In this document: positions 1 to 64,000 of the stretch, piece after piece
Position numbering within the stretch: the stretch's first letter is position 1
Layout: every line of letters starts with the position of its first letter
NCBI GenBank assembly: GCA_017407205.1
Contig: JAFQXA010000034.1
Coordinates: forward strand, 35,584-99,583
Reading direction: 5' to 3'
Source: Clostridia bacterium
GTDB lineage: Bacteria > Bacillota > Clostridia > Christensenellales > CAG-138
Length of the DNA: 64,000 nt
Translations under genes and position numbers: made by a program
Notes under the pieces: model-generated
Databases searched by the model: none
What the model was told of the DNA's origin: nothing
The model's input: the letters and a program-made list of their open reading frames with translations, nothing else

Positions 1-1094
1 AAAAGATTATGGAATGGTGAAAAGCGGTTTGAGAGCATTTCACCGGCGGTGATTCCTGCGGATATAATCTTAAAGTTTGAAAGTGAAGACATCAGTGGCA
101 TTGTTTTATTTTTCAATATGATCCTTCCGTCACGAAGCGAGAATGCTTCAAGATCGGGCTTTGTCTCAAATGCATCATCCATAAACTTTAAAAAATCTTT
201 TTCCTTGCACCTTAGAAGCTCCATATTCTGTTGTTTTTTTATTCTACCGCCCGACACGCGAATAAGCCTTGCAACAAAATGCCCCTCGCCTTTTGAATTA
301 TGCGGATAGAGTCTATGCATGAACTCAAGTTCAAACTCTGTAAAGCTATCCAAAAACCACGCAATTACCTGCTCATTCTCTTCTTCTGAAAACGTACAGG
401 TCGAGTATATGAGAGCACCGCCCAAGCTTACTGCTTCCTGTGCACTTGTCAGAATTTCACGCTGTCTGTTTGCACATGATATTACATGCTCCTTGGACCA
501 CTCCTGTACCGCTTTTTCATCGCGACGGAACATTCCCTCACCGGAGCAAGGTGCATCAATAAGCACCACATCAAAATATCCAGATAGTGCCCTGCACAGC
601 TTATCGGGGTGCGCTGATAAAACAACTGAGTTTGTAATACCAAGTCTTTCAAGATTCCCTGCAAGAATTTTTGCCCTGCTCGGAACAATTTCATTTGATA
701 CCAAAAGCCCCTCACCGCAAAGTCGTACTGCTACTCCTCCGCTTTTTCCGCCGGGTGCTGCACAAAGATCAAGAACTTTCATTCCGGGTACTATTCTTGC
801 AGCCTCAATCGGGCTCATGGCAGATGGCTCCTGCATATAATAAAGCCCCGCCAAGTGATACGGATCGTCTTTTACCTTTACATCACTTTTTAAAATAAAG
901 CCTTCTTCTAAAATTCCCGACTCTTCAAGAGAAAAATCCGACAGTTTTAAAAAATCCTCAACCGATATTTTTAAAGTATTAACACGCAAACCTCTTTTTG
1001 AAGGCTCATCATAGGAACGCAAAAAAGCGGTGAATTCATCACCTAACTGTTTCTTCATTCTTTCTATGAAGTTTTGAGGAAGTTTGCAAGTCAT
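1..1094 (-). CDS. rRNA m5C methyltransferase, NOL1/NOP2/Sun family (RsmF/RsmB-like); C-terminus runs off the window start
   Basis: Absent from the ORF track because it is open at the window edge. My reverse-strand translation from ATG (comp. 1092-1094) reads MTCKLPQNFIERMKKQLGDEFTAFL... It contains DLCAAPGGKS (SAM pocket), IDAPCSGEG and YSTCT (catalytic Cys motifs). The + strand ORFs 319-840 and 671-898 are its shadows. Confidence 0.85.
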   Translation of the reverse strand, partial: MTCKLPQNFIERMKKQLGDEFTAFLRSYDEPSKRGLRVNTLKISVEDFLKLSDFSLEESGILEEGFILKSDVKVKDDPYHLAGLYYMQEPSAMSPIEAARIVPGMKVLDLCAAPGGKSGGVAVRLCGEGLLVSNEIVPSRAKILAGNLERLGITNSVVLSAHPDKLCRALSGYFDVVLIDAPCSGEGMFRRDEKAVQEWSKEHVISCANRQREILTSAQEAVSLGGALIYSTCTFSEEENEQVIAWFLDSFTEFELEFMHRLYPHNSKGEGHFVARLIRVSGGRIKKQQNMELLRCKEKDFLKFMDDAFETKPDLEAFSLRDGRIILKNKTMPLMSSLSNFKIISAGITAGEMLSNRFSPFHNL

Positions 1095-1143
1095 GTGAAT
1101 ATATTATAGCAATACGGATTTCTTATCAAGCTTTTAATTGAAT

Positions 1144-1170
1144 ATCGGGGTGCAAAATATGCACCCCGAT
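1144..1170 (-). terminator. GC-rich hairpin downstream of the 99-aa ORF
   Basis: ATCGGGGTGCA-aaata-TGCACCCCGAT, a perfect 11-bp stem 25 nt after the stop at 1195. The following tract is T-poor, so it is not a textbook intrinsic terminator. Confidence 0.45.
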
Positions 1171-1194
1171 GCAGTTACTGCTTGCAAATCAATC

Positions 1195-1494
1195 TCAAGC
1201 ACTTCTGCTTTCATCCAATGTGCAGAAAAAAAGCTGGTTTGAATTAGATTCACGTTTTACAGTCTTAGGTCTGATACTTCTTGTATACTCATCAGTCAAG
1301 CAAGGTGAAACAGCTTTGCTGTATCTGTTTATGCTCGCCGCTTTTCGAGGCATGACCGCTACTTTTTCGCCGTAATAGCGTGTTTCCCTATGCTCGGACT
1401 CTTTCTTGTAGCTTTCCTCTACTGCTGCTGAGATTAACATTCCGATCAAAATGCCGGGAAGCAAAAAACTAAAAATAATACCTATAATGTTCAT
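1195..1494 (-). CDS. small membrane protein (99 aa): N-terminal TM helix, charged/basic tail; function unknown
   Basis: N-terminus is MNIIGIIFSFLLPGILIGMLISAAV, followed by a polar tail. AAGGAGGA RBS at comp. 1497-1505. Driven by a consensus promoter with an operator in its spacer (see 1593-1622). Confidence 0.6.
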   Translation of the reverse strand: MNIIGIIFSFLLPGILIGMLISAAVEESYKKESEHRETRYYGEKVAVMPRKAASINRYSKAVSPCLTDEYTRSIRPKTVKRESNSNQLFFCTLDESRSA

Positions 1495-1515
1495 TTGTTT
1501 TCCTCCTTAATTCTT

Positions 1516-1532
1516 GTATCTTGCTAAGATAC
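1516..1532. promoter_or_regulatory. operator-like perfect palindrome, copy 1
   Basis: GTATCTTgctAAGATAC (core GTATCT-N5-AGATAC). Lies between the predicted TSS and the RBS of the 99-aa ORF. Confidence 0.55.
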
Positions 1533-1551
1533 TTTGTTTTTTTAAAATTAT

Positions 1552-1569
1552 CCCGAGGTTCCCCTCGGG
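1552..1569 (-). other. GC hairpin in the predicted 5' UTR of the 99-aa ORF
   Basis: CCCGAGG-ttcc-CCTCGGG, a 7-bp perfect stem. Sits between the divergent promoters. Role unknown. Confidence 0.35.
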
Positions 1570-1592
1570 GTTTCCTGTCCTGCTATGTTTGT

Positions 1593-1622
1593 ATTATAGT
1601 ATCTCATCAAGATACTTGTCAA
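1593..1622 (-). promoter_or_regulatory. consensus sigma-A promoter for the 99-aa ORF
   Basis: The reverse strand reads TTGACA (comp. 1617-1622), an 18-nt spacer, then TATAAT (comp. 1593-1598). Confidence 0.7.
1598..1616. promoter_or_regulatory. operator-like perfect palindrome, copy 2, filling the promoter spacer
   Basis: AGTATCT-catca-AGATACT. Occupies essentially the whole -35/-10 spacer of the promoter at 1593-1622. Confidence 0.6.
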
Positions 1623-1664
1623 CAGTTTTTTTACAAAAAATTGAGATTTTCGAGAAACATCCTC

Positions 1665-1693
1665 TTGAATTATGTTTCCTCATAAGATACAAT
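1665..1693 (+). promoter_or_regulatory. promoter of the LexA-like gene with an imperfect third operator copy
   Basis: TTGAAT (1665-1670), a 17-nt spacer, then TACAAT (1688-1693). GTTTCC-tcata-AGATAC (1674-1690) overlaps the spacer and -10. Confidence 0.5.
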
Positions 1694-1749
1694 ATAAACA
1701 TCGAAAACAGAAACCAACTCATTTCAAGATAAAAACAGAGGTGAATTAT

Positions 1750-2379
1750 ATGAACAGAGTTAAAGAGCTTCGTATGCTTCACGGATTTACCCAAGACGAG
1801 CTTGGCGAAAGGCTTGGAATACAAAAAGCTGCTGTCAGCAAGTACGAAACGGGCCGTGTTCCGCTTCCGCCCGATACTTTAATGAAGCTTTGCGATATTT
1901 TTTCAGTATCGGCGGACTATCTTCTCGGTCGTGATAAGGTAACTCCGTTGTTTAAAAAGAGCCATTCCCTATCAAGCTCCTTCTCCCCGATTACGGAAAC
2001 TGTCGGTGTTCCTCTTGTCGGCAAAGTACACGCAGGACTACCCATGCTCGCAGAAGAAAACATAACCGAATACATTCCTACCCCGGCAGACGATGTTGCA
2101 GTTGACGAGTATTTTTACATGGAGGTTGAAGGTGACTGCATGACGGGTGACTTCATCCCTGAAGGTGCACTTGTATTGGTCAGAATGCAGCCCATGGTTG
2201 AAAACTCGCAAATCGCAGTTGTGCGTCTTGATAACGAAGTTCTGCTTCGTCGTGTTAAACGCCTTGACAAGCACCTTGTTTTGATACCGTCCAATCCAAA
2301 ATATGAGCCTATGATTGTGTCTGGCAATGATGCAAAAATAGTTGGTCGTGTCGTAGAGGTAAGAATACGCGGTCTGTAA
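1750..2379 (+). CDS. LexA-like autocleavable repressor: XRE-type HTH plus S24 peptidase domain
   Basis: The ORF track starts at 1672. I prefer ATG 1750 (MNRVKELRMLHGFTQDELGERLGIQKAAVSKYETG is an XRE HTH). C-terminal half has VGKVHAGLP (Ala-Gly cleavage site), EGDCMTG (LexA GDSM position) and LRRVKR (catalytic Lys region). Confidence 0.85.
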   Translation: MNRVKELRMLHGFTQDELGERLGIQKAAVSKYETGRVPLPPDTLMKLCDIFSVSADYLLGRDKVTPLFKKSHSLSSSFSPITETVGVPLVGKVHAGLPMLAEENITEYIPTPADDVAVDEYFYMEVEGDCMTGDFIPEGALVLVRMQPMVENSQIAVVRLDNEVLLRRVKRLDKHLVLIPSNPKYEPMIVSGNDAKIVGRVVEVRIRGL

Positions 2380-2396
2380 ATCAATGCTGAAACAAT

Positions 2397-2440
2397 AAAG
2401 AACGAAGGCACTGTTTGAAGCGTCTTCGTTCTTTTTATTT
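2397..2440. terminator. bidirectional intrinsic terminator between convergent genes
   Basis: AAAGAACGAAG ...16 nt... CTTCGTTCTTT, followed by TTATTT. Confidence 0.7.
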
Positions 2441-2452
2441 GCAAAAGAGTTC

Positions 2453-2650
2453 TTATTTTGACTTGTAGTACAAAAGGCAATGGCAAAAGCCTTCAAAGTC
2501 GGGATCTTTAATCTGGTCACGGAATTCCTTGCACATACACTTATTATCCTCGGTTCTCTCAAGCCTGCACGGGCAATATCCGCCCGTTTTTTCAAGACCT
2601 TCTTTTATTGCATTTACGATTTCAGCATCCGCATTAAATGTTACTTTCAT
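2453..2650 (-). CDS. ferredoxin-thioredoxin reductase catalytic-subunit-like small Cys protein
   Basis: 65 aa with the CPC...CMC...CHC spacing (GGYCPCRL, KCMCKEF, GFCHCLLY) typical of the FTR beta family. Confidence 0.6.
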   Translation of the reverse strand: MKVTFNADAEIVNAIKEGLEKTGGYCPCRLERTEDNKCMCKEFRDQIKDPDFEGFCHCLLYYKSK

Positions 2651-2706
2651 ATTTTACTCCTTGTTCTTTTAAAATCAAAAGTCTGCTGTAAAAGCAGGCT
2701 TTTATA

Positions 2707-3558
2707 CTATTTTTCAATGAACAGTACACCCAATGTGTTAGGACCGCAATGGCTGGAAATTACACAACCTGCACGAGTAACAAGAATTTCATTAAATACA
2801 TTCAAGCTTTCAAGGTATGTTTTTACCTCGCTTATAGTGTTTTCATCACAGCCCGAGTGCGTTATGAACACACGGTCGCCTTTTGCATTTTTAATTGCAT
2901 CTTCCATATCTGCTGCATACTGCATTATAACCTTTGATATGTTGCCGCGATACTTCTTTCCCGGCAACATTTTTCCGTCAACAACCGCGATTTTGGGATG
3001 AAGCTTCAATGCACTGCCTGCAAGTGCCGCAATGCCGCTGCATCTGCCACCGCGATAAAGATATGTCAAAGTATCGACAACAAAGCTTGAACGTACCTTG
3101 GTTTTGAGAGTATTCATCGCTTCTGCTATATCACGAGCACTCTTTCCTTCTCTTGCCATTATAGCTGCTTCGATCACCTGCAAACCAATACCAGTTGACA
3201 GGTTTTCGGAATCGACTACAAAAATTCTGTCCTTTGCATTGAGTTCTTCAACGACAAGACGCATTACATTTGCAGTAGTTGACATATGCCCCGATATCGA
3301 AAAACACACAACATCATCGCCTGCATCCAAATACTCTTTAAACGCATCCGCTGCAGCATCAAAAGAAAGTGCCGAAGTTTTGGGAGTAGCCTTATTCTTA
3401 TCCGACCAGACATATATATCATCGGGAGTTATCGTCAAGCCGTCTTCATACTCATCCTCACCCAAAACTATATGCAAGGGCAAAATGCATATGCCATACT
3501 TTTCGACAAGTTCAGGCGATAAATCGCAAGTACTGTCAGAAATGATTTTTACACTCAT
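2707..3558 (-). CDS. DegV family fatty-acid-binding protein
   Basis: 283 aa. N-terminus KIISDSTCDLSPELVEKYGICILPLHI is characteristic of DegV. Confidence 0.85.
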   Translation of the reverse strand: MSVKIISDSTCDLSPELVEKYGICILPLHIVLGEDEYEDGLTITPDDIYVWSDKNKATPKTSALSFDAAADAFKEYLDAGDDVVCFSISGHMSTTANVMRLVVEELNAKDRIFVVDSENLSTGIGLQVIEAAIMAREGKSARDIAEAMNTLKTKVRSSFVVDTLTYLYRGGRCSGIAALAGSALKLHPKIAVVDGKMLPGKKYRGNISKVIMQYAADMEDAIKNAKGDRVFITHSGCDENTISEVKTYLESLNVFNEILVTRAGCVISSHCGPNTLGVLFIEK

Positions 3559-3665
3559 TAAATTGTCCCTTTCTGTGCAATCTCATGCATTGAATAAATA
3601 AACAATAATAAAATGTTGCACGAGTACACTTCAACGTATAAATTCATACACATTATAGCATATAA

Positions 3666-3686
3666 AATATGTTTTTTAAACATATT
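3666..3686. other. AT-only inverted repeat between ligA and degV
   Basis: AATATGTTT-ttt-AAACATATT. Lies just upstream of a TATAAT (comp. 3652-3657) for degV. Could be a weak ligA terminator or an operator. Confidence 0.25.
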
Positions 3687-3729
3687 CGCACTTTAAAAAC
3701 AAAAACTTTACTTTTTATCCCAACTAAAA

Positions 3730-5691
3730 TTAAAGACCAATCATTTCGAAAAATTCACTTTCGTTTAAAACGCTGATTCCAAGCTCATTTGCTTTTGTAA
3801 GCTTGCTGCCTGCATTTTCGCCCGCTATAACCATATCAGTTTTCTTACTTACACTTCCTGCTGCTTTGCCTCCCAAAGAAATAATAAGCTCTTCTATTTC
3901 TTTTCTGCCCATTCTGGTCATTGTTCCTGTTACAACGAGAGTTTTGCCGCTTATAACGCTTTGTGTTATTTCTTCATCCTCCTGTGGACTTACGCCAAGA
4001 CTTAAAAGCTTATCTATCTGCTCACTCTTTTTCTCGTCCTGAAAGAAATCAATTATACTTTTAGCAACAATCTCTCCTACATCATCTATCTTTAAAAGCT
4101 CTTCCATGCTTGCATTTCTTATATTCTCAAGCGTTTTAAAATGCCTTGCAATATCACTTGCCGTCTTTGAACCGACATTGGGTATGCCTATTGCAAACAC
4201 AAAAGCAGAAAGCGGCCTTGTCTTTGATTTTTCAAGTGCCATTAGCAAATTCTGAGCCTTCTGCTCACCAAAGCCTTCAAGCGGTACAAGAGAAGCCTTA
4301 TCAAGCATATAAAGCTGTGCTACTTTAGTTATACCAAGCTTTTCCACAAGCAAAGCTGCTGTTTTTTCAGAAAGTGATTCTATATCCATCGCAGAGCGTG
4401 AAGCAAAGTGTGCAATGGATGCCGATATTTGCGGAGGACACGAAAGTGTGTTTGTGCAGAATATATGTGCCCCTCGTTCCTCGATGCGTGCACCGCACGC
4501 AGGGCATACATCGGGTTTTTCTACAGGGTTTTCAGGAAGTTTATCCTCTACCGCACCGAGTATTTCCGGAATTACATCATTGCTTCGCCTTATAAACACC
4601 TTAGTTCCCAAACCGACCTTTTTCCTGCATATATCGCCCCAATTATTAAGGGTAGCGTGACGAACCGTTGCACCGCAAAGTTCTACAGGTTCAAGGTGTG
4701 CTCTTGGTGTGAGCTTACCGGTTCTGCCAACCTCCCACGTTACGTCGAGCAATGTAGTGGTAGCTTCTTCTGCCGCAAACTTATATGCCATTGCCCATCT
4801 TGGGAATCTGTCCGTCGCACCAAGCTTTTCACGCGTTTTAAAATCACGCACCTTTATTACCATGCCGTCTATCAAAAAGTCAAGTTTTTCTCTTTCTTCT
4901 TCGGCATTATCAATTTCATTTGCTAAATCATCTATCGAATCAAATACTTTTACATAGTCACTGACAGGAAAGTCGTTTTCTTTCAAAAACTCAATCATTT
5001 CCGCATGATTATTAAGTTCCTTGCCTTCTATGTAGCCGATATTATAACAAGCACAGTCAAGCTGTCTTTTAGCCGTTATTTTCGGATCCAAGTTTCGAAG
5101 TGCACCTGCCGCCGCATTTCTTGCATTTTTGAGCGTATCCTCGCCCTTTTCGTTGAGCCTGTCAAGCACGGACAAACGCATATAGCATTCGCCCTGAACT
5201 TCCATTTTGCCCTTGAATTTTATAGTGAGCGGCAGTGAACGTATCGTCATTATCTGGGGCAATATTGCCTCTCCCGTTATTCCGTTTCCGCGTGTAGCAC
5301 CGCCAACAAGCTTTCCGTCCTCATATGTCAAGTTTACGGTAAGACCATCAAACTTATACTCAAGTGCGTATGTAACGGGCGGTACATTTTCATCCTTCAA
5401 AAGAGATTTTACACGGTTTGCCCAAGCATTTAAATCTTCTTTAGTTTTAACCTTATCAAGACTCCAGAGCCTTGCAATATGGGTATGGGGCTCAAAGTAC
5501 GGCAAAACCTCGCCGCCTACACGTCTTGTAGGTGAATCGTCAAGCACAATGCCGCTTTCTTTTTCGAGCATCAAAAGCTCATCAAAAAGCTTATCGTATT
5601 CACCGTCTGAAACAAGCGGAGTATCAAGCACATAGTAAGCCCTTGAATATTTGTTTAAAAGCTCAACAAGCTCCCTCATGCGTTTTTCCAT
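3730..5691 (-). CDS. ligA: NAD-dependent DNA ligase
   Basis: 653 aa. Has the KxDG adenylation motif (EYKFDGLTVNL), a 4-Cys zinc finger (CPACGARIE...CTNTLSCP), HhH and a C-terminal BRCT. Confidence 0.97.
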   Translation of the reverse strand: MEKRMRELVELLNKYSRAYYVLDTPLVSDGEYDKLFDELLMLEKESGIVLDDSPTRRVGGEVLPYFEPHTHIARLWSLDKVKTKEDLNAWANRVKSLLKDENVPPVTYALEYKFDGLTVNLTYEDGKLVGGATRGNGITGEAILPQIMTIRSLPLTIKFKGKMEVQGECYMRLSVLDRLNEKGEDTLKNARNAAAGALRNLDPKITAKRQLDCACYNIGYIEGKELNNHAEMIEFLKENDFPVSDYVKVFDSIDDLANEIDNAEEEREKLDFLIDGMVIKVRDFKTREKLGATDRFPRWAMAYKFAAEEATTTLLDVTWEVGRTGKLTPRAHLEPVELCGATVRHATLNNWGDICRKKVGLGTKVFIRRSNDVIPEILGAVEDKLPENPVEKPDVCPACGARIEERGAHIFCTNTLSCPPQISASIAHFASRSAMDIESLSEKTAALLVEKLGITKVAQLYMLDKASLVPLEGFGEQKAQNLLMALEKSKTRPLSAFVFAIGIPNVGSKTASDIARHFKTLENIRNASMEELLKIDDVGEIVAKSIIDFFQDEKKSEQIDKLLSLGVSPQEDEEITQSVISGKTLVVTGTMTRMGRKEIEELIISLGGKAAGSVSKKTDMVIAGENAGSKLTKANELGISVLNESEFFEMIGL

Positions 5692-5705
5692 ACTTCTTAC
5701 CTCTC

Positions 5706-7931
5706 CTATATCTTCTCTATCGGAGCATATGCCGCCGCAAAGTTTTTAATTTTTCCGTCTGCAAAATGTATGTTGACAACCATTGTGCTTCCTGTTCCGG
5801 ATACATTCACAACAGTACCCTCGCCAAACTGCGCGTGGCGTACCTTATCGTTTACACTAAACTGCTTTGCGACAGGTGATTGCGCAGTTTTCGGTTTTGA
5901 AGCAACAGTTTCCGTCTTTTTTGTAAGCATATGAGCTGACGCGTGCTGCGGATAAAGCGCGCTTGAGCTGCCACCAAAGCTGCTCAGAGTAGCCTGCTGT
6001 TTTTTGGGTTGCGGCATTTCGATGAGCTCAGGTGGGATCTCATCAACAAACCTTGAACGCCTATTGCTTGAATAGGAGCCGAAAAGCATACGCGTTTCGC
6101 ACGAGATAAGATACAGTTTTTGTTTTGCTCTTGTTATACCGACATAGCAAAGTCTACGCTCTTCTTCCATATCATCAAGTGAAAGCCTTGCATTTGCCCT
6201 TGATGAAGGGAATATATTTTCTTCCATAGCCGCAATGAAAACGCGTTCAAACTCAAGACCCTTTGCACTGTGAAGTGTCATAAGTGATACGGTATCATTT
6301 TCATCATTCATGCCGTCAATATCAGAGACCAGTGCAACATTTTCAAGAAACGCCTGCAAAGCGGTAATTTCCGAGTCCTCATCCACATCCTTCTCGATTT
6401 CTGCAATGTTACCGACAAGTTCTCTCAAGTTGTCCATTCTGCCTTCGGTTTCGCCTTTTTTGTCCTCACTTCTTAAGTATGCCTCATAACCTATATGATT
6501 TATGAGCTCCTCAGTAAACAAAGACAGCGGCATCGTTGCACACATTGCCATAAGCTCTGCCATCGTATCCGTAAACGAACGCAATTTTGAAGCCGTTTTG
6601 GAGTCAAGCCCCGTGTCATCCATTGCGGCAACAAATAATGACTCGCCCATTTCTTCGGCTTTGTCTGCAAGCTTTTTCAAAGTTGAATCGCCTATACTGC
6701 GTTTTGGTACGTTAACTATACGCAGGAACGAAACATCGTCATTCGGGTTGTATATGAGCCTTAAATAAGCAAGAATATCCTTGATTTCTTTTCTTTCAAA
6801 GAATCGCATTCCGCCATAAACCTTATGCGGTATGCCGTAATTTATAAGCGTACTTTCAAGCACACGGCTCTGTGCGTTCATGCGGTAAAGAATTGCATGG
6901 TCGCTGTATTTTGCACCGTTTTTTACATTTTGAAGTATGGTTTTACAGATGTACGAAGCTTCCTCCCTCTCTGTCGGCACAAGCTCATACGTGATTTTTT
7001 CGCCACCCTTTTTATCCGTCCACAAGGTCTTTGATTTTCTGCCCGTATTGTTTTTAATAACGGCATTGGCAGCATCAAGTATCTGCGAGGTTGAACGGTA
7101 ATTCTGCTCAAGGCGAATTACCTTTGCACCTTTAAAATCCTTTTCAAAGTCAAGTATATTGCGTATATCCGCACCACGCCAGCCGTATATACTCTGGTCA
7201 TCATCACCGACAACACATATATTTGAGTGCTCACGGCATAAAAGCTCAATAAGCTCATACTGCACAGCGTTTGTATCCTGATACTCATCCACTAAAACAT
7301 ACTTGAATTTTTTTCTGTACTTTTCAAGCACATCAGGATTTTTCTTTAAAAGCTCAACAACCTTCAAAAGCAAATCATCAAAGTCAAAAGCGTTAGCCTC
7401 TTTCAAACGCTTCTGATACCTTTTGAAAACCTCGATTGTAAGGTCATCTGCAAAGCTTTCTTCAAGATAAGCAACGGGGTCATTTGCCATATTCTTGGCA
7501 TCACTTATCATCTCTTTAATCTGACGCTTGGGCACATTCTTGTCATTTTTGCCCATCTGCTTCAAGATATCTGTAATGAGATTCATCTGGTCGCCATCGT
7601 CGTATATAAGGAAATTACGCTCATAGCCTATTTTATCAGCGTCAAATCGAAGCATCTTTGTACAGCAGGAGTGAAACGTCATAACCCACATATCGGCAGC
7701 AGAAGCTGAAACAAGCGCTTCGGTTCTTTCACGCATTTCCCTTGCTGCCTTGTTTGTAAACGTAAGTGCCAGAATATTCCACGGTGCAACACCGTGCTGT
7801 ATAAGGTTTGCTATTCTGTATGTTAAAACGCGCGTCTTTCCGCTTCCTGCACCTGCAAGCACAAGCAAAGGGCCTTCAAGGCACTCAACCGCTTCACGCT
7901 GGGGCTTATTCAAAACAGATAAATCATGCAT
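5706..7931 (-). CDS. pcrA: ATP-dependent DNA helicase PcrA (UvrD/Rep SF1)
   Basis: 741 aa. Has Walker A GAGSGKT, VDEYQDTN, QNYRS, and a TLHSAKGLEF...VGITRAK motif set. Confidence 0.95.
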   Translation of the reverse strand: MHDLSVLNKPQREAVECLEGPLLVLAGAGSGKTRVLTYRIANLIQHGVAPWNILALTFTNKAAREMRERTEALVSASAADMWVMTFHSCCTKMLRFDADKIGYERNFLIYDDGDQMNLITDILKQMGKNDKNVPKRQIKEMISDAKNMANDPVAYLEESFADDLTIEVFKRYQKRLKEANAFDFDDLLLKVVELLKKNPDVLEKYRKKFKYVLVDEYQDTNAVQYELIELLCREHSNICVVGDDDQSIYGWRGADIRNILDFEKDFKGAKVIRLEQNYRSTSQILDAANAVIKNNTGRKSKTLWTDKKGGEKITYELVPTEREEASYICKTILQNVKNGAKYSDHAILYRMNAQSRVLESTLINYGIPHKVYGGMRFFERKEIKDILAYLRLIYNPNDDVSFLRIVNVPKRSIGDSTLKKLADKAEEMGESLFVAAMDDTGLDSKTASKLRSFTDTMAELMAMCATMPLSLFTEELINHIGYEAYLRSEDKKGETEGRMDNLRELVGNIAEIEKDVDEDSEITALQAFLENVALVSDIDGMNDENDTVSLMTLHSAKGLEFERVFIAAMEENIFPSSRANARLSLDDMEEERRLCYVGITRAKQKLYLISCETRMLFGSYSSNRRSRFVDEIPPELIEMPQPKKQQATLSSFGGSSSALYPQHASAHMLTKKTETVASKPKTAQSPVAKQFSVNDKVRHAQFGEGTVVNVSGTGSTMVVNIHFADGKIKNFAAAYAPIEKI

Positions 7932-7974
7932 ATAAATACCTCTTGTTTCTCATTCGTAATTCTTATTGTATACT

Positions 7975-8379
7975 TTAAAAGAAAGCGTTTTCAATATGAT
8001 TTACCGTATTATCATCAAGGTAAACCTCAACAACATCAAATCTTCCGTAAAAGTCTTTAAAACGCTTATCAAGCATAAAGACGGACGCCGCCTTTTTTAT
8101 ATTGTTCTGCTTTTGTTTTGTTACTGCTTCCTTGGGTAAGCCATACTTTTCGCCTTTTTTTCTTGCCTTTACTTCAATAAACACTACAATGTCTTTATAG
8201 AGCATTATTATATCTATTTCGCAACGCAAAACCCTATAGTTCTTTGCAAGAAGCTTGTAACCTTTCTTTTTAAGGTATTTCAAAGCAAGCTCCTCACCGT
8301 AATTCCCCTTTTGCCTGTTGCCGAAAATTTCTGTTTGAGTATTGCTTTTCTTCAGTTTCTGAAAAAACGCCTTAAGCAT
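7975..8379 (-). CDS. YraN family (UPF0102) endonuclease-like protein
   Basis: 134 aa. GEELALKYL...CEIDIIM...FIEVKAR pattern. Overlaps the rnhB end by 8 nt. Confidence 0.8.
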   Translation of the reverse strand: MLKAFFQKLKKSNTQTEIFGNRQKGNYGEELALKYLKKKGYKLLAKNYRVLRCEIDIIMLYKDIVVFIEVKARKKGEKYGLPKEAVTKQKQNNIKKAASVFMLDKRFKDFYGRFDVVEVYLDDNTVNHIENAFF

Positions 8380-9010
8380 TGCCCAATATTCCTTGTATAA
8401 ATGATTGTCTGTGTTCCTTACAGGGACCTAATTCCAAAAGACCTGCAATATGTTCTTTCGTTCCGTAGCCTTTATTCTTTGCAAACGCATAGCCGGGATA
8501 CTTACTGTCAAGCTCTACCATGTATCTGTCACGCTCAACCTTTGCAAATATGGATGCTGCTGCGATTGAGTAGGACAATGCATCACCGTGATACATACTC
8601 TCCTGTTTTGCAGATATCTCAAGCCCTTTAACGGCATCAACAAGCACGTGAGTGCAGGGCATTGTCTTTGTCATTTCTTCAAAAGCAAGCTTGAATGCAA
8701 GCTTTGTAGCACCCATAATCCCCATACGGTCTATATCCTCCGCGCTTACCCAACCGACACCCAACCCGAGTGCTGTTTCTTTTATAAGGCCATGAAGCTT
8801 TTCACGCCTTAAAGCCGTAACCTTTTTTGAGTCATTCACATATTCAAGAAGCGGCGTTTGAGGCATTATAACGCAGGCGGCTACAACGGGGCCTGCCAAA
8901 GGTCCTCTTCCCACCTCGTCCATACCTGCAACAAAAATGCCTTGGCTCCAATATTTCTGTTCAAGCTCCGTCATTTTCAAAAGACGTGCCTGTTCGTCTG
9001 CTTTTGCCAT
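8372..9010 (-). CDS. rnhB: ribonuclease HII
   Basis: 212 aa. AGMDEVGRGPLAGPVV and DSKK motifs. Confidence 0.93.
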   Translation of the reverse strand: MAKADEQARLLKMTELEQKYWSQGIFVAGMDEVGRGPLAGPVVAACVIMPQTPLLEYVNDSKKVTALRREKLHGLIKETALGLGVGWVSAEDIDRMGIMGATKLAFKLAFEEMTKTMPCTHVLVDAVKGLEISAKQESMYHGDALSYSIAAASIFAKVERDRYMVELDSKYPGYAFAKNKGYGTKEHIAGLLELGPCKEHRQSFIQGILGNA

Positions 9011-9877
9011 TTATTCCTCGCTGTTTTTATTCATGTCACTTACTTTATCAAGCGTTATCTTTGCAATCTTACCGCCCCTGAATTCATCAAGCACGATTCT
9101 TGCAGCGCGCTCCGTATCGTAAATTCCGCCCTGCAAAATAAAGCCCCTGCTCTTTGCAACAGCACAAAGAAGCTCACTTTCCGTCATTCCGTCTTCAATC
9201 TTTTTATACCTTACACAAAGCTCATCCTTACAATGTGTCATAAGGCATGAAAGCAAAAGTCCCGCAAGCTCCTCGACGTCCAAAATGTCATCCCTTACCG
9301 AGCCGATAAAGGCAACGTGTCTTGCAAGCTTCTCATCCTCAAGCTTTGGCCATAAAAGACCTGGAGTATCCATAAGCTCCAGGTAAGGCGATATTTTCAC
9401 CCATTGCTTGCCCTTGGTAACACCGGGCTTATCGCCGACCTGTGCGCGATTCAAGCCTGCAATGCTGTTTATAAATGTTGATTTACCGACATTAGGAATA
9501 CCGACAATCATTGCACGAACCGTCTTTGCAATGCCCTTCGCTTTAAATCTTTCAACCTTTTCTTTTGCGGCTTCCTCTATCAAAGCAATTTCATTTTTAC
9601 GCTTTGATGTATGCGTTGCAATACACTCTATTGCCTTTATACCATTAGCTTTATAATACTCTATCCAGCGTTTGTTTTCGTTCTTGTCGGCCAAGTCTGC
9701 CTTGTTTAATATAATAACTCTGTCCTTATTTTGGAAAAGCGTATCAAAATCCGGGTTGCGTGTAGCTATAGGCGCTCTTGCATCAACAATTTCAATCACC
9801 ACATCAATAAGTTTTAAACTCTCCTGCAAGAGGCGCTTCGCCTTTGCCATGTGTCCGGGATACCACTGTATTATCAT
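9011..9877 (-). CDS. rbgA: ribosome biogenesis GTPase A (YlqF/RbgA)
   Basis: The ORF track extends to 9964 and would overlap rplS. I prefer ATG at comp. 9875-9877 (MIIQWYPGHMAKAKR) with an AAGAGGA RBS. Circularly permuted GTPase motifs NKADL...GIPNVGKST. Confidence 0.9.
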   Translation of the reverse strand: MIIQWYPGHMAKAKRLLQESLKLIDVVIEIVDARAPIATRNPDFDTLFQNKDRVIILNKADLADKNENKRWIEYYKANGIKAIECIATHTSKRKNEIALIEEAAKEKVERFKAKGIAKTVRAMIVGIPNVGKSTFINSIAGLNRAQVGDKPGVTKGKQWVKISPYLELMDTPGLLWPKLEDEKLARHVAFIGSVRDDILDVEELAGLLLSCLMTHCKDELCVRYKKIEDGMTESELLCAVAKSRGFILQGGIYDTERAARIVLDEFRGGKIAKITLDKVSDMNKNSEE

Positions 9878-9953
9878 TTTTAATCCTCTTATCTTCGACT
9901 TTGTTAAAGAAAAAGCCTCCAAAGCCAAGCCTTGGAGGCATTTTGCGACATTC

Positions 9954-10307
9954 TTATTTCTCAACTATGCGCTCAACAACCTTAGCCGCTTTACCGACTC
10001 TGTTGCGGAGATAGTAGAGCTTAGCTCTGCGTACTTTACCGTGACGCACAACTTCGATTCTGCCAAGTCTGGGGCTGTTGTAGGGGAATGTTCTCTCAAC
10101 GCCTACGCCGTAGGAAATTCTGCGAACTGTGAACGACTTGCGGATACCGCCGCCCTGCATTTTGATAACTGTACCTTCAAAGTTCTGCAATCTTTCGCGT
10201 GTACCTTCGATAACCTTTACGAATACGCGGACTGTGTCACCGATTTCCAACTTGGGAAGATCTGTTCTGATTTGTTCTTTTTCAAGTTCTCTGATAATAT
10301 TGGACAT
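9954..10307 (-). CDS. rplS: 50S ribosomal protein L19
   Basis: 117 aa. [16 protein letters not shown]...[20 protein letters not shown]. Confidence 0.97.
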
Positions 10308-10383
10308 TTCGTGCCTCTCCTTTCATAGACGTTCATACCTGCATCGAAAGCACAGACAGCGGACCGTCCGTCATACGCACTAC

Positions 10384-10412
10384 ATTGTACTATATAATTC
10401 CAAACAATGCAA
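10384..10412 (-). promoter_or_regulatory. putative rplS promoter followed by a ~70-nt leader
   Basis: The reverse strand reads TTGCAT, a 17-nt spacer, then TACAAT. The leader (10308-10380) is GC-richer (GACGGACGGTCCGCTGTC) and might be an L19-type leader. Not verified. Confidence 0.45.
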
Positions 10413-10427
10413 TGCTTTTTTTGATAT

Positions 10428-11129
10428 TTATTTCAATTTCTCTAATAAATCGGGACGACGCTTTCTTGTTTCTTCAAGTGCCATGTTCCTTCTCCACTTT
10501 TCAATGTTTGCATGGTTACCCGAAAGCAGAACATCGGGAACCTTCATCCCCCTAAATTCTGCAGGCCGCGTGTACTGCGGATACTCAAGGAGCCCATATG
10601 AAAACGATTCATCTTTATTGGAATCTTCACTGCCCAAAACTCCGTATATAAAACGGCTCAGGCAATCAATAAGCACCATTGCAGGCAATTCTCCGCCTGT
10701 CAACACATAGTCTCCTATCGAAACTTCCCTGTCCATTACAGACAAGGCACGCTCGTCTATTCCCTCATAGTGGCCGCAAAGCAGTAAGAGCGAGTCCTTT
10801 TGTGAAAGCTCCTTTGCCAAATCGGGCGTTAAGACGTCCCCTCTGGGCGTAAGAGCGATCCTGTATGCCGTGTGGTCTTTATCTACGGCATCAAGGCAGG
10901 AAAATATGGGTTGCGGCATCATTACCATGCCGGCACCCCCACCGAATGGATAATCGTCAGTATTTTTGTGCTTGCTCTCTGAATAATCGCGGATATTGTG
11001 CAATACAAACTCAAGTATTCCTTTTTCGTTTGCACGCTTCATTATGCTTGAGTACAGCACGCCCTCAAACATTTCGGGAAAAAGTGTTAAGATATCAATC
11101 TTCAAAAAGCCCCACCTCCGCAAGAACAT
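10428..11129 (-). CDS. trmD: tRNA (guanine37-N1)-methyltransferase
   Basis: KIDILTLFPEMF..., GHYEGIDER. An alternative TTG start at 11105 behind GGAGGTGGGG is more likely than the track ATG at 11129. Overlaps the rimM end. Confidence 0.95.
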   Translation of the reverse strand: MFLRRWGFLKIDILTLFPEMFEGVLYSSIMKRANEKGILEFVLHNIRDYSESKHKNTDDYPFGGGAGMVMMPQPIFSCLDAVDKDHTAYRIALTPRGDVLTPDLAKELSQKDSLLLLCGHYEGIDERALSVMDREVSIGDYVLTGGELPAMVLIDCLSRFIYGVLGSEDSNKDESFSYGLLEYPQYTRPAEFRGMKVPDVLLSGNHANIEKWRRNMALEETRKRRPDLLEKLK

Positions 11130-11628
11130 CCTTGTAAAGCGTTATCTTTTTGTTCTCAATATCCACTTCTTTTAATACTTTCCTGAGTGCAGGAAGCAAA
11201 AGCTTTTTCTCGCCTTTTATCTCATAGACATCGTTTGCACCTGTAAAATAAACTTCCGTAAGCTTGCCGTATGAGATGCCGTCAGTATCAAAAACCTCAC
11301 AACCGATAAGGTCAACAACAAAGTATTCGCCCTTTGGCAATTTGCGTGCATTCTTTCTGTCAACACACAGATATCTGTTTCTCAGGGTTTCGGCAGCATT
11401 GCGGTCTTCATAGCCTTCAAGCTGCAAATACACATCTTCACCGCTTACGGTTGCGTTTTTCACCTTTACGCTTTGGTACTTGCCTGCTATTTCAAGATAA
11501 GCGTCGGAAAGTGCGTTAAAGCGGCCCGGATCATCTGATAGGGGCAACACCTTCAACGCACCTTTTACACCATGTGGGCGTAATATAACGCCCACTCTTA
11601 AATAATCTTTATTTTTCGTTGTATCCAT
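11095..11628 (-). CDS. rimM: 16S rRNA processing protein RimM
   Basis: 177 aa. VGVILRPHGVKGALKV, PRC-barrel C-terminus. Conserved rpsP-KH-rimM-trmD-rplS order. Confidence 0.9.
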   Translation of the reverse strand: MDTTKNKDYLRVGVILRPHGVKGALKVLPLSDDPGRFNALSDAYLEIAGKYQSVKVKNATVSGEDVYLQLEGYEDRNAAETLRNRYLCVDRKNARKLPKGEYFVVDLIGCEVFDTDGISYGKLTEVYFTGANDVYEIKGEKKLLLPALRKVLKEVDIENKKITLYKDVLAEVGLFED

Positions 11629-11630
11629 AC

Positions 11631-11876
11631 TCAGTCAACTTCGAGTATATTTACCGAATATCTTCTGTCTTCCTGTGCTGAAGCTGCCTTGACAACGGTG
11701 CGTATAGCCTTTGCAATACGGCCCTGCTTGCCTATAACCTTGCCCATGTCTTCAGGAGCAACAGTAAGCTCGATAACAGTAGTATTTTCCTCAACCTTTT
11801 CTTCAACCTTAACTTCGTCGGGCTTATCAACAAGGTTCATAGAAATATACTTAACAAGTTCTGCGATATTTCCCAT
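11631..11876 (-). CDS. KH-domain RNA-binding protein (YlqC/UPF0109)
   Basis: 81 aa with GKVIGKQGRIAKAIRTV (GxxG KH motif). Confidence 0.8.
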   Translation of the reverse strand: MGNIAELVKYISMNLVDKPDEVKVEEKVEENTTVIELTVAPEDMGKVIGKQGRIAKAIRTVVKAASAQEDRRYSVNILEVD

Positions 11877-11888
11877 TACTGTCCCTCG

Positions 11889-12131
11889 TTATTGAATAGC
11901 ACCGGACTTCTTAAGAAGATCACGAACTGTATCTGTGGGCTGTGCACCGTTCTTCATCCATTCGATTGCACGGTCATTCTTGATGTTGATTGTTGCAGGT
12001 TCTGTCAAGGGGTTGTAATAACCGATTTCCTCAACGAAAGCACCATCACGGGGTGCGCGTGAATCTGCAACAACTACACGGTAGAAAGGAGCCTTCTTAG
12101 CACCCATTCTTCTCAATCTGATCTTAAGCAT
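11889..12131 (-). CDS. rpsP: 30S ribosomal protein S16
   Basis: The track starts at 12146. I prefer ATG at comp. 12129-12131 ([21 protein letters not shown]) behind GGAGGAAAG. Confidence 0.95.
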
Positions 12132-12194
12132 AAAACTTTCCTCCAAAAAAATATTTCTTTTATTATGTTAAAAGGTATTTCCTTAAAACTCTAC

Positions 12195-13553
12195 TTAAAA
12201 CTTAAACGGAAATCCGCCGCGTTTTCCGCCCTTTGAACGCTTCATAAACTTACCGAGTCCGCCATTCGTAAGCTTTTTCATAAGCTTGCGTGAGCTTTCA
12301 AACTGGCTGAGTAATCGATTCACGTCCTGCACCTGTACGCCGCTTCCTGCCGCTATTCTGCGTCTTCTTGAAGCATTGATTATGTCGGGATTTCTGCGTT
12401 CTTTTGCAGTCATGGACTTGATTATAGCTTCCGTTCTTGCAACTTGCTTTTCATCAATTTCCACATCGCCCATCTTGCTTGCATCCATGCCCGGCATCAT
12501 ACCAAGTATTTCTTGAAGCGAGCCCATCTTTTTCATCTGCGCAAACTGTTCCAAGAAATCATCGAGTGTAAACTCGGCTTTACGCATCTTTTCTTCAAGC
12601 TCTACAGCCTTCTTTTCATCAAAGACCGACTGTGCTTTTTCAATGAGCGTAAGCACATCGCCCATGCCCAATATTCTTGATGCCATTCTGTCGGGATAAA
12701 AAGGCTCAATCTCCGTAAGCTTTTCGCCTACACCACAGAACTTTATGGGCTTGCCCGTAACCTCGCGGACTGACAAGGCCGCACCGCCTCTTGTATCACC
12801 GTCGAGCTTGGTGATTATAACACCCGTCAGCTCAAGCTTATCATTAAACGCCTTTGCTGCATTAACAGCATCCTGACCTGTCATTGCATCGATAACAAGG
12901 AGTATTTCGGCAGGGTTTAATTCGTCCCTTATTGCAGCAATCTCATCCATCATGCTTTCGTCAATATGGAGTCTGCCTGCCGTATCAACGATTACAAGGT
13001 CATTGAAATTGCGTTTTGCGTGCTCAATAGCAAGCTTTGCAGTTTCAATGGGATTTTCCTGTCCACGTTCAAATACGGGGATACCTGCTTTTTCGCCAAC
13101 TACCTGAAGCTGTTTTACAGCAGCAGGTCTGTATACGTCACAAGCTACAAGAAGCGGAGATTTTCCAAACTGCTTTTTTAAGTGCAATGCAAGCTTTGCC
13201 GCCATCGTGGTTTTACCTGCGCCCTGCAAGCCTGCAAGGAGAATTACCGACGGCACGGAAGCACCAAACTCAAGTTTGCTGTTTGTAGTGCCCATCAAAC
13301 GAGTCATTTCCTCGTTTACTATCTTTATAACCTGCTGACCGGGAGTGAGTGCCTCAAGCACTTCACTTCCAACGCAACGCTCGGTAACTGTATTTACAAA
13401 CTTCTTAACTACACCAAAACCTACATCGGCTTCAAGGAGTGCAAGCTTTACTTCGCGCATTGCTTCGCGGACATCTTTTTCCGTAAGCTTACCCCTGCCC
13501 GACAATTTTTTGAACACATTCTGAAGTTTTGTGGTTAAGCCTTCAAATGCCAT
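12195..13553 (-). CDS. ffh: signal recognition particle protein Ffh
   Basis: 452 aa. GLQGAGKTT, DTAGR, Met-rich M domain (ILGMGDV...GMMPGM). Confidence 0.97.
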   Translation of the reverse strand: MAFEGLTTKLQNVFKKLSGRGKLTEKDVREAMREVKLALLEADVGFGVVKKFVNTVTERCVGSEVLEALTPGQQVIKIVNEEMTRLMGTTNSKLEFGASVPSVILLAGLQGAGKTTMAAKLALHLKKQFGKSPLLVACDVYRPAAVKQLQVVGEKAGIPVFERGQENPIETAKLAIEHAKRNFNDLVIVDTAGRLHIDESMMDEIAAIRDELNPAEILLVIDAMTGQDAVNAAKAFNDKLELTGVIITKLDGDTRGGAALSVREVTGKPIKFCGVGEKLTEIEPFYPDRMASRILGMGDVLTLIEKAQSVFDEKKAVELEEKMRKAEFTLDDFLEQFAQMKKMGSLQEILGMMPGMDASKMGDVEIDEKQVARTEAIIKSMTAKERRNPDIINASRRRRIAAGSGVQVQDVNRLLSQFESSRKLMKKLTNGGLGKFMKRSKGGKRGGFPFKF

Positions 13554-13893
13554 AATATTCCTCGCAAATATTCTTTAACTCATCAATGAGTAAAGCATAC
13601 TCATTATATAAACCGCTTGCTTTCAAGCTTTCTTCAAGCTTCAAAAGCTTTGCTAAAATCCTGTCCGTCCTGTCAACGACCAAAAGCTTTTCTTCCATAT
13701 CCGTCAAGGTGTTTTTTGCACGCTGTATTCCGTCCCTCACACCTTGCCTTGAGATGTTTTCCCGCTCTGCAATCTCAGAAAGAGAATAATCATCATTTAT
13801 ATACTGCTCAAGCACATTCCTTGAACTTGGTGTCAAAAAAGCACCGTAACAGTCCAATAAACGGGACATTTTTATATTATCCAAACATATCAC
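13543..13893 (-). CDS. ylxM: YlxM/p13-like putative DNA-binding protein (UPF0122)
   Basis: LLDCYGAFLT...YSLSEIAERENISRQGVRDGIQRA. Overlaps the ffh start. The start codon is uncertain (GTG 13893 vs ATG 13869). Confidence 0.8.
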   Translation of the reverse strand: MICLDNIKMSRLLDCYGAFLTPSSRNVLEQYINDDYSLSEIAERENISRQGVRDGIQRAKNTLTDMEEKLLVVDRTDRILAKLLKLEESLKASGLYNEYALLIDELKNICEEYYGI

Positions 13894-13903
13894 CGCTTTC
13901 GCT

Positions 13904-13927
13904 CTGTAAAGTATTTTTACTTTACAG
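13904..13927. other. AT-rich perfect hairpin upstream of ylxM-ffh
   Basis: CTGTAAAGTA-tttt-TACTTTACAG (10-bp stem). Function unknown. Confidence 0.3.
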
Positions 13928-13984
13928 CTATACCATTATACATCATTTATAGGATTTGTCAATAGTCTTTCAGTAATAACGGAA

Positions 13985-14020
13985 CAAAAAACAGCACCCT
14001 GCCTATTTATGCAAGGTGCT
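13985..14020 (-). terminator. intrinsic terminator of the zinc-ribbon gene
   Basis: Reverse strand: AGCACCTTGC-ataaatag-GCAGGGTGCT, followed by GTTTTTTGTT. Confidence 0.7.
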
Positions 14021-14072
14021 ATGTTTGTAATGTTTATCGAACGCTAAAAATGTAGGACAAGCAAAAGCTGTA

Positions 14073-14348
14073 TTATCTGCTTCTCTGTGCCTTGAAGCAC
14101 TCGCTGCAATAAACAGGCTTATCGTTCTTGGGTACGAACGGAAGCTTTGTGGGTGCGCCACACTGTGAGCAAATTGCATCGTACATTTCTCTTTCACCAT
14201 TACGCTGGCTCTTGCGAGCATTTCTGCAGCTCTTGCAACGAGTGGGCTCATTCTGGAAACCCTTCTCAGCGTAAAATTCCTGCTCACCTGCTGTGAAAAC
14301 GAATTCTGCACCGCAATCCTTGCATACCAAAGTTTTGTCCTCGAACAT
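14073..14348 (-). CDS. zinc-ribbon domain protein (two CxxC...CxxC knuckle pairs)
   Basis: 91 aa. CKDCGAEF...CKSCRN and CSQCGAP...CSECF. AAGGGGA RBS. Confidence 0.7.
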   Translation of the reverse strand: MFEDKTLVCKDCGAEFVFTAGEQEFYAEKGFQNEPTRCKSCRNARKSQRNGEREMYDAICSQCGAPTKLPFVPKNDKPVYCSECFKAQRSR

Positions 14349-14389
14349 TGTAAAATCCCCTTAAAAAATTATTTTAGCTATTCAAATAC

Positions 14390-14601
14390 GCAGCTGACCT
14401 GGTCTTTGACCCCACACTCGCCAACAGGACGGTTTGCTACTAGGCATTTTCGCTTCCCACTCCCCGTCTCTCGACACAAGGCCGGTTGGACTTACTTCTA
14501 AGCCGCACCATGATCACCGAAATTTTTTCAGCTTACGTGGATCGTTTAGCCTGCGACTGGCATCGACTTTCAACCACAGACCTGCACATTAGAATAACCT
14601 G
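14390..14601 (-). ncRNA. candidate structured RNA (stand-alone ncRNA or long 5' leader of the zinc-ribbon gene); class unknown
   Basis: The 347-nt intergenic gap has no credible ORF and is visibly GC-richer than its flanks. It has its own promoter (14608-14636). Long-range pairing: 14579-14583 with 14402-14406, 14571-14574 with 14407-14410, 14558-14562 with 14421-14425 (includes a G-U valid only on the minus strand), and 14551-14554 with 14426-14429. The 3' end is undefined. Confidence 0.4.
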
Positions 14602-14607
14602 TTATAA

Positions 14608-14636
14608 TTATATAACAAAACCGGCCAGAACGCAAG
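14608..14636 (-). promoter_or_regulatory. sigma-A-type promoter for the candidate RNA
   Basis: The reverse strand reads TTGCGT (comp. 14631-14636), a 17-nt spacer, then TATAAT (comp. 14608-14613). Confidence 0.55.
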
Positions 14637-14695
14637 AATTATTTTTCCAAATTTTACCTTTTTAACTTATTTTTTGATATTCTTCGAGATTTTTA

Positions 14696-15262
14696 TCAAC
14701 GCATATATGAAGCATCATATATGGCTCTCGGTCCGCCCACATACTTGGGGCGTGTACGAGCCATAGTAATATTTGCTTCCCCTATTTTTCTTGTCTTTGC
14801 GTGAATCGGAACTACAACGGCATGCATATGCATACCGATGAATGTACCGCCGATGTCAATGCCAAGCGATGCTTTCATCTTAATATCTTCTACCATCACG
14901 GGTTCTTTAAAGCACTTTTTAGCCTGCATAGCCATCGCGCCGCCTGCATGAAGTTGAGGCACAACCCAAACCTCGCTTAAGTCATACTTTTCCATGCACG
15001 CACGTTCTACAACAAGTGAACGGTTTAAATGCTCACAGCACTGCACCGCAAGATATAATCCGTACTTTTTTACAAAGGGCAGCAATACCGACATTACAGC
15101 ACTTGCCGCTTCCTCGGACGAGCCTGTACCGATGCACTTCCCCATTATCTCGCTGCTTGAACAGCCGATGACCAAAATATCACCCGGCTTTATATTGTGC
15201 TTTGAAGCCTCTTCAAGCTCCAAAAGCGCCTCTGTCATTTGTTGTTTTATTTTGTTTGTCAT
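14696..15262 (-). CDS. TIGR01440/UPF0340 (YwlG-like) family protein
   Basis: The track starts at 15370. I prefer ATG at comp. 15260-15262 (MTNKIKQQMTEA...) behind GGAGGA. GDILVIGCSSSEI...QCCEHLNR pattern. Confidence 0.75.
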   Translation of the reverse strand: MTNKIKQQMTEALLELEEASKHNIKPGDILVIGCSSSEIMGKCIGTGSSEEAASAVMSVLLPFVKKYGLYLAVQCCEHLNRSLVVERACMEKYDLSEVWVVPQLHAGGAMAMQAKKCFKEPVMVEDIKMKASLGIDIGGTFIGMHMHAVVVPIHAKTRKIGEANITMARTRPKYVGGPRAIYDASYMR

Positions 15263-15330
15263 AAAACATCCTCCAAAGCAATCTTCATGTATTTTATCAA
15301 TATAATTTACGTAATACAACCTTTTTACGC

Positions 15331-15366
15331 ATAAAAAGACTCTCGGCCAAAAAGCCGAGAGTCTTT
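15331..15366 (-). terminator. intrinsic terminator of the 1166-aa surface protein gene
   Basis: Reverse strand: AAAGACTCTCGGC-tttttg-GCCGAGAGTCTTT, followed by TTAT. Confidence 0.75.
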
Positions 15367-15374
15367 GCACCTAT

Positions 15375-18300
15375 TCATATTCCGATTACTTTTTTCTGCA
15401 ATGCCGCAATATCTCTCGAATTAAGTTCCTTGTCGGTTCTCATATCACCGGCAATGGTTGTAATTTCATCTGCTTGTGCTGTTCCCAGAATTATCTTCTG
15501 TATAGCGGCTATATCTCTTGAATTTATTTTGCCATCACCCGTCAAGTCGCCAACAATCGCAACATCGAGCGTATCAACAACTTCTCCGTCTATAACAAGC
15601 CTTATTTGTGCACCTGTGCCTACAAGCGCATCACCCTCTGTAATCTTGTTGCCCAGATTATCATAGATTTCTATATTTTCGGGCTTATCAAATGCAGTTA
15701 TTATCTGTATCAGAGAAGTTTTTTCTTCAACACCCTTTAACTTTCCGTTTTCTGCCACATAAGTGCTTTCCGCTTTAAGTGTAAGTCCACTCGGAACAGG
15801 CAGCGTAGGTTCAGGTGTGGATGTAGCCTCCGCTGTGGGTGTAGGCGTTGGGGGTACGATGTCCGACTTATAGTCAGTTATTACCTCTGCACCCAATGTT
15901 CTGCGAATTGCGTAGTTACTTATTGCACGGAGCATTATTACTGTTATGCGGTCAAAGCATAAGCTTCCGTCCAAGCCGTTGACTTTCATCGCAGTCGGTG
16001 CTTGATTTGCGTGTGCCTTGACATATTTGGCATACGCTTTTCCGAGATAAAGATAATCGTCTTTGTCTATCACTTCATCTTCAAATGTGTCTTCACGCAC
16101 AGGGTTGATGGGATTGGTTACTTCGTACACCGTTATGGTTTCAGGCAAATCCTTGTAATCCGAATCCCAGGAAAGTTCTTTGAGCACTTCCGCCGCCATC
16201 TCTGCATAAGTTGCCTGCCTGAAGATATATTTTACTTCTTCACCGTTTTTGTTTGTAAACTCAACAGTCTTGCTTGATGGAATCTGTGCATACATATCCT
16301 TTTGATATGCTTCATAAAGTGATGCGCAGGCAGTTATTGCAAGCTTCATCGGAATTTCATACGATGTTCTTGCTGTTTCATAGTCTGCGGAAATGCTTTC
16401 GGGCAATATGCCTGTTTTTCTGAAGCTTCGCATGATTCTTGCAAGCACCAGAAGTTGGTGTGTGAAATTCATGCTTCCGCTGTACGGGAAACCTTCTGTT
16501 TCTTCAAACTCTACTGTCATAAGCGGTTGACGTCTTGAATACTTGTCAAGCTGTTCAAGCTGTTGTTCAACAAAATGAACATATCCTTCCTTGCCTATCA
16601 GGTTTTCAGCTTCGTTTACAACAAAGCTGTCAGAAGCCGTCCAAGTAAGCTCTGTGCAATCCTGTAATATTACCCTGTGAACAGCACCTGTATTTGAAAG
16701 CTCCGAAACTGCCTTTGCACAAACATCAAAAAACTGTGACATATTGAGCAATTCGTCTTTCAGGATTACGCTTTGGGGCAGAATGAAGTTTTCATCATAG
16801 TAGTCAATAAGACTCTTTGATGCAGAAATTATATCCTCGACCTCAGCATAAGTCTTTCTCTCCATTGCTATATCAATATTTTCGGGAAGCTCGCCATATT
16901 TTGCAAGGTATGAGAATATTCTCATAACAGTTATCAGTGTACGGTTGTAGTCCATCCTTCCGTTTATTCCGTAGCTGTGGTTTACCGCAATAAAGGGCGC
17001 GGGAACACACAGATACTCGTTTTCTTGTGTGAGTGTATTCATCTGTGCAAGCTGCCTTTTTACGACGTTTGAGTATGCCAACTTACTCATTGTGTCAGAA
17101 GACATTCTTGCTTCCTCCACGCCTTGAGGCTCTGTGCAAGTATAGTATGGAACATCATTTTCGTTTGCATCAAGAAGATTTGTGAGTGCTTCACAGGCAA
17201 CTCTGAAATATGATGCTTTATTTGCTGTAATTTCACCAAATGTAAGACTTTCGGGAACTGTACCTGTTTCTTCGTATTCTTTTCCTGCCTCCATCAAAAC
17301 AGCCGTTGCTTCGTCAAGCGTGAATACAGCTTCCGGCTCAGGTGTAACAATAGGTTCGACTATTTCTTCGTCCAAATAGCGCTTTGCCATTCTGAACTCA
17401 AACTTATTGCCATATGAGTCATAAAGGGAACTTTTATTACTTACAAAGTATATAGGCATTTCAGTTGAGGGCCAGATTTCCGAAATATCCTGTTTTGCCT
17501 TGAAAGTGATTTCCATGAGCCTGTCTATTTTATTGATGGGAACAGCAGCATCCGACCAAATGAATCGGAATTCCTTTGTGTCCTCATTATATACACTTTC
17601 CTTTACAGTGTCTGCACTTCTGTCATCAGGTAACTTAAAAGAAACAAGCTCTATAAATTCCGTGTTGATTCTTATCGAGAAATCCATCGCGCCTATTCTT
17701 CTCGCCTTAAAGCCGACGGGGGCACTTATAGTTACTTTAAATTCTTCGCCTGCTGATATGGAATGCTTATCCGCTGTAAGATTAAACGCATTTTCTGCAG
17801 CTGTGTAGTTATATGTAACGGTTTTGTTCTTCATGCCCTTTACCGCACGCTGGAATGCCAAAAGATCCAAAGCATTGATTTTTTTGTTTCGGTCAACATC
17901 AATTACATCCTTTGTTATTCCAATATGCTTTGTGCCGTTTAAAATCGCATCCGTTATAATGTCGGAGTCCGTTTCATTTCCGTAGCCATCCGCATTAACA
18001 TCACCGTTGACAAGCATTACGATTGAATCCAAAATCGTTTCTTCATTTTCTCGGCAAACACACCAACCTGTACGAACTATGCTTTGATTGTCAGTTATTC
18101 TGTTGCCTTTTTCGTCTGCAACATACAAATCACGGTTCACAAAGTTTTTCAAAAACGCTTCAATCGTTGTGCCGCCGGGTACATTTTTCAGATAGTCAGT
18201 TGAATAATCAAGAACATAGAAGCTTTCTTCACGAAGCTCTATCGCCACTCTTTCATTTCTCTTGTATGCAGTTGTTATGTATTCCGGCAGAACACCGTTA

Positions 18301-18875
18301 TTATAGTAGTAAGCGAGTGCCCACGAAAGTATACCGGCAACACGCGGTGCTGAAATATTACCTGAATATTCCGTTATTTTATCATTCGGATACGCAAGAT
18401 AATCAAACGCGCCACTTCCTGTTTCTGCATAATATGCCAAAACTTCATCTGCCATATCAAGGTACATTTCCTTTGATACCATGGGCGCTTTAAACGTATC
18501 ATCAGAATACTCACGGAAAGGCACAAACTCGTATGTAATCCTCATGTCAGTATTACCCTCGGACAGAGCTTTTAGTATTCTCGCTGCCAGCAAAGTATAT
18601 GACGGTGTATTGAAAACATACAGAGTTGAGCTGTCGCCTCTCATTGTAGCCCTGTCTGCAACTTCAGTATGGGTATAAAACCTGTTTCGAACAGCATTGA
18701 AACGCTGCAATGCAACCCCCATTGAAATATCGTCTTCAATAATAACGATATCGGGATTCCATTCATCATCAGGATCAGGATTTTGAGCAAAGCTCGGCAT
18801 AACCGCCATCAAAACGAAAGCTATCGCCAGAACGAAGGCTGTCAACTTTTTTATTGTTCTATTTAATGAATACAT
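15375..18875 (-). CDS. secreted scaffoldin-like protein: PMBR-like repeat modules, internal dockerin, cohesin-like domain, C-terminal dockerin
   Basis: Preferred start is ATG at comp. 18873-18875 (MYSLNRTIKKLTAFVLAIAFVLMAVMPSFAQ is a signal peptide) behind AGGAGAG. Dockerin Ca-loops: DVNADG...DVDRNKKINALDLLAFQRAV (~17835-18010) and GDLTGDGKINSRDIAAIQ...GDMRTDKELNSRDIAALQ (15375-15560). Cohesin-like beta-sandwich pattern at ~17400-17815. Repeated modules end in LPE[YNS]I. Confidence 0.75.
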   Translation of the reverse strand: MYSLNRTIKKLTAFVLAIAFVLMAVMPSFAQNPDPDDEWNPDIVIIEDDISMGVALQRFNAVRNRFYTHTEVADRATMRGDSSTLYVFNTPSYTLLAARILKALSEGNTDMRITYEFVPFREYSDDTFKAPMVSKEMYLDMADEVLAYYAETGSGAFDYLAYPNDKITEYSGNISAPRVAGILSWALAYYYNNGVLPEYITTAYKRNERVAIELREESFYVLDYSTDYLKNVPGGTTIEAFLKNFVNRDLYVADEKGNRITDNQSIVRTGWCVCRENEETILDSIVMLVNGDVNADGYGNETDSDIITDAILNGTKHIGITKDVIDVDRNKKINALDLLAFQRAVKGMKNKTVTYNYTAAENAFNLTADKHSISAGEEFKVTISAPVGFKARRIGAMDFSIRINTEFIELVSFKLPDDRSADTVKESVYNEDTKEFRFIWSDAAVPINKIDRLMEITFKAKQDISEIWPSTEMPIYFVSNKSSLYDSYGNKFEFRMAKRYLDEEIVEPIVTPEPEAVFTLDEATAVLMEAGKEYEETGTVPESLTFGEITANKASYFRVACEALTNLLDANENDVPYYTCTEPQGVEEARMSSDTMSKLAYSNVVKRQLAQMNTLTQENEYLCVPAPFIAVNHSYGINGRMDYNRTLITVMRIFSYLAKYGELPENIDIAMERKTYAEVEDIISASKSLIDYYDENFILPQSVILKDELLNMSQFFDVCAKAVSELSNTGAVHRVILQDCTELTWTASDSFVVNEAENLIGKEGYVHFVEQQLEQLDKYSRRQPLMTVEFEETEGFPYSGSMNFTHQLLVLARIMRSFRKTGILPESISADYETARTSYEIPMKLAITACASLYEAYQKDMYAQIPSSKTVEFTNKNGEEVKYIFRQATYAEMAAEVLKELSWDSDYKDLPETITVYEVTNPINPVREDTFEDEVIDKDDYLYLGKAYAKYVKAHANQAPTAMKVNGLDGSLCFDRITVIMLRAISNYAIRRTLGAEVITDYKSDIVPPTPTPTAEATSTPEPTLPVPSGLTLKAESTYVAENGKLKGVEEKTSLIQIITAFDKPENIEIYDNLGNKITEGDALVGTGAQIRLVIDGEVVDTLDVAIVGDLTGDGKINSRDIAAIQKIILGTAQADEITTIAGDMRTDKELNSRDIAALQKKVIGI

Positions 18876-18914
18876 TTTTAACTCTCCTGTTTGCAATTCT
18901 TAAACTCCAAGTTT

Positions 18915-18943
18915 ATTATACCAATTTTCATACAGCCACACAA
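18915..18943 (-). promoter_or_regulatory. putative promoter of the scaffoldin-like gene
   Basis: The reverse strand reads TTGTGT, a 17-nt spacer, then TGgTATAAT (extended -10). Confidence 0.4.
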
Positions 18944-18949
18944 TAAACT

Positions 18950-18991
18950 AATAAAAAATAAATGCCCATTGTTTTTACCACAATGAGCATT
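18950..18991 (-). terminator. intrinsic terminator after asd
   Basis: Reverse strand: AATGCTCATTGT-ggtaaaa-ACAATGGGCATT, followed by TATTTTTTATT. Confidence 0.7.
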
Positions 18992-19007
18992 TTTAAATTT
19001 CATTTGA

Positions 19008-20012
19008 TTATTTTGCAAGCAATTCTGCAATCTGAACAGCATTTGTAGCCGCACCCTTGCGTACCTGGTCGCCACAGCACCAAAGTGTCAATCCAAACTC
19101 TTCGTTTGTTATATCGCGGCGAATTCTGCCAACATATACAAGGTCCTGGTCACTGGTATCAAGGGGCATGGGATATGCCTTCGTTTCGGGATCGTCAACG
19201 AGCTTACAGCCCTTTGCCTTTGCGATTGCTTCTTTTGCTTCTTCAACCGTTATATGTTTCTCTGTTGTAAGAGCTATTGAAATCGAGTGTGAACGCATTA
19301 CGGGAACACGTACGCAAGTGCAGTTTACCTTAAGTGCAGGCAAATGCATAATCTTTCTTCCCTCGTTCTGCATCTTCATTTCTTCGGATGTATAGCCGTT
19401 CTCGCCAAAACCGCCAATCTGGGGAATGAGGTTAAAAGCTATCTGATACGGGAATACCTTTGATGTGATTTCACCGCCTTCTACATAAGCCTTTGCCTGT
19501 GTTTCAAGCTCTGTCAAGCCCTCTGCACCTGCACCTGAAACTGCCTGATATGTTGAAGCTACCATTGTCTTTATGGGGGAAAGCTCCTTTATTGCATTAA
19601 CTGCAACCAATGCGATTATTGTGGAGCAGTTCGGATTTGCGATTATGCCGTTATGCTTTTCTACATCTTCGGGGTTGATTTCGGGAACTACCAAGGGGAC
19701 GTCATCACAAAGTCTGAATGCGCTTGAGTTGTCAACAAATACAGCGCCTGCTGCTTTTATTGCGGGTGCAAATTCCTTTGCATACTTATTATCAACAGCA
19801 CCCAAAACTATATCCATACCCTCGAATGCTTCGTTGCAAGCAAGCTCCACCGTCAACTCTTTTCCTGCAAACATAATCTTTGAACCAACGCTTCTGGGAC
19901 TTGCAAGACATTTAAGCGTATTTACGGGGAAATTACGCTCTGCCAAAACCTTCAACATTTCACGGCCTACGGCACCCGTCGCACCAAGAACTGCTACATT
20001 ATACTTTTTCAT
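19008..20012 (-). CDS. asd: aspartate-semialdehyde dehydrogenase
   Basis: 334 aa. VLGATGAVG NAD motif and NPNCSTI active-site Cys region. Confidence 0.95.
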   Translation of the reverse strand: MKKYNVAVLGATGAVGREMLKVLAERNFPVNTLKCLASPRSVGSKIMFAGKELTVELACNEAFEGMDIVLGAVDNKYAKEFAPAIKAAGAVFVDNSSAFRLCDDVPLVVPEINPEDVEKHNGIIANPNCSTIIALVAVNAIKELSPIKTMVASTYQAVSGAGAEGLTELETQAKAYVEGGEITSKVFPYQIAFNLIPQIGGFGENGYTSEEMKMQNEGRKIMHLPALKVNCTCVRVPVMRSHSISIALTTEKHITVEEAKEAIAKAKGCKLVDDPETKAYPMPLDTSDQDLVYVGRIRRDITNEEFGLTLWCCGDQVRKGAATNAVQIAELLAK

Positions 20013-20023
20013 CTTATTTCTCC

Positions 20024-21358
20024 TTAGTTATTCGTTACAAAGCTGTTGTAAAGCAGCTTAATTGTCTTTTCGAAATCTCTGTTATCAACGCCAACTGTTA
20101 TACTGATTTCGTCAGCACCCTGGGAAATCATTCGGATATTGATGTTTTGATCACCGAGTGCATTGAACACTCTGCCGGAAACACCTGGACGGTACATCAT
20201 CTTGCGACCTACCGTTGCCACAAGTGATATGTTCTCCATAACCTTTACTTCCTCAGGTGAGCAAGCCGCTTTGATTTCTTCAACAATGTCATAAATATAT
20301 TCTTTTACCTTTTCGGTTGAAACAACAACCGAGAAGCAGTCAATACCAGAAAGTGTTGTTTCAATATTTATATCGTAATTCTGGAATACGAGCAATACAT
20401 CACGCATGAGCTTTGCTTCTGATGAAACACGGTTTTTATATACGCTTATAATGCTGAAATTGCGTCTTCCCGAAATACCTGTTATAAATCTGTTGCGTTC
20501 TTCCTCGCTCTGCTCCTTTTCGTCAAAGGATTCCATTATGAGCGTACCCTTATTATCAGGCATATTCGTATTGCGGATATTAAGCGGTATCTGCTTATCT
20601 CTTACGGGGTATATAGCATCCTCGTGAAGAACATCTGCGCCCATGTATGCAAGCTCACGAAGCTCGCCGTATGTTATACGTTCAATGGGCTTGGGCGAAT
20701 CAACTATTCTCGGATCCGCCATCAAAATGCCCGAAACATCAGTCCAGTTTTCGTATATCGTCGCATCTATTGCAGCTGCTGCAATAGAACCGCTTATATC
20801 ACTGCCACCGCGCGACATTGTCTTAACCTTGCCATTGGGAAGTGAACCGTAAAAGCCCGGAATTACAAGACGTTCATACTGTGCCAGCTTCTTTGAAATT
20901 GCCTCGTATGACTTTTCAAGATTTATCTTGCCGTCATAATTAAAGAATACTACATCCTTTGCATCAACAAAGTGATAGCCGAGATAATCCGCCATAAGTA
21001 TAGCGGAAAGATACTCACCGCGCGATACAAGATAGTCTATCGACATATCCTTATTCATACGTGAACGGATTTTCGCAAATTCAGGTTCAAGGTCGCAAGT
21101 CAAGCCACAACCTTCATAAATATCATTGAAACGTTCTTCAATCATATCGAACGTAGGTTTATATGATACACCGTATTTAAGGTGTGCATGGCAAAGATAC
21201 AAAAGATCAGTAACCTTGCTGTCCGTCTTATCCCTCTTGCCGGGAGCAGAAACAACAACTATGCGACGGGAATCGTCAGCCGTTACTATATCCTTTACCT
21301 TTTTGAACTGTTTGCTGTCGGCAAGTGATGAACCGCCGAATTTGACTACTTTAAGCAT
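20024..21358 (-). CDS. aspartate kinase
   Basis: 444 aa. VVKFGGSSL, GGSD, C-terminal ACT domains. Confidence 0.93.
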   Translation of the reverse strand: MLKVVKFGGSSLADSKQFKKVKDIVTADDSRRIVVVSAPGKRDKTDSKVTDLLYLCHAHLKYGVSYKPTFDMIEERFNDIYEGCGLTCDLEPEFAKIRSRMNKDMSIDYLVSRGEYLSAILMADYLGYHFVDAKDVVFFNYDGKINLEKSYEAISKKLAQYERLVIPGFYGSLPNGKVKTMSRGGSDISGSIAAAAIDATIYENWTDVSGILMADPRIVDSPKPIERITYGELRELAYMGADVLHEDAIYPVRDKQIPLNIRNTNMPDNKGTLIMESFDEKEQSEEERNRFITGISGRRNFSIISVYKNRVSSEAKLMRDVLLVFQNYDINIETTLSGIDCFSVVVSTEKVKEYIYDIVEEIKAACSPEEVKVMENISLVATVGRKMMYRPGVSGRVFNALGDQNINIRMISQGADEISITVGVDNRDFEKTIKLLYNSFVTNN

Positions 21359-21372
21359 TTTTAACCTCTCGT

Positions 21373-22530
21373 TTATTTAATCTGTGCAAAGAAACTCTGC
21401 GGACAGTCTTTATACAATTCTTCGGACAAAGCCTTTATGCAGGCTATGCTTACGGGCTTTGTTATATATCTCGAATTACCCTCTTCTTTTTCAACTATAT
21501 CAAGGAATGCCTCAAGCTTACCCATTGTCCTTACATAATATTTATGCAAATTGAGCGAATTATTAACCTCGACACTGTTGTATTCTCTTTTAAGCGTTGC
21601 ATCGTCAAACATGGTATCAAGTATATCCTGTACTACTGAGTTGCCTGTCGGAAACTTACCTGCACCCTGTCCCATGTATGTGCTTCTGCCGACAAACTTG
21701 CCAACATATGTTATGCTGTTATAATTTGAATCAACGCCTGCTTCAAGCGAGGACTTGTCCAAAAGCACAGGAGCAACATAGGCATAAATCGAGCCATCCT
21801 CATTCCTGCCTGCGTTTGCAAAAAGCTTACAAACCATACCGTTGTTTGTAAAGTATTCAACATCGTCATGTGTTATGTTTCTTATACCAAACACGGGAAC
21901 GCTCTCTTCTTTGACTATCGCATCAAATGCAAGGTTTGCGGAAATTATGCACTTGCGCTGTGTATCAAGCCCGTCAATATCCGCACTCGGATCTGCTTCT
22001 GCATATCCTAAGCGCTGTGCCTCTCTCAACGCTACATCAAAGTCGGTATTTTCCTTGAGCATTGAATCGAGTATAAAGTTTGTTGTACCGTTTACAATGC
22101 CCCATAACTCCTCTATTTCATCACTGCGCCTTGCTCTTTTTAAGGATGAAAGCCAAGGAATTCCGCCGCCTGTTGAAGGTGTAAATCTAAGCTGAACACC
22201 GTTTTTCACTGCGGCTTCATGAAGCTCTACAAAATAATTCGACACAAGATGTTTATTTGAGGAAACAACGTGCTTGCCCTTTTCAATACACGCCATTACA
22301 AATTCATAAGCAGGATGCAAACCGCCCATTGCCTCAACAACAAGCTCTATTTCATCATCATTCACGATGTCATTTATATCTTTGGTAACAAGGTGCTCAA
22401 AGCCCTCAGGCACAACAAGAGATATTATGCGTTTGACTTCTATATCTGAAAGTTCAGGCGTAGTACCACTTACGATAATATCATAAACTCCGGTACCGAC
22501 AACACCAAAACCCAAAAGGCCGATTTTCAT
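21373..22530 (-). CDS. hom: homoserine dehydrogenase
   Basis: 385 aa. MKIGLLGFGVVGTG Rossmann motif and central catalytic domain (LRFTPSTGGGIP). Confidence 0.9.
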   Translation of the reverse strand: MKIGLLGFGVVGTGVYDIIVSGTTPELSDIEVKRIISLVVPEGFEHLVTKDINDIVNDDEIELVVEAMGGLHPAYEFVMACIEKGKHVVSSNKHLVSNYFVELHEAAVKNGVQLRFTPSTGGGIPWLSSLKRARRSDEIEELWGIVNGTTNFILDSMLKENTDFDVALREAQRLGYAEADPSADIDGLDTQRKCIISANLAFDAIVKEESVPVFGIRNITHDDVEYFTNNGMVCKLFANAGRNEDGSIYAYVAPVLLDKSSLEAGVDSNYNSITYVGKFVGRSTYMGQGAGKFPTGNSVVQDILDTMFDDATLKREYNSVEVNNSLNLHKYYVRTMGKLEAFLDIVEKEEGNSRYITKPVSIACIKALSEELYKDCPQSFFAQIK

Positions 22531-22645
22531 AATGGCTGCACCTCAATTCTCTTAAAATAAATAGCTTTTACAGCTTGAAATATAACAAAATCTAATATAT
22601 CATAATAAAGGTTCTAATGCAATAAAAATTAGGAGATTTTGACTT

Positions 22646-24136
22646 ATGTTTTATAACAGCACGCGCAATGTTTCTCTCGTTTCAACGCCGTCAATGGCGG
22701 TTTTAAAAGGCATAGCAGATGACGGTGGATTGTATATTTTCAACGCTTATCCCACCATCGCTTCACTTGAAAGCTTAATGTCACTCGATACGCTTGAGCT
22801 TTATACAGAAATACTCTCTGCCCTCATTTGCGATATTCCAAAGGAAAAGATGGGAGAGCTTGTACGCAAAGCATATGTAGGCAAGTTTGAAACAGCTGAT
22901 TTGACTCCCCTTGTAAAAGTCGGTGAGGATTATGTTCTTGAGCTTTTCCGCGGTCCAACCTCCGCTTTTAAAGATGTTGCACTTTCAATGCTTCCGCATC
23001 TTGTCACAGCCTCCGCACAACTCAATGAAGTTAAGGATAACATCCATATTCTTACAGCAACAAGCGGTGACACAGGCAAAGCTGCAATGGCAGGTTTTGC
23101 AGATGTTGACGGCACGCGTATAACCGTATTCTTTCCCAAGGACGGTGTAAGCACGGTTCAGCAGGCACAAATGCTCACACAGGAAGGCTTTAATGTATGC
23201 GTTTGCTCCGTAAAGGGCAACTTTGACGACGCACAGACAGGCGTTAAGGAAATATTTAAAAGCGTAAAGGAAAATGCACTTTTGGAGGGTAAAAACATTC
23301 GTCTTTCAAGTGCAAACTCAATCAATATAGGTCGTCTTGCCCCACAGGTGGTTTACTACTTCAAGAGCTATTTTGACCTCGTAAAAAGCGGTGATATCAA
23401 GCTTTATGACAAGGTTGACTTTGTGGTTCCCACAGGCAATTTCGGCAACATACTTGCAGGCTACATTGCAAAGGGTTTGGGACTTCCTGTCGGCACTTTG
23501 GTTTGTGCAAGCAACGAAAACGATGTCTTGACCGAGTTCATCAACACAGGCAGATACGATAAAAAGCGTACATTCTTCAAAACAGCTTCACCGTCAATGG
23601 ACATCCTTGTTTCAAGCAATCTTGAACGCTTGCTCTATCTCATTTCGGGAAATGATGCTGAGAAGGTCGCTTCATATATGGCAGAGCTTGGCGAAAAAGG
23701 CGAATACACGGTTGATGCTTCAACGCTTCAAAAAATCAAGAAAGAGTTTTATGCCTGTGCTTGCTCCGATGAAGATGCATTTAAGACAATCAAGTCAACC
23801 TACGAAGAAAAAGGTTATCTTTTGGATACTCATACAGCAGTTGCAATGCATGTATGTGAAGACTATAAAAAGAACAATAAAGACCACAATACTTGCGTTG
23901 TTCTTTCAACCGCTTCACCTTACAAATTCGCGGCTGATGTACTCTTTGCGATAACAGGTGAAAAGGAAGAAAACGGTTTTGAAGCATTGAATAAGCTTGA
24001 AACACTCACGGGCGTTCCCATTCCCAAGAATCTTAAGGGACTTGATAAGAAGCCCATACTTCATAATTCATCAATCGAAAAAGAAGAAATGCTAAAATTC
24101 GTACTTGATTACAGCACAAAGGAATTGAGTAAATAA
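22646..24136 (+). CDS. thrC: threonine synthase (long form)
   Basis: 496 aa. ELFRGPTSAFKDVAL (PLP-Lys motif). Divergent from hom. Confidence 0.93.
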   Translation: MFYNSTRNVSLVSTPSMAVLKGIADDGGLYIFNAYPTIASLESLMSLDTLELYTEILSALICDIPKEKMGELVRKAYVGKFETADLTPLVKVGEDYVLELFRGPTSAFKDVALSMLPHLVTASAQLNEVKDNIHILTATSGDTGKAAMAGFADVDGTRITVFFPKDGVSTVQQAQMLTQEGFNVCVCSVKGNFDDAQTGVKEIFKSVKENALLEGKNIRLSSANSINIGRLAPQVVYYFKSYFDLVKSGDIKLYDKVDFVVPTGNFGNILAGYIAKGLGLPVGTLVCASNENDVLTEFINTGRYDKKRTFFKTASPSMDILVSSNLERLLYLISGNDAEKVASYMAELGEKGEYTVDASTLQKIKKEFYACACSDEDAFKTIKSTYEEKGYLLDTHTAVAMHVCEDYKKNNKDHNTCVVLSTASPYKFAADVLFAITGEKEENGFEALNKLETLTGVPIPKNLKGLDKKPILHNSSIEKEEMLKFVLDYSTKELSK

Positions 24137-24142
24137 GCAACA

Positions 24143-24170
24143 AAAAGCCCCTTGATCGGGGCTTTTACTT
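24143..24170. terminator. bidirectional terminator (thrC / small Cys-rich gene)
   Basis: AAAAGCCCC-ttgatc-GGGGCTTTT, with T/A runs on both sides. Confidence 0.75.
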
Positions 24171-24206
24171 TACCTGAAAGAGCTTTATCCTGAAGTATAA
24201 TTGCTC

Positions 24207-24425
24207 TTAGTTACAGCCACAGCCGCAACCGCAACCTGAGTTGTTTGAATTGCTCATACCACAGCCGCAGCCATTGTCACAGCCGAAGCAGCCGCTGCCG
24301 AAGAGCAAGATTATGATGATCCACCAAATGTTTCCGCAATCATCTTCACAACCGCAGCCTGAGTTACCGAGGAGCAAAAGGATGATGATCCACCACCATG
24401 AATTACCGTTACCAAAGTTGAACAT
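24207..24425 (-). CDS. 72-aa tandem hydrophobic/Cys-Gly-rich micro-protein (YjcZ-like tiny TM protein?)
   Basis: Perfect AAGGAGG RBS 8 nt upstream. Sequence is NSWWWIIILLLLGNSGCGCEDDCG, then NIWWIIIILLFGSGCFGCDNGCGCG, then ...SGCGCGCGCN. Confidence 0.6.
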   Translation of the reverse strand: MFNFGNGNSWWWIIILLLLGNSGCGCEDDCGNIWWIIIILLFGSGCFGCDNGCGCGMSNSNNSGCGCGCGCN

Positions 24426-24530
24426 GTTTATTTCCTCCTTGTTTTTTGCGCTTTCTGCGCTGTTCTACGATATATTACTCAGCTTCTTATGATTGTGTGC
24501 ATCGTTTTCTTGTGTTATAATTAAAAAGTT

Positions 24531-26674
<2,144 letters not shown>

Positions 26675-26677
26675 TAC

Positions 26678-27145
26678 ATGGAACACATATATGACAGCAT
26701 GACACTTGAAGATTTTGATATGCTTGGCAAAAAGCTTGCCGCTCTTTTAGACGGCGGTGGCTTCATTGCTTTCTTCGGTGACCTCGGTGCAGGCAAAACA
26801 ACGCTTGTAAAGCTCATTGCAAAGAACCTTGGAATCACGGAAATTGCGAGCCCGACTTTTACGGTCGTACGTGAACACGAAACTTCAGACAAAAAAGCCT
26901 TTTTCCACTTTGATGCATACCGTCTTGAAGATGAGGACGAATTGTCTGCAATAGGCTTTGATGATTATATCGAGCGTGCAAAGGACGGAATAATTGTCAT
27001 GGAATGGTCCGAAAACGTGTTGGGGCTTTTGCCCGATGACCGTTTGGACATTGCAATAACAGGAAGCGGTGACATGAAAAGAACCGTTAAGCTTTCAGCA
27101 TACGGAAAACATCACGAAAGCATATTGAGGGGGCTTTTAGCATGA
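26678..27145 (+). CDS. tsaE: tRNA t6A biosynthesis ATPase TsaE
   Basis: 155 aa. GDLGAGKTTLVK, HFDAYRL. Confidence 0.9.
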   Translation: MEHIYDSMTLEDFDMLGKKLAALLDGGGFIAFFGDLGAGKTTLVKLIAKNLGITEIASPTFTVVREHETSDKKAFFHFDAYRLEDEDELSAIGFDDYIERAKDGIIVMEWSENVLGLLPDDRLDIAITGSGDMKRTVKLSAYGKHHESILRGLLA

Positions 27146-27810
27146 TAGTTTTAGCCGTTTCGACCTCGCTTTCCGCTGCCTCCTGTGCAATTTTCGACAG
27201 CGAGCTTAACACTTTGAAAGAAAAGCAGTGTGCAGATAAGAAGACCTACTCCGAAACCCTTATGCCGACAGTATCTGCGCTTTTGGACGAGTGCAATATA
27301 ACCCCTGATAAAATAGACCTTGTTGCAGTCGATATAGGTCCCGGCTCATTCACAGGTGTGAGAATAGGCGTTGCATCATCAAACGCCCTTGCCTGCGCAC
27401 TCAGCAAAGAAATGATCGCTGTTTCGTCCCTTGAAGCTTTGGCATACCCCTTTATTTTTGACAATGCTCAGGTAGTTTCACTTCTTGATGCACGAAACGG
27501 AAACGGCTATGGTGCTGTTTACCAAAACAGCAAAGAAGCCGTGTCGCCTTCCGCCATAGTTATAAATTATTTTTTAGAAAGCATCGACTCTTCACTCGAT
27601 ACGCTTTTTGTAGGCGATGGCGCGAGAATTCACAAAAATCTCATCCTTGAAAAAATGCCGTCTGCACGTTTTTGTGAAGATGAGCAAATAAGCACGTCAC
27701 TTCTTGCAAGATATGCCTTTGAAAAGTATAAAAACGGCGAAGCGACAAACGAGGTTTTACCTCTGTATTTAAGACCGTCGCAGGCGGAGCGTTTGTATGG
27801 AAAAAGCTAA
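27142..27810 (+). CDS. tsaB: tRNA t6A biosynthesis protein TsaB
   Basis: 222 aa. DIGPGSFTGVRIGV. Overlaps tsaE. Confidence 0.88.
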   Translation: MIVLAVSTSLSAASCAIFDSELNTLKEKQCADKKTYSETLMPTVSALLDECNITPDKIDLVAVDIGPGSFTGVRIGVASSNALACALSKEMIAVSSLEALAYPFIFDNAQVVSLLDARNGNGYGAVYQNSKEAVSPSAIVINYFLESIDSSLDTLFVGDGARIHKNLILEKMPSARFCEDEQISTSLLARYAFEKYKNGEATNEVLPLYLRPSQAERLYGKS

Positions 27811-28282
27811 TTCTCCGATAATAATTCGTCCGATGCAGTCCTGCGATATAGACGGTGTGTTTGCACTTGAAAACGCCTGTTTCCGTTCCCCGTGGTCAAA
27901 GGAGTCACTTGCAGGCGAGCTAAAAAACAAGGTTGCACACTATCTCGTCATGCAATATGAAGATGAGCTTATAGGCTATGCCGGTATGTGGGTAATGTAT
28001 AACGAAGCACACATAACAAACATAGGCATATCCCCTGCTCACCGCTCAAAGGGGCTTGGTAAACGGCTCATGCTTGCCATAATGGAATATGCGTTGACTT
28101 TTTCTGCAAATGAAATGACACTTGAAGTACGGGAGTCAAACACAGTAGCACAGAACTTATACTTCTCTCTTGCGTTTGAATGTGCAGGAATAAGAAAGCA
28201 CTATTATTCCGACACTGATGAAGCAGCTATGATTCTTTGGAATCACGATATAGAAAAAACAGTAAAGGAGCATAAAAAATGA
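27797..28282 (+). CDS. rimI: ribosomal-protein-alanine N-acetyltransferase (GNAT)
   Basis: 161 aa. GISPAHRSKGLGKRLM acetyl-CoA motif. Conserved tsaE-tsaB-rimI order. Confidence 0.85.
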   Translation: MEKANSPIIIRPMQSCDIDGVFALENACFRSPWSKESLAGELKNKVAHYLVMQYEDELIGYAGMWVMYNEAHITNIGISPAHRSKGLGKRLMLAIMEYALTFSANEMTLEVRESNTVAQNLYFSLAFECAGIRKHYYSDTDEAAMILWNHDIEKTVKEHKK

Positions 28283-28656
28283 AACAAACAATAATCGCTG
28301 AAAACGCACCCAAAGCACTCGGACCCTACAGCCACGCAATAAAGGTTAACGGTATGGTATTCACTTCCGGTCAGATTGGTCTCGATCCCGAAACAGGTGC
28401 TTTAAAAGAAGGCATCGAAGAACAGACAAAACAGGTCCTTAAGAATCTTGAAGCTGTACTTACAGCAGCAGGTGTTAAGGTAACAGATGTTGTAAAAACA
28501 TGCGTATTTGTTCAGGACCTTAAAGACTTTGCAACAGTCAACAAGATATACGGCGAAGTATTCACACACGCTCCTGCACGTTCCTGTGTTCAGGTTGCTG
28601 CATTGCCCGCCGGTGCACTCGTTGAGATAGAAGCCATTGCAGCAAGTGATAACTGA
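28279..28656 (+). CDS. ridA: RidA/YjgF family reactive-intermediate deaminase
   Basis: 125 aa. APKALGPYSHAI...PARSCVQVAALP...VEIEAIA. Confidence 0.9.
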   Translation: MKQTIIAENAPKALGPYSHAIKVNGMVFTSGQIGLDPETGALKEGIEEQTKQVLKNLEAVLTAAGVKVTDVVKTCVFVQDLKDFATVNKIYGEVFTHAPARSCVQVAALPAGALVEIEAIAASDN

Positions 28657-29899
28657 TAAAATAACGCTAAAAGAGTATTCAAACGAGAAGCGGCCTGTCA
28701 ATTTCAGGCCGGTGGTCTTTTTTACTCTCTTTTTCATTCTCGGCATTTCTATTTCCCGGAACTCTGTTTATTTTGCAGATATAACACTCCCTTTTCTGCT
28801 TTTCGCTTTAAGCTCTTTTGCTTTTGCCTTTGCCGTAATCTCCAAGCACAAGAAGCTTGCATGGTGTTTGTTCGGACTTGCCTTTGGCTTTGCACGTTTT
28901 ATCATAAACTTTTCTTTGGGTGATGTGCTCGATTTCTATCTTACATCAATATCAAATTTCTTTTTACCGCTTAAGGAAGCACTTGTTTCCCAAACATTTT
29001 CCCTCTTCCCCGAAAAAGCCGCAGGTACAATTTCTGCAATACTTTGGGGACATAAAGACTCTCTTTCACCGCTTGATATATCAGCTTTCAGAGGTGCAGG
29101 ACTTTCGCACATTCTTGCACTCTCCGGCTTGCATGTTTCACTTTTCGTCACGCTCTTTGACAAGTTGTTCCCACGCTATATGCGTAAAGAAAAGCTCGTT
29201 TTCTGTGTGATTTTTCTCATAATTTATTGTTCAATCGCAGCTTTTCCGCCATCTCTCATACGCGCCTCAATAATGATAACGATTTACCTTGTATCTTCTG
29301 CATACTTTGTGCATTATGACGGTTTGACCTCAATTGCACTTGCTGCTTTTATCATACTTTTCATATCCCCATCCGAAATAGAAAATCTAAGCTTTCAAAT
29401 GTCATTTTCAGCAATACTCGGAATTTCACTCGTATATAAGCCGATTCACATAAGGCTTAAAAAACTTATCCCGCGATATTTCGCTTCATCCATAGCTGTA
29501 ACAATATCCGCAACTCTCGGTGTATTGCCTGTCTCCCTCAACAACTTCGGTACATTTGCCACTTATTCCCTCATTGGTAACCTGATAGTTTTACCGTTTG
29601 TAACAATACTCGTATTTTCATCGTTTCCTTGTGTATTATTATCTTTTTTACTTCCTAAAGTCGCTTCCGCGCTCAGCATGGTTATCAGCTTTATATACGA
29701 TATAATCTTTAAGATTTCAGATTTCATTGCATCGCTTCCGTTTGCCAGCTTAGAAATGTCAATACCGCTGCCTGTTTCAGTCTGTCTCTTTGCAGCAATG
29801 TTCGTTGTCTCGCAATACTATCTGCGCCCACAAATTTTTAAGCTTATAGTTCTTACATTTATTTCAATACTTGCACTACTCTCTGTCTTGGTTATATAA
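28637..29899 (+). CDS. ComEC/Rec2-related membrane protein (competence-channel core only)
   Basis: 420 aa, polytopic. GAGLSHILALSGLHVS motif. TTG start overlaps the ridA end and is uncertain. I did not see a C-terminal metallo-beta-lactamase domain. Confidence 0.75.
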   Translation: MQQVITDKITLKEYSNEKRPVNFRPVVFFTLFFILGISISRNSVYFADITLPFLLFALSSFAFAFAVISKHKKLAWCLFGLAFGFARFIINFSLGDVLDFYLTSISNFFLPLKEALVSQTFSLFPEKAAGTISAILWGHKDSLSPLDISAFRGAGLSHILALSGLHVSLFVTLFDKLFPRYMRKEKLVFCVIFLIIYCSIAAFPPSLIRASIMITIYLVSSAYFVHYDGLTSIALAAFIILFISPSEIENLSFQMSFSAILGISLVYKPIHIRLKKLIPRYFASSIAVTISATLGVLPVSLNNFGTFATYSLIGNLIVLPFVTILVFSSFPCVLLSFLLPKVASALSMVISFIYDIIFKISDFIASLPFASLEMSIPLPVSVCLFAAMFVVSQYYLRPQIFKLIVLTFISILALLSVLVI

Positions 29900-29906
29900 T
29901 CAAGCT

Positions 29907-30896
29907 ATGCATTATAATGATTTTTTTATCGGGATCAAAAACAATACTTTAAGCGGTGCATATCTTTTGCACGGTGAAGAAGAGTTCATAAAAGACAGTG
30001 CATTAAAAAAGCTTCTGCTGACAGTTGACGAAACGGCATACGACCTTAATGTCAGCTTTTTTGACGAGCTTAATGCTTCAGCACTTATTTCATCTGCAGA
30101 GTCGCTTCCGTTCTTTGCGGAAAAGCGCATAATTGTTTGCAGACAGCTTCCCTCAGGCGGAGATGCTGAAACGCTTTTAAGCTACATTCCAAAGCTTCCC
30201 GAAACAACGCTGCTTATTTTCTTCATACGCAAAAAAGCGGACGAGAAGCTTTCATTTGTCAAGTATTTCAAGCAGCAAAACCGCATGGTCACATTTGATG
30301 CATTGTCAGAAACCGATGCTGTAAGATTTGTTGTTTCAACATCGAAAAAGCTTGAAGCTTTGATTACCCCCGTTGCCGCCAACAGAATGGTTGCACTCTG
30401 CGGAACAGATGCTTCCTACCTCAACAATGAGCTTACAAAAGCAGCTGACTATGTCGGCAAAGGCAACGAAATAACACTCGAATCTATTTCAAAATCCGTC
30501 ACCCCAAATATTGAATACCGTATTTTTGATATGCTCGATTACTTTTTCAACAACAAAATGGCGGATGGCCTTCGTGCGCTCAATATGCTTTTGTCAAACG
30601 GTGATACACCCATCGGCATTGCAGCGTTTATAGCAAGCCAGTTAAAGCGTATGCTGTCTGCCCGTGCGCTCATAGACAAGGGGCTTAACAAGGATAAAGT
30701 TGTTTCGTTGCTTGGTGGCTCACCCTATGCTGCCAAAAAATCACACGATGCCGCAAAGCACTATTCTTACGAAAGAATATCAGAAGCACTCATTGATTTT
30801 TCAGATATCTCGCACCTCAAAATAACCGGCGCAATGAACGATAAAGATGCTCTCATATTCTTCATCGTAAAAAACTTCACTTCAAAGAAAGCATAA
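29907..30896 (+). CDS. holA: DNA polymerase III delta subunit
   Basis: The track starts at 29871, inside comEC. I prefer ATG 29907 (MHYNDFF...YLLHGEEEFIKD). comEC-holA synteny is typical of Firmicutes. Confidence 0.85.
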   Translation: MHYNDFFIGIKNNTLSGAYLLHGEEEFIKDSALKKLLLTVDETAYDLNVSFFDELNASALISSAESLPFFAEKRIIVCRQLPSGGDAETLLSYIPKLPETTLLIFFIRKKADEKLSFVKYFKQQNRMVTFDALSETDAVRFVVSTSKKLEALITPVAANRMVALCGTDASYLNNELTKAADYVGKGNEITLESISKSVTPNIEYRIFDMLDYFFNNKMADGLRALNMLLSNGDTPIGIAAFIASQLKRMLSARALIDKGLNKDKVVSLLGGSPYAAKKSHDAAKHYSYERISEALIDFSDISHLKITGAMNDKDALIFFIVKNFTSKKA

Positions 30897-30930
30897 AAAA
30901 AGCTGTCCTCGCGGACAGCTTTTTATTTTC
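30895..30930. terminator. bidirectional terminator (holA / end of the 7-gene operon)
   Basis: AAAAGCTGTCC-tcgc-GGACAGCTTTT, flanked by an A-run and a T-run. Confidence 0.8.
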
Positions 30931-30933
30931 CAA

Positions 30934-32001
30934 TTATCTTTTAACAACATTATGATATTGATAAAATCGACGTGCTCTCGGATTTGCCAAAATCGGTTCG
31001 AACGGCTGAACACCTGCCATGTCTGTATTTGCATTACCTTCAAGCAATATAAACTCTCCGTTTTCTTGAACGACAACATCCCAGGCAATATATTTTATGT
31101 ATTTCACTTTATTGTGCACGGATAAAATTTTTGCCTTGATTTCATCAAAATGAGAAACCCTCTCTCCCTCAATCGGCATATTGGTATCGGGATGATGAGT
31201 AATCCATGTGAGTTTTCTGTCACGTACAAGATATACAGGGGACATTACACCTGTATCCACATCTATTCGTGCAAGGCATGAGCCTTTGCCAACGTTATCC
31301 ACAGGAACGGATCTTTCAGAACCAAAGCGATGGAAACAAGCGGCAAGAAACGCGTCCTGCGTGTCCGGATCTATCATAGTAATAAATTTTACAGTGTTTG
31401 CAGTCCGCGGGAAAATTTTCTTTGAATATTCGGCCTGTTCCACCGTTTCGCTGATCATGTAATTATTCAGCTTGCTCAGCTTTTTATTTAAATCGGCTTC
31501 GGAAATTTCCTTTTCATTGAGATAGTAGCTGCCATTATATTTGCCTACTTTGAAAATACCTTCACCGCTGCCTGCATCAAACTTTTTAATCATGTATGAA
31601 GAATTATCTTTCAAATGCCTATCTAAAAAATCAATAGGATTTTGAGGTGTACGCTCTCCCCCTGCCTCCAGCGGAACTACCTTGCCACGCATGAAATATC
31701 CCGGAGTCTCTGCCATTTTCACAAATGCTCGCATATAATCCGTGAATACTAATTTATTGTTAAGCAGCTCGGTATATCCGGCATTGATTTTTATGGCTTT
31801 TGTATACATTTCCCAATCCGTAAGGAAATCCTTGCGGTCATACTTTTTGAAATCGTAAAAAACAGCCTGATCCGGCATAAAGCCATGGAAAAGCACAGAC
31901 ATTTTTTGCCTGAATGTTACATCAAACTTGCCGCTTCCGGGCTGAAGCCATTTCTTAAGATATCGAACAAGTCCAGCAAAAAACAACAGTTTTTTCTTCA
32001 T
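30934..32001 (-). CDS. ATP-grasp ligase, sugar-transfer-associated type (ATPgrasp_ST-like)
   Basis: 355 aa. N-terminal LFHGFMPDQAVFYDFKKY...LNNKLVFTDYM and C-terminal FILLEGNANTD (E-x-N Mg site). Family assignment is from memory of the family pattern. Confidence 0.6.
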   Translation of the reverse strand: MKKKLLFFAGLVRYLKKWLQPGSGKFDVTFRQKMSVLFHGFMPDQAVFYDFKKYDRKDFLTDWEMYTKAIKINAGYTELLNNKLVFTDYMRAFVKMAETPGYFMRGKVVPLEAGGERTPQNPIDFLDRHLKDNSSYMIKKFDAGSGEGIFKVGKYNGSYYLNEKEISEADLNKKLSKLNNYMISETVEQAEYSKKIFPRTANTVKFITMIDPDTQDAFLAACFHRFGSERSVPVDNVGKGSCLARIDVDTGVMSPVYLVRDRKLTWITHHPDTNMPIEGERVSHFDEIKAKILSVHNKVKYIKYIAWDVVVQENGEFILLEGNANTDMAGVQPFEPILANPRARRFYQYHNVVKR

Positions 32002-32038
32002 AAGCTACACTCCTTATCTTTTTATACATTCTCCCAAA

Positions 32039-33133
32039 TCATTTATATGTTTTCTTGCGGTTAACACCCACGGAACGGAAAATCAATCGTTTAAACTTTC
32101 TTACGCCATATACAGTCAACATACACAATTTGCTCGCCACCGCGTATATCGGTTTCGGCAGGGCATACAATTTTGACAACAGTTCAAAGCGTATTTTTGC
32201 ACCATGTAATTCCTTTCCCGTAAGCTCATATGTCACGGGAGTATATTTTTTCTGTTGTGCAAATGCAACTTCAACGACACTTCGTGTATCTGTGTCAAAG
32301 ACAACAATCATGGTACGTCTGTTGATTTTCTGCCATGTTTTGTGAGTCAAGCACGATACTTTCATCAGCATATCTGTTTCGGCATACTTATCTCCAACAT
32401 GTGGATAACAAAGTTCTTGATGTTCATTCAAAAAGAAATTAGGGAACATAAGATTTCCCAGCGAAATATATGCTTCTTTACCGTTGTGACAAACTTTTCC
32501 CAGCGGAATATGAGGATGATGGCCGATTATCAAAACACATTTTGGATGCTCGAGTATTTTTTTTGCCCAACTTATAATTTCTTCGGGGGGAAGCGCAACA
32601 TATTCTGCCGCCCAATGAATAGAGACAATCGCATCATTATCACCCAAATTATCCAAATCTGAAATTACTTTTTCCAGCGAAAACCCATTTACACCCGGCT
32701 TATTATCTTCTGCACAAGAGACATTCCTTAAATAATGTGTGCCGTACTGACAATATGCTAACATTACTAAATTATCAGTAATTTCAATACAGCGCCCGGC
32801 TTCTTGCTGATTACTGCCTGCACCAACAAAAGGTATTCCCCACTCATTTAAGCAACTGAGCGTATCCAAGATGCCGTCATCACCGCAATCATGAATATGA
32901 TTGTTAGCCAATGTTACATAATCTGCATTCAATGACTGTATACGTTCTCTGCAATCGGGTGTTGCATATATGGTAGTTTTACCGCTTATCGGCAACTTTT
33001 TGCTTATGCATTGTTCGAGATTAATAATTCGCTTATCAGCATTGGAATATTGCGAAATCCTTATATGCTCTAATGATTCGCTCGACAGTGCATCTCCGAC
33101 AATAGCACAATCACCACCAAAAGCTATCTTCAT
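32039..33133 (-). CDS. CapA/PGA_cap family metallophosphatase-like protein
   Basis: 364 aa. VTLANNHIHDCG, SIHWAAEY, IIGHHPH motifs. No signal peptide or TM seen. ATGA overlap with the upstream gene. Confidence 0.75.
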   Translation of the reverse strand: MKIAFGGDCAIVGDALSSESLEHIRISQYSNADKRIINLEQCISKKLPISGKTTIYATPDCRERIQSLNADYVTLANNHIHDCGDDGILDTLSCLNEWGIPFVGAGSNQQEAGRCIEITDNLVMLAYCQYGTHYLRNVSCAEDNKPGVNGFSLEKVISDLDNLGDNDAIVSIHWAAEYVALPPEEIISWAKKILEHPKCVLIIGHHPHIPLGKVCHNGKEAYISLGNLMFPNFFLNEHQELCYPHVGDKYAETDMLMKVSCLTHKTWQKINRRTMIVVFDTDTRSVVEVAFAQQKKYTPVTYELTGKELHGAKIRFELLSKLYALPKPIYAVASKLCMLTVYGVRKFKRLIFRSVGVNRKKTYK

Positions 33134-34368
33134 TCTGCCTCTTCCTCCATAGCTACTATCTTTGCTTTTTTCTTATAAAACAGAACACCGCAGACAACAG
33201 CACAGACAACGCAAAATACATTTGAAATTATGTTAGCATACGAATATCCTAAAAGACCCTGAGTTTTTGTCAGATACAATGTACTTGAAATATAGACAAC
33301 AAAACACAAGCCACGAATAATTATCTGATGAGTAATTGTTGTTTCTGCCAACAAAAACATAAGCAAAAGACCGCTTGCAAAACCGATAACCGAACCTATA
33401 TTTATCGGAAGATTTAAAAGATGAACGCTTTCAGCTAAATTAGGATACAGAATATTTACCACGATAGGTGTTGCAACACAGCAAAGTGCAACCAAAACCG
33501 CACCAACGGGAATGCTCCATAAAAGCATCTTTTTAAACGCTGATAAATTTATGGTAGATGTCTTTCTGTCAGCCAGGTAGCTGAGAAGCAATGTGGACAA
33601 CGGGTGCAATACCATGTTCATAATCTTACCTACCATGGACACCGCATAATATTCCGATACTGCAACAGAGCCCAAAATCGGCTGGATCAATACACGGTCA
33701 AGATAGGCAGTTGAAGAAAGCAAGTAAGAAACAATCAAAATCGTTGTAGGTAACCATAATTTTTTGAGCTCCGTAGTTGGTCTTTGCAAGTGCAAAACAG
33801 AGCCTTTCATCACAACAAACAAAACAGCAGCTATTTCACCGGTTGCAAAAATAACTAACCAATTTTTCACGAGCAGGAACAATCCAAGTCCGGCAATGTA
33901 TCCTGCACTTAAAATTAAGAAGTATATCAAATATCCTTTAAACCAAAGGCTTAAACGGAATTCTACCTGAGCGTAATATCTCAATAAGCATATCACCATG
34001 AATATGCCGATTTCCAACGCAAACAGAAGGTCATTTGTCTTTAAATAAGCGTCACCTGCTCCTATCGCAAAAACGACCAACGAATAAGCGCCAAGCAAAG
34101 TCAGGAAATCACCATTGTTTATGGTTTCATTATGCTTATATAAAATTCTCTGATGTCCGAGCACCGTTCCGAACATTTGCGGAAATACATAAGAAATACC
34201 CAAATAATACAGCACATCACCCAAGTATGCTGCACCATGCGTAGCATTAATATAAGGTTGAATGAAAATCTGCTGTACGATATTAAGTATGATTACAGCC
34301 GAAATCGTATACAAAAAATCTTTTGAGAATTTACCTAAAAGGGATTTCTTGATATTAATGACAAACAC
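33130..34368 (-). CDS. polytopic membrane protein, Wzx/MOP-flippase-like
   Basis: 412 aa and hydrophobic throughout (about 12 predicted helices by eye). The start is a GTG abutting its own AAGAAGG, so the true start is uncertain. Confidence 0.55.
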   Translation of the reverse strand: MFVINIKKSLLGKFSKDFLYTISAVIILNIVQQIFIQPYINATHGAAYLGDVLYYLGISYVFPQMFGTVLGHQRILYKHNETINNGDFLTLLGAYSLVVFAIGAGDAYLKTNDLLFALEIGIFMVICLLRYYAQVEFRLSLWFKGYLIYFLILSAGYIAGLGLFLLVKNWLVIFATGEIAAVLFVVMKGSVLHLQRPTTELKKLWLPTTILIVSYLLSSTAYLDRVLIQPILGSVAVSEYYAVSMVGKIMNMVLHPLSTLLLSYLADRKTSTINLSAFKKMLLWSIPVGAVLVALCCVATPIVVNILYPNLAESVHLLNLPINIGSVIGFASGLLLMFLLAETTITHQIIIRGLCFVVYISSTLYLTKTQGLLGYSYANIISNVFCVVCAVVCGVLFYKKKAKIVAMEEEAE

Positions 34369-34393
34369 CTTCTTTTATCTTTTGTAAATATGC

Positions 34394-35662
34394 TTAAAAC
34401 ATCATTTTTTCAATTTCATCAAAAGCCGCCTCATTGCCGGGATACTTTTCACGCAAAATTTCAAGTTCGTAATAACCCGGCTTTGTGTCTTGCGGTACAG
34501 CATACGAGAATACTGTATTCCCCTGATGCTCCCTTATAAAGCCCAAGGCTTTTTCCATGGCTTTTTCACTACTTTCCGACTCGTTCATGCACTTGTTTAT
34601 CAACGCAGTCAAATTTACTCTGTAAAGTGCATCACCCTTGGGGCTTATTGTTCCACTATATGGCTCTAATTCGCCCATAGCATCACGATAAAGCATCGTC
34701 AAATAGTTAAATCCTGCAGCTGCCTGAAAATAGTTTGAAAGCCAAGGTCTCAAATTAGCTTCAATTACAACCCATTTGTTATGCTTCTTGCTATACATTG
34801 TTTCAACACCTAAAAAGCCATGCCAATTTAAAGCTTTTATTGTGCATATTGCAAGAGAAGCAATGTCTTCTTCAAAATATGTCTTGCTGACAACACCCGT
34901 ACCGTACTTGGGTGGATATTCCATTATTTTATGCTGCGCACTAATCATGCGAATATTGCCTTGACCGTCCGCATATAAATAGCACGATACTTCCTGTTCA
35001 AGACGATCAAATTCTATCTTTTCTTGAACTACCACTTCAAAACCTGACTCAATCTCCTCGTTTAGAAGCTTTCTCATCTGTGTTCCATCTTGACATTCAA
35101 CTGCTTTTCTTCCATCATGCATCCTTGCGAATGCATTATCGATAGTCTTTAATGACGGTTTGTAAACGCAAGGATAAACCATATTTTCCACAGCAAAATC
35201 AATATCTTCTTTACTATTAACTGCATATGTCAACGGGATTGAAACATCATGCTCCTGCATCGTTTTATAAAATGTATCTTTCCTAAGCTCTTTCCAGCAA
35301 GTCTTATTAAAATCACTGGCACCGGGTTGCAAAAAATATTCTTCCAATACATCATAATGGTTATTTACGAAAACCAACGCTGTATCGCTCGTGGAAATAA
35401 GCAACAACTTTCTTCCGTATTGTTTAAAGAGCTTCTTTCCGAGTTCCTCCATCTGCTTTGCTGCCATTTCTTCATCGGCAGCAGGATTTGCAATACAAAC
35501 AGGCTCGTTGAAAAACCTTGATTTTTCGCTAATCCAAGCGGAAGCCCCTTCCCATGTGAAAACAACAGGAATAACAGGAATATCCTCTTTCGCAAAGCAA
35601 CGCATAACATCTAAAAAGCAGTTATCACTTGCACGCAATACAACCACAGGTATTTTGCTCAT
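34394..35662 (-). CDS. ATP-grasp carboxylate-amine ligase
   Basis: 422 aa. Pre-ATP-grasp N domain, YPCVYKPS, VVQEKIEF, WVVIEANLRPW (E-x-N). Confidence 0.7.
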   Translation of the reverse strand: MSKIPVVVLRASDNCFLDVMRCFAKEDIPVIPVVFTWEGASAWISEKSRFFNEPVCIANPAADEEMAAKQMEELGKKLFKQYGRKLLLISTSDTALVFVNNHYDVLEEYFLQPGASDFNKTCWKELRKDTFYKTMQEHDVSIPLTYAVNSKEDIDFAVENMVYPCVYKPSLKTIDNAFARMHDGRKAVECQDGTQMRKLLNEEIESGFEVVVQEKIEFDRLEQEVSCYLYADGQGNIRMISAQHKIMEYPPKYGTGVVSKTYFEEDIASLAICTIKALNWHGFLGVETMYSKKHNKWVVIEANLRPWLSNYFQAAAGFNYLTMLYRDAMGELEPYSGTISPKGDALYRVNLTALINKCMNESESSEKAMEKALGFIREHQGNTVFSYAVPQDTKPGYYELEILREKYPGNEAAFDEIEKMMF

Positions 35663-35704
35663 ACTACACCCCCGAAACAGCTAAGATACAATCTTGCATA
35701 TTAT

Positions 35705-37564
35705 TTATCTTAAATTAAATTGCCCATTATGGCTTAACAATCTTTCTTCCTCACTCTGCGCAAATGCTGTTTCCCAGTTATTATAACTGTCAATTGCACC
35801 AAACTTGCCTGCATGAGTAATAATATCACCGTTACGATACTTCTCACTCATAATTCCCGGTGCTGTCATAATGCGTTTATTCATAGCTGACTTAAGAGCA
35901 CAAGGATCTGACAAGCAAGGTATTATATCGCTCGAAATTTGTATTTTTTGTTCTGTAAAGTATTTTGATTCTCTTGCTATATGCTCCAAAATACAAGAAG
36001 CTTCTTTTATCAAATGATTTTTCCGTTCCTCCACGAAAGGATGCTGTGCAGCTCTGCGTATATCTTCATGGTTTTCACGGAACAATCTGACTGCGCGTCT
36101 CAAGAGTTTTGAGCTTTCAATAACATCATCAGCAGTAGCAGCATGATCTGCTTCACAATAGCTAACCAAATGTATAATGCTCGGCGATAACAACATTTGA
36201 AGCAAAGTAGTTCTTGCCAACTGATATTTTGCATAATCCTGGTCTACCGAAAAATGCTCAATTCCTGCACGGGTTTCCAAATAAATATTGTGCTGTGTTG
36301 CTGTAGGCTTAAGTTTTCGGATAATCTCCCGTGCTGCATAAAATTTAGCCAAATCTGCATAATCACCCATTTCAACAGGCTTATTAAACTGGCATTGGAA
36401 GATCATATGTTGTGATAAAGCTGCATACATTACGCTTGCAATCAATCCATAATCTGCTACAAAAACAGCATCATGTGCCAAACGGGATGACCATTGATTC
36501 GGATCATTCATCTCTGTGGGAATACCCTGCTTTACAAGATATTTTACAGCCCCAATATGCTCATCAATGGCTTTATCAACACTCATCGGACCACGGCCGT
36601 CAAGCTCGCTGAACCAAAACAAAGGAACAGCTTGATGTGCACCACGCAACATACCAACCTCAAGGCATGTATCAATAAAAGGAATAATATCCTTTACATG
36701 ACAATACGGCTTCACTGACGGGAAATTACCTATCCGCGAAGCTGAAAACAGCTCTTCTAAATCGGATTTTGTCTTGTACGGAACTCCACCATCGTTTTTC
36801 ACACCATAAAACGCATTAGCATCACCGAAAAATCGCTGTGATAAATCCGACGAGCCCAACGAAATTTCATCCACAGCACCTGCTGACGCAATGCGTATAA
36901 TCCCTTCAACCGTAGGTGCTATTGAATCATCCGGGATGCCAAAATGTGTGCGAATCATCGGAATATCGGATTCTGCCATGCGAGTCGGAAAATGTAAAAG
37001 CGCTTTATCCGATGGTCTTTTTAAAGGCTGCTCATCTAAATACAAATCGCCTCTTACTACTTCTTTTGCTATTTCATCAAGCAGTTCAATTCTTTCAGGG
37101 CTCGCTTCCTCACGGAACACATCCAATATTTTCTGTGCTTCTGAATGATTTTCACCGCCAAAAAACTTGATTGTTCCAATCGTTGTTTCATAAATATCTT
37201 TTGACTGCATCTGTAAATTCAGATTGTATTTAGCATCAAATCCTAACTGATGAACTGCAGCAAGCGTTTCAGGTAATGCCGCAAAGCAAATAGAGCTCTT
37301 TTCAAAAATGAAAGATGCTCCTTGTTCCAAGGCTTGCAAAAACTTCGTTAATTCGCCAATCGCCTGCTCTGCGCTTAAACGATAGCTTAAGCCCAAGAAG
37401 GTCGGACATACCTGCTTTATTATTTCTATTTTCTTTTCCAAAGCGGTATCCGGAGGAACTACTTGTGTCTGAACTCCAAGCATTTTTGCAATTCGTGCAG
37501 CTCTATAAATACCGACAGTATGTGGGTCACCACCCAATGTCATCCCCAAAAAAATACGTTCCAT
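35705..37564 (-). CDS. B12-binding-domain protein fused to a large glutamate-mutase-E-like(?) domain
   Basis: The track starts at 37591. I prefer ATG at 37564 (MERIFLGMTLGGDPHTVG) behind GGAGGA. GDPHTVG fits the DxHxxG cobalamin motif and LGLSYRLS fits SxL. The C-terminal ~480 aa shows only faint similarity by eye to GlmE/MutE (NFPSVK vs GFPGVN). Confidence 0.5.
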   Translation of the reverse strand: MERIFLGMTLGGDPHTVGIYRAARIAKMLGVQTQVVPPDTALEKKIEIIKQVCPTFLGLSYRLSAEQAIGELTKFLQALEQGASFIFEKSSICFAALPETLAAVHQLGFDAKYNLNLQMQSKDIYETTIGTIKFFGGENHSEAQKILDVFREEASPERIELLDEIAKEVVRGDLYLDEQPLKRPSDKALLHFPTRMAESDIPMIRTHFGIPDDSIAPTVEGIIRIASAGAVDEISLGSSDLSQRFFGDANAFYGVKNDGGVPYKTKSDLEELFSASRIGNFPSVKPYCHVKDIIPFIDTCLEVGMLRGAHQAVPLFWFSELDGRGPMSVDKAIDEHIGAVKYLVKQGIPTEMNDPNQWSSRLAHDAVFVADYGLIASVMYAALSQHMIFQCQFNKPVEMGDYADLAKFYAAREIIRKLKPTATQHNIYLETRAGIEHFSVDQDYAKYQLARTTLLQMLLSPSIIHLVSYCEADHAATADDVIESSKLLRRAVRLFRENHEDIRRAAQHPFVEERKNHLIKEASCILEHIARESKYFTEQKIQISSDIIPCLSDPCALKSAMNKRIMTAPGIMSEKYRNGDIITHAGKFGAIDSYNNWETAFAQSEEERLLSHNGQFNLR

Positions 37565-37598
37565 TCTCAATCCTCCGTTAAATATCGCCATATAAGCG

Positions 37599-38876
37599 TC
37601 AGTCCTTTGATGTGAAGTATGTTCCTTTTAGATATTCAACGATAAACTCGTCAGAAAACTCCTCCAAATCTCTCCAAAAATATTTAGGACTATCTGGAAA
37701 TTTCCTGTGATATTGTTCCATTACATATTCCATTGGTGCTATATCAATTTCCAATCTTTTTGCAATCATCATAATAGGCAAAAAACTTGATGGAATATCC
37801 TCTTCAACATAACGCCACTGCGGAACAGACATTTTCTGGTAAGTAGGTGTGCGTTTTATAGTATCCCCCAAAGATTCCCCAATAACTCTTTCTACACCGT
37901 AAGTATAATCAAGCCAATGCTGTGCAGAGACAATCGCACCCGAAAGCAGACTCAATGTTTCACTGCGCGCTTTGCGAAGTTTATTAATATCATCGGTAGA
38001 GTTTTCAATCTTTCGCAATTCGCCCAATAGGAATGCCCATTCTTGCTCTCTCTCTTTTCCGCGCAAGCCGTATGTTTCCATACCTAATTTATCTGCAATT
38101 TTCAGTCGGATCTGATCAATTTCTTCGAGCAATGACGATACCTCTTTTGAATCTCCTATTGCTTGCATATAATACGAATACAGCACCCCTTCTTCTTGTG
38201 CTTTTTTGATATCTTCGTACTTAAGCACATAAGGCGTAGGATGAAACACCGCACCTATATTTCCGATAGAAGTAACAGCAGGAACATAACTTATAATCGC
38301 CTGCGGAAAAACTTTTGACAAAAGCTCTATTGAACTTTTCTTGAAGCAGCCTTCAAGTGATGTCACCCAGCAACGCTTTCTTCTCTTGATATAAGCAGTT
38401 CCGGCAGCAGGGGCCTTACATGAATAGGGATTTGTAGCAAAGCAAATAAAAGGATGCCTTGTACCAAGTATATTCCATAGATACGGAACAGCAAATGTTC
38501 GAGGTGGTGATAAAATTACAGGCACATCAGCTTCCGCAAGCCCCTCTTTTTTTAAGGCCAAAATTGTTTCCTGCAAGTAATGGGACGGCTCTGCTATAAT
38601 AATCAAGTCGCTTTCCCAAACGAGCTTTTTAAGGTCATGTCCCAATTGTTCTTCACAAACAGGAATTAAGCGAGAAGTTTCTTTATTCTTGTTGGCAGGC
38701 CTTTCAAGGTACAATCCGCCCTGTTCCCTTACTGCTTTCAAAAAAGACTCAGCATGAGCACTATTACGAACATAGCCGTAGACTGAATATCCTTCATTAA
38801 GAAAATCCGCAAGATAAGCACGCCCTGTTTGAGAGCTTGCACAATAAATGCCTATGCGAATTTCCTTGTTTGGCAT
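37599..38876 (-). CDS. opine (octopine/nopaline) dehydrogenase family protein
   Basis: The track starts at 38936. I prefer ATG at 38876, 1 nt after the GT2 stop (TAATATG). N-terminal Rossmann-like IGIYCASSQTG. C-terminal RYVEEDIPSSFLPIMMIAKRLEIDIAPM matches the RYxxEDxPxGLvP signature. Confidence 0.65.
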   Translation of the reverse strand: MPNKEIRIGIYCASSQTGRAYLADFLNEGYSVYGYVRNSAHAESFLKAVREQGGLYLERPANKNKETSRLIPVCEEQLGHDLKKLVWESDLIIIAEPSHYLQETILALKKEGLAEADVPVILSPPRTFAVPYLWNILGTRHPFICFATNPYSCKAPAAGTAYIKRRKRCWVTSLEGCFKKSSIELLSKVFPQAIISYVPAVTSIGNIGAVFHPTPYVLKYEDIKKAQEEGVLYSYYMQAIGDSKEVSSLLEEIDQIRLKIADKLGMETYGLRGKEREQEWAFLLGELRKIENSTDDINKLRKARSETLSLLSGAIVSAQHWLDYTYGVERVIGESLGDTIKRTPTYQKMSVPQWRYVEEDIPSSFLPIMMIAKRLEIDIAPMEYVMEQYHRKFPDSPKYFWRDLEEFSDEFIVEYLKGTYFTSKD

Positions 38877-38877
38877 A

Positions 38878-39810
38878 TTAGTCGATCTCCTTATCACGAA
38901 TAGTATACAACGGTCCTTTCTTTGCTTCTGAAACAATCTGAGCCAAGTAATGACCTATAATACCCTGTCCAAGTAATATCAATCCACTGGACGCCAACAT
39001 GATGATGACCTGTGTCGCAAAACCTGCAACGCTGTAACCCGTTACAAGATATCGGATAAGGTAATAGAGAATCAATATCGCACTAACAAATACATCAAAC
39101 ACACCAACATAGCCAAGAACCAACAACGGTAAATTTGAGTTGTATAAAATATTATTGAAAAAGTCCTTCACCAAGCGCTTAAAGCCGTAACCGCTTTTAC
39201 CAAACTGGCGTGCGTTATGCTCAACAGTAACATTTCCTATACGGTTTGTAGTACGCAAAAGCATATGCCCGATTCTAGGGCGTGACTCCGTAAATTTACA
39301 AAGCGCATCAGCTACATAACGCTTCATTGCCCTAAAGCTCGTTAAATGAAGAGTTTTTGGTTTTTTGAAAATATAACTCGTAAACGCATTCGTCATATTA
39401 GTCCCCAAATTTCGAATGGCACTGTGCTTCTTTGATTCATACTGACCACACACTACATCCATTTGAGGAGTTTGCTCCAAATACGCAATCAGCTTTTCAA
39501 CTTCATGAGGAGGATGTTGCAAATCATCATCCATTGTTATAACAATATCACCCGAAACATGTCCCATGCCGCACAACAACGCTGTATGCTGTCCGAAGTT
39601 GCGTGCCATATAAATTGCCTTTACGCGTTTGTCTTTTTCATGCAACTCATGCATAATTTGGGCAGAACGGTCTTTCGATGAGTCATCAACCAAAACAAGT
39701 TCAAAATCACCGTCATACTTTTCGTCAAACAAAGACGCAAGTCTTGCATGCAACTCCTCCAAAGTATTTTCAGAATTGTACACAGGAACGACAACAGAAT
39801 ATTTAGCCAT
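38878..39810 (-). CDS. polyprenyl-phosphate glycosyltransferase, GT2 (GtrB/ArnC/CsbB-like)
   Basis: Preferred start is ATG 39810 (MAKYSVVVPVYN) behind AGGAGA. Has VDDSSKD, MDDDLQH and two C-terminal TM helices. Confidence 0.85.
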   Translation of the reverse strand: MAKYSVVVPVYNSENTLEELHARLASLFDEKYDGDFELVLVDDSSKDRSAQIMHELHEKDKRVKAIYMARNFGQHTALLCGMGHVSGDIVITMDDDLQHPPHEVEKLIAYLEQTPQMDVVCGQYESKKHSAIRNLGTNMTNAFTSYIFKKPKTLHLTSFRAMKRYVADALCKFTESRPRIGHMLLRTTNRIGNVTVEHNARQFGKSGYGFKRLVKDFFNNILYNSNLPLLVLGYVGVFDVFVSAILILYYLIRYLVTGYSVAGFATQVIIMLASSGLILLGQGIIGHYLAQIVSEAKKGPLYTIRDKEID

Positions 39811-39889
39811 TTCCCGTCTCCTTTTCATTTGTATTTTCGCTGTTTTTATTTCTGAATCTTCCTATGTATAAATAGAAATACTCAAAGTA

Positions 39890-39918
39890 ATTATACACTC
39901 CGGCGCTTAATAAATCAA
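39890..39918 (-). promoter_or_regulatory. promoter of the 7-gene operon
   Basis: The reverse strand reads TTGATT (comp. 39913-39918), a 17-nt spacer, then TATAAT (comp. 39890-39895). Confidence 0.6.
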
Positions 39919-39944
39919 CACGAATGCCTGTTTAATATAAATCA

Positions 39945-39980
39945 AAGCACGATATGACGGTATAATCCCATATCGTGCTT
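39945..39980 (-). terminator. intrinsic terminator of the lipoprotein gene
   Basis: Reverse strand: AAGCACGATATG-ggattataccgt-CATATCGTGCTT, followed by TGATTTAT. Confidence 0.65.
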
Positions 39981-40024
39981 GTATGTTATATCAATATTTT
40001 GTAATATTGCTAATTTTATATTAC

Positions 40025-40846
40025 TCAATCTTGCGGCGTGTCTATCTCCGATACTGTGTAGTTTGCATAGAATCCATCGGATGAAGCAAACTGTTTTTCC
40101 CAATACTCCACTACCTGTTCCCTTGTAAGGCCTGTAAATGTACCGGAAATAAACTTGAATGAAACAGTATTGCCTTCAAGCTTTGCTTCCTCGTATGAGC
40201 TTACTGCATTGAAGTTTGCCTTTGCTGTTTCCTCTGTGCCATAAACTATTACCGAACGCTGACTTACATACTTGTTATTGATAAAATAGTATGTAACTGT
40301 TTCGGTCGTAGTTTCGCCTTTGCCTACAAGCTGAACAGCCTTTGCATCAAACGAGCCGTCGCCTGCTTCGTCATTTAATTGAATACCTACCGACCATGTG
40401 CTGTAAAAGTCTTTTGAAGAATCAAACTGCTTCTGCCAATATTCAACCACCTGCTGTTTTGACATTCCCTGGAATGCATTTGATACAAACTTGAACGAAA
40501 CCGTACTTCCCTCAATCTTTGCATCCTCGTATGTGCTGACTGTATTGAAGTTTGCCTGTGCTGCTTCTTCCGTCGTATATGTTATAACCGATTCCTGTCT
40601 TGAATATATATCTCCTACAAAATAATAAGTTACCTTTTCATCGGATGCACTTGTGGGTGCTGAAAGCACAACAACCTCAGGATCTTCCTCACCGGGCTTG
40701 GGTGTGAAAACAGCATTGGGATCTACATTGTTTGAAACCTGGTCATTGATTGAGCCCTGTACGCCGGGAGCGTCCTTTCCGCACGCTGTCATAAGACAAA
40801 GCATTGCGGCTACCAACAAAATTGCTATGAATTTTCTGCTCTTCAT
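40025..40846 (-). CDS. lipoprotein with two tandem ~100-aa repeats; function unknown
   Basis: MKSRKFIAILLVAAMLCLMTAC lipobox. Repeats are VTYYFVGDIYSRQESVITYTTEEAAQANFNTVSTYEDAKIEGSTVSFKF... and VTYYFINNKYVSQRSVIVYGTEETAKANFNAVSSYEEAKLEGNTVSFKF... Confidence 0.7.
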   Translation of the reverse strand: MKSRKFIAILLVAAMLCLMTACGKDAPGVQGSINDQVSNNVDPNAVFTPKPGEEDPEVVVLSAPTSASDEKVTYYFVGDIYSRQESVITYTTEEAAQANFNTVSTYEDAKIEGSTVSFKFVSNAFQGMSKQQVVEYWQKQFDSSKDFYSTWSVGIQLNDEAGDGSFDAKAVQLVGKGETTTETVTYYFINNKYVSQRSVIVYGTEETAKANFNAVSSYEEAKLEGNTVSFKFISGTFTGLTREQVVEYWEKQFASSDGFYANYTVSEIDTPQD

Positions 40847-40931
40847 TTTTATTCCTCCGTAGAATGTGTTGATAAAATTAAGTTAACTTATTTATTTTAC
40901 CACAAGCTTTCAAAAAAGGCTATACTCAAAC

Positions 40932-42386
40932 TCATTCCTCAAAATTTGAAAAGTAGTCGGACCACTCGTGGAGTGTGCTGCCCTCTTCATATTGTGTAGT
41001 GCTTGTTGCAACAGCATCATCATTTACATCACTCGCCACGCGTATCAACCCCTTTACCGAACGGTATTTATCAGTTGTTACCTCTTCTTTCCTGATAATT
41101 TGACCTTTTTCGTCACGATATTCCTTGTAAGTTTTGGCAACAACGCCTATCCGCTTTTCTCTCTCCACTTCCTTTTTACCGCTCGGCAACGATTTATCGA
41201 CGACTATTTCGTCACCCAAATCATCCAGTGTTCCTGTCTTTTTCGATGTTAAAGTTATGCTTGCAAACTCTTTGCTTTTTCTGCCGTATATTCTTACCGT
41301 AACAGCCTTTTTCTCTGTATCCGTTATTGCAGAAACAGTTATGGGGACATCTGAATTATTCTTAAACTTAAAGTTCGGTCCGCCCGTGCTTATGGTTGCA
41401 TCACGCCCAACATCAATATAGCCAAGCGGCCACGAGTGATGCGACCTGTCCGTTACTTCAAGATCTGCCATCAAGACAGCATTGTAAAGCGTTGTGCTTA
41501 CTTGGCACACACCGCCACCGTACTCCTCAACATACTTTCCATCCCTTATTCCCGTTGCCTCTTTCCAGCCATTCGCCCGATTTCTGTCGCCCAAAATCTT
41601 GTTCATATCAAATTCTTCATCGACATCAAGCCTTACTCCGTCTATGAGACTTGCCGCCTTTTGTATGTTATGAACGCGATTTGCACGCGAATATGTTTCG
41701 CCTGCAAATGATGTTGTAAACTCACTTATAAGCATATTATCATTTTGGGCATCGGAAAGAGTATATTTTGGATTTACCGCCTTCATCTTTGCCTGTATTT
41801 CATTCCTGCCCTCATTTATGCAAGCAGAAAGCTGTTTTGCGGCATCAACTAAATCAACACACTCCCCACACTGCTCCTCAGTATATGAAAACGAGCCCTC
41901 TGCACTCTTGTCATAGCTTGCCTGTGCATCAAGCGAGCCTTTGTTAAGCGGTGCTGTTAAAACGCTCAAAACTTTTTCGAGCTCTTTTTCATCAACGATT
42001 TTGTTTGTATAAAGCTGTCTGCCCTCACTGTTATTCCCCGGGCAATATTTGCTCAGTTTCAAAGCTTCCAAAACAATTTCTTCATCAGCAAATGTGACAG
42101 GAAGCTTATCACCCGTTACATTGACCTTCTTGCTGTCTGTTTTAACAGTTATGCTCATTTCCTTTAATTCCTTTGTATGCTTTCTTTTAAGTGCATCCAA
42201 AGTCTCCTGCACACTAAGCCCCGAAACTTCCACATCGTCAATGAACACATTTTCACCGATTTTTGCGTTGTCTGCAATCGCCGCATTTATATCTTGATAC
42301 TCCTTTTTTTGACAAGCTGACAAAATAACGCACAAAATCAGCATAAAGCTGACAAAATATAAATTTCTTCTTTTATTTTTCAACAC
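40932..42386 (-). CDS. VanW-domain lipoprotein with a C-terminal G5-like domain
   Basis: Lipobox CVILSAC. GGGVCQVSTTLYNAV...DRSHHSWP (VanW core). C-terminal G5-like stretch. Confidence 0.85.
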   Translation of the reverse strand: MLKNKRRNLYFVSFMLILCVILSACQKKEYQDINAAIADNAKIGENVFIDDVEVSGLSVQETLDALKRKHTKELKEMSITVKTDSKKVNVTGDKLPVTFADEEIVLEALKLSKYCPGNNSEGRQLYTNKIVDEKELEKVLSVLTAPLNKGSLDAQASYDKSAEGSFSYTEEQCGECVDLVDAAKQLSACINEGRNEIQAKMKAVNPKYTLSDAQNDNMLISEFTTSFAGETYSRANRVHNIQKAASLIDGVRLDVDEEFDMNKILGDRNRANGWKEATGIRDGKYVEEYGGGVCQVSTTLYNAVLMADLEVTDRSHHSWPLGYIDVGRDATISTGGPNFKFKNNSDVPITVSAITDTEKKAVTVRIYGRKSKEFASITLTSKKTGTLDDLGDEIVVDKSLPSGKKEVEREKRIGVVAKTYKEYRDEKGQIIRKEEVTTDKYRSVKGLIRVASDVNDDAVATSTTQYEEGSTLHEWSDYFSNFEE

Positions 42387-42457
42387 ATATCACTCCTTAA
42401 AATCTATTATGTGCCGAAAGTTTTTTTACACACATAGCATGTTTTTCAAAAATAACA

Positions 42458-42484
42458 AAAAGCCTGCAAAATATGCAAGCTTTT
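42458..42484 (-). terminator. intrinsic terminator after rex
   Basis: Reverse strand: AAAGCTTGCA-tatt-TGCAGGCTTT (one G-U pair), followed by TTGTTATTTTTG. Confidence 0.65.
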
Positions 42485-42503
42485 AACTCATAAACTTATT
42501 TGA

Positions 42504-43133
42504 TTATTCTTCGCTCTGTGCTTTCATTTTATATGTAAGCGTTATTATACTGTCCAGAAAATGAACATTTTCGACAGGTACATCTGCAGTTATTTCAACG
42601 GGTGCAAAATTCCAAATTCCTTTAACACCCGATTTTACCATTTTATCTGCAAGCTCCTGTGCCACACTCTTTCTTGCAGCTATTATTCCTATATCGATAT
42701 TATTTTCCGCAATATATGATTCAAGCTCATTGATATCATATACCGGTCTTTCTGCAATTTCCGTACCGATAATATCGGGATTTATATCAAAAAGAGCCTT
42801 TATTTTTATGTTTTCTTTTGCCATACCCTCAAAACGGGTTATTGCTTTGCCTATATTGCCTGCACCGACTATTACGGCTGTATGCTCCTCGTCAACTGCA
42901 AGTATGGAGCAAATTTCTGCCAAAAGCTTTTTCACATTATATCCGTAGCCTTGCTGACCATATCCGCCAAAACAGTTAAAGTCCTGCCTGACCTGTGACG
43001 CAGTAAGTCCGAGCCTCTCACCCAACACACTTGAAGAAACAGACTCCTCACCGTTTTCCGCCATCATTTTAAGCAACCTGTAATAACGCGGTATACGCTT
43101 TATTACTGCATCTGACGGTTTTCCTTTTTTCAC
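42504..43133 (-). CDS. rex: redox-sensing transcriptional repressor Rex
   Basis: IPRYYRLL...SSSVLGERLGLTASQVRQDFNCFGGYGQQGYGY plus a GAGNIG Rossmann motif. I prefer GTG at 43133 (9 nt after AAGGAGGA) over the track start at 43142. Confidence 0.9.
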   Translation of the reverse strand: MKKGKPSDAVIKRIPRYYRLLKMMAENGEESVSSSVLGERLGLTASQVRQDFNCFGGYGQQGYGYNVKKLLAEICSILAVDEEHTAVIVGAGNIGKAITRFEGMAKENIKIKALFDINPDIIGTEIAERPVYDINELESYIAENNIDIGIIAARKSVAQELADKMVKSGVKGIWNFAPVEITADVPVENVHFLDSIITLTYKMKAQSEE

Positions 43134-43238
43134 GATAAACAATCCTCCTTAAAAGATTATCCAATGCCATTTTTGCTAATTATACAACATTTTCCTCAAT
43201 TGTTAAACACTTGTATTTATTTTTATTATTTACAACCA

Positions 43239-46091
43239 CTACTTTTGCTGTAAAATTTTCTTAAGGCAAGCACCTGTATAACTGTTTTTATTTTGTGCAA
43301 CCTCCTCAGGAGTACCGCAAGCTACTACCGTTCCGCCCTTGTCACCGCCATCAGGGCCCATGTCTATTATATAGTCAGCCGTTTTTATAACATCAAGATT
43401 ATGCTCAATGGTTATAACCGTACTGCCTGAGTTTACAAGACGTTTGAGTATCTCAAGCAATCTTTCGACATCCGCCGAATGAAGTCCAGTTGTGGGCTCA
43501 TCAAGTATATAAACAGTTCTTCCCGTATCCCTGCGTGAAAGCTCCGTCGCAAGCTTTACGCGCTGTGCTTCACCGCCTGATAGCGTTGTTGACGGCTGTC
43601 CAAGCTTTATGTAGCCCAAGCCGACATCATAGAGCGTCTGAAGCTTTGATTTAAGGCGTGGAAGAGGTGCAAAGAACTCCAATGCTTCCTCAACTGTCAT
43701 ATCAAGAACATCCGCTATCGTCTTTCCCTTATATTTTACCTCAAGCGTTTCTCTGTTGTATCGCTTGCCTGCACAAACATCGCACGGTACATATACATCG
43801 GGCAAGAAATGCATTTCAATCTTGATTATACCGTCACCACGGCAAGCCTCGCACCGTCCGCCCTTTACATTAAAGCTGAATCTTCCGCCCGTGTAGCCTC
43901 GCATTTTTGCATCTGGAGTCATTGCAAACACTTCGCGCACCAAATCAAAAAGTCCTGTATATGTTGCGGGATTGCTCCTTGGTGTTCTGCCTATGGGTGA
44001 TTGGTCAATATCGATTACCTTGTCAAGATGCGAAATGCCCTCAATATAATCGCACTTTCCACCCGTAGTATGCGCTCTGTTTAAATCATGTAAAAGTCTT
44101 TTCTTCAAAACTTCGTTTATAAGACTTGATTTTCCGCTTCCCGATACACCTGTTACACAAGTAAATACACCAAGCGGAATTTCAACATCTATGTTTTTAA
44201 GGTTATTAGCCTTTGCACCGTGAATTATAAGCTTTTTATCGCTTATCGGTCGTCTTTCCCCGGGCACTTCAATCTTTCTTCTTCCTGACAGGAACTGACC
44301 CGTGATTGACTCTTTACATTTTGATACTTCCTCCACCGTACCCTCTGCAACGATATATCCGCCATGTTCGCCTGCACCGGGACCTATATCAACAATTCTG
44401 TCAGCAGCAAGCATTGTTTCCTCATCGTGCTCGACAACAATGAGTGTGTTTCCCAAATCACGCAATGTTTGAAGCGTTTTTATAAGTTTTTCGTTATCTT
44501 TCTGGTGCAGGCCGATACTCGGCTCATCAAGCACGTACAAAACGCCTACAAGCCCTGATCCGATCTGCGTAGCCAATCTTATTCTCTGTGCTTCACCGCC
44601 CGAGAGTGACGATGCACTTCGGGAGAGAGTCAGGTAATCAAGCCCTACATTCATAAGGAATCCAAGCCTTGAGCGTATTTCCTTGAGTATGAGCATGGAA
44701 ATTTTCTGCTCTTTTTCAGTCAGCACCAGCGAATCGATAAACTCTTGAATTTTACCGATGTTCTTATCGCTTACTTCAGCTATCGACAAGCCCCCTACCT
44801 TAACCGCAAGGCTCTCTTTTTTAAGTCTTTTCCCTTTACATTCGGGGCAAGCTACATGGGACATGTAACGCTCAAGCTCCTGCTTGATGCTTTCAGACTG
44901 CGTATCACGGTACCGTCTTTGAAGATTGTTGACAACGCCTTCAAAAGAAGCCGTAAATGTTCCGCTTCCGTACTCTTTCTCATATGTAACCTTTATCTTT
45001 GTACTGCCCGTACCGTACAAAATCGCGTTTTGTGCCTCCTTGCTTATCTCGCACCAAGGCGTATCCATTGAAAAGCCATAATGCTTTGCAAGTGCTTTGA
45101 AATACATCACGGCAACACCGCCCTCGTTTATGCTCTGCCAGCCGCTCGCCTTGATTGCCCCCTGATTTAACGACAAAGATTTATCGGGAACAATTATATC
45201 GGAGTCAATTGTCAAAAGCTGTCCAAGACCTGCGCAATGCTCACACGCACCGTAAGGATTATTGAAAGAGAACGTTCTCGGTGTAAGTTCGGGCAGACTT
45301 ATATCGCAATCTATGCATGAATAATTCTGTGAATAGAGCTTCTCGCCCTCGCCCACAACATCAATTTTACAAAGCCCGTGGCCGTATGTAAATGCCGTTT
45401 CAAGTGATGACGACAAACGGCTGTCAATATCGTTTTTTATTATGATTCTGTCAACAATAATGTCTATAGTGTGTTTTTTCTGCTTGTCAAGTGCCGGTAC
45501 CTCATTTATATCGTATAAAATGCCGTCAACCTCAACACGCACAAAGCCATCCTTGCGTATTTTTTCAAACAGCTTTTCGAACTCACCCTTGCGCGCTCTT
45601 ACAGCAGGGGCTATTATACGAATTTTCTTTCCCTCGCCCAAAGCTTTCACGCTGTCTACAACCTGGTCAACACTCATCTGCTCTATCGGTTTTCCGCATT
45701 TGGGGCAATGAGGCTTTCCGATATTTGCATACAGAAGCCTGAAATAATCATTTATTTCCGTGATTGTGCCAACAGTTGACCTCGGATTATTGCTTGTGCT
45801 TTTCTGGTCTATTGCAATAGCAGGCGAAAGTCCGCTTATGCTGTCAACATCGGGCTTGTCCGCCTGTCCCAAAAACTGCCTTGCATAAGCAGAAAGCGAC
45901 TCCACATACCTTCGCTGTCCCTCTGCATAGATGGTATCAAAAGCAAGCGAGCTTTTTCCAGAACCCGATAAGCCCGTGAAAACAACAAGCTTATTTCTCG
46001 GTATTGTTATACTTATATTTTTAAGATTATTCGCTCTTGCTCCGCGAATAACTATATTTTCATTCAAATCTCTACTGTCTTTTTTACTCAT
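43239..46091 (-). CDS. uvrA: excinuclease ABC subunit A
   Basis: 950 aa. Two ABC modules ([18 protein letters not shown]) and zinc-finger Cys clusters. Confidence 0.98.
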
Positions 46092-46099
46092 TTATTCAC

Positions 46100-48118
46100 T
46101 CATTTCCTTGTTCTGCTTCTTGCACGCTTTTTGCTTCCTACCGTACCGGGTGCAACCTTGCTTACGCTCTCGTTTTTGCCTTGCAAAGCAAAAAGCTCAT
46201 CACGAAGCTTTGCAGCAGTTTCAAAGTCAAGTTCTGCAGCAGCTTTTTTCATCTGCTCCTTAAGTATTTCTTCCTTCTTTGCCCTGTCACTGTCTGAGAG
46301 CTTATTATCATTCTTAGGCTTACCGGAAATAACTTCGAGCGTGCTTACAGATTTTACTATACTTTGCGGTGTTATTCCATGCTCTTCGTTATACCTTTTC
46401 TGTATTGTGCGGCGTCTTTGAGTTTCATCAATTGCTCGCTGCATGGAATCGGTTATTGTGTCAGCATACATTAAAACCCTGCCGTCTGCATTTCTTGCCG
46501 CTCTGCCTATCGTCTGCACAAGCGAAGTTGTGCTTCGCAAAAAGCCTTCTTTATCAGCATCAAGTATCGCAACAAGCCCGACTTCAGGAATATCCAAGCC
46601 TTCTCTTAAAAGGTTTATGCCGATAAGCACATCAAATTCTCCCATTCGAAGTGCACGTATTATTTCCATTCTCTCGATGGTCTCTATCTCAGAATGCATA
46701 TAACGCACTCTCACTCCCATCGAATCAAAATGCTCGCAAAGCATTTCCGCCATACGTTTCGTAAGCGTTGTAACAAGCGTTCTGTATCCCTTCTGTGCCA
46801 TCAAGCGCACTTCGCCGAGCAAATCATCAACCTGACCTGAAACAGGACGCACCTCAATACTCGGATCGACAAGTCCCGTAGGTCTTATAATCTGCTCTGC
46901 AACAACGCCTGCAAGCTCAAGCTCATACTGAGCAGGAGTTGCGCTTGTGCATATCACCTGATTCAAACGCTCATTAAATTCATCGAATTTCAAAGGTCTG
47001 TTATCGTATGCCGACGGCAAACGGAAACCGAACTCTACAAGATTTTTCTTTCGTGACAAATCACCGTGATACATAGCCCTTACCTGCGGAAGAGTAACAT
47101 GGGACTCGTCTATCAAAAGCAGGAAGTCATCCGGGAAATAATCAAGCAGAGTAAACGGAGGCTCGCCCTCTTTTCTTCCGTCAAAATAACGGGAATAGTT
47201 TTCGATACCTTGGCAGTACCCTATCTCTCGCATCATTTCAATATCATACTGCGTACGCTGCAAAAGACGTTCTGCTTCCAAAGGTTTTTCCTCTGCCTTG
47301 AATTCATCAACGCGCTCAACCAAATCACGTTCAATCATCCCTATTGCTTTTTCAAGCTTTTCCTTGCTCGTAGCATAATGTGATGCAGGGAATATCGCAA
47401 TGTGCGATAAATCAAGCACAACAGCACCGTTAGCTACATTTATCTCGGATATTCTGTCTATTTCGTCACCGAAAAATTCTACCCTTATTGCCCGCTCTTT
47501 CATATTAGACGGGAAAATCTCAAGCACGTCGCCTCGCACACGGAAAGTACCTCTTGCAAAATCGTAATCATTGCGTTGGTACTGTATATCAACAAGCTTA
47601 CGCATAAGCTCGTCCCTATCAAGCGTCATGCCTTTACGCAAAGAAATTGAAAGCTTTAAATACTCCTCAGGATCACCAAGCGCATAAATGCACGAAACCG
47701 ATGCGACAATTATAACATCCCTTCGCTCATTCAAAGCACAGGTTGCACTGTGTCTCATTCTGTCGATTTCATCGTTTACGGTTGCTTCTTTCTCGATATA
47801 TGTATCCGATGAAGCAATATAGGCTTCGGGCTGGTAATAATCATAATAACTGACAAAGAATTCCACCGCATTGTTTGGGAAAAATTCGCGAAATTCCGAG
47901 CATAACTGGGCAGCCAGGGTTTTATTATGTGCCAAAACAAGCGTAGGCTTACCTAAACGCTCAATAATATTTGCCATGGTGAAAGTCTTGCCGCTGCCCG
48001 TAACACCGAGCAATACGTCAAGCTTATCCCCTCTCTTTATTCCATTGACAAGCGTATCTATGGCCTGCGGTTGATCCCCTGTTGCCGAAAACGGAGATAC
48101 CAATTCAAACTTTCCCAA
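46100..48118 (-). CDS. uvrB: excinuclease ABC subunit B
   Basis: 672 aa. [13 protein letters not shown]-terminal UVR domain ([14 protein letters not shown]). TTG start behind AAAGGAG. Confidence 0.98.
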
Positions 48119-48141
48119 GCAATTCTCCTTTTGGTTTACAA

Positions 48142-48163
48142 AAGGGTGCCTTTTGACACCCTT
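48142..48163 (-). terminator. hairpin between the Dabb gene and uvrB (weak terminator or attenuator)
   Basis: Reverse strand: AAGGGTG-tcaaaagg-CACCCTT, followed by TTGTAAACC. Only ~10 nt before the uvrB RBS. Confidence 0.4.
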
Positions 48164-48168
48164 AAAAC

Positions 48169-48450
48169 TTATATCTCGTAATCTACTGAAATACCGCTTT
48201 CAAGTACTGTATGAATATAATCTTTAACCTTTACGTGTTCGGGGTGGTCAGCATATACATCAAGTCCTGCACGGTCATCAAATGTTGCGATAAGCACAAG
48301 ATGATAAGCTCGTGCCGTATCCATAAAGTCAATACCGACTTCCATATTCTTAAGTCCCGGTACTTTTCCGACAAGGTCCATAAGCATGGGCTTGATCTTT
48401 AAAGCTTCATTTTTATCATTATACTTGTGACATACTACGTGTTTAATCAT
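48169..48450 (-). CDS. Dabb (stress-responsive A/B barrel) family protein
   Basis: 93 aa. MIKHVV..., [23 protein letters not shown]. Confidence 0.8.
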
Positions 48451-48456
48451 TTTTCC

Positions 48457-49224
48457 TCACCTGTTCATTTCATATATTTTTTCAAGCCCCTTTAATGTAA
48501 GTGTGGGGTCCACTATATCTATGCAATCAGTTTCCGATGTTATCATGGACGAAAAACCGCCCGTTGCGACAACCTTATATTCTTCCTGCATTTCCTGCTC
48601 AATCTTGCGGATTATGTAATCCACTTGGCCGACATAGCCGTTTATAACACCTGCCTGAACAGCATCCTTCGTGTTTGAGCATACTATCTTATCAGGCTTT
48701 ACATACTCGACTTTATGAAGCATAGCCGCCTTATCCGTCAAAGCATCGGCAGAAACCATGATTCCAGGACAGATAACACCGCCCAAGAACTCGCCTTCGC
48801 GACTTATAACCGAAAAGTTTGTGGCTGTGCCAAAGTCAACTACTATACACGGACCGCCGTATATAGTATAAGCTGCTACAGCGTTGCATATTCTGTCAGT
48901 ACCGAGTGCGGACGGATAATCATACTTTATTTTTAGTCCTAAATTCATATCGCAATTTAAAAGCTTAACTTCTGCATTTTTAAAATACAGCCTGCACATA
49001 TGCTCCATAGTATAATTTATAGAGGGAATAACCGATGAAATCATAACGCCTTCTATATCAAGGGTTGATAAACCCAAATGCGTTAAAAAAGCTTCCATCT
49101 TGATTCCGTATTCATCCGCGGTCTGCTTTAAGTTTGTGGCAAATCGCCAAGAATTTCTAAGTTTTCCGTTTTCAAAAAGTCCCGTCTTTATATTGGTATT
49201 ACCAACATCAAGTACCAAATGCAT
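48457..49224 (-). CDS. coaX: type III pantothenate kinase
   Basis: 255 aa. LVLDVGNTNIKTG, VVDFGTATN, TGG. Confidence 0.93.
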   Translation of the reverse strand: MHLVLDVGNTNIKTGLFENGKLRNSWRFATNLKQTADEYGIKMEAFLTHLGLSTLDIEGVMISSVIPSINYTMEHMCRLYFKNAEVKLLNCDMNLGLKIKYDYPSALGTDRICNAVAAYTIYGGPCIVVDFGTATNFSVISREGEFLGGVICPGIMVSADALTDKAAMLHKVEYVKPDKIVCSNTKDAVQAGVINGYVGQVDYIIRKIEQEMQEEYKVVATGGFSSMITSETDCIDIVDPTLTLKGLEKIYEMNR

Positions 49225-49240
49225 CTTTTAAAATCCTTAC

Positions 49241-49975
49241 TTATTCGTATTTTTCGGTTTCGTTTTCAGCTTCTATTATCTGCGATCTTACAGCACTTTT
49301 GTGTGTACGGTCATACTCTTTGTTAGCACGTGAAATTCTCAACGCTTCGCTTACGGGAACCGCAACCGAAACAGCGCAGACTATTTCTATTATACCGTTG
49401 AATACACCTGTAACAGTGAACAGAATTGTTGCAACCTCGGCAACATCAACACCAAGTTCTTTTGCAAACATTTCTTTTGCAAACAAGTATATAAAACCAA
49501 GTACCAAAGTCGTGTTTGTAAGCGAACCTGTCAAAGCTGCAAGTGCCGCACCGCCGGCGCGCTTTGCTTTTTTAAGGAACGGCTTATATACAAGTGCGGT
49601 AAATACGCCAACAAGCACGCGGGGCAAGAAAATTATAACAACAATCAAGAAAAGGTTGTAAGCACCAAAGCCCGTATTCATTCCTAAAAGTGCCATTGAC
49701 AAAGGCGTAGGTGACATAATACCCGAAACAACGCTTGATATGCCAAAGCACAAGCCAAAGAAAGCACCGCCCTTTACACCGAACATGATCGCTGCAACAA
49801 TTACCGGGATGTGCATAAGCGTCGCTTCAATAATACCAATTCTTATATAACCTATCGGAAAAACAGTCATAAGCACCATTATCGAAAGCAACAAACCGTA
49901 CTGTGTCAATTTTCTTGTTGAGTCACTACCGATAAAAGCTTTTACCTTTTGTTTGTTTTCTTTTTTCTTATCCAT
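49241..49975 (-). CDS. ECF-transporter S component (possibly pantothenate-specific, PanT-like)
   Basis: Preferred start is ATG 49975 (MDKKKENKQ...). About 6 TM helices. Adjacent to coaX, so the substrate is inferred from context only. Confidence 0.6.
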   Translation of the reverse strand: MDKKKENKQKVKAFIGSDSTRKLTQYGLLLSIMVLMTVFPIGYIRIGIIEATLMHIPVIVAAIMFGVKGGAFFGLCFGISSVVSGIMSPTPLSMALLGMNTGFGAYNLFLIVVIIFLPRVLVGVFTALVYKPFLKKAKRAGGAALAALTGSLTNTTLVLGFIYLFAKEMFAKELGVDVAEVATILFTVTGVFNGIIEIVCAVSVAVPVSEALRISRANKEYDRTHKSAVRSQIIEAENETEKYE

Positions 49976-50114
49976 TATGTCATCTCCAACTTCTAAACGT
50001 ACCACTAATTATACATTCTTTTGTTCTATTCATCAACTGTTCATATTGAAAAAGATGACAAGTGCATACTATTTGTGGTAAAATACATAGGTAATTAAAC
50101 TTTTGGAGGATACG

Positions 50115-50882
50115 ATGAGTAAAAGTCGCAGCGAGCGTGTAGCACAAGAAAAAGAATGGCACAATAAAACTTACGGCACGGATGTTCGTGCATCAACACA
50201 GAAGTTTTATTCCGTATTGAAAAAAGACGGTGGCGTTACAGGTTACAGGAATGAGCTTGTCGAGAAAGTTCTTTCTCCCGACTCATCCGTTCTTTTGGAC
50301 TACGGTTGCGGTGACGGTTCATTCCTGCTTTCAATGGCTGATAAGTGCAAAGAAGGATACGGTATAGATATTTCGGACTCAAGAATTGAAGGTGCAACAA
50401 AAGAAGCTAAAGAACGCAATATCACAAATGTTGAATTTTCAGTAATGGATGCTATGAACACCACTTTTGAGGACGGTAAGTTTGATGTTGTTGTCGGTAA
50501 TGCGATACTTCACCACCTTGATCTTGAGGCAAGCATAACAGAGATTGCACGAATCATAAAAAAGGGCGGTGCGGCTTACTTTATAGAACCTTTGGCTACA
50601 AATCCTATTATCAATCTTTACCGTGCTTTAACACCGAAAAAGAGAACCGCTGATGAACAGCCTTTCCGTCGCAAGGAAATCAAGCTCATAAAGAGCATAT
50701 TACCGGGTACAGAGATTGAATACTTTGCAGGTCTTTCACTCCTTGCGTTCCCGTTTAAAAAGTGCAAGAGCTTTCCTAAGATTGCAGCATTCCTTGAAAG
50801 AGCTGACAGGAAATGGTTCCTTGCCAAAAAGAGTCCGTTCAGATGCTTCGCTTGGGTTTGCTTCCTGACACTCAAATATTGA
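50115..50882 (+). CDS. class I SAM-dependent methyltransferase
   Basis: ATG 50115 behind GGAGGA (the track TTG at 50103 is the RBS itself). LLDYGCGDG motif I. Confidence 0.8.
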   Translation: MSKSRSERVAQEKEWHNKTYGTDVRASTQKFYSVLKKDGGVTGYRNELVEKVLSPDSSVLLDYGCGDGSFLLSMADKCKEGYGIDISDSRIEGATKEAKERNITNVEFSVMDAMNTTFEDGKFDVVVGNAILHHLDLEASITEIARIIKKGGAAYFIEPLATNPIINLYRALTPKKRTADEQPFRRKEIKLIKSILPGTEIEYFAGLSLLAFPFKKCKSFPKIAAFLERADRKWFLAKKSPFRCFAWVCFLTLKY

Positions 50883-50983
50883 TAACAAAATACCGACTTT
50901 GATTTTATGCTCATGATGAAAATCGTGGGCACAAAATTTTATTAAGCTTTTTTCGATAATTTATAGTATTTTTCGGGTGAACA

Positions 50984-52042
50984 ATGGATACTAAAAAAAC
51001 TAAACGAACAGCCTTATTCAGATATTTATATATAGGCTTAACAATCATTGTAATATTGCTTATTGGCTTATTGGATCCCAATTTCGAGGGTATGATCGTT
51101 GCGCTTGAAACCTTAAATCCTACTTGGTTTTGCATATCATTTTTCGTACTTTTCATGTATTGGCTGACAGACGCTTTTTTAATTCAGCATATAAGCTCAT
51201 ACATGTACGGAAAATACTCTGTTGCAAAATCGCTTAAAATTGGGCTCATAGGTCTTTACTACGGTGCTCTTACTCCATCTGCAACAGGCGGTCAGCCCAT
51301 GCAGGTAGTATATATGCGCCGTGACGGAATCGGTACCGGAACCGCAACAGGCATAATAGGCGTAAAGCTTGTAGTTTACCAGGCCTCACTTTGTGCTATA
51401 TCCATTGTTTTCCTGATTTTATCGGGAGCTTGGTATTATGCTTCATATAATCAGGTATTTTGGCTTACGCTCATTGGTCTTGTAGTTAACATTGCATTGG
51501 TAGCAATAATCAGTCTGTCGCTTTTTAACCGCAAATTCATCAACAAATGCGGGTTTGGCATCATAAGACTCCTTGAAAAAATAAGAATCTTGAAGTCCGA
51601 AGAAAAAGCAGAAAAAATGCGCGCATCCTTCACGCAAACCATGAACGAATTCCACGAATCGATGAGCTACATAGTAAAACATAAATTCAAGGTTTTTGTT
51701 TCGTTTCTGATCTCGGTCATAAACCTGCTTTTCCTTTTTGCAATCCCATACTGTATCTACCGTGCAATGGGTTTCAGTGAACATTCACTATGCTTTCTTT
51801 TGCCACTCCAAACATTCCTCTACCTGGCTGTTTCATTCATACCTACACCGGGCAGTTCAGGGGCATCTGAAGGCGGATTTTATCTCTTCTACGGCAACAT
51901 ATTCCCGGGTGAAAACCTCTTTGTTTCAATGCTTCTTTGGAGATTCCTTACATACTACGCAATTCTCTTTGTCGGGAGCGGAATAGTGCTCGTTGAAGAA
52001 ATACGTGACGGTAAAAGAAAAAAACGATTAAAAGAAAAATAA
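50984..52042 (+). CDS. flippase-like / LPG-synthase-TM (UPF0104) family membrane protein
   Basis: 352 aa, polytopic. ...GALTPSATGGQPMQVVYM... is typical of the family. Confidence 0.7.
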   Translation: MDTKKTKRTALFRYLYIGLTIIVILLIGLLDPNFEGMIVALETLNPTWFCISFFVLFMYWLTDAFLIQHISSYMYGKYSVAKSLKIGLIGLYYGALTPSATGGQPMQVVYMRRDGIGTGTATGIIGVKLVVYQASLCAISIVFLILSGAWYYASYNQVFWLTLIGLVVNIALVAIISLSLFNRKFINKCGFGIIRLLEKIRILKSEEKAEKMRASFTQTMNEFHESMSYIVKHKFKVFVSFLISVINLLFLFAIPYCIYRAMGFSEHSLCFLLPLQTFLYLAVSFIPTPGSSGASEGGFYLFYGNIFPGENLFVSMLLWRFLTYYAILFVGSGIVLVEEIRDGKRKKRLKEK

Positions 52043-52046
52043 GTGC

Positions 52047-52081
52047 AAAGAGCAATCACATGCTGATTGCTCTTTCTTTTT
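52047..52081 (+). terminator. intrinsic terminator of the UPF0104 gene, overlapping the 3' end of the convergent MreB-like gene
   Basis: AAAGAGCAATCA-catgc-TGATTGCTCTTT, followed by CTTTTTG. Confidence 0.7.
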
Positions 52082-52934
52082 GTACATTCGATTTTATTTC
52101 GTTTCCGTTCATCTTCAATGCTCCGAACACAACCGCATCGCTTCCTGCTTCATCGGTATATACCCCCACATTCAGCGTTTTTGAGAGCACATTTTTCAAA
52201 AGCATAATTTTTCCACCGCCACCCGTTATGTAAATCCCGTTTCTTATAATATCTCCAACGAGTTCGGGTGAAGTAGCAATAAAAAGCTCTTCAAGCATAT
52301 TTATTATCGGTTTTAAAGCAATTTCAAGTGCTCGTTCTCTTGTGAACTTATTCTCGTTACGCAAAAGAAAAGCATTTATATCGCCTGCTCCCCAAGTGAC
52401 CTCTGCTTCTGTGCATACTTTGCCAAAACAGATTATAGCGACACTTGTGCGCTTTACACCCATATCCATTATAAGTGTACCGCCCGTTTGACTTTTTTCA
52501 TAGGCAAGACTTCCGTAGGCCGAGCAAAATATCGATGATATGCAGGTAACACTTCCCGACATTGCAAACTGCATGGCATTCATTATTTGCTTTTTGCACA
52601 AGTTGTCTACTCCGTATCTTACAGGCAACAAAACTCGCCTGCTTGCACCGCGTTTAAAACGCTCATTGCTGCCCTCAAACAGCTTTTTTACGGTCTCACA
52701 AAGGAGACTTCCATCTGTAATTTTATCACCCTTAAATGGCGATTTCATTATAACGCCATCGGGGAAGCGATTGTATAAAAGCACAGCATTTTTCCCTGCT
52801 GCCAAAACTTTGTTATCACCGTTTTTGGAAACTGCCGCAACCGTTGGTTCTCGCATCAAAAGTCCGCATCCAACTTTTGCAATCCGTGTGTGCGATGTAC
52901 CTATATCAACTATAAATGTATCCGAAAAACCCAT
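52056..52934 (-). CDS. divergent MreB/actin-like ATPase-fold protein
   Basis: Preferred start is ATG 52934 (MGFSDTFIVDIGTSHTRIA) behind GGGAGG. ...EPTVAAV..., IYITGGGGKI. The phosphate-2 motif is degenerate (MDMGVKRTS instead of DIGGGTT). Confidence 0.6.
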   Translation of the reverse strand: MGFSDTFIVDIGTSHTRIAKVGCGLLMREPTVAAVSKNGDNKVLAAGKNAVLLYNRFPDGVIMKSPFKGDKITDGSLLCETVKKLFEGSNERFKRGASRRVLLPVRYGVDNLCKKQIMNAMQFAMSGSVTCISSIFCSAYGSLAYEKSQTGGTLIMDMGVKRTSVAIICFGKVCTEAEVTWGAGDINAFLLRNENKFTRERALEIALKPIINMLEELFIATSPELVGDIIRNGIYITGGGGKIMLLKNVLSKTLNVGVYTDEAGSDAVVFGALKMNGNEIKSNVQKERAISM

Positions 52935-53027
52935 GCTCTTGCCTCCCATATATTTATCTTGTCCGTACATTTTATGGTTATGCAAGAACTACTTGGAATT
53001 TGACCGCAAAAATGATATATTTTTAGC

Positions 53028-53606
53028 ATGAGTATTTTTTGTGATAAAGATTTGAATTTAATATTGGCATCAGCTTCCCCAAGAAGAAGCGAAATCATGA
53101 AGCTTGCAGGCTACGATTTTAAAGTAGTTCCATCTTTTGCAGACGAAACAGTTATCCCCGTTCCCAAAACTCCTCATGAATTTGTAGAAAAGCTTTCACG
53201 AATTAAAGCGGAAGAAGTTTTTTCAAGAAACCCTGATGCCTGCGTTATAGGTGCTGATACAGTTGTTGTTTTAAATGACAACATTCTGGGGAAACCCAAG
53301 GATGATGAAGATGCTTTTTTGATGCTTAAAAGTCTTTCAGGCAACACGCATACTGTTTATACAGGTGTAAGTATACTTTCAAAGAATAAGCAAGTCACAT
53401 TTCATGAAGCAACTTTCGTCACTTTCAACTCTTTAAGTGATGACGAAATAAGATGCTATCTTAAAACTTCAGAGCATCGTGACAAGGCAGGCGCATACGG
53501 TATTCAAGGTTACGGTTCCGTATTCGTTTCACATATTGAAGGTTGCTACTTCAATGTTATGGGGCTTCCCATTTCAAAGTTATATAACGCTTTAAAAGAA
53601 TTTTAA
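53028..53606 (+). CDS. maf: Maf-like nucleoside triphosphate pyrophosphatase
   Basis: 192 aa. LILASASPRRSEIM, GADTVV, KAGAYGIQG. Confidence 0.9.
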   Translation: MSIFCDKDLNLILASASPRRSEIMKLAGYDFKVVPSFADETVIPVPKTPHEFVEKLSRIKAEEVFSRNPDACVIGADTVVVLNDNILGKPKDDEDAFLMLKSLSGNTHTVYTGVSILSKNKQVTFHEATFVTFNSLSDDEIRCYLKTSEHRDKAGAYGIQGYGSVFVSHIEGCYFNVMGLPISKLYNALKEF

Positions 53607-53616
53607 GCACATATTT

Positions 53617-54057
53617 TTATTTATCTTCTTTTTGCTGTTTCTGCTTTAGTATTTCATTAAGTCTTGCTGTTCTCTTTTTGGTTATGAAATAAATGATGGT
53701 CCAGATCGCCAAATAGCCAACAACAAAAATGGCAGAAAAAACCAAAACAGGAGTTACACCCCATTCCAGCCAATCATTAAGCATATATGTACCCAAATAG
53801 GTGGTATATAGGACAGCACCATGAATTAAAATCGCCATCGACAGGGGCAGTCTTTCAATCTGATAGACAACATTCATTCCGCCTGCAATAAACGCAAGTG
53901 CCGATACTGAAAATATGCCAACACAAACTCGGTTTACACTCAGGGTCTCAACAACAGCTTGATGCTGCAAAATCAAATACAATATTGCTAAAACAATAGG
54001 TCCAAAGCCACACGCAATCAATCCGCGACGAAAAAACTCAGAAACAAATTTCCTCAT
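53617..54057 (-). CDS. DUF3021-like small membrane protein
   Basis: 146 aa, 4 TM. Overlaps the end of the LytTR gene. The LytTR plus 4-TM partner pairing is typical. Confidence 0.65.
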   Translation of the reverse strand: MRKFVSEFFRRGLIACGFGPIVLAILYLILQHQAVVETLSVNRVCVGIFSVSALAFIAGGMNVVYQIERLPLSMAILIHGAVLYTTYLGTYMLNDWLEWGVTPVLVFSAIFVVGYLAIWTIIYFITKKRTARLNEILKQKQQKEDK

Positions 54058-54497
54058 ATTCCTTCATACCTCCTTCTGATTTCCGCAAAACAACGTCTTG
54101 ACACATACTCACGATAGCCACATTGAAAAATGGCATCCACCCCACCGCTGAACGCTGTATCGAATCGCAGAATGCGGTGTTCATTGGCAAGAGTAGATTT
54201 GTTAATACGAATAAAATAGCTCGGTAAAACCTCCGCTAAATCACGAAGCCTGTCCTGAATACGATACTGATTGCCATATGTATCAATGGCAACCACTTTT
54301 CTGTCCAAAATTGTAATACATTCTATTTCTTGAAACGCTAATCTTCGCTTCTCATCATCCCGGAGTCCTATAATGAAGTCAACACCCGAAAAGCTGCAAA
54401 CAAGGTTTTCTATTTGTTGTGTCAATGAGGAAGGCTCATGAACTATTGCTATTATTTCTTCTTCTGCATTTTTATCGATTATGAGTTTATATTTCAT
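54054..54497 (-). CDS. LytTR-family DNA-binding protein (no receiver domain)
   Basis: 147 aa. ...FIRINKSTLANEHRILRF... matches the LytTR pattern. Confidence 0.8.
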   Translation of the reverse strand: MKYKLIIDKNAEEEIIAIVHEPSSLTQQIENLVCSFSGVDFIIGLRDDEKRRLAFQEIECITILDRKVVAIDTYGNQYRIQDRLRDLAEVLPSYFIRINKSTLANEHRILRFDTAFSGGVDAIFQCGYREYVSRRCFAEIRRRYEGI

Positions 54498-54508
54498 AGT
54501 TTCAGTCC

Positions 54509-55240
54509 TTACTGTCTTTTCATTTGTCCGAGGAAAACTGTCACAGCAACTGCCGTTGTAAGTATACTATACAGGATAATTGGCATCATGTGCGAAGTTG
54601 CTATCTCAAAATTCCCGTTAAACAGTGCTCTTTCCATCTCTACTGCATGAACGAACGGCAACGCATTTGCTGCTTTTTCAAAAATGCCTCCAACAAGCTT
54701 CAAATCGAACCATACACCGGAAAACCATGCAGAGAGATTGGTAAGTAATGCACCGCAAATTCCGCCTGCCTGTTTAGATGAAAAAATACTGCCGCACATA
54801 AGCCCCAACGCTACATTGAAAACCGCCATGGGAATTATACCAATTACAGCATAAGCAAAATTTATGCTGACAGTCAAGCCCAGAGGAATTGCAAACAGAT
54901 AGCAAATAACCGTCTGCACTATTGAAACAGGCAAAAGCGGAAGCATATATCCAATAATAAAATCAACACTGGTAAGCGGTGTGGTGTACAATCTCTGCAG
55001 CAGAGCACTTTCTCGGTCTTTTGCAATCAAGGTTGCGGAAAAAAGCGTAATAAAGGACAAGCCAAACACGGTAATCCCCGGAGTCAGTGTATTAATTTCA
55101 AACAAGCTTACCGGAATATTTGCCTGCATCGCACTCAAAAGCAAGAGCAAAATAAGAGGAAACCCCAAACCGAAAGCAAGATTAATAGGGTCACGCACAA
55201 TTTCTTTTGTACATCTTTTTGCAAAGGCCAACATCCTCAT
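54509..55240 (-). CDS. ABC-2 type transporter permease
   Basis: 243 aa, 6 TM. Overlaps the ATPase gene by 4 nt. Confidence 0.8.
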   Translation of the reverse strand: MRMLAFAKRCTKEIVRDPINLAFGLGFPLILLLLLSAMQANIPVSLFEINTLTPGITVFGLSFITLFSATLIAKDRESALLQRLYTTPLTSVDFIIGYMLPLLPVSIVQTVICYLFAIPLGLTVSINFAYAVIGIIPMAVFNVALGLMCGSIFSSKQAGGICGALLTNLSAWFSGVWFDLKLVGGIFEKAANALPFVHAVEMERALFNGNFEIATSHMMPIILYSILTTAVAVTVFLGQMKRQ

Positions 55241-55965
55241 ACCGCACTCTCCTTGATAAGGGAAATAAAAGCCGTTTCAAAATCATCACTCTTGCCCTTT
55301 TCTTTTAATTCCGCTGCCGTACCCACCGCAAGCAGATGTCCGCTTTTCATAATGCCGATACGATCGGAAAGTGACTCTGCTTCTTCCATATAATGTGTTG
55401 TCAGGATAATAGTCACTTTACCTTTTAATGAGCGAATCACACTCCAAAGCTCTTGCCTCGCAATCACATCCAATCCAAGAGTGGGTTCGTCCAGGAACAA
55501 AATCTGAGGTTCGCCAATCAGTGCCATTGCAATGCTAAGGCGACGCTGAAAACCACCTGATAACTTTCCTGCTTTTCTATTTAAAACTGCATCCAAGCCA
55601 AATCGCAGAGAAAGTTCGTTTGTTTTTAATTGCGTCTTTTCCTTGGAAAGCTCATGAATACCGCATATAAGTTCAAGATTTTCTTTCACGGAGAGATTCG
55701 GAGCAACAGCCGTTTCTTGTGGGGATACGCCTATTATCCGCTTTACCTTATCATGTTCTTCCGCAATACTGTAACCGCCCACAACAGCATCTCCGCTTGT
55801 AGGCTTTGTCAAACAAGAAAGCATTTTTATTATTGTGGTCTTCCCTGCACCGTTCACACCAAGCAAAGCGAATAATTCACCTTGCCGTATTTCAAAATTA
55901 AGTTCATAAACAGCCGTCAGGTTTTTATATTGCTTAACAAGCTTATGTGTTTTAACAGCTTGCAT
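55237..55965 (-). CDS. ABC transporter ATP-binding protein
   Basis: 242 aa. GVNGAGKTT, LSGGFQRRL, LFLDEPT. Confidence 0.92.
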   Translation of the reverse strand: MQAVKTHKLVKQYKNLTAVYELNFEIRQGELFALLGVNGAGKTTIIKMLSCLTKPTSGDAVVGGYSIAEEHDKVKRIIGVSPQETAVAPNLSVKENLELICGIHELSKEKTQLKTNELSLRFGLDAVLNRKAGKLSGGFQRRLSIAMALIGEPQILFLDEPTLGLDVIARQELWSVIRSLKGKVTIILTTHYMEEAESLSDRIGIMKSGHLLAVGTAAELKEKGKSDDFETAFISLIKESAV

Positions 55966-56038
55966 TTATACATTCTCCTTTAAACATTCAACTTTGTGAT
56001 ACTATCATACCAAAATAAAAATGTAAGATGTTGTCTTT

Positions 56039-56071
56039 TGTCTGTTCGGTCGCTTTTTGTGTCTGTTCGGT
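56039..56071 (-). promoter_or_regulatory. two 12-nt direct repeats at 21-bp phasing upstream of the ABC/LytTR operon
   Basis: TGTCTGTTCGGT at 56039-56050 and 56060-71. The proximal copy is ~29 bp upstream of a TGgTATGAT extended -10 (comp. 56004-56009). No good -35. Confidence 0.55.
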
Positions 56072-56075
56072 TCAA

Positions 56076-56113
56076 ACATAAAAGCGATACTCGGTTATAA
56101 ACCAAGTATCGCT
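56076..56113 (-). terminator. intrinsic terminator of the 512-aa PMBR-like gene
   Basis: Reverse strand: AGCGATACT-tggtttataaccg-AGTATCGCT, followed by TTTATGTTT. Confidence 0.65.
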
Positions 56114-56133
56114 AAATTTGTTAAAACGCATCT

Positions 56134-57672
56134 TCACCACGCTGTAACTGAAATCTCATCCGGCAAGAAGCCGTTTGCAAAGTAGTAGTCTAAAGCCCTT
56201 GCAAAGAGATAAATCATATTATAGTGATTCATCGTGCCAAACTCAGTCGTGACATATGCAGGTACTGCATTATTTGTATAAACCGCTGTTGCAATTCTCT
56301 GCGCAAGCTTTATATAAGATGTCTTTGTAAATGTTACTTCTGTTATAGTTTCGCTTACTGCACTCTTTGGCGTTGCAATCTCCTTGAGTGGCATATTATT
56401 AGCCTTACCACGATTTATATTGCTTACGGTCGCCGCAAAAAGTCTGAGCATTGTGCCGATATACACTCTCGTGTTTTCAGCAAGAGTTACATACTTCGGC
56501 ATCTCATCAGTGCTTTCAATTGCAACAACAAGGCGACGTGCACCTTTCAAAATATCAACAAAGTTAAGATAAGTGTAATCAGGAGCTACACTGTCCTCGG
56601 GCGGTGTCGGCAAGCTTTCATGCCAAGGCTCCACAATAATGCTGTCAATCAAAATTCCGCTTGATGCATATCTTATGCAGATTTTAACAAAGGTTCTGAT
56701 AAGCGTTTCAGCGGACAACGCACCGACCGTTTGTGTATTTATAAAGCCTTTTACTGCACACTCAGGTGAGTTGTCAACATAGTTCAAAACTGACTGTGCA
56801 GTTTCTACATAATCCCAGCTTTCAAATATAACGCCCGTTATATTTTCGTATGATTTTTCTATGTAAGCCGCTTCGCTTCTCTCGATAATATCGTCAACAT
56901 AGCCGTTTGAGGCATCAACTATTATTTTTGAAACCAAAACCAAGAATTCAGGCATAAACACCTGCTCATTTTCAATCGTTACATACGGGGGACAAGCCTT
57001 ATTTTCTGCTATATATGTATTAACACTTTGGCAAGCCGCGAAAACGCTTGAAGTTTTGAATTCTACCGTTCCTACCTGTGGCGGTGCGGGCATGGGACTT
57101 TCCCAAGATGTCACTTCCACAGATTCGGGAAGTATGCTTGTCTGCCTGTAAAGTGAACCAACACGTGCAAAAGCTCCGATTATGCTGCTGAACGACATCG
57201 CACCAAGAGGTGTCTGTATATAGCCGGGTGCTTCTCCCTTTTTATTGATATAATCTACTGTATCATAAGCCAAGGCGAGATATTCTTGCTTTGTAAGCGT
57301 GCCTGACATCATCTTTTCATACTCAATTGACTTTTCACTTATGCTGTTTCTGAAAACATAAGTTGTGTTGCCTTTTTCTTCGTTTATGATGAATTCAGCC
57401 ATTATGCCGATAAACTCATTCATATAGATGTGATTACCGGCAATTGTCGCATACTTCGGCAACTCACCCGGATTATTGGTAATGTAAAGGTCAACGCCAT
57501 TTGCTGAATAGAGTACATCTTTATCCGGCAAACATTCTAAGTCGGCAGAAGCATGCCCACCATCGTAATATATATCGTTTTCTCCGTTATCGACTAATCG
57601 TGCAAAACTAAAACCCGAAAACACGCTGAACACAAAAGCCAAAGCCAAAACAAACGCGATAGTCTTTTTCAT
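56134..57672 (-). CDS. secreted protein made only of pseudomurein-binding-repeat-like modules
   Basis: Signal peptide MKKTIAFVLALAFVFSVFSGFSFA. Four modules end in ...LPESVEVTSW, ...LIDSIIVEPW and ...FLPDEISVTAW. Paralogous to 15375-18875 and 58784-60910. Confidence 0.65.
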   Translation of the reverse strand: MKKTIAFVLALAFVFSVFSGFSFARLVDNGENDIYYDGGHASADLECLPDKDVLYSANGVDLYITNNPGELPKYATIAGNHIYMNEFIGIMAEFIINEEKGNTTYVFRNSISEKSIEYEKMMSGTLTKQEYLALAYDTVDYINKKGEAPGYIQTPLGAMSFSSIIGAFARVGSLYRQTSILPESVEVTSWESPMPAPPQVGTVEFKTSSVFAACQSVNTYIAENKACPPYVTIENEQVFMPEFLVLVSKIIVDASNGYVDDIIERSEAAYIEKSYENITGVIFESWDYVETAQSVLNYVDNSPECAVKGFINTQTVGALSAETLIRTFVKICIRYASSGILIDSIIVEPWHESLPTPPEDSVAPDYTYLNFVDILKGARRLVVAIESTDEMPKYVTLAENTRVYIGTMLRLFAATVSNINRGKANNMPLKEIATPKSAVSETITEVTFTKTSYIKLAQRIATAVYTNNAVPAYVTTEFGTMNHYNMIYLFARALDYYFANGFLPDEISVTAW

Positions 57673-57900
57673 GTTATTTACCCCATTTCTTCACGATAAA
57701 CACTTAGGTATAGCATATCACAATTTATCATATCTGTCTATTTCAAAGCATTGATTTAACAATCTCATAAAAGTAAAAAATAATATATTATATAGAGTTT
57801 TCATATCTATATACAGTAAAACAATTATTTGATATACTGCATGTTGTGGTTTGTTTGTAATTTGTCATTGTATTTCATCAAAGCAAAGGAGTGAGCCGTA

Positions 57901-58698
57901 TTGAAAGCAATAATTGTTGAAAGCGATCCTATCCGCAGCGATATGCTTTGCCGTATTCTTGCAGATTACAACGATACAATTACGGTCATCAAAACATTTA
58001 CCGGCACAGATACTCTTTTTGACTTTTTAAACAAAAACCACGTTGACATAATATTTCTTGACATAAGTGCACGCATTGACGGTTTGAAGATTGGTGCTCA
58101 AATTCGCAAGCAATCTTACAATATCGCAATAATATATATATCTTCAACACCTGCGCATGCAGTTGAAGCGTTCAAGGTTTATGCTCAAGGCTATATTTTA
58201 AAACCATTCAATCCAAAGGATATATATGATGCAATAGATAACGCAAAGCATATGCTGATGTTTTCAAAGCGTATTACAGCAGTAACCTTTGGAAATTTTG
58301 ATGTTTTCGCAAACGGCAAAGTTCTGCACTTTTCCCGGACAAAGAGTAAGGAGCTTTTGGCATTGCTCATTGACCGTTGCGGCGGTGAAATCACGCTGAA
58401 CGATGTCATTGAAATTATCCTTAATCTTTCTCCGAATTCAATGGAGGCAAGACAGCTTGCTCGCAAAGTAGTAAGCACTTTGAAGAAAGACCTTGAGTAT
58501 TACGGAATTTCCGATATTTGTTCATTCAAATACGGAGTGTATGCAATAAATCCCTCAGTACTTGACTGTGATTTATACAAGCTTCTTGAGGGCAACAAAG
58601 ATGCCGCTGAGTCATTCACTGGTGACTATATGCTTCAATATCCATGGGCAAAGCAAAGCCTCCCCAAAATTATTGCTTCAAAGGAACTTATGAGCTAA
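57901..58698 (+). CDS. orphan response regulator: receiver plus SARP/OmpR-like winged-helix domain
   Basis: TTG start behind AAGGAG. The receiver has DIIFLDI (phospho-Asp) and ILKPF. C-terminus is FGNFDVFANGKVLHFSRTKSKELLALLI. No histidine kinase in the window. Confidence 0.75.
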   Translation: MKAIIVESDPIRSDMLCRILADYNDTITVIKTFTGTDTLFDFLNKNHVDIIFLDISARIDGLKIGAQIRKQSYNIAIIYISSTPAHAVEAFKVYAQGYILKPFNPKDIYDAIDNAKHMLMFSKRITAVTFGNFDVFANGKVLHFSRTKSKELLALLIDRCGGEITLNDVIEIILNLSPNSMEARQLARKVVSTLKKDLEYYGISDICSFKYGVYAINPSVLDCDLYKLLEGNKDAAESFTGDYMLQYPWAKQSLPKIIASKELMS

Positions 58699-58727
58699 TC
58701 CCCCATCTCCCATATATAAAAAACAGC

Positions 58728-58758
58728 TAAGGCACGCACCATTATGGTGCGTGCCTTA
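58728..58758. terminator. strong bidirectional terminator
   Basis: TAAGGCACGCACC-attat-GGTGCGTGCCTTA. Confidence 0.8.
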
Positions 58759-58783
58759 ACATATTATACATTTTTAATTTGCA

Positions 58784-60910
58784 TTAGAACGGTAATGTGA
58801 TGTAGACGCCGCTGAGAACTCTTACCCTTGCAACTGACTGCGGAAGTGAAGTTCTCAAAGTATTACCGTTGTTTGAAAGGTCACCATGATACCACTTACC
58901 ATTGATGTAGCACTGTGCCCAAACGTGACCGTAACGACCGCCGGAGCTTGAAGTTACCTGACCATGATAGTATCTTGCAGGAACACCGGATGCTCTCCAA
59001 ACAGCTACCAACATATGTGCCAAGTCACAGCAGTTACCTTTACGCTTGTTCCATGTACCCAAAGCACCGAGCTTTGTGTTGTAGTAAACATACCAGTAAG
59101 ATGTCTTAGCCTGGAGGTAATTGAAGATGTTGAATGCCATCTTGTACTGCGTTGTAGCTGAGCCTCTTGCCGTCTTTGATACGGACTTGATTGTTGAGTT
59201 GTTCACCTGGCAGTTTGTTGTTGCCTTTGTATACTTCTCATAGCCTGACGGGCAAGCCTGAAGCTTTGAGCTGGAGCTTGAACTTGAACTTGAGCTGGAG
59301 CTTGATGCTGTTGCACCGAACTTGGAAACTGATACATAGTTGGGAAGATCGCCGTTGGTCTTGTGATAAGCAAGGATTCTTGCAAATGCGTAAATCAATG
59401 ACTTATAACCGACCTTTGATGTCTTATATGTGCAGTATGTAGGAGCTGTTTTTGAATTGGAATCCATGTAAGAAACAACTCTCTTTGCCATATCCTTGTA
59501 ATTTGACTTATAGATGGTCAATGTACCGGAGATACTGTCCGTGCTTGTTGACGGAGCCTTTGCGCCGACTGCCTTGTAAGTATTCGTTGTCTTGCCGTTT
59601 GTCAAATCATAAGTTGCTTTTGCAAAGATGTAAAGGGCGTTGGGCATTGAAACCTTTGTGCCATTGATTGTAACACTGCTGGGCAAAGCTTTCTTTGAAG
59701 CGATATGCGACTTAACAGTAGCTGCAGCGGACTTAACCTGTGCCATTGTGAATGTTGTTGCAGCCGGTGCTGTTGTCGGCTTTGTTGTGGGAGCCACAGT
59801 TGCTGTGGGAGCCTTAGTTGCAGTAGTGGTTGTTGAAGTTGTGAACTTCTTCCATGCCTGTACTGCTACATAGTTGGGAAGCGTATTGCTGTTTGCCTTG
59901 TAGTAAGCAAGGATTCTTGCAAATGCATAAACTACAACTGCATAGCAGAGCTCGCCGTTAGCTGTTGTTGATGCATAGTTGGGAGCCTGTGAATTTGTCG
60001 TAAAGAAGTTATAAACGTTGTCTGCAATCTTTACGTATGCAGCCTTCTGAATGTTACCCGCTTTTGTTGTGTCGAGAGCTACAGGTGATTCAGGAGCTTT
60101 CATTGCCTTTGAATAGATTGACAAAGAAGTTGAACCGTCATTAATGTTGCAGATAGCTGCTGCCATCATTCTCAAGAATGTGGGAGTTGCGGTTACGTAG
60201 CTGCCAATCTTCAAAGTTGCAGGAATAGCTTTCTTTGACTCGATTGTTTTCTTAAGAGTTGTTGCAGCTGTTGTGATCTGTGCCAATGTGAATGACATGC
60301 TGTTTGTTGTTGTAACAGCTGTTGTCGGAGTCGGAGTCTTTGTGGGAGCTACAGTTGCAGGAGCTGCAGTAGTGGTTGTTGCTGTGCCTGTAAATGTCTT
60401 CCACGGTGTCAAAGCAACCGTTGCAGGAAGTCTTGAATTTGTCTTGTAAAATACCAAAGCCTTTGCATACATATACATGAGGTTGCAGTAGTTAACCGTA
60501 ACTGAACCGATTGTTGCAAAGTTGGGCATTGTCTTGTTTGTTGCAACATAATCCAAAAGAACCTTTGTTTTTGCAGCATAATCTGCCAAAGCAATTGTAC
60601 CATTTACAGTATCAACTGCTGTCGGGTTTTCAGCTGCTGCAACTTCCGTTACGTCAAGAGCGTTCTTTGAGCCGTTTGCAAGATTGTCAACCTGCTTGAA
60701 CATCAAGAGTGTGAACTCAGAATGCTTCAATGTGTTTCCTGCTACCGTTACCGTAGCCGGTGTGTACTTGTTTTTCTCAATAAATGTCTGCACATTTGTT
60801 GCTGCAGTATAAAGATCGGCCGCTGTAACAGTTGTTGCAGCCAATGACACCATAGGTATTACGGAGAATACCATAATGAGTGCCAATACAAGGGATAAAG
60901 CTTTTTTCAT
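58784..60910 (-). CDS. secreted PMBR-like repeat protein with a C-terminal transglutaminase-like cysteine-protease core
   Basis: Signal peptide MKKALSLVLALIMVFSVIPMVSLA. Repeated modules (FTLAQITTAATTLKKTIESKKAIPATLKI; FARILAYYKANSNTLPNYVAV; FARILAYHKTNGDLPNYVSV) are separated by T/P/A linkers, followed by a poly-Ser run. Core is GNCCDLAHMLVAVWRASGVPARYYHG...GHVWAQCYINGKWYHGD (Cys-His-Asp), ~58784-59175. Confidence 0.75.
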   Translation of the reverse strand: MKKALSLVLALIMVFSVIPMVSLAATTVTAADLYTAATNVQTFIEKNKYTPATVTVAGNTLKHSEFTLLMFKQVDNLANGSKNALDVTEVAAAENPTAVDTVNGTIALADYAAKTKVLLDYVATNKTMPNFATIGSVTVNYCNLMYMYAKALVFYKTNSRLPATVALTPWKTFTGTATTTTAAPATVAPTKTPTPTTAVTTTNSMSFTLAQITTAATTLKKTIESKKAIPATLKIGSYVTATPTFLRMMAAAICNINDGSTSLSIYSKAMKAPESPVALDTTKAGNIQKAAYVKIADNVYNFFTTNSQAPNYASTTANGELCYAVVVYAFARILAYYKANSNTLPNYVAVQAWKKFTTSTTTTATKAPTATVAPTTKPTTAPAATTFTMAQVKSAAATVKSHIASKKALPSSVTINGTKVSMPNALYIFAKATYDLTNGKTTNTYKAVGAKAPSTSTDSISGTLTIYKSNYKDMAKRVVSYMDSNSKTAPTYCTYKTSKVGYKSLIYAFARILAYHKTNGDLPNYVSVSKFGATASSSSSSSSSSSSSKLQACPSGYEKYTKATTNCQVNNSTIKSVSKTARGSATTQYKMAFNIFNYLQAKTSYWYVYYNTKLGALGTWNKRKGNCCDLAHMLVAVWRASGVPARYYHGQVTSSSGGRYGHVWAQCYINGKWYHGDLSNNGNTLRTSLPQSVARVRVLSGVYITLPF
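59267..59305 (-). repeat. 13-codon poly-Ser tract built from a near-palindromic DNA repeat
   Basis: tgagctggagcttga-acttgaact-tgagctggagcttga. Encodes S13 between the last repeat module and the catalytic domain. Confidence 0.8.
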
Positions 60911-61146
60911 TTTTTATTACCTCCTTTGGGGGGATTTTATTTGGAAAGCAGTAAAGCAAGCCTTTTTTTGCTGAAGCATTGCTATTCTCTTCCTCTTGGA
61001 GTTATTATACCATTTTTTACTTATTTAATGATATATATTTTTTCGTTTTCTTAATATCAATTGCTTATCATTTAAGTTTTTTTGAAAGATTTACCATAAG
61101 TAAAAATTATATTAACCTCTTGTTTGATAAAAAAAATAATATCCAT

Positions 61147-63561
61147 TTATTGTTTTTTAAGTATGTCTTCTACCCTTTTTCTGTATATTTCGGAGAGTTC
61201 TTCAGAATACTCCTCTTTAAAGCTTCCTGCCACCACTCTGCACGCATTAAAGCTTGAATTTGGCTTAACAAGTACCCAGCCATTATCGCACCGTACCCTT
61301 ACACCGTCTATAAGCTCCACTTTATCATCCTGCTCCATTTCAACCAGACTTCTCAGAACTCTGCCTATTTCATAAAACGAGCATTCCTTTTCCTTCTCGC
61401 TTGTATACACCTTGGGCAGAGAATTCAAATAAAGCTCCAGTTTTTTTTGCAAAACTAGCGAAACCGTTTTCAAAATCCTTGCTTCTGCTTCAAACATTTC
61501 AGGATAATAGCTTTGCTTTTTTAAATTTTTTCTCATAAGCACGCTCTTTTCGTTTGGCACTTTTTCAATTATTGCACCGTTCTCACAAAGCAAGCTCACA
61601 TATTCGTCGCTCATTTCTGCCGAAACGACAATTTCTTTTTTGTTCTCTTCCCTCATCCTATCGAGCAAGAACACGGCATCAAGGTCTTTTGCGCTTACAA
61701 GCCTTTCGCCAAAATACACCTCTTTGATGTCATTATCATGATTCACATAAAAGCCCAGTTTTGCACCGCTCGTTATAATGCTTTTTAAAAGCTGTTCTTT
61801 ATTCTCTAAAGGCAACATCCTTGCTCTTATACCGCTGTTTAAAAGCATCCTTGCGACCGCATCATAAACTTCTGTTTTACCACAAATAACGATATCAAAT
61901 TTATATTCGTCCTTTAACTTGGAAATAGGAATTTGCCTTAAAAGTTCCGCCTCATAGGCTCGGTTTGACACAAATTCCCTTTCTGCAATCCCCAGCCTTT
62001 TCGAAGTAACAGGTTTCTTCACTCCTTTTTTTATTTCCCGTTCCAGCTTTCGCAAATCGTTCGCACCAAGCAAAGCTCCGAACTCATCGTGCACCATTAT
62101 TTTCACAAGCTGTGCTTCGTCACCCGTTTTTATATATACACCGCCCGACAATGAAAGGTCTCTGATTGTAAATTCAAACTGTGAAAGCGTTGTGTATCCC
62201 GCATCAAGCACATCTCTGCCCTGCGAAACAATGCCTGATATCAAAGCGTGTTTCAGCATTGCTCCCGCTTGTGTTCCGTCGGTTGCGACCAACATAGCAT
62301 TTTCGCCTTTTAAAACGCTTGCTACCGATTGACCTATCACCACACACTTTTCCGGTGATAACTCTTCATCAGCATATCCTTTTCGGAAATTCTCACCACG
62401 AGCATTTATTTCCTTCTGCCATACGATGTTTTCAAAATACTTCGCACTTTCAAGGAGCTTTCTTGGCCACACAAGAACTGATGAGTCAATCATAACATCC
62501 TTTGCTGTTTGAGTTTTTGCACCAATAACAGCATATTCAAAAACTGAATTCCTGTTGCCGATTTTAACGCCCTCACAAAGAATTGCACCACGGATTTCGC
62601 AGTTTTCTCTGAGATGAACATCCTTCATGAGCACAGAATGCTTAACGCTGCTGTTTCTGCCGATTTTAACATTCCGTCCGATAACAGTTTCAGGACCTAT
62701 TATTACATTTTCCGCAATCTCTGTTCCGCTTCCTATATAGCAAGGTGGTACAAGCACTGCTTCATGAGAAATCCGTGTGCCGTCCTCAATATACACGCCA
62801 TCTCTTACAGGAGATATCAAGTCTGCTCTGCACTTTTTATTCATCAAATCAACTTGTGCGTTCATATACTCACGAATATCACCTATGTCGCACCAATATT
62901 TTGATGTTTCATAACCGTATATCGGCATTTTCCTTTCAAGCATTAAAGGAAATAAATCCTTGCTGAAGTCAACCACCGTATTTTCTTTTATGAGCTCTGT
63001 CGCCTCTTTTTCAAGAATATATATTCCTGTATTCACAAGATCTGAAAAAACCTCGTTCGGCATCGGCTTTTCCAAAAATCTTGTTATAAATCCGTTCTTG
63101 TCGCAAAGCACTACCCCGTACTCGGTCGGATCTTCTACCTTTTTCAGGACAATCGTAGCCGCCGCACCGTTCTTTTTATGCTCTGATATCGCCTCACTTA
63201 AATCAACATCACAGATCGCGTCACCGCTTATTACTAAAACCGACTCATCAATATTATTTCCCAAAGCATAACGAACACTTCCCGCTGTTCCCATTGGCTT
63301 ATCCTCAACAGAGTATTGCATAGATACGCCAAAATACCCACCGTCTCCAAAGTACTCCTTTATGTTGTTTGGAATGTAGTGCAATGTAGCCGTTATATCG
63401 GTAATGCCGTGTTTTTTCAAGAGTTCCACGCAATACTGCATTGTGGGTTTGTTTAAAAGTTCCGCCATAGGCTTTGGTTGTGTGCAGGTAATAGGACGCA
63501 ATCTCTGTCCCTCTCCACCTGCCATTATTACTGCTCGCAAAAAAATAATACCGCCTTTCAT
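61147..63561 (-). CDS. fusion protein: sugar-1-phosphate nucleotidyltransferase + LbH + phosphohexomutase-like domains
   Basis: 804 aa. AVIMAGGEGQRLRPIT (NTP-transferase G-loop), hexapeptide-repeat middle, C-terminal PGM/PMM-like fold (LVATDGTQAGAML...DAGYTTLSQFEF). The start codon is uncertain. Confidence 0.8.
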   Translation of the reverse strand: MKGGIIFLRAVIMAGGEGQRLRPITCTQPKPMAELLNKPTMQYCVELLKKHGITDITATLHYIPNNIKEYFGDGGYFGVSMQYSVEDKPMGTAGSVRYALGNNIDESVLVISGDAICDVDLSEAISEHKKNGAAATIVLKKVEDPTEYGVVLCDKNGFITRFLEKPMPNEVFSDLVNTGIYILEKEATELIKENTVVDFSKDLFPLMLERKMPIYGYETSKYWCDIGDIREYMNAQVDLMNKKCRADLISPVRDGVYIEDGTRISHEAVLVPPCYIGSGTEIAENVIIGPETVIGRNVKIGRNSSVKHSVLMKDVHLRENCEIRGAILCEGVKIGNRNSVFEYAVIGAKTQTAKDVMIDSSVLVWPRKLLESAKYFENIVWQKEINARGENFRKGYADEELSPEKCVVIGQSVASVLKGENAMLVATDGTQAGAMLKHALISGIVSQGRDVLDAGYTTLSQFEFTIRDLSLSGGVYIKTGDEAQLVKIMVHDEFGALLGANDLRKLEREIKKGVKKPVTSKRLGIAEREFVSNRAYEAELLRQIPISKLKDEYKFDIVICGKTEVYDAVARMLLNSGIRARMLPLENKEQLLKSIITSGAKLGFYVNHDNDIKEVYFGERLVSAKDLDAVFLLDRMREENKKEIVVSAEMSDEYVSLLCENGAIIEKVPNEKSVLMRKNLKKQSYYPEMFEAEARILKTVSLVLQKKLELYLNSLPKVYTSEKEKECSFYEIGRVLRSLVEMEQDDKVELIDGVRVRCDNGWVLVKPNSSFNACRVVAGSFKEEYSEELSEIYRKRVEDILKKQ

Positions 63562-63642
63562 AATTGAATTTGCGGTATTATTTTGGTTCTTTTTACTACT
63601 TAATATACTTTTTAAGCCTTAATACACTTTCAAAGTCAGCAA

Positions 63643-64000
63643 TCAATAATTGTCTGCCTTAAGTTCAAAATATGCCTTGGGATGTGCACATACAGGGCAA
63701 AGCTCGGGAGCCTTGGGTGCAATGTGGAGATATCCGCAGTTTAAGCACTTCCATACGCATACGCCGTTGCGCTCGAAAACTTCACCGTTTTCAAGGTTAG
63801 CGATAAGCTTGCGATAACGCTCTTCATGCTCTTTTTCAATCTTACCGACTGCATCAAAGAGATAAGCGATACGATCAAAGCCCTCTTCCTTTGCTTCTTT
63901 TGCAAAAGTTGCATACATATCAGTCCACTCATAGTTTTCGCCTGCTGCTGCATCGTTGAGGTTTTCAAGAGTTGAGGGAACTTCGCCACCGTGGAGGAAT
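63643..64000 (-). CDS. rubrerythrin (N-terminus beyond the window end)
   Basis: Diiron helix motif EKEHEERY and C-terminal rubredoxin-like CLNCGY...CPVCAHP. The frame stays open to the window edge. Confidence 0.9.

Follow-up and report, generated by a model that had tools for sequence, protein, structure and literature searches.

In Bacillus subtilis and Staphylococcus aureus, lexA is divergent from a gene for a small single-transmembrane (TM) protein, YneA and SosA, respectively, and the paired genes share intergenic operators (PMC6851548, PMC13396833). Both small proteins are removed by C-terminal proteolysis (PMC6851548, PMC13396833). Other described systems use a phage-type repressor. HdiR of Lactococcus and Streptococcus is a Firmicutes regulator of this type, in which an XRE helix-turn-helix (HTH) is joined to an S24 domain, and it is autoregulated with a minimal regulon and no full SOS regulon (PMC8565304); HdiR-type regulators are described in the literature as serine peptidases. 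The non-canonical LexA of Bacteroidetes likewise combines a CI-like N-terminal domain with S24, with N5-spaced palindromes as its sites (GGA-N5-TCC and CTAA-N5-TTAG) (PMC8565304). FddR of Francisella is a chromosomal, co-opted CI-type S24 repressor, with a palindrome in its own promoter and a divergent, self-contained unit, and it keeps the key S24 catalytic residues (PMC13148647). Finally, the HTH and S24 architecture of lambda CI is accompanied by several 17-bp dyad operators on divergent promoters, with negative autoregulation and possibly cooperativity.

In its layout and predicted regulation, the locus analysed here resembles each of these systems in the respects just given, except that it departs from HdiR and FddR at the catalytic residues. 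It comprises a repressor gene and a divergent small open reading frame (ORF) in the window, which is the whole 64-kb stretch of DNA that was analysed. Taken together, we consider it probable that the pair forms a damage-inducible, autoregulated two-gene switch that would release a membrane effector of short lifetime, perhaps an inhibitor of division.

Palindromes and promoters in the window

The divergent intergenic region of 255 bp contains three copies of a 17-bp palindrome, two of which (O1 and O2) are perfect copies of GTATCT-N5-AGATAC, while the third (O3) has two mismatches (Table 1). These had been reported in an initial annotation of the same DNA, and when every position and sequence was re-read, all were correct to the base. 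The two promoters proposed there were also recovered by a promoter scan, in which the minus-strand promoter of the small ORF, with its palindromic spacer, is the sole 12/12 match in the region. The O2 palindrome widens to AGTATCT-CATCA-AGATACT (1598–1616). O1 is placed in the leader, between the predicted transcription start site (TSS) and the ribosome-binding site (RBS) of the small ORF as previously described, at a distance of 83 bp (∼8 helical turns) from O2. O3 overlaps the repressor promoter, as had also been noted, with its right half fused to the −10 hexamer (GATACAAT) such that three bases are common to both; the repressor thus has, in silico, a palindromic operator in its own promoter.

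Table 1. Features of the divergent locus, numbered from the first letter of the window
Feature	Position	Strand	Description
Small membrane protein	1195–1494	−	99 aa; N-terminal TM helix MNIIGIIFSFLLPGILIGML, charged tail, LFFCTL C-terminal motif, ends RSA
RBS of small ORF	1509–1502	−	AAGGAGGA; strong
O1	1516–1532		GTATCTTGCTAAGATAC; perfect, GTATCTT-GCT-AAGATAC (7+3+7); small-ORF leader, ∼+54 to +70 relative to predicted TSS, 6 nt upstream of Shine-Dalgarno
GC-rich hairpin	1552–1569	−	CCCGAGG-GGAA-CCTCGGG then AUAAUUUUAA; small-ORF leader; z = −4.6
Small-ORF promoter	1593–1622	−	TTGACA (1622–1617), 18 nt, TATAAT (1598–1593); 12/12
O2	1599–1615		GTATCTCATCAAGATAC; perfect, GTATCT-CATCA-AGATAC; fills small-ORF promoter spacer
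Repressor promoter	1665–1693	+	TTGAAT (1665–1670), 17 nt, TACAAT (1688–1693); 9/12
O3	1674–1690		GTTTCCTCATAAGATAC; GTTTCC-TCATA-AGATAC, two mismatches; on repressor's own promoter
Repressor gene	1750–2379	+	209 aa; HTH_3 (XRE) residues 4–58, Peptidase_S24 residues 88–202
Ala95-Gly96 codons	2032–2037	+	Key codons of repressor
Cys130 codon	2137–2139	+	GDCM; key codon of repressor
Lys170 codon	2257–2259	+	Key codon of repressor
Intrinsic-terminator-like hairpin and U-run	2397–2443	+	After repressor gene; −21.4 kcal/mol, z = −4.1

The region is AT-rich, and the flanks of O1, O2 and O3 are weakly similar to one another (27-nt direct repeats with 67–70% identity), as might be expected if the palindromes were a product of chance or a functionless artefact of local duplication. 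A chance origin is excluded because the 64-kb window contains two perfect copies against 0.00 expected, with none in any of 100 dinucleotide shuffles. Allowing up to two mismatches, nine matches were found where 1.67 were expected; only O1, O2 and O3 are intergenic, and the other six lie inside ORFs. The motif is also distinct from the Cheo box, in agreement with the initial annotation: CGAAC-N4-GTTCG does not exceed chance in the window (15 matches with up to two mismatches, 18 expected, and none with fewer than two), and none lies in the control region of the repressor and small ORF.

Both transcripts are predicted to carry RNA structure. The GC-rich hairpin in the small-ORF leader resembles a terminator or attenuator and could damp basal expression, and its conservation in relatives is not obvious. 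The terminator-like hairpin and U-run 3′ of the repressor gene indicate that the repressor is monocistronic.

Probable operators across orthologous loci

Among 185,579 species genomes, we found 80 loci orthologous to this one, every one from uncultured Clostridia, mostly metagenome-assembled genomes of Christensenellales type; many go under the names Christensenellaceae, Christensenellales, Candidatus Pelethousia or CAG:138, and one (L062) is Christensenella sp. Complete genomes with the gene pair include OY762936.1 (2.44 Mb) and JAXGNN010000001.1 (1.6 Mb). These loci are phylogenetically related, so the counts given here overstate the number of independent observations. With up to one mismatch allowed, 126 matches to GTATC-N7-GATAC fell within 250 bp upstream of the 80 repressor genes (19.5 kb), at 77 of the 80 loci, compared with 15 in the remaining 561 kb, which is an upstream enrichment of ∼240-fold. 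From the loci we derived a 17-bp operator matrix of 19.2 bits. Scanning with this matrix gave 7.6 sites per kb in intergenic regions and 0.014 per kb elsewhere (∼500-fold), with each strong match outside the control region being a control region that has been displaced (loci L015 and L020). At least three operator sites are present at 48 of the 80 loci.

The enrichment of the motif, 240- to 500-fold, therefore falls at equivalent promoter positions within orthologous loci whose repressors are only 52–90% identical, and this comparison refutes the explanation by chance or local duplication, to which we assign a negligible probability. Instead, the palindromes very probably function as operators, as judged from their sequence, position and conservation. 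Phylogenetic footprinting across the 80 loci strongly supports the proposal that an autoregulated S24 repressor and its small membrane target are transcribed from divergent promoters that each carry an operator.

The strongest conservation is seen at O2. In 74 of 81 loci, the window included, the operator forms the entire spacer of a TTGACA/TATAAT promoter matching in at least 11 of 12 positions and facing away from the repressor. The spacer is 17 bp in 72 loci and 18 bp in the window and one relative (L009). Positions 1–6 and 12–17 of these sites are almost invariant, (G/A)TATC(T/C) and (A/G)GA(T/A)AC, while positions 7–11 are free. Invariant arms around a free centre are the signature of a site for a dimeric HTH protein, rather than of promoter constraint. 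The exact composite, TTGACA-GTATCY-N5-RGATAC-TATAAT, was found in 46 metagenome contigs, where the repressor is 86–124 bp away in 42 (three of the 46 end too soon to tell) and a small ORF lies downstream in nearly all. The remaining contig (L097) keeps the composite promoter and small ORF without an adjacent repressor, from which it appears that the operator travels with the small gene.

At the repressor promoter, the fusion of O3 with the −10 hexamer (GATACAAT) is retained in 62 of 69 orthologous O3 sites, and a −35 TTG lies 17–18 nt upstream in 74 of 74. The left half of O3 regularly reads (G/A)TTTC, and its position 3 is T in 65 of 74 sites, where O2 has A in 67 of 74. The initial annotation had described strong operators on the target and a weak one on the repressor's own promoter, which remains a prediction: the left half of O3 is conserved in a non-palindromic form, but GTTTCC is a normal O2 half-site in distant clades, and with the family matrix O3 reaches 19.5 bits, against 20.4 bits for O1 and 20.7 bits for O2. 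A weaker operator at the repressor's own promoter is plausible as a predicted arrangement.

An O1-type site (at least 11 bits) is found at the equivalent position of the small-ORF leader in 59 of 76 loci. The spacings between O1 and O2 in relatives cluster at 71–74, 83–89 and 145–147 bp (∼7, 8 and 14 helical turns), which hints at binding to the same face of the DNA, with the reservation that the loci were not sampled independently. The predicted leader RNA folds O1 into a 7-bp hairpin, 10 nt upstream of the Shine-Dalgarno and beside the GC-rich hairpin, and O1 may accordingly be read as an RNA element that affects translation or stability, and not as a DNA operator. We regard this as quite improbable. 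The arms of O1 are the same as those of O2, a site that precedes the TSS and so cannot work at the RNA level; the equivalent leader site in relatives keeps the operator arms beyond what mere base-pairing would demand; and no Rfam family matched the leader above threshold, the MicX match being sub-threshold (E = 0.16).

The repressor, its partner and their genomic setting

The 209-aa protein had initially been called LexA-like, which does not hold for its DNA-binding domain. The N-terminus is HTH_3 (XRE) and not the winged-helix domain of canonical LexA (PF01726), and the LexA equivalog TIGR00498 matches the C-terminal domain only (residues 83–204), at a score of 93.3 against a cut-off of 110.95. 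The Peptidase_S24 match is complete (PF00717, 2.9e-26, profile positions 1–116 of 116), and phrog_4, which comprises phage CI-type repressors, matches over the full length (E = 6.5e-40). The closest solved structures are LexA C-terminal domains and lambda CI, with lambda repressor (PDB ID: 3bdn) aligning over residues 12–203. We rejected identity with canonical LexA on the grounds of the HTH_3 N-terminus, the sub-cut-off TIGR00498 score, the replacement of the catalytic Ser by Cys and the lack of a Cheo box. By its domain composition, the repressor is an HTH_3 and Peptidase_S24 protein of the CI/HdiR/FddR type, in which an XRE-type HTH is fused to S24, and is not LexA. Our literature search on LexA of this Clostridia clade found nothing relevant.

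The Ala-Gly cleavage site (Ala95-Gly96) and the catalytic Lys170 are both present in the S24 domain and are invariant among 19 aligned homologues (60–86% identity). The catalytic Ser of the GDSM motif is absent; in the same 19 homologues its place is taken by an invariant Cys in the motif GDCM, and Cys130 aligns with the GDSM Ser of Mycobacterium tuberculosis LexA (PDB ID: 6a2q). Across a wider set, Cys occupies the nucleophile position in 118 of 120 homologues. An exhaustive search showed that the family collapses to one representative at 50% identity, followed by a steep drop to XRE-S24 proteins of ∼40% identity; among 149 such representatives outside the family, the nucleophile is Ser in 112 and Cys in nine. 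Cys is a plausible nucleophile since the S119C variant of Escherichia coli LexA reportedly still self-cleaves (Slilaty and Little 1987).

The reach of the operator was assessed in the window and in relatives. The window contains no further operator outside its ORFs and, in particular, none upstream of uvrBA, pcrA or ligA; both the operator and a Cheo box are lacking at uvrBA (43239–48118). Scans of ±4–8 kb around more than 80 orthologues, where the few outside matches are intragenic or belong to the two displaced control regions, and of 319 kb of metagenome contigs gave no additional operator. The genome-wide regulon for which the initial annotation had proposed a search may thus not exist, as ∼0.9 Mb of flanking sequence from the clade yielded no additional site, and for the same reason the repressor and small-protein pair looks self-contained. 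Because uvrBA, pcrA and ligA, the classical SOS genes of this window, are without the operator, the link to DNA damage comes solely from the S24 domain. A motif scan of six-frame translations of the 64-kb window found neither a canonical LexA nor recA.

These observations bear on whether the repressor responds to RecA at all. It might be a plain XRE repressor that is not cleaved, or might respond to a different signal, redox or thiol stress for example, and the invariant Cys at the nucleophile position, together with the lack of any DNA-repair gene linked to the operator in the sequence scanned, would fit such behaviour. LexA-like proteins that do without RecA, such as IrvR, supply a precedent, and an S24 regulator of this RecA-independent kind has been described (PMC7101444). 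We nevertheless consider a repressor deaf to DNA damage doubtful, as the family shows no variation in the Ala-Gly site, in Lys170 or anywhere in the S24 core, which is unexpected had cleavage been lost. The cleavable LexA variant described above also argues against it, as does the sporadic occurrence of Cys in other XRE-S24 proteins. On homology, we moderately favour DNA damage as the inducing signal, acting through S24 self-cleavage.

The small gene is divergent from the repressor in 74 of 80 loci and encodes proteins of 39–92 aa (median 64), or 39–99 aa with the window copy, each with a single N-terminal hydrophobic helix. This helix is conserved in the family (MNYFGLFFSFMIPGIIIG), and the protein carries the stretch MNYFGLFFSFMIPG. 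A (K/R)LY(V/I) motif is found in 65 of 75 members, and 64 of 74 end in Ala-Ala; the window copy and its two closest relatives are a longer variant that ends in Ser-Ala instead. In the ssrA/ClpX degron, the core is an Ala-Ala at the C-terminus. Of 75 members, 73 have a net basic tail (median 11 Lys and Arg against 4 Asp and Glu), so the C-terminus is predicted to be cytoplasmic, by the positive-inside heuristic only. No Pfam, NCBIfam or PHROG family matched the protein, no homology to YneA, SosA or LysM was found, and its database homologues are unnamed or listed as ‘hypothetical protein’. A reverse search from three distant homologues of the small protein recovered an adjoining divergent HTH_3 and S24 gene, which makes the pairing reciprocal.

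The genes around the pair are housekeeping genes that vary by genome, being rsmF, degV, ligA and pcrA here, and hflX, rpoBC, RNase J and others elsewhere. The rsmF/degV/ligA synteny extends only to the two closest relatives, and the two-gene pair is hence the conserved unit. No phage genes occur in the neighbourhoods of the pair, which places the repressor and its divergent target on the chromosome outside a prophage. A prophage origin was rejected on this basis, together with the ≤37% identity of Firmicutes phage repressors to this one and the failure to find the composite promoter in any of 2.9 million viral contigs.

The same operators could instead control a membrane-damaging toxin or persistence factor (as for TisB, DinQ or a holin-like protein), or a remnant of prophage immunity or lysis. 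Several features are compatible with this: the repressor has its full-length match to phage CI-type proteins, with phage repressors reaching 37% identity, and the effector is tiny, has a very hydrophobic N-terminus, shows no homology to known division inhibitors and would be under tight repression from three operators and a leader hairpin. The variable housekeeping neighbourhoods and the viral-contig result both argue against it. So do the conserved LYV motif, predicted to be cytoplasmic, and the Ala-Ala tail, since these sequence features point to a defined protein partner and controlled turnover and not to simple pore formation. We therefore judge a toxin or prophage remnant unlikely.

Proposed switch and comparison with described systems

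In the proposed switch, the CI-type repressor would bind as a dimer to (G/A)TATC(T/C)-N5-(A/G)GA(T/A)AC. A dimer on O2 is expected to exclude RNA polymerase from the small-ORF promoter, because O2 spans the whole spacer of this sigma-A promoter and touches both hexamers. On O3, a dimer would occlude the −10 hexamer of the repressor promoter and give negative autoregulation, as O3 shares its three bases with the −10 of this weaker promoter. O1, next to the RBS in the leader, probably tightens repression, either as a roadblock or through an O1–O2 loop. Following DNA damage, RecA filaments would stimulate self-cleavage at Ala95-Gly96 by the Cys130/Lys170 dyad, parting the HTH from the dimerisation domain and opening both promoters. 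The small single-pass membrane protein would then be made in a burst, with cell division as its likeliest target by comparison with YneA and SosA beside lexA, and when repression returns, a cytoplasmic tail ending in Ala-Ala may mark it for rapid removal of the ClpXP type.

That the small protein arrests a membrane-associated process is put forward tentatively, by analogy, and we rate it at somewhat below an even chance. Counting against the proposed switch are the lack of homology to YneA, SosA or LysM noted above, a predicted tail topology opposite to that of YneA and SosA (PMC6851548), the Ser-Ala end of the window copy and the Cys at the place of the catalytic Ser. Further still, and in our view improbable, the pair could be the damage checkpoint of this order of gut Clostridia, with a phage-type S24 repressor that uses a Cys nucleophile, controls a single effector and possibly replaces canonical LexA; the effector would inhibit division or growth from the cytoplasmic side of the membrane, as the first of a new class, with an ssrA-like Ala-Ala degron setting its lifetime, and induction would be sensitive to thiol oxidation. 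If true, the thiol sensitivity of the Cys nucleophile would let exposure to oxygen act on the switch in these strict anaerobes.

Among the described systems, lexA-yneA and lexA-sosA differ in the repressor, a canonical LexA that has a winged HTH and recognises the Cheo box. The C-terminal domains of YneA and SosA lie outside the cell (in YneA, LysM), and an extracellular protease, CtpA, clears both proteins, whereas the Clostridia protein has a basic tail that is predicted to be cytoplasmic and, in the family, an Ala-Ala end; this end resembles an ssrA-type ClpXP degron and not a CtpA substrate, and proteolysis through the C-terminus would be the shared trait. HdiR targets umuC-type mutagenesis cassettes, and recA in Streptococcus thermophilus, rather than a small membrane protein (PMC8565304), and its operator differs from GTATCT-N5-AGATAC. 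The Bacteroidetes LexA governs a broad SOS regulon (recA, umuDC, dinB and others), in contrast with a unit for which ∼0.9 Mb holds no second target. Relative to lambda CI, the Clostridia module lies outside a prophage, has no Cro-like antagonist, and has sites 75–83 bp apart instead of adjacent. FddR belongs to the Gammaproteobacteria, an unrelated lineage, and has the motif GTG-N11-CAC; its binding and induction are experimental (PMC13148647), while for the Clostridia unit both are predicted from sequence.

We conclude that the locus is a new, uncharacterised instance of a phage-type S24 repressor in a divergent, apparently self-contained unit, for which the regulatory reading is well supported in silico. 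The analysis gives a precise operator, promoter layout and target for a regulator conserved among gut and rumen Clostridia, a large group whose members are mostly uncultured. It also offers two leads: a Cys that is fixed in nature where S24 proteins have their catalytic Ser, and a family of small membrane proteins, so far unannotated, in which a predicted-cytoplasmic motif and an Ala-Ala end are conserved and which could be a new type of checkpoint effector. Beside FddR, HdiR and the Bacteroidetes LexA, the locus would add a Firmicutes example of phage-type S24 repressors as self-contained divergent units, possible building blocks of SOS-like networks.

Promoter-proximal elements and further operator-like sequences

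In 34 of 76 related loci, the −35 element of the small-ORF promoter is adjoined by a second palindrome, ATACC-N6-GGTAC (for example, in locus L010, ~115–98 bp upstream of the repressor start), which is not present in the window at the equivalent stretch, 1623–1645. It differs from the operator (the GTATCT-N5-AGATAC-type palindrome) in both half-site and spacing, and could be an auxiliary site or a site for another factor. The hairpin in the small-ORF leader may be an attenuator; clear conservation of this hairpin was not seen in relatives.

Within the window, two further operator-like sequences have moderate matrix scores, at 55712–55728 (15.6 bits) and 62374–62390 (13.8 bits), and both lie within long ORFs. 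These are probably chance occurrences, because shuffled versions of the window average ~4 operator-matrix matches of at least 8 bits. The upstream sequence of uvrB-uvrA in the window is only ~60 nt long and contains neither the operator nor a Cheo box; nothing here therefore points to excision repair being under SOS-type control.

Locations of the leader hairpin, the orphan promoter copy and uvrB-uvrA
Feature	Location	Strand	Description
Terminator-like GC hairpin, then AUAAUUUUAA	window 1552–1569	minus	within the ~90-nt small-ORF leader, between operator copies O2 and O1
Orphan promoter and small ORF	L097 (metagenome contig) 187–434	minus	TTGACA-operator-TATAAT as in the pair
uvrB-uvrA	window 43239–48118	minus	directly after a small ORF and terminator-like hairpin (48119–48470)

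The small membrane protein family

The family comprises the small ORF of the window (1195–1494, minus strand) and its orthologues in loci L008–L087. An Ala-Ala C-terminus is found in 64 of the 74 members, and the basic tail holds a conserved (K/R)LY(V/I) motif, which together suggest from the sequence that the tail is cytoplasmic and carries an ssrA-like degron. In the window, the protein is of a longer variant and has a Ser-Ala end; its closest relatives of this variant have two LY/LF motifs. The orphan copy encodes a 62-aa family member (MNYMGLVFSYMIPG…) with the C-terminal end LSD, and the place of the repressor is taken there by a gene for an 872-aa repeat-rich surface-type protein.

The repressor gene and its nucleophile position

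Convergent with the repressor gene is a 65-aa Cys-rich ORF (2453–2650, minus strand) with a weak match to PF02943, the ferredoxin-thioredoxin reductase catalytic chain (E = 3.9e-5); the two genes have a terminator region in common (2397–2443). In the repressor, the Cys130 codon lies at 2137–2139, within the GDCM motif (2131–2142). Cysteine replaces the S24 catalytic serine in 118 of 120 repressor homologues, with the Ala-Gly and the Lys invariant. Among the next-closest XRE-S24 cluster representatives (n = 149), the residue is Ser in 112 and Cys in nine.

Follow-up and report, generated by a model that had tools for sequence, protein, structure and literature searches.

The gene at positions 1750 to 2379 (plus strand, stop codon included) of the window, as we call the whole 64-kb stretch of DNA that was analyzed, was predicted to encode a repressor in which both residues of the Ser/Lys dyad of the S24 family had been exchanged, Ser for Cys130 and Lys for Arg167, and in which the P2 residue of the putative cleavage site was His94. 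As judged from alignments, the triple His-Cys-Arg defines the whole conserved clade to which this protein belongs, and it occurs in prophage repressors too. Taken as a whole, the data seemed best explained if, in an uncultured Christensenellales-like lineage of Clostridia, a conserved chromosomal and autoregulated CI/HdiR-type repressor still cleaves itself via a thiol and thereby derepresses a small membrane protein, an explanation that we judged somewhat likelier to be right than wrong. Retention of self-cleavage, with a thiol as the nucleophile, was the most likely reading of the active-site residues, and this reading pointed to a thiol form of the LexA/CI switch that is not described in the literature that we found.

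The 209-aa product started with MNRVKELR, and all of the homologues had MNR[LV]KELR at the N terminus. Pfam placed an XRE/HTH_3 DNA-binding domain at residues 4 to 58 (1759 to 1923, plus strand; PF01381, E 4.1e-13) and a Peptidase_S24 domain at residues 88 to 202 (2011 to 2355, plus strand; PF00717, E 2.9e-26), and the latter was a full-length match (1-116/116). The HTH_3 domain stood in place of the winged-helix N-terminal domain of LexA (PF01726), which was absent from the repressor according to Pfam. Similarly, TIGR00498 matched the C-terminal domain only (profile positions 75-198), with a score of 93.3 bits that was below the cut-off of 110.95. Sequence matches of the S24 domain to solved LexA C-terminal domains reached an E value of 8e-16, and the best PHROG for the repressor was phrog_4 (E 6.5e-40). 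This domain content makes the protein a repressor of the CI/HdiR type (XRE plus S24) and not a winged-helix LexA, as the preliminary description of the locus had stated. PADLOC matched the locus at the HTH level only and detected no defence system.

To place the active-site residues, we used gap-free alignments to solved LexA structures, in which the numbering of the repressor was that of Escherichia coli LexA plus 11; a MAFFT alignment with E. coli LexA and UmuD gave the same residue placement. His94-Ala95-Gly96 (2029 to 2037, plus strand; codons CAC at 2029 to 2031, GCA, and GGA) aligned with Ala83-Ala84-Gly85 of LexA, which put Ala95-Gly96 on the scissile bond Ala84-Gly85 and His94 at P2. 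Cys130 (TGC, 2137 to 2139, plus strand) aligned with the nucleophile Ser119, and Arg167 (CGT, 2248 to 2250, plus strand), the first R of LLRRVKR, aligned with the general base Lys156. Glu163 of the repressor occupied the position of LexA Glu152. The Ala-Gly cleavage site and the Cys at the nucleophile position, both of which had been proposed earlier, were thus borne out by the alignments. The coupled triple substitution of His94, Cys130, and Arg167 had been missed. In the two exchanges within the dyad the chemistry was kept, in that a nucleophile was replaced with a nucleophile and a cation was replaced with a cation.

An AF2 model of the repressor had a pLDDT of 84.8. The HTH_3 domain was predicted to form five helices with pLDDT values of >90, and Foldseek paired it with the ImmR DNA-binding domain (7T8I). 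The linker between the HTH_3 and S24 domains was variable and had pLDDT values of 56-57. Foldseek placed the model nearest to LexA in its cleavable form (1JHE, 8S7G, and 8GMS; TM 0.87-0.89, rmsd 2.2-2.5 Å), with 1JHE and 8S7G matching the S24 domain at a TM of 0.89 and an rmsd of 2.2-2.3 Å, whereas the open LexA forms were more distant (TM 0.78-0.81, rmsd 4-4.5 Å). The strand in the model ran up to His94. The LexA residues that form the pocket for RecA F203 are V79, V82, F111, L113, V146, and V153 (bioRxiv 10.1101/2023.10.30.564768), and their equivalents in the repressor, V90, V93, F122, M124, V157, and V164, were all hydrophobic and mostly invariant. According to the alignments and the predicted structure, the S24 domain retains the LexA fold, the cut site, the cleavage loop, and the hydrophobic pocket for RecA*.

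The region upstream of the repressor gene contained three putative operators with the motif GTATC-N7-GATAC, which took the 17-bp palindrome form taGTATCY-N5-RGATAC, and the three predicted operators overlapped both of the divergent promoters. O1 (GTATCTTGCTAAGATAC, 1516 to 1532) had perfect palindrome arms and was located in the 5' leader of the divergently transcribed small gene. O2 (GTATCTCATCAAGATAC, 1599 to 1615) occupied the spacer of the minus-strand promoter. O3 (GTTTCCTCATAAGATAC, 1674 to 1690) had one mismatch to the 10-base core and overlapped the spacer and the -10 element of the repressor's own promoter; its GTTTC/GAAAC variant recurred in many relatives at an equivalent position. 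The promoter of the small gene (1593 to 1622, minus strand) was of the consensus sigma-70 type, with TTGACA (1622 to 1617), an 18-nt spacer, and TATAAT (1598 to 1593), and matched the consensus at 12/12 positions. The promoter-like site of the repressor gene (1665 to 1693, plus strand; TTGAAT, 17 nt, TACAAT) was a pattern match only, at 9/12 consensus positions. A G+C-rich hairpin (1552 to 1569, minus strand), terminator-like with a weak T tract, was also present in the small gene's leader; an Rfam scan of 1100 to 2800 gave no match above the threshold.

The operator motif was enriched upstream of homologues, with 111 sites in 22 kb compared to 22 sites in 711 kb elsewhere, and it was kept upstream in 68 of 73 relatives. 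Cheo boxes (CGAAC-N4-GTTCG, up to 2 mismatches) occurred 15 times in the window, compared to 18 times expected by chance, and none was at the promoter, which agreed with the non-Cheo operator inferred previously. Within the window, the genes uvrB/uvrA, pcrA, and ligA were not preceded by a GTATC-N7-GATAC site; recA lies outside the window. Therefore, a link between the repressor and DNA damage is drawn by analogy only.

The divergent gene that is the putative target (1195 to 1494, minus strand) encodes a 99-aa protein with a predicted N-terminal transmembrane helix (MNIIGIIFSFLLPGILIGML...), and members of this family adjoined the repressor gene in 67 of 71 loci. The small protein, whose C terminus is Ala-Ala, matched nothing in Pfam, NCBIfam, PHROGs, or PADLOC, nor did it show sequence similarity to known division inhibitors, which are themselves dissimilar to each other. 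This small single-pass membrane protein is a candidate checkpoint protein, division inhibitor, or membrane toxin. The repressor gene was chromosomal and had housekeeping neighbors (rsmF, degV, ligA, and pcrA, with hflX and tmk in relatives); no prophage lysogeny module was found around it. The wider synteny with rsmF, degV, ligA, and pcrA was limited to the two closest relatives and was therefore uninformative about function. A tblastn search of the window and 80 related loci, covering about 0.9 Mb, found no winged-helix LexA.

Whether Cys130 was conserved or peculiar to one strain was a question raised in the preliminary description. All 119 close homologues that covered the position had Cys, at 56-96% identity, and hence the residue was no strain oddity. 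Arg167 was found in 119 of 120 close homologues, and His, Cys, and Arg were carried together by all 80 of the retrieved GTDB species loci, which came from Christensenellales-type MAGs. Complete genomes with the gene included OY762936.1 (2.44 Mb) and JAXGNN010000001.1. In a 79-sequence alignment, His-Ala-Gly and Cys130 were invariant, and the cleavage loop (P88-N104) and GDCM ranked among the most conserved segments. The codons were not fixed in the same way, as Cys130 was specified by TGC or TGT and Arg167 by six different Arg codons across species. We also considered Glu203 and Arg205 as additional catalytic residues and rejected them; both were invariant in the clade, but many Ser/Lys relatives had them as well, and the other Arg groups lacked them.

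The substitutions were also coupled outside the core clade. Among 341 other S24 proteins, His at P2 covaried with Arg at the Lys position (counts of 20/4/6/310, p=2e-23), as did Cys at the nucleophile position (11/1/15/313, p=6e-13), with the reservation that the counts in both cases are not phylogenetically independent. Only His94 and Arg167 marked columns that every group with Arg had in common and that set these groups apart from the Ser/Lys proteins, which lacked both residues. Intermediate combinations were seen as well, namely His-Ser-Lys, a His-Ser-Arg group, and one Cys-Lys protein. A second group of His-Cys-Arg repressors sat in prophage modules with integrase, Cro-like, and excisionase-like genes and on a 43-kb viral contig. 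Because of these locations, the second-group repressors would be expected to function as inducible switches. The core clade was not found in IMG/VR, where the best viral match was 41% identical. When IMG/VR was scanned at the DNA level for the pattern E[YF]F...V.GDCM, only 2 contigs were recovered; the variant is uncommon in catalogued phages. NJ trees with bootstrap did not separate one origin of the His-Cys-Arg groups from several origins.

The mechanism that we consider most likely is as follows. A dimer of the repressor would bind the three 17-bp palindromes and block its own promoter and that of the small gene. The closed conformation would be stabilized by a signal (probably RecA* in response to DNA damage), and intramolecular cleavage and self-inactivation of the repressor would follow. 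The Cys130 thiolate would serve as the nucleophile, paired with the guanidinium of Arg167, and His94 on the substrate strand may be the proton shuttle. We infer this role of His94 from covariation and from geometry, with P2 and P1' facing the same side of the strand. Cleavage would then derepress the small membrane protein. An extended version of this mechanism is tentative and, taken as a whole, somewhat doubtful. In the extended version, stepwise replacement of the dyad (His-Ser-Lys to His-Ser-Arg to His-Cys-Arg) would have given a sortase-like thiol autoprotease on the clan SF fold that, because its His lies on the substrate strand, is catalytic in the closed conformation only; the module would be a Christensenellales DNA-damage checkpoint, possibly replacing LexA, with an unstable small membrane effector and with a thiol that makes induction sensitive to oxygen or oxidants.

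One weakness of the self-cleavage reading is Arg167, since Arg does not serve well as a general base. In E. coli LexA, the K156R exchange is said to impair cleavage strongly at neutral pH, and the S119C protein reportedly retains partial activity. The S24 domain might be a pseudo-peptidase that functions only in dimerization and cooperative operator binding, with any derepression brought about in another way, for example by dilution, by a ligand, or by the action of an anti-repressor or an external protease. The exchange of both defining catalytic residues would fit this idea, as would the clearly degenerate cut sites of some Arg-carrying relatives (QGE, RGG, RTD, and HLK). Two proteins of the second His-Cys-Arg group had such degenerate sites, HLK (P0271) and HAA (P0259), which also speaks against the self-cleavage reading. 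In addition, non-cleaving LexA homologues are found in cyanobacteria (PMC7567884). However, a dead site should drift, yet Cys, Arg, His-Ala-Gly, and the loop were fixed at 56-96% identity in at least 80 species in the face of synonymous change. Retention of an exposed loop and an Ala-Gly is not what is expected of a dead peptidase, and the non-cleaving LexA of Synechocystis has lost both (PMC7567884). Moreover, the replacements conserved chemistry and covaried, and prophage repressors beside integrases use the same triad. For these reasons, we considered loss of peptidase activity to be unlikely and self-cleavage by the thiol to be the better account of the conserved residues.

It is also conceivable, with a rather low probability, that Cys130 is a redox or thiol sensor, in which case its oxidation or alkylation would alter repressor activity or block cleavage, and proteolysis would be secondary or absent. 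An invariant Cys that adjoins Arg and probably has a low pKa would suit such a sensor, and the hosts of the homologues are strict anaerobes of the gut, rumen, and digester. There is also a precedent in PrlP, an XRE-S24 protein that answers acid, oxidative, and other stresses and not an SOS signal (PMC12273997). On the other hand, no other invariant Cys was available to form a disulfide in the 79-sequence alignment, and the neighboring FeThRed_B-like gene adjoined the repressor gene in only 2 of 81 loci. A sensor function would also leave unexplained the invariant His-Ala-Gly and the coupling of His with Arg in relatives that contain Ser.

The preliminary description had taken LRRVKR as a retained Lys region and had proposed a natural Cys-Lys dyad, with Lys170 (AAA, 2257 to 2259, plus strand; the K of VKR) as the general base. 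This proposal did not hold and now seems very improbable. Although Lys170 was 96% conserved in the core clade, the gap-free alignments placed it on the non-catalytic K159 of LexA, three residues past the catalytic position, which is taken by the invariant Arg. The column of Lys170 had Lys in 25% of the Ser/Lys relatives examined, 12% of the His-Ser-Arg group, and 0% of the second His-Cys-Arg group. Finally, nothing suggested that the substitutions arose from errors in sequencing or assembly or that the gene is decaying into a pseudogene, and such an artefact was refuted for practical purposes, because the identical 209-aa protein was present on 14 independent contigs from different samples, the frame, the promoter, and the operators were intact, and the residues were conserved in hundreds of homologues.

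LexA, CI, UmuD, and signal-peptidase-type enzymes are customarily defined by the Ser-Lys dyad, whose presence is a routine criterion of functionality (e.g., PMC8565304 and PMC13148647). If the self-cleavage reading is true, the conserved and covarying Cys/Arg/His set would be a natural thiol variant of the LexA fold, the first one known to us, and annotation based on the dyad would wrongly discard functional switches. Our literature search for a natural catalytic Cys in S24 proteins, or for LexA in Christensenella, gave nothing relevant. The His-Ser-Lys and His-Ser-Arg intermediates suggest a possible route by which both nucleophile and base could be swapped, and the P2 His makes substrate-assisted catalysis directly testable, which provides enzymologists with a natural test case. 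The Christensenellales are health-associated gut anaerobes, and to our knowledge their stress regulation is essentially unstudied. The compact, testable module described here is a candidate checkpoint of this order for DNA damage or stress, and a thiol nucleophile could tie the induction of prophages or of a checkpoint to redox state and thereby account for unusual prophage behavior.

The repressor resembled LexA of E. coli, Bacillus subtilis, and Mycobacterium tuberculosis (MEROPS S24.001) in its S24 fold, the Ala-Gly site, the pocket for RecA F203, the Glu163/Glu152 position, predicted autoregulation by palindromic operators, and a divergent small transmembrane gene like that of Gram-positive lexA loci. 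It differed from LexA in having an XRE/HTH_3 domain instead of a winged helix, GTATC-N7-GATAC instead of a Cheo box, Cys for Ser119, Arg for Lys156, and His for the P2 Ala, and in having no sites at uvrBA, pcrA, or ligA in the window. The LexA S119C and K156R proteins and leader peptidase S90C, which are attributed to Slilaty and Vu in 1991, Lin and Little in 1989, and Tschantz et al. in 1993, reportedly indicate that a thiol can serve as a clan SF nucleophile. Those proteins are single mutants made in the laboratory, and their activity is reduced or shifted in its pH dependence, whereas the change described here is natural, conserved, and triple. Sortases have a Cys-His-Arg triad, and in the picornavirus 3C proteases the nucleophile was swapped from Ser to Cys within the chymotrypsin fold. 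The likeness to sortases is one of residue composition (a Cys nucleophile, His, and Arg); the folds of sortases and 3C proteases are unrelated to that of the repressor, in which the His would come from the substrate strand, and the analogy is functional only.

The two-domain architecture and the several operators between divergent promoters were shared with lambda CI, phrog_4, and Lactococcus lactis HdiR, but the gene in the window is chromosomal and has other catalytic residues than the phage CI/HdiR-type repressors. The noncanonical LexA of Bacteroidetes and FddR of Francisella are CI-like XRE-S24 repressors that were recruited as chromosomal regulators and have their own palindromic motifs; they control DNA-repair genes and have kept the Ser-Lys dyad, from which it was argued that they are functional (PMC8565304 and PMC13148647). 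Here, in contrast, the dyad was replaced, and operators were found only at the local two-gene unit in the sequence examined. Like the repressor, LexA of Synechocystis PCC 6803 is a naturally occurring member of the LexA family that lacks the catalytic Ser. This non-cleaving protein has lost the Ala-Gly site as well, which fits a protease that has decayed (PMC7567884), whereas Ala-Gly and the loop were invariant here and the replacements conserved chemistry. In the lexA-yneA/sosA/chiZ/divS synteny, a small transmembrane gene lies divergent from lexA with an operator in its promoter (PMC6851548), and our module resembled these modules in its divergent small single-transmembrane gene and in the location of O2 within the promoter spacer of that gene.

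The open reading frame at 1750 to 2379 (plus strand) encoded a 209-aa repressor in which Pfam recognized an HTH_3 domain (aa 4 to 58, E 4e-13) and a full-length Peptidase_S24 domain (aa 88 to 202, E 2.9e-26). The NCBIfam LexA equivalog matched the C-terminal domain only, at 93.3 bits against a cutoff of 110.95. The protein was thus a two-domain CI-like protein with an XRE domain instead of the LexA winged helix, as the preliminary description had stated. Gap-free HMMER alignments to solved LexA structures gave a constant numbering offset (repressor residue = E. coli LexA residue + 11), and a MAFFT alignment with E. coli LexA and UmuD concurred. In both, the scissile bond Ala84-Gly85 of LexA corresponded to Ala95-Gly96, the nucleophile Ser119 to Cys130 (TGC, 2137 to 2139), the general base Lys156 to Arg167 (CGT, 2248 to 2250; the first R of LLRRVKR), and the noncatalytic K159 to K170. 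The Ala-Gly site and the Cys at the nucleophile position had been pointed out before and were borne out; the Lys region (LRRVKR) had also been described as kept, but the Lys in question was K170. By these alignments, both members of the Ser/Lys dyad were exchanged in the repressor.

The identical protein was present on 14 contigs from independent samples. Among the best 120 homologues (56 to 96% identity), Cys was found in 119 of 119 aligned sequences, Arg in 119 of 120, and Ala-Gly in 119 of 119, so the Cys was conserved rather than strain specific. An accidental origin of Cys130 was ruled out by the independent contigs and this conservation. His94, Ala95, Gly96, Gly128, Asp129, Cys130, Met131, and Arg167 were invariant in a 79-sequence alignment, and the cleavage loop (P88 to N104) ranked among its most conserved segments. 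Scanning the GTDB species, with one genome each, yielded 106 relatives, and His-Ala-Gly, GDCM, and Arg were present in all 80 relative loci retrieved. The hosts came from gut, rumen, and digesters and were nearly all uncultured MAGs labelled Clostridia, Christensenellaceae, Christensenellales, Ca. Pelethousia, CAG-138, or Feifaniaceae. Synonymous codons varied over 64 loci (His CAC/CAT, Cys TGC/TGT, and six Arg codons), which indicated selection on the amino acids.

The AF2 model of the repressor had a mean pLDDT of 84.8 (both domains above 89, linker about 56), with a strand running from residue 84 up to His94. In Foldseek searches with the C-terminal domain, the nearest structures were cleavable or RecA-bound LexA (1JHE, 8S7G, and 8GMS; TM 0.87 to 0.89, rmsd 2.2 to 2.5 Å), whereas the open forms 1JHC, 7B5G, and 7OCJ matched more poorly (TM 0.78 to 0.81, rmsd 4.0 to 4.5 Å). 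This result fits the description of closed LexA, in which the strand reaches P1 (PMC11787620). The cut site and loop were retained in a fold compatible with the closed form. The LexA pocket for RecA Phe203 (V79, V82, F111, L113, V146, and V153; bioRxiv 10.1101/2023.10.30.564768) had the hydrophobic and mostly invariant equivalents V90, V93, F122, M124, V157, and V164, and LexA Glu152 corresponded to the nearly invariant Glu163.

Among 50%-identity cluster representatives, the core clade of close homologues formed one representative (363 bits), and the next full-length matches scored about 190 bits. Near the top of this search were also poly-HTH proteins (P0121, P0122, P0126, and P0161; 700 to 2332 aa) in which the XRE HTH portion of the profile matched 8 to 12 times in tandem. 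States at the positions of His94 (P2), Cys130 (nucleophile), and Arg167 (base) were assigned against the clade profile for the cluster representatives and two further homologue searches. The commonest state was Ser/Lys, in which P2 was Ala, Ser, Arg, Pro, or Val. A second His-Cys-Arg group (P0165, P0166, P0259, P0270-72, P0279, P0309, P0338, and P0404) was 37 to 40% identical to the query, and Ser/Lys proteins were equally near. K170 was conserved in 96% of the core clade and in 0% of this second group; with Arg at the base position, the natural Cys-Lys dyad proposed earlier was not supported. We also found a small His-Ser-Arg group (P0226, P0387-93, and P0199), His-Ser-Lys in four proteins, and Pro-Cys-Lys and His-Ala-Arg in one protein each.

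Pairs were counted in 341 sequences, with the core clade entered once. His at P2 and Arg occurred together in 20 sequences, His alone in 4, Arg alone in 6, and neither in 310 (Fisher p 2e-23); for Cys and Arg, the counts were 11, 1, 15, and 313 (Fisher p 6e-13), both p values treating as independent sequences that are related by descent. Only the His94 and Arg167 columns were common to all Arg-bearing groups and essentially missing from Ser/Lys proteins. In NJ trees, these groups shared with the His-Ser-Lys proteins a single loose neighborhood that bootstraps did not resolve. The Ser/Lys dyad was replaced by a coupled His/Cys/Arg set, and the three residues have been kept together across deep divergence, whether they arose once or several times.

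Degenerate cut sites (QGE, RTD, RGG, HLK, and HAA) were seen in Arg-carrying relatives among P0389, P0448, P0470, P0473, P0271, and P0259, and in that part of the Arg-bearing radiation cleavage may really have been lost. The repressor itself could likewise be a catalytically dead scaffold; given its conserved Ala-Gly bond and loop, we regard this as unlikely. The phage relatives also bear on this point. Two second-group His-Cys-Arg proteins that were checked both adjoined a tyrosine integrase gene and were divergent from a small Cro-like HTH_3 gene (prophage lysogeny modules, locus L086 at 7411 to 9843 and locus L087 at 2785 to 6635); in L086, an HTH_17 (excisionase-like) gene and an SSB gene followed. 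A third was on a 43-kb IMG/VR viral contig (L195, 5534 to 6295). Within a lysogeny module, one would expect a CI-type repressor to act as an inducible switch, which argues for a functional His-Cys-Arg triad. The core clade was not found in IMG/VR, where the best match was 41% identical. A direct pattern scan yielded only two viral contigs with the variant, which is therefore rare among catalogued phages. That Cys130 is a thiol sensor independent of cleavage would suit its invariance, but beside an equally invariant cut site we consider it improbable.

The 255-nt intergenic region upstream of the repressor gene contained three copies of a 17-bp palindrome (consensus taGTATCY-N5-RGATAC), and none of 100 shuffled controls equalled this number of matches. 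Predicted operator O1 (1516 to 1532, perfect arms) lay in the leader of a divergent minus-strand small gene. O2 (1599 to 1615, perfect arms) exactly filled the 18-nt spacer of that gene's perfect-consensus promoter (TTGACA 1622 to 1617, TATAAT 1598 to 1593), and O3 (1674 to 1690, one core mismatch) overlapped the spacer and -10 element of the repressor's plus-strand promoter. The O1-O2 and O2-O3 spacings were 83 and 75 nt. The motif occurred within 300 nt upstream of the repressor gene in 68 of 73 relatives, with 111 sites in about 22 kb of upstream sequence versus 22, the chance expectation, in 711 kb elsewhere. A Cheo-box signal was absent from the 64-kb window, in keeping with the non-Cheo operator described earlier. 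The conserved arrangement of operators and promoters implies that the repressor represses its own gene and the small gene. In the window, operators were absent at uvrB/uvrA, pcrA, and ligA; the sequence upstream (48119 to 48520) of uvrB and uvrA (43239 to 48118, minus strand) had neither a GTATC-N7-GATAC operator nor a Cheo box, and a terminator-like hairpin belonging to the gene before it immediately preceded the uvrB start. The approximately 90-nt leader of the small gene contained, between O2 and O1, a G+C-rich hairpin (CCCGAGG-GGAA-CCTCGGG, 1552 to 1569, minus strand) followed by a weak T tract, which could be an attenuator or a stabilizing structure.

The small gene (1195 to 1494, minus strand) encoded a 99-aa protein with an N-terminal transmembrane helix and had no match in four family libraries. 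A recognizable family of such proteins was divergent from the repressor in 67 of the 71 loci whose upstream sequence was long enough, and shared an N-terminal MNYFGLFFSFM.PGI.IG, an Arg-rich stretch, and a (K/R)LY[VI].[DST][LM] motif just ahead of the C-terminal tail. Nearly all (loci L006-L085) ended in Ala-Ala (KAA, RAA, or NAA), a tail resembling an ssrA/ClpXP-type degron; the window copy ended in SRSA. Synteny beyond this gene pair was housekeeping and variable, with rsmF, degV, ligA, and pcrA in the window and tmk, hflX, and a beta-propeller protein of about 620 aa in many relatives. Phage genes were absent near the repressor, and the window held no second S24 domain. A convergent 65-aa Cys-rich ORF (2453 to 2650, minus strand) weakly matched the ferredoxin-thioredoxin reductase catalytic chain (PF02943, E 4e-5, barely above the cutoff) and was kept beside the repressor gene in the closest relative only. 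Elsewhere, two metabolic genes flanked a short ORF (24241 to 24492, plus strand) with an internal Gln/Pro-rich repeat (PQPQP…KSKIMMIHQ and QPQPE…RSKRMMI); this ORF may be a DNA repeat instead of a gene.

Taken as a whole, we lean toward a thiol-based self-cleaving repressor switch with the small membrane protein as its target. The repressor would still cleave itself at Ala95-Gly96, with Cys130 as a thiolate paired with the permanently charged Arg167; Cys would follow Arg because of the counter-charge that a buried cation requires. His94 would be the proton shuttle, since P2 and P1' of an extended strand lie on one face and Gly at P1' frees the approach side of the nucleophile. Remaining with the acyl fragment, His94 could also activate the deacylation water. 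The trigger would most simply be RecA*: the pocket is conserved, relatives occur in prophages, and the synteny resembles that of lexA-yneA/sosA (PMC6851548). XRE-S24 regulators with other stress inputs are known, as with PrlP (PMC12273997). As for the small protein, it would act as a checkpoint or division inhibitor or else as a membrane toxin, and the Ala-Ala tail may make it short-lived.

The literature searched contained no report of a natural S24 active-site variant with Cys, Arg, or His. In chromosomal CI-like SOS regulators, a conserved Ser-Lys dyad has been taken as evidence of function (PMC8565304, PMC13148647), and the only natural dyad-less LexA found in our literature search had also lost Ala-Gly and did not cleave (PMC7567884). 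Unlike canonical LexA, the repressor has neither a winged helix nor a Cheo box, although its locus has a synteny like that of Gram-positive lexA-yneA/sosA. By fold and architecture it belongs with the CI/HdiR-type XRE-S24 repressors, yet it lacks the Ser and the Lys, two of the features that define S24 as a family of serine peptidases, and a His/Cys/Arg variant of such a repressor would surprise a specialist.

Follow-up and report, generated by a model that had tools for sequence, protein, structure and literature searches.

A raiA-motif (ModT) RNA encoded directly upstream of a small zinc-ribbon gene in an uncultured Clostridia bacterium

RNAs of the raiA motif, renamed ModT in C. difficile, are known from over 2,500 species of the Bacillota and Actinomycetota and are typically encoded between comFC and raiA/hpf (PMC10861870). 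The upstream gene is comFC in 74% and the downstream gene raiA/hpf in 66%. In C. acetobutylicum and in C. difficile, few RNAs are as abundant or as stable, and deletions impair sporulation, aggregation and the stationary-phase transition, defects that are complemented in trans (PMC10861870, PMC11706538). The effect of ModT in C. difficile runs through c-di-GMP (PMC11706538). Cryo-EM structures of the raiA RNAs of Nocardioides, C. acetobutylicum and Mogibacterium define a conserved core and P1 (PMC12968392). KhpA-KhpB binds several raiA RNAs in vitro with a Kd of about 2 uM, and an exposed linker has been proposed as the binding site (PMC12968392); earlier pull-downs with KhpB in C. difficile had not recovered ModT (PMC11706538), so that the reported protein partner is unsettled. 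The family ranks among the most widespread bacterial RNAs of orphan biochemical function. Published analyses of gene neighbourhoods judged synteny to be uninformative and named no partner of the kind reported below (PMC10861870, PMC11706538).

Two other kinds of system invite comparison with the locus described here. Riboswitches and other cis-regulatory 5' leaders resemble it in their position in a 5' UTR, shortly upstream of a coding sequence on the same strand; the RNA of this locus differs from them in having no expression platform, and its family acts in trans, has no known ligand and occurs in many other contexts and orientations. OLE RNA with its proteins OapA, OapB and OapC is alike in that both are large structured Bacillota RNAs of high conservation and orphan biochemistry, and also in that the gene of a protein is encoded next to the RNA; for raiA this is a small conserved gene, tightly linked on the RNA's own strand. 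The two RNAs have no relation in sequence or structure, however, and what is described below for raiA is a gene linkage alone, which holds for part of the family (about a quarter of the sampled loci).

Here we report a raiA RNA gene and its neighbourhood in a window of 64,000 nucleotides (the whole stretch of contig JAFQXA010000034.1 that was analysed). The elements of the proposed unit are as follows, in the direction of transcription.

14630-14635, minus strand: predicted -35 hexamer of the raiA RNA promoter, TTGCGT.
14607-14612, minus strand: predicted -10 hexamer, TATAAT.
14385-14590, minus strand: raiA-motif (ModT) RNA, 206 nt, assigned by Rfam RF03072, its Rfam pairs and covariation.
14349-14384, minus strand: A/U-rich spacer of 36 nt with a Shine-Dalgarno sequence, AAGGGGA, at 14362-14356; no terminator and no credible promoter.
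14073-14348, minus strand: gene for a 91-aa double zinc-ribbon protein (zf_Tbcl and zf_Tbcl_2; CxxC-x17-CxxC).
13991-14022, minus strand: intrinsic terminator-like hairpin of 12 pairs with a T-run, after the zinc-ribbon coding sequence.

We propose, with a probability of roughly 0.9, that this locus encodes an RF03072 RNA with its own promoter and the family fold, and that the zinc-ribbon gene would lie on the same transcript.

The RNA was identified with cmscan (Rfam 15), run at gathering thresholds over all 64 kb of the window. A raiA RNA (RF03072) was recovered at 14590..14385 on the minus strand with 185 bits (gathering score 101.3; E-value 3.5e-47), and the match covered the full length of the model (1-209 of 209, not truncated). 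It was the sole Rfam match above the gathering score within the window, and 52 of the 57 base pairs of the Rfam structure line are canonical in its sequence. The original prediction had placed a structured noncoding RNA gene of about 210 nt on the minus strand of this intergenic region, which the RF03072 match and covariation bear out (about 206 nt, 14385-14590), but had left it in an unknown class, which the full-length match refutes. It had also named such a search as the check by which assignment to a well-known family would make the element ordinary, and this is the result obtained. The element was rightly described as G-rich: minus-strand G amounts to 33% inside 14385-14590 and to 15-17% in the two flanking intergenic stretches, and the G + C content is 0.47-0.55 within the element compared with 0.24 in the adjacent spacer. 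It was also said to be free of open reading frames; this holds for the minus strand, which has none of at least 40 aa, while the plus strand carries two mechanical ones of 52 and 59 aa.

The RNA itself is therefore already known as a family that has been catalogued, studied genetically and solved by cryo-EM. The window copy is an ordinary full-length member, and its one clear departure from the family description is in synteny, a feature that is typical of raiA RNAs but does not define them. Its host falls within the known range of the family (Bacillota or Actinomycetota), the closest loci being those of uncultured Clostridia (Christensenellales, Oscillospiraceae and Acutalibacteraceae). In the ffh region the window matches a metagenome scaffold of 122.5 kb, ENA ERZ28654015, with full identity. 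Judged by its homologues, the RNA would be an abundant, stable and trans-acting modulator of the stationary-phase transition.

The promoter upstream of the RNA had been predicted as TTGCGT-17-TATAAT at 14608-14636. Both hexamers are present, at 14635-14630 and 14612-14607, and the coordinates of the prediction were off by one. Since TTGCGT matches TTGACA at three of six positions, the site was not listed by a generic promoter scan. A box of the form TTGxxx-16..18-TATAAT nevertheless stands at the equivalent place in 53 of 53 homologous loci, with a perfect TATAAT in 51 of them; the distance from the end of the -10 box to raiA position 1 is 8-16 nt, and the promoter is preceded by an A-rich tract. 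Because the box is kept in all 53 loci, this predicted promoter is taken to be real and of the sigma-A type. A single promoter of this type and a host in Clostridia are features that the window copy shares with the characterised members, C. acetobutylicum raiA and C. difficile ModT. Transcription would start near 14600.

The surroundings of the RNA differ from the usual arrangement. In place of comFC and hpf (raiA), the window copy is preceded by a DUF436 gene (14696-15370, minus strand) and followed, 36 nt on, by the zf_Tbcl gene and then by ylxM-ffh; the window ORFs that were scanned (1500-48450) include neither comFC nor hpf. The zinc-ribbon ORF is evidently a real gene. Its product matches the Pfam domains zf_Tbcl and zf_Tbcl_2 with E-values of 2e-27 and 4e-19, as well as TIGR04272, and has 7,724 homologues at E <= 1e-5; differences at the three codon positions (0.16/0.13/0.49) indicate purifying selection. 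The AF2 model of the protein is confident (pLDDT 88), with no Foldseek match in the PDB at E < 0.1 and no PDB match by sequence. A literature search for the Pfam family PF13451 returned no paper, while archaeal small proteins with the CxxC-x17-CxxC pattern have been reported to bind zinc (PMC12704099). All of the top 120 homologues have the same two-domain architecture, and no informative fusion was found among them.

Relatives of the zinc-ribbon protein were searched in one genome per GTDB species, which gave at least 593 confirmed relatives, and the best 80 loci were kept. All 80 are from metagenome-assembled genomes of uncultured Clostridia or Bacillota, the top relative being 85% identical; Christensenella and Christensenellaceae relatives are represented (L008, L011). 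Searching with the window RNA as query (nhmmer) detected a raiA RNA in 52 of these best 80 of at least 593, including all of the loci L001-L034, and in all 52 it immediately precedes the zinc-ribbon gene, with both on one strand. The remaining 28 loci were scanned with Rfam, and no raiA RNA was found within about 6 kb. The aligned proteins with and without an upstream raiA RNA are nearly identical, and no sequence signature that would separate them was obvious.

The linkage was also approached from the side of the RNA. Metagenome contigs were scanned for the conserved 3' raiA pattern, which yielded 120 loci, all confirmed with an nhmmer profile and 109 of them near full length. Where at least 350 nt of downstream sequence was available, the zinc-ribbon gene followed on the same strand at a distance of 30-46 nt in 25 of 108 loci (about 23%). 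A Pfam census of the first downstream ORF on the same strand (109 ORFs) gave RaiA/HPF in 41, zf_Tbcl in 24, 4HBT in 6 and SecA in 4. Where an ORF has a length like that of HPF (175-185 aa), it begins 140-600 nt away from the RNA, which agrees with the published hpf context. The RNAs linked to a zinc-ribbon gene score higher on the clade profile (median 175 versus 120 bits) and thus form a coherent subgroup.

The outer flanks do not share this conservation. DUF436 was considered as an upstream partner of the RNA and rejected, as it is present in no more than about 15 of the closest loci. A khpA-family gene is found in the window at 11631-11876, 2.5 kb downstream of the raiA RNA; a functional link was discarded as coincidence, since in the 52 related raiA-zinc-ribbon loci the 6 kb downstream contain no ylxM, ffh, rpsP or khpA. 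As the outer flanks are not conserved, RNA and zinc-ribbon gene appear to travel together as a block. The comparison of loci shows this linkage in many uncultured gut and rumen Clostridia, as a compact predicted promoter-to-terminator unit. In the literature searched, no paper mentioned the arrangement of raiA and zf_Tbcl, and none paired 'raiA motif' with 'zinc'; it may already be tabulated in the synteny supplement of Soares et al. (2024). The fresh point is the combination of the RNA and a small zinc-ribbon gene in one unit, which offers a testable lead on a possible partner of this RNA.

Between RNA and gene there is little space. The distance from the RNA to the zinc-ribbon start is 28-62 nt in the 52 species genomes, with a median of 38 nt, and these homologous spacers contain a Shine-Dalgarno sequence alone. 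It had been predicted that no intrinsic terminator precedes the coding sequence at 14348, and indeed no terminator-like site occurs from 14385 to 14348, whereas one follows the coding sequence at 14022-13991. The same holds for the relatives: terminator-like hits in the 52 spacers number seven, all weak, and a terminator-like site lies within 150 nt after the zinc-ribbon stop codon in 47 of the 52 loci. A perfect TTGACA-16-TATAAT stands at 13962-13935, after this terminator and before ylxM-ffh; with this separate promoter, the unit of raiA RNA and zinc-ribbon gene would end before the SRP/ribosomal cluster. As neither a terminator nor a promoter fits into the 36-nt spacer, the zinc-ribbon gene is most likely a 3' extension of the raiA transcript. 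Co-transcription of gene and RNA, ending at 14022-13991, is thus the most likely arrangement on the evidence of these sequences, and the suggestion in the original prediction that the RNA might be processed from a co-transcript is plausible, as no terminator separates it from the downstream coding sequence. The stable RNA would presumably be trimmed from, or persist out of, this co-transcript.

We regard it as unlikely that RNA and gene are instead transcribed independently, with the RNA ending just after P1 by an unrecognised termination or processing event, the zinc-ribbon gene using a weak promoter of its own that overlaps the 3' end of the RNA, and the adjacency reflecting tight packing. 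The raiA genes of C. difficile and C. acetobutylicum do have terminators of their own (PMC11706538, PMC10861870), T-runs stand 10-20 nt beyond P1 in many spacers, and the window spacer contains TAAAAT at 14376-14371; moreover, the 28 of 80 zinc-ribbon homologues without a raiA RNA within 6 kb imply that the gene can be expressed alone. However, the spacers are too short to hold both a terminator hairpin and a promoter, and their few weak terminator hits (7/52) compare with strong ones after the zinc-ribbon gene (47/52). A -35 element would have to fall within the RNA's invariant 3' region, which holds nothing like TTGACA, and the spacers share no conserved -10-like hexamer. Co-transcription therefore remains our preferred reading, and the missing terminator is one of the features in which the window copy differs from the characterised members of RF03072.

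Within such a co-transcript, the raiA fold could still serve as a cis-acting leader, either a riboswitch-like sensor or a 5' stabiliser, that controls the downstream zinc-ribbon gene, a role that we consider distinctly unlikely. It would account for the same-strand arrangement at a fixed, very short distance (28-62 nt) in the 52 species genomes, for the recurrence of the gene downstream of raiA RNAs in metagenomes (25/108), for the lack of a terminator in between, and for the joint movement of RNA and gene while the outer flanks change; Rfam, too, files RF03072 under 'Cis-reg; riboswitch'. Against this role stands the lack of an expression platform, the Shine-Dalgarno sequence lying in an unstructured A/U-rich spacer of the minimum free energy (MFE) fold. 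There is likewise no terminator/antiterminator pair, the homologous spacers offering nothing beyond the seven weak hits in 52. Elsewhere, raiA RNAs lie 140-600 nt from hpf or beside unrelated genes, their deletion in two species was complemented in trans (PMC10861870, PMC11706538), and no ligand was found in vitro (PMC5737381). Because an expression platform is absent, the raiA RNA of the window does not qualify as a conventional riboswitch; the riboswitch-like leader that had been suggested as an alternative is without that component and runs counter to the published action in trans (PMC10861870, PMC11706538).

The zinc-ribbon protein might be a dedicated functional partner of the raiA RNA, whether as a subunit of an RNP, as a chaperone or as an effector; we offer this as a speculation that is doubtful at present. 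An effector role, if any, could share the stationary-phase or ribosome-related pathway of hpf, which is the other gene commonly found downstream of raiA RNAs. If true, the zinc-ribbon protein would be the first genetically linked protein for this orphan RNA.

The structure of the window RNA was drawn from the updated consensus and the cryo-EM descriptions of the family (PMC10861870, PMC12968392), and 46 homologous RNAs were aligned. The structural elements are given below.

14572-14590, minus strand: 5' strand of P1, with P1a (14590-14582), a GU bulge (14581-14580), P1b (14579-14577) and P1c (14576-14573).
14568-14571, minus strand: GAA(A) turn after the 5' strand of P1, in place of P2.
14541-14567, minus strand: hairpin of P3a (14567-14564/14544-14541) and P3b (14561-14559/14551-14549).
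14552-14557, minus strand: 5' arm of PK1, the apical loop of P3b, pairing with UGCGGC at 14502-14507.
14540-14537 with 14415-14412, minus strand: P4, CCAC with GUGG.
14509-14510 with 14407-14408, minus strand: PK2, G14509 and U14510 with C14408 and A14407.
14502-14507, minus strand: 3' arm of PK1, UGCGGC, 6 bp.
14492-14501, minus strand: conserved single-stranded linker UUAGAAGUAA.
14421-14489, minus strand: P6-P7-P8 domain, with P6 (14489-14485/14425-14421), P7 (14484-14481/14475-14472), P8 (14468-14465/14431-14428) and the distal part of P8.
14407-14415, minus strand: 3' strand of P4, then the start of an 8-nt linker.
14385-14403, minus strand: 3' strand of P1, with P1c (14403-14400), a GGU bulge (14399-14397), P1b (14396-14394) and P1a (14393-14385).
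14376-14383, minus strand: GAAUAGCU, which can pair with GGUUAUUC (14599-14592) in the MFE fold and extend P1 by 8 bp.

Covariation was tested on the updated cryo-EM model, from which the Rfam structure line differs in the region of P3, P4 and the pseudoknots. The model is 95.1% paired in the 46 homologues, and sliding the 3' partners by one to three columns lowers this to 30-44%; compensatory changes are found in 29 of 55 pairs, and none of 500 shuffles reached the observed value on any measure. The alignment shows that the predicted fold of the window RNA is the pseudoknotted raiA architecture (P1a-c, P3a/b, P4-P8, PK1 and PK2), whose core consists of P3a/P3b, P4, PK1 and PK2.

The individual elements agree with this result. 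P1, the long closing stem of conserved length, consists of the 9-bp P1a, the GU bulge, P1b (CUG/CAG), the GGU bulge and P1c, with all pairs canonical; P1a covaries in eight pairs, while pairing in the homologues is 100% for both P1b and P1c. P3a and P3b, which in the family have an A-rich asymmetric internal loop, are paired in all 46 sequences, P3a with two covarying pairs. PK1 is 100% paired with compensatory changes in three of its six pairs, and PK2 is 93.5% paired with one compensatory change from G-C to A-U. P4 is 100% paired and invariant. Pairing amounts to 100% in P6, 98.9% in P7 and 98.9% in the base of P8, each with three to four covarying pairs. The invariance of P4, P3b and P1b within the clade is consistent with the model, but their pairing carries no covariation signal.

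The landmarks of the family are likewise in register. Numbered from 14590 as position 1, the window RNA has the G10-U11 bulge, G14, U19/A23 and the G20-A21-A22 turn (PMC12968392); the latter corresponds to the GAA(A) turn, which is why there is no P2. In the same numbering, P3a is formed by 24-27/47-50, P3b by 30-32/40-42, PK1 by 34-39/84-89, P4 by 51-54/176-179 and PK2 by 81-82/183-184, and the linker spans U90-A99. Its sequence matches the family pattern UUAGA(C/A)GUAA, the proposed docking site of KhpA-KhpB (PMC12968392); it stands between PK1 and P6, and its columns are nearly invariant in the 46-sequence alignment. The peripheral stems are P5 and P6-P7-P8. The window copy thus shares with RF03072 the three parts of P1 with both bulges, a GAA(A) junction that lacks P2, as well as P3a/b, P4, both pseudoknots, the linker and P5-P8. 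It belongs to the raiA subtype that has no P2 but a short P7 and a P8, as does the RNA of C. acetobutylicum. A P8 with an E-loop is typical of the 68% subtype; the P8 internal loop of the window, AGUAGCAAA, deviates slightly from the usual E-loop, with AGCAAA in place of the commonest AGCGAA and one base missing on the 5' side.

The suggestion of a 6S-like RNA or another unknown structured class, to which a GC-rich intergenic element with its own promoter might have belonged, can be dismissed, as both cmscan and covariation speak against it: the raiA match is full length, 6S and all other families stay below the gathering score in the 64-kb window, the raiA-specific pseudoknots covary, and the covariation-supported fold is multi-branched and pseudoknotted rather than a 6S-type long irregular hairpin with a central bubble.

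The original prediction had drawn a different fold, of four nested helices between the 5' and 3' parts and an internal hairpin. At the positions given for them, the helices do not pair; both arms have to be shifted by -1, after which they pair perfectly in the window sequence. In the 46 homologues, the shifted helices and the hairpin were no better than chance, with 83.6% of pairs formed compared with 83.7% in shuffles, 309 of 500 of which reached as high a value; the covariation score was 0.055, compared with 0.056. They fail in the variable columns, A33-U168 being unpaired in 37 and A39-U165 in 41 of the 46 sequences. The hairpin (CTTA-GAAG-TAAG, pairing CUUA with UAAG) is actually the conserved linker at 14501-14492, which is single-stranded in the solved structures (PMC12968392), and its U-A pair is broken in 22 of 46 sequences. 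The predicted fold of the RNA is that of the raiA family and not these helices.

The MFE of the single sequence was no better than that of shuffles (z = +0.55), as expected for a pseudoknotted RNA, so that thermodynamics alone would not flag the window RNA. With the extension by 14599-14592/14383-14376, P1 would run up to the predicted transcript 5' end. Pairing between the two flanks is weakly enriched in the relatives, with -6.2 kcal/mol compared with -4.4 kcal/mol for shuffles.

The Rfam consensus structure of the raiA RNA (RF03072), placed on window positions 14385-14590 (-), handles pseudoknot PK1 as a nested helix in its structure line and draws base pairs between 14561-63 and 14414-16 and between 14540-41 and 14508-09, whereas in the updated cryo-EM-based model those positions are occupied by P3a/P3b, P4 and PK2. 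Next to the solved structures, the Rfam annotation appears out of date. Among the best 80 of at least 593 loci of relatives of the double zinc-ribbon (zf) protein (L001-L080), four carried raiA RNAs of 283-335 nt upstream of the zf gene:
L006, 5429-5715
L007, 5669-5962
L030, 5627-5961
L040, 4879-5161
The added sequence lies between model positions ~110 and 119-147 and points to an enlarged P7/P8 domain.

The contigs of four further loci, three with the raiA-zf unit (L018, L031, L032) and one with a zf gene without raiA (L067), sit in bins named Phocaeicola dorei, Alloprevotella, Bacteroidaceae or Candidatus Moraniibacteriota. Since raiA RNA is confined to Bacillota and Actinomycetota, at least L018, L031 and L032 are probably mis-binned Clostridia contigs. 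Two other zf loci without raiA are flanked by RNA elements that bear no relation to the raiA-zf finding:
L063, 2068-2290, T-box leader
L074, 12002-12109, azaaromatic (yjdF) riboswitch

The following features were observed elsewhere in the window:
11631-11876 (-), gene of a KhpA-family KH-domain protein, member of the cluster ylxM-ffh-rpsP-khpA-rimM-trmD-rplS
13935-13962 (-), perfect consensus promoter TTGACA-16-TATAAT, directly past the zf terminator and ahead of ylxM
14696-15370 (-), gene of a DUF436/TIGR01440 protein, termed YwlG-like in the original prediction
15375-18896 (-), gene of a 1173-aa protein with matches to cohesin, type I dockerin and pseudomurein-binding repeats
30934-39828 (-), surface-polymer-like gene cluster (PGA_cap, sugar-transfer ATP-grasp, GT2, octopine-DH-like)

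Binding of raiA RNA by KhpA-KhpB has been reported (PMC12968392), and khpA shares the strand of the RNA and follows it at a distance of 2.5 kb. This closeness looks coincidental because khpA was present within 6 kb downstream at none of the 52 related raiA-zf loci. The promoter ahead of ylxM is a predicted separate start for the ylxM-ffh cluster. The mechanical ORF of the DUF436 gene (224 aa, GTG start) is probably over-extended, since the gene is called at 188 aa on the identical public scaffold and the Pfam match begins at residue 55.

Three large ORFs of the surface-polymer-like cluster (33130-34368, 34394-35662 and 35705-37591) had no Pfam match at E <= 1e-6. The 1173-aa protein is, judging by its domain matches, a putative cellulosome-like surface or scaffold protein of this uncultured Clostridia genome.

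Follow-up and report, generated by a model that had tools for sequence, protein, structure and literature searches.

Cohesin-dockerin complexes are known to be held on cells by SLH domains or sortase and on substrates by CBMs. The anchoring scaffoldins of C. thermocellum bear SLH domains, and R. flavefaciens ScaC is an adaptor, or small scaffoldin, of a ruminococcal system. R. flavefaciens ScaE and R. bromii Sca2 are sortase-anchored scaffoldins, R. bromii Sca1/Amy4 joins a cohesin to a dockerin and Sca3 joins a cohesin to four X25 binding modules; such single-cohesin ruminococcal adaptors can build small complexes and are able to self-associate (PMC4611034). PMB domains, for their part, have been found experimentally to bind cell walls, with at least three motifs being required; that of MTH719 has a pI of 10.6, is reported to need positive charge for binding, and also bound bacterial wall material (PMC3210951).

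Here we describe a putative adaptor from an uncultured Clostridia bacterium of the ruminant gut that brings PMB-type modules together with a cohesin and two dockerins. This architecture is real and apparently undescribed so far. Among the papers searched, none of relevance dealt with PMBR together with dockerin.

The putative adaptor gene and its domain order

The gene lies on the minus strand of the window (the whole 64-kb stretch of DNA that was analysed). A single ORF spans 15375..18896(-), and the true start is the ATG at 18875, which has AGGAGA 7 nt upstream; the gene so defined coincides exactly with the coordinates 15375-18875 of the initial annotation. Residues are numbered here on the 1166-aa product P0001, and ORF numbering, where used, is +7. 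The product is secreted, acidic (mature pI 4.6) and of ~128 kDa, with a signal peptide that carries no lipobox Cys, and the gene probably has its own promoter upstream. Its features are as follows, all on the minus strand.

15375..18875 (-): whole adaptor gene, 1166 aa plus stop (ORF list; identical to P0001/MBQ2662281.1)
18883..18992 (-): expression signals of the adaptor gene (terminator scan and sequence read)
18992-18960 (-): terminator of the upstream asd gene (terminator scan)
18923-18915 (-): predicted -10-like box, TGGTATAAT (read from sequence)
18888-18883 (-): ribosome-binding site, AGGAGA (sequence read)
18786..18875 (-): signal peptide, aa 1-30, MYSLNRTIKKLTAFVLAIAFVLMAVMPSFA followed by QN (read directly from sequence)
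18270..18725 (-): PMB module 1, aa 51-202 (Pfam PMBR; module HMM and motif matches)
18021..18242 (-): beta-rich stalk module X1, aa 212-285, immediately N-terminal to dockerin 1 (internal similarity to X2)
17835..18011 (-): dockerin 1, aa 289-347 (Pfam; PDB 3ul4_B, E 0.01)
17397..17783 (-): putative cohesin, ~aa 365-493 (Pfam; PF00963 match of P0003; hhalign against P0025)
16869..17321 (-): PMB module 2, aa 519-669 (module alignment and HMM; AlphaFold2; Foldseek)
16386..16844 (-): PMB module 3, aa 678-830 (self-comparison, module alignment and HMM)
15876..16352 (-): PMB module 4, aa 842-1000 (self-phmmer, module alignment and HMM)
15792..15875 (-): Pro/Thr-rich linker, aa 1001-1028 (sequence)
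15564..15791 (-): stalk module X2, aa 1029-1104 (internal similarity; stalks of relatives)
15381..15557 (-): dockerin 2, aa 1107-1165 (Pfam; PDB dockerins down to E 1e-6)

From the N to the C terminus the order is signal peptide, PMB module 1, a ~75-aa beta module (X1), dockerin 1, cohesin, PMB modules 2-4, Pro/Thr linker, X2 and dockerin 2. Every part that the initial annotation had claimed (signal peptide, PMBR-like modules, internal and C-terminal dockerins and, marginally, the cohesin) is present, and its several PMBR-like modules correspond to four paralogues, but only one of them, not several, precedes dockerin 1, the other three following the cohesin.

At E<=1 the only Pfam families found in the whole adaptor were PMBR, Dockerin_1 and Cohesin. 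The scan of the whole protein contained no SLH, LPXTG, LysM or catalytic domain, confirming that the adaptor carries no SLH or sortase signal, and the C-terminus is a dockerin with no LPXTG sorting signal after it. The full-length AlphaFold2 model (pLDDT 38) was unusable.

In its general plan the adaptor resembles R. bromii Sca1/Amy4 and Sca3, being secreted and combining one cohesin, as a socket, with a plug or with binding modules. Unlike them, however, it has no GH13, X25 or CBM detectable by Pfam, its accessory modules are of PMB type, and its cohesin is flanked by two dockerins of different types. We rejected an orthologous relationship to R. bromii Sca3/Sca4, since Sca3 is defined by X25 (PMC4611034), which the adaptor lacks, and none of the three homologue clusters found contained a ruminococcal homologue. 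As in the SLH- and sortase-anchored scaffoldins, a cohesin-dockerin assembly is predicted to be tied to a cell surface, but in the adaptor any such link would be non-covalent, by way of the PMB modules, or indirect, by way of the dockerins.

Dockerins, stalks and cohesin

Both dockerins show the duplicated loop-then-helix pattern and pass the Dockerin_1 (PF00404) cut-off of 22.9 bits, dockerin 1 with 27.4 bits (ORF aa 298-351) and dockerin 2 with 41.2 bits (ORF aa 1116-1170). Dockerin 1 is asymmetric, with two canonical 12-residue Ca loops (DVNADGYGNETD and DVDRNKKINALD) and divergent helices. Dockerin 2 has duplicated 12-residue Ca-binding loops (DLTGDGKINSRD and DMRTDKELNSRD), each followed by a helix, and is symmetric, 'NSRDIAA(I/L)QK' occurring in both segments. 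Judged by their sequences, the two are of different types. The type of dockerin 2 is that of all the other PMB-module dockerin proteins and of an LRR-dockerin neighbour in the locus L001; the presence of this type on an LRR protein encoded beside the L001 orthologue shows that the dockerin network of these organisms is a wider one.

The similarity that had been noticed between the stalks before each dockerin held up: stalk plus dockerin is duplicated (ORF aa 256-354 versus 1074-1172, E 7e-10), as is the stalk alone (ORF aa 219-277 versus 1038-1095, E 9e-4). X1 matched no Pfam family. This stalk also stands before the dockerins of the unrelated PMB proteins P0009, P0010 and P0017. Stalk plus dockerin 2, used as the query of a word-indexed homologue search, gave a single short match.

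The cohesin assignment is marginal. Cohesin (PF00963, cut-off 24.1 bits) matched ORF aa 372-472 with 26.1 bits when the segment was scanned alone and with 22.3 bits in the whole protein, and the orthologue P0003 has a precomputed PF00963 match listed as 'faint'. The region retrieved P0025, a protein with four cohesins, at E 1.6e-8 by phmmer in 1.84 billion sequences, and hhalign aligned it with the P0025 cohesins over 119 of 132 columns (80% probability, E 1.4e-5). A PDB sequence search with the cohesin profile gave no cohesin match. The cohesin fold is a nine-stranded beta-sandwich, and the full-length model has 8 strands at aa 365-495, at a pLDDT of ~40. Profile detection of the proposed segments thus succeeded for the dockerins and, marginally, for the cohesin.

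No partner cohesin or dockerin gene was found within the 64-kb window. A local cohesin/dockerin gene cluster was rejected, there being no other dockerin in the window or in the 10 kb past its right edge.

PMB-type modules and their relatives

PMBR (PF09373) matched ORF aa 38-218, the region of module 1, with 38.1 bits (cut-off 24.9), and modules 2-4 had no Pfam match of their own; of the domains that the initial annotation had named (PF00963, PF00404 and PMBR), Pfam therefore recovered the dockerins, module 1 and, narrowly, the cohesin, but not the remaining modules. Self-comparison, module alignment and HMM identified the four ~150-aa modules as paralogues. A locally iterated PMBR motif HMM matched modules 1-3. 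Module 4 has diverged furthest of the four, and its nearest counterpart is module 1: by self-phmmer, ORF aa 84-151 aligned with 881-954 at E 1.5e-5. Searched separately, each module retrieved bacterial modules from other proteins, with values between 1e-8 and 1e-24.

The AlphaFold2 model of module 2 reached a pLDDT of 92.5. When it was compared by Foldseek with the PDB and a viral structure library, the top and sole match with a probability above 0.9 was PeiP, a phage pseudomurein endoisopeptidase, whose whole four-motif domain was covered (probability 0.98, E 4e-3, 153-159 columns), with a TM-score of only 0.38 and an rmsd of 12.6 (PDB) to 14.1 (viral library). HMMER gave no direct sequence link between the modules and PeiP, and PDB sequence searches with the module profile and with a Methanobrevibacter-type PMBR protein gave no PMB-domain match. 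We read each module as equivalent to a complete PMB domain with four motifs, as in PeiP/PeiW. The modules share with the PMB domains of PeiP/PeiW and of the S-layer protein MTH719 (PF09373; PDB 8z4f) their ~30-35-residue helical units ending in G-x-LP, with module 1 lying above the PMBR threshold and a single module spanning the whole four-motif PeiP domain in Foldseek. In contrast to PeiP/PeiW, the host is bacterial, and in place of a cysteine protease the modules accompany a cohesin and dockerins. Unlike the basic MTH719 domain, the modules are also strongly acidic, with a pI of 4.5-4.9 and a net charge of -5 to -11. They score 27-79 bits against bacterial dockerin-linked modules versus 6-34 bits against methanogen-type modules, which by sequence places them in a diverged, bacterial, dockerin-associated subclass.

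This acidity, the absence of Pfam matches for modules 2-4 and the finding that the PMBR-like helices are the only well-conserved part would also fit helical modules that bind no glycan and instead space the cohesin and the dockerins rigidly apart or mediate protein-protein interactions in between. We consider such a role rather improbable, because a discrete, tandemly repeated module of ~140-160 aa is kept across bacteria and methanogens, because the G..LP and SK..Y motifs are conserved across all four paralogues, and because proteins made of such modules and a dockerin only would then be functionless.

The adaptor family is very rare, comprising three protein clusters from different samples, and since all the domains are kept in these orthologue clusters at only 58-60% identity, the whole architecture is maintained. 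No relative turned up when genome contigs were scanned with the adaptor protein, or metagenomes with P0009 and the family alignment, and a module profile built from 35 sequences gave no match in a word-indexed homologue search. The gene lies between asd and a DUF436 gene here, between rpsI and DUF436 in L001, and next to MreB in L002/L003; L004, the nearest of the reference genomes, lacks it between asd and DUF436. Conserved synteny was rejected on account of these differing flanks and of the absence in L004. Two further PMB proteins encoded in the window have methanogen-like modules; one of them, of 708 aa, has basic modules and is PeiW/PeiP-like, combining PMB with a transglutaminase-type protease.

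Among the external homologues 23 of 31 carry Pfam PMBR. P0009 and P0010 are composed solely of PMB modules, stalk and dockerin, a composition that fits PMB as a unit for binding that dockerins bring into place. In P0012 and P0017/P0045 the PMB modules come after Cthe_2159 carbohydrate-binding beta-helix domains, and in P0013 after a GHL10/GHL6 glycosidase-like domain; P0013 also has an LPXTG anchor, so that a pure self-anchoring role of PMB would be redundant there. The joining of the same module to glycan-active domains, once beside LPXTG, looks more like CBM-type targeting.

The PMB-like modules may accordingly have become ordinary CBMs for dietary or host polysaccharide, with the adaptor acting as the substrate-binding subunit of a fibre-degrading complex. 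Their nearest relatives occupy the usual places of CBMs in these proteins, cellulosomal modules commonly have an acidic pI, and Sca3 provides the precedent of a cohesin protein with binding modules (PMC4611034). We nevertheless regard substrate targeting as somewhat unlikely, since the documented PMB ligands are only pseudomurein and bacterial wall material, and no plant polysaccharide (PMC3210951), and since no dockerin-bearing glycoside hydrolase was found in the window or the related loci. The repeats did not prove to be a known CBM.

More distant relatives of the module are surface proteins of Methanobrevibacter and Methanobacterium. The adhesin-like and transglutaminase-type proteins of Methanobacteriales (PMC11532034; P0022, P0024, P0030) have the same ~140-aa module in tandem arrays, but they are archaeal, lack cohesin and dockerin, and pair the module with beta-helix, Ig-like or transglutaminase domains. 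These homologues, together with the ruminant-gut habitat, PeiP as the sole fold match, pseudomurein as the proven ligand of the family (PMC3210951) and the PeiW/PeiP-like PMB protease with basic, methanogen-like modules encoded in the window, are consistent with the bridging suggested in the initial annotation, in which PMB arrays would bind Methanobrevibacter pseudomurein and couple the bacterium or its complex to an H2-consuming partner. We give this bridging little credence, because the modules of the adaptor are acidic, diverged and bacterial, the methanogen-like ones being on the two other window proteins, and because PMB on a bacterial protease is more simply explained by an autolysin for the cell's own wall. 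We find it equally improbable that a gut Clostridia lineage took the PMB domain of Methanobacteriales into its cohesin-dockerin network and, through the PMB arrays of the adaptor and of the PMB-stalk-dockerin proteins, fastens itself or its complexes to Methanobrevibacter walls for interspecies H2 transfer, or uses these arrays along with the neighbouring Pei-like PMB protease to attack methanogen walls.

Proposed role and significance

The explanation that we favour, with some hesitation, is that the adaptor is a secreted, non-catalytic small scaffoldin whose PMB modules hold an assembly on a cell-wall-type glycan. Its one cohesin would be a socket for one dockerin-bearing partner. Dockerin 2 would plug the protein into whichever cohesin accepts the 'NSRDIAALQK' type, and because this is the common symmetric type of the lineage, the protein should be loadable onto a matching cohesin; were that cohesin the adaptor's own, chains could form. 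The divergent dockerin 1 probably plugs into a different cohesin. By analogy with characterised PMB domains, the four modules, one alone and three in an array, would be the ligand-binding element, replacing the CBM3 or X25 of other scaffoldins or the SLH of anchoring ones. They would thereby give a non-covalent hold on a GlcNAc-containing wall-type glycan, the simplest candidate being the producer's own murein. The acidity of the modules, set against the basic nature of the characterised PMB domain, counts against this wall-binding reading, as do their membership of a diverged subclass, the missing HMMER link to PeiP and the TM-score of 0.38. The marginal cohesin, the LPXTG anchor of P0013 and the lack of a partner cohesin or dockerin gene in the 64-kb window likewise weigh against the adaptor reading.

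The reach of the finding is limited by the rarity of the family, which is known only from metagenomes. If the favoured reading is true, however, a scaffoldin with PMB-type modules as its only accessories would represent a third kind of attachment, and a wall-binding domain that is nearly methanogen-specific would have been put to use in bacteria, in the ruminant gut, where contact between bacteria and methanogens controls hydrogen transfer and methane output.

Gene and domain architecture

The region holds one long ORF on the minus strand (15375..18896). An AGGAGA ribosome-binding site lies 7 nt upstream of the ATG at 18875, and we therefore set the gene at 15375..18875, in exact agreement with the initial annotation. 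Its 1166-aa product (P0001) is identical to MBQ2662281.1, annotated as 'hypothetical protein' in a Clostridia MAG. Since the upstream gene, asd, is followed by a strong hairpin terminator (18992-18960, terminator scan), and since the focal ATG is preceded by its own TGGTATAAT box, read in the sequence, as well as by AGGAGA, the gene is predicted to be its own transcription unit.

The whole-protein Pfam scan returned only three families, Dockerin_1, Cohesin and PMBR (the pseudomurein-binding, PMB, repeat family), and found no catalytic domain, SLH or LPXTG anchor. Segments were also scanned separately, with cut-offs of 24.9 (PMBR), 22.9 (dockerin) and 24.1 bits (cohesin). Residues are numbered on the 1166-aa product; ORF numbering is 7 higher.

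Pfam domains of the focal protein (ORF numbering)
aa 38-218: PMBR, 38.1 bits, segment scan
aa 298-351: dockerin 1, 27.4 bits, segment scan
aa 372-472: cohesin, 26.1 bits for the segment alone, 22.3 bits in the whole protein
aa 1116-1170: dockerin 2, 41.2 bits, segment scan

Both dockerins proposed initially thus exceed the Pfam cut-off, and in each the pair of 12-residue calcium loops is canonical. Among solved dockerins, the best match to dockerin 2 reaches E 1e-6; dockerin 1 is divergent overall, yet highly conserved among orthologues. The proposed cohesin passes as an isolated segment but falls under the cut-off in the whole protein, and it is the weakest of the domain calls because a PDB sequence search of this region matched no solved cohesin. 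Three findings speak for it. The orthologue P0003 has a precomputed PF00963 match, graded 'faint'. Searched against 1.84 billion sequences, the region matches P0025 at E 1.6e-8, a protein with four strong cohesins (Pfam E 4e-31), and profile-profile comparison with these cohesins covered 119/132 columns at 80% probability. P0025 (734 aa), to which the focal cohesin is most closely related, carries its four cohesins in tandem and has a Por tail of type IX secretion.

A ~75-aa beta-rich stalk, duplicated as the initial annotation had noticed, precedes each dockerin; the internal match reaches E 7e-10 for stalk plus dockerin and E 9e-4 for the stalk alone. The same stalk precedes the dockerins of the related proteins P0009, P0010 and P0017, and is absent ahead of the dockerin in an LRR protein at L001, the locus of the orthologue P0002. 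The segment scan assigned it to no Pfam family, and the full-length model (pLDDT 38) is unusable for judging its fold. Stalk plus dockerin would behave like an X-dockerin dyad. Overall, the protein is secreted and combines four PMB-type modules with one cohesin and a pair of dissimilar dockerins.

Sequence and fold of the PMB-type modules

Self-comparison and a MAFFT alignment of the module paralogues of three orthologues delimited four ~150-aa modules (aa 51-202, 519-669, 678-830 and 842-1000). All four share a helix with G-x-LP after it, then a hairpin, two helices marked by 'ASYF' and 'SK..Y', and a last, canonical PMBR helix. The PMBR-like modules of the initial annotation are real as four paralogues, of which Pfam detects module 1 alone and not modules 2-4; a PMBR motif HMM iterated on homologues also matched modules 2 and 3. 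Exhaustive phmmer with the cohesin and modules 2-4 as query yielded no more than 32 proteins at E<1e-3. All these homologues contain the same tandem unit of ~140-160 aa, and Pfam recognised PMBR in 23 of the 31 scanned.

AlphaFold2, given the 12 paralogous modules, modelled module 2 with confidence (pLDDT 92.5, pTM 0.88). The sole probable match of this model, PeiP, is a pseudomurein endoisopeptidase and came up in two collections, the PDB (8z4f_A, probability 0.98, E 4e-3, 159 columns) and a viral structure library (Q77WJ4, probability 0.98). One focal module matches the extent of the whole four-motif PMB domain of PeiP and PeiW (PMC3210951). Since the TM-score to PeiP is low (0.38) and HMMER gave no direct sequence link between the two, we call the modules 'PMB-type', as they appear not to be orthodox PMB domains.

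Distribution and relatives

The full architecture occurs in only three 90%-identity clusters from different assemblies, 58-60% identical to one another and with all domains kept. By an asd-anchored scan, the organism belongs with uncultured Clostridia of Oscillospiraceae/Acutalibacteraceae type from ruminant and animal guts, and the same contig is present in the ruminant metagenome assembly 'XIEF21-1_SAMN15829895'. In the closest reference, the goat-rectum MAG RGIG3096 (L004; Asd 92%, and 76% identical at the nucleotide level over 5 kb), a DUF436 gene comes directly after asd, at ~113 bp, so that the focal gene of 3.5 kb is lacking (L004 5704-6336 compared with window 14712-19008). It was found at none of the 80 related loci. 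DUF436 lies directly downstream in two of the three carrier genomes (the window and L001), and the neighbours differ among orthologues. Given these absences and differing neighbours, the gene is patchy and lineage-specific, through insertion or loss.

The closest relatives of the modules are bacterial:

P0009: PMB x5-stalk-dockerin
P0010: PMB x3-stalk-dockerin
P0017/P0045: Cthe_2159-PMB-dockerin
P0012 (MBQ2662375.1): Cthe_2159-PMB x2, partial carbohydrate-binding protein, outside the window
P0013: GHL10-PMB x2-LPXTG

All dockerins of these nearest relatives have the same symmetric 'NSRDIAALQK' signature as dockerin 2. Since 94 numbers separate the two accessions, P0012 probably comes from the same MAG as the focal protein; if so, one genome encodes at least four PMB-module proteins. 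P0038 (643 aa) has an N-terminal dockerin (aa 27-85) followed by two PMB modules. Farther off are surface proteins of Methanobrevibacter and Methanobacterium, which also contain beta-helix, Ig-like or transglutaminase domains. The LRR_5 (BspA-type) protein adjoining P0002 (L001 116-2686) ends in an 'NSRDIAALQK'-type dockerin, which is evidence that the non-enzymatic dockerin repertoire of these organisms is wider.

Predicted role and other PMB proteins in the window

Four readings of the modules were weighed on known ligands, acidity, module scores and position. The only characterised relatives are PMB domains, whose ligand is pseudomurein and, once, bacterial wall material, and whose binding requires at least three motifs (PMC3210951). 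We tentatively favour an adaptor whose modules may bind wall-type glycan. That review (PMC3210951) puts weight on positive charge, whereas the modules of the focal protein are strongly acidic (pI 4.5-4.9, charge -5 to -11). A role as spacers seems improbable. In relatives the modules occupy CBM-like positions, in one case beside an LPXTG anchor; a CBM-like substrate role is possible but unlikely. Bridging to a methanogen, raised in the initial annotation, also seems improbable for the focal modules, which score 27-79 bits against bacterial dockerin-linked modules and 6-34 bits against methanogen-type ones. Two further proteins in the window bear on it:

58784..60910 (-): secreted PMB-protease of 708 aa, in which a signal peptide and three PMB modules (Pfam PMBR, 108.7 bits) precede a cysteine protease core of transglutaminase type at the C-terminus
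56134..57672 (-): secreted PMB-only protein of 512 aa, with three PMB modules (Pfam PMBR, 52 bits) behind a signal peptide and no other domain

Modules of both score best as methanogen-type (35-73 bits, against 14-50 for bacterial). In the 708-aa protein a poly-Ser run and Thr/Pro/Ala linkers set the modules apart; they are basic (pI 8.0/9.4/9.9) and nearer to the Methanobrevibacter type than to the focal modules. The protein has the architecture of PeiW and PeiP, here in a bacterium, and could act as an autolysin or as an enzyme directed at methanogen walls. On this evidence the bacterium has two PMB subclasses, canonical basic modules on a likely wall peptidase and diverged acidic ones on dockerin proteins, which keeps the methanogen idea alive for the 708-aa neighbour and weakens it for the focal gene. 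The 512-aa gene adjoins an ABC-2 transporter pair and a response-regulator gene, and a 628-aa ORF at 35705-37591 (-) has no Pfam family at E<=0.001.

As an adaptor within a cohesin-dockerin network, the focal protein would use dockerin 2 as a common-currency plug and dockerin 1 for a different cohesin. Its cohesin would recruit one partner, possibly a second copy of the protein via dockerin 2, and the PMB-type modules would bind cell-wall-type glycan, so anchoring or targeting the assembly. It is functionally like, and not orthologous to, the binding-module scaffoldin Sca3 of R. bromii and single-cohesin adaptors (PMC4611034). In a 2011 review the only listed carriers of PMB motifs are four genera of methanogens, five of proteobacteria, and two prophages (PMC3210951), and our literature search found no paper pairing PMBR with either cohesin or dockerin. 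The family is very rare and known from metagenomes only, which limits the reach of a role that is predicted. The architecture nonetheless appears real and unusual, and it yields a testable hypothesis. As an anchor, the protein would be of a different kind from SLH and sortase systems.
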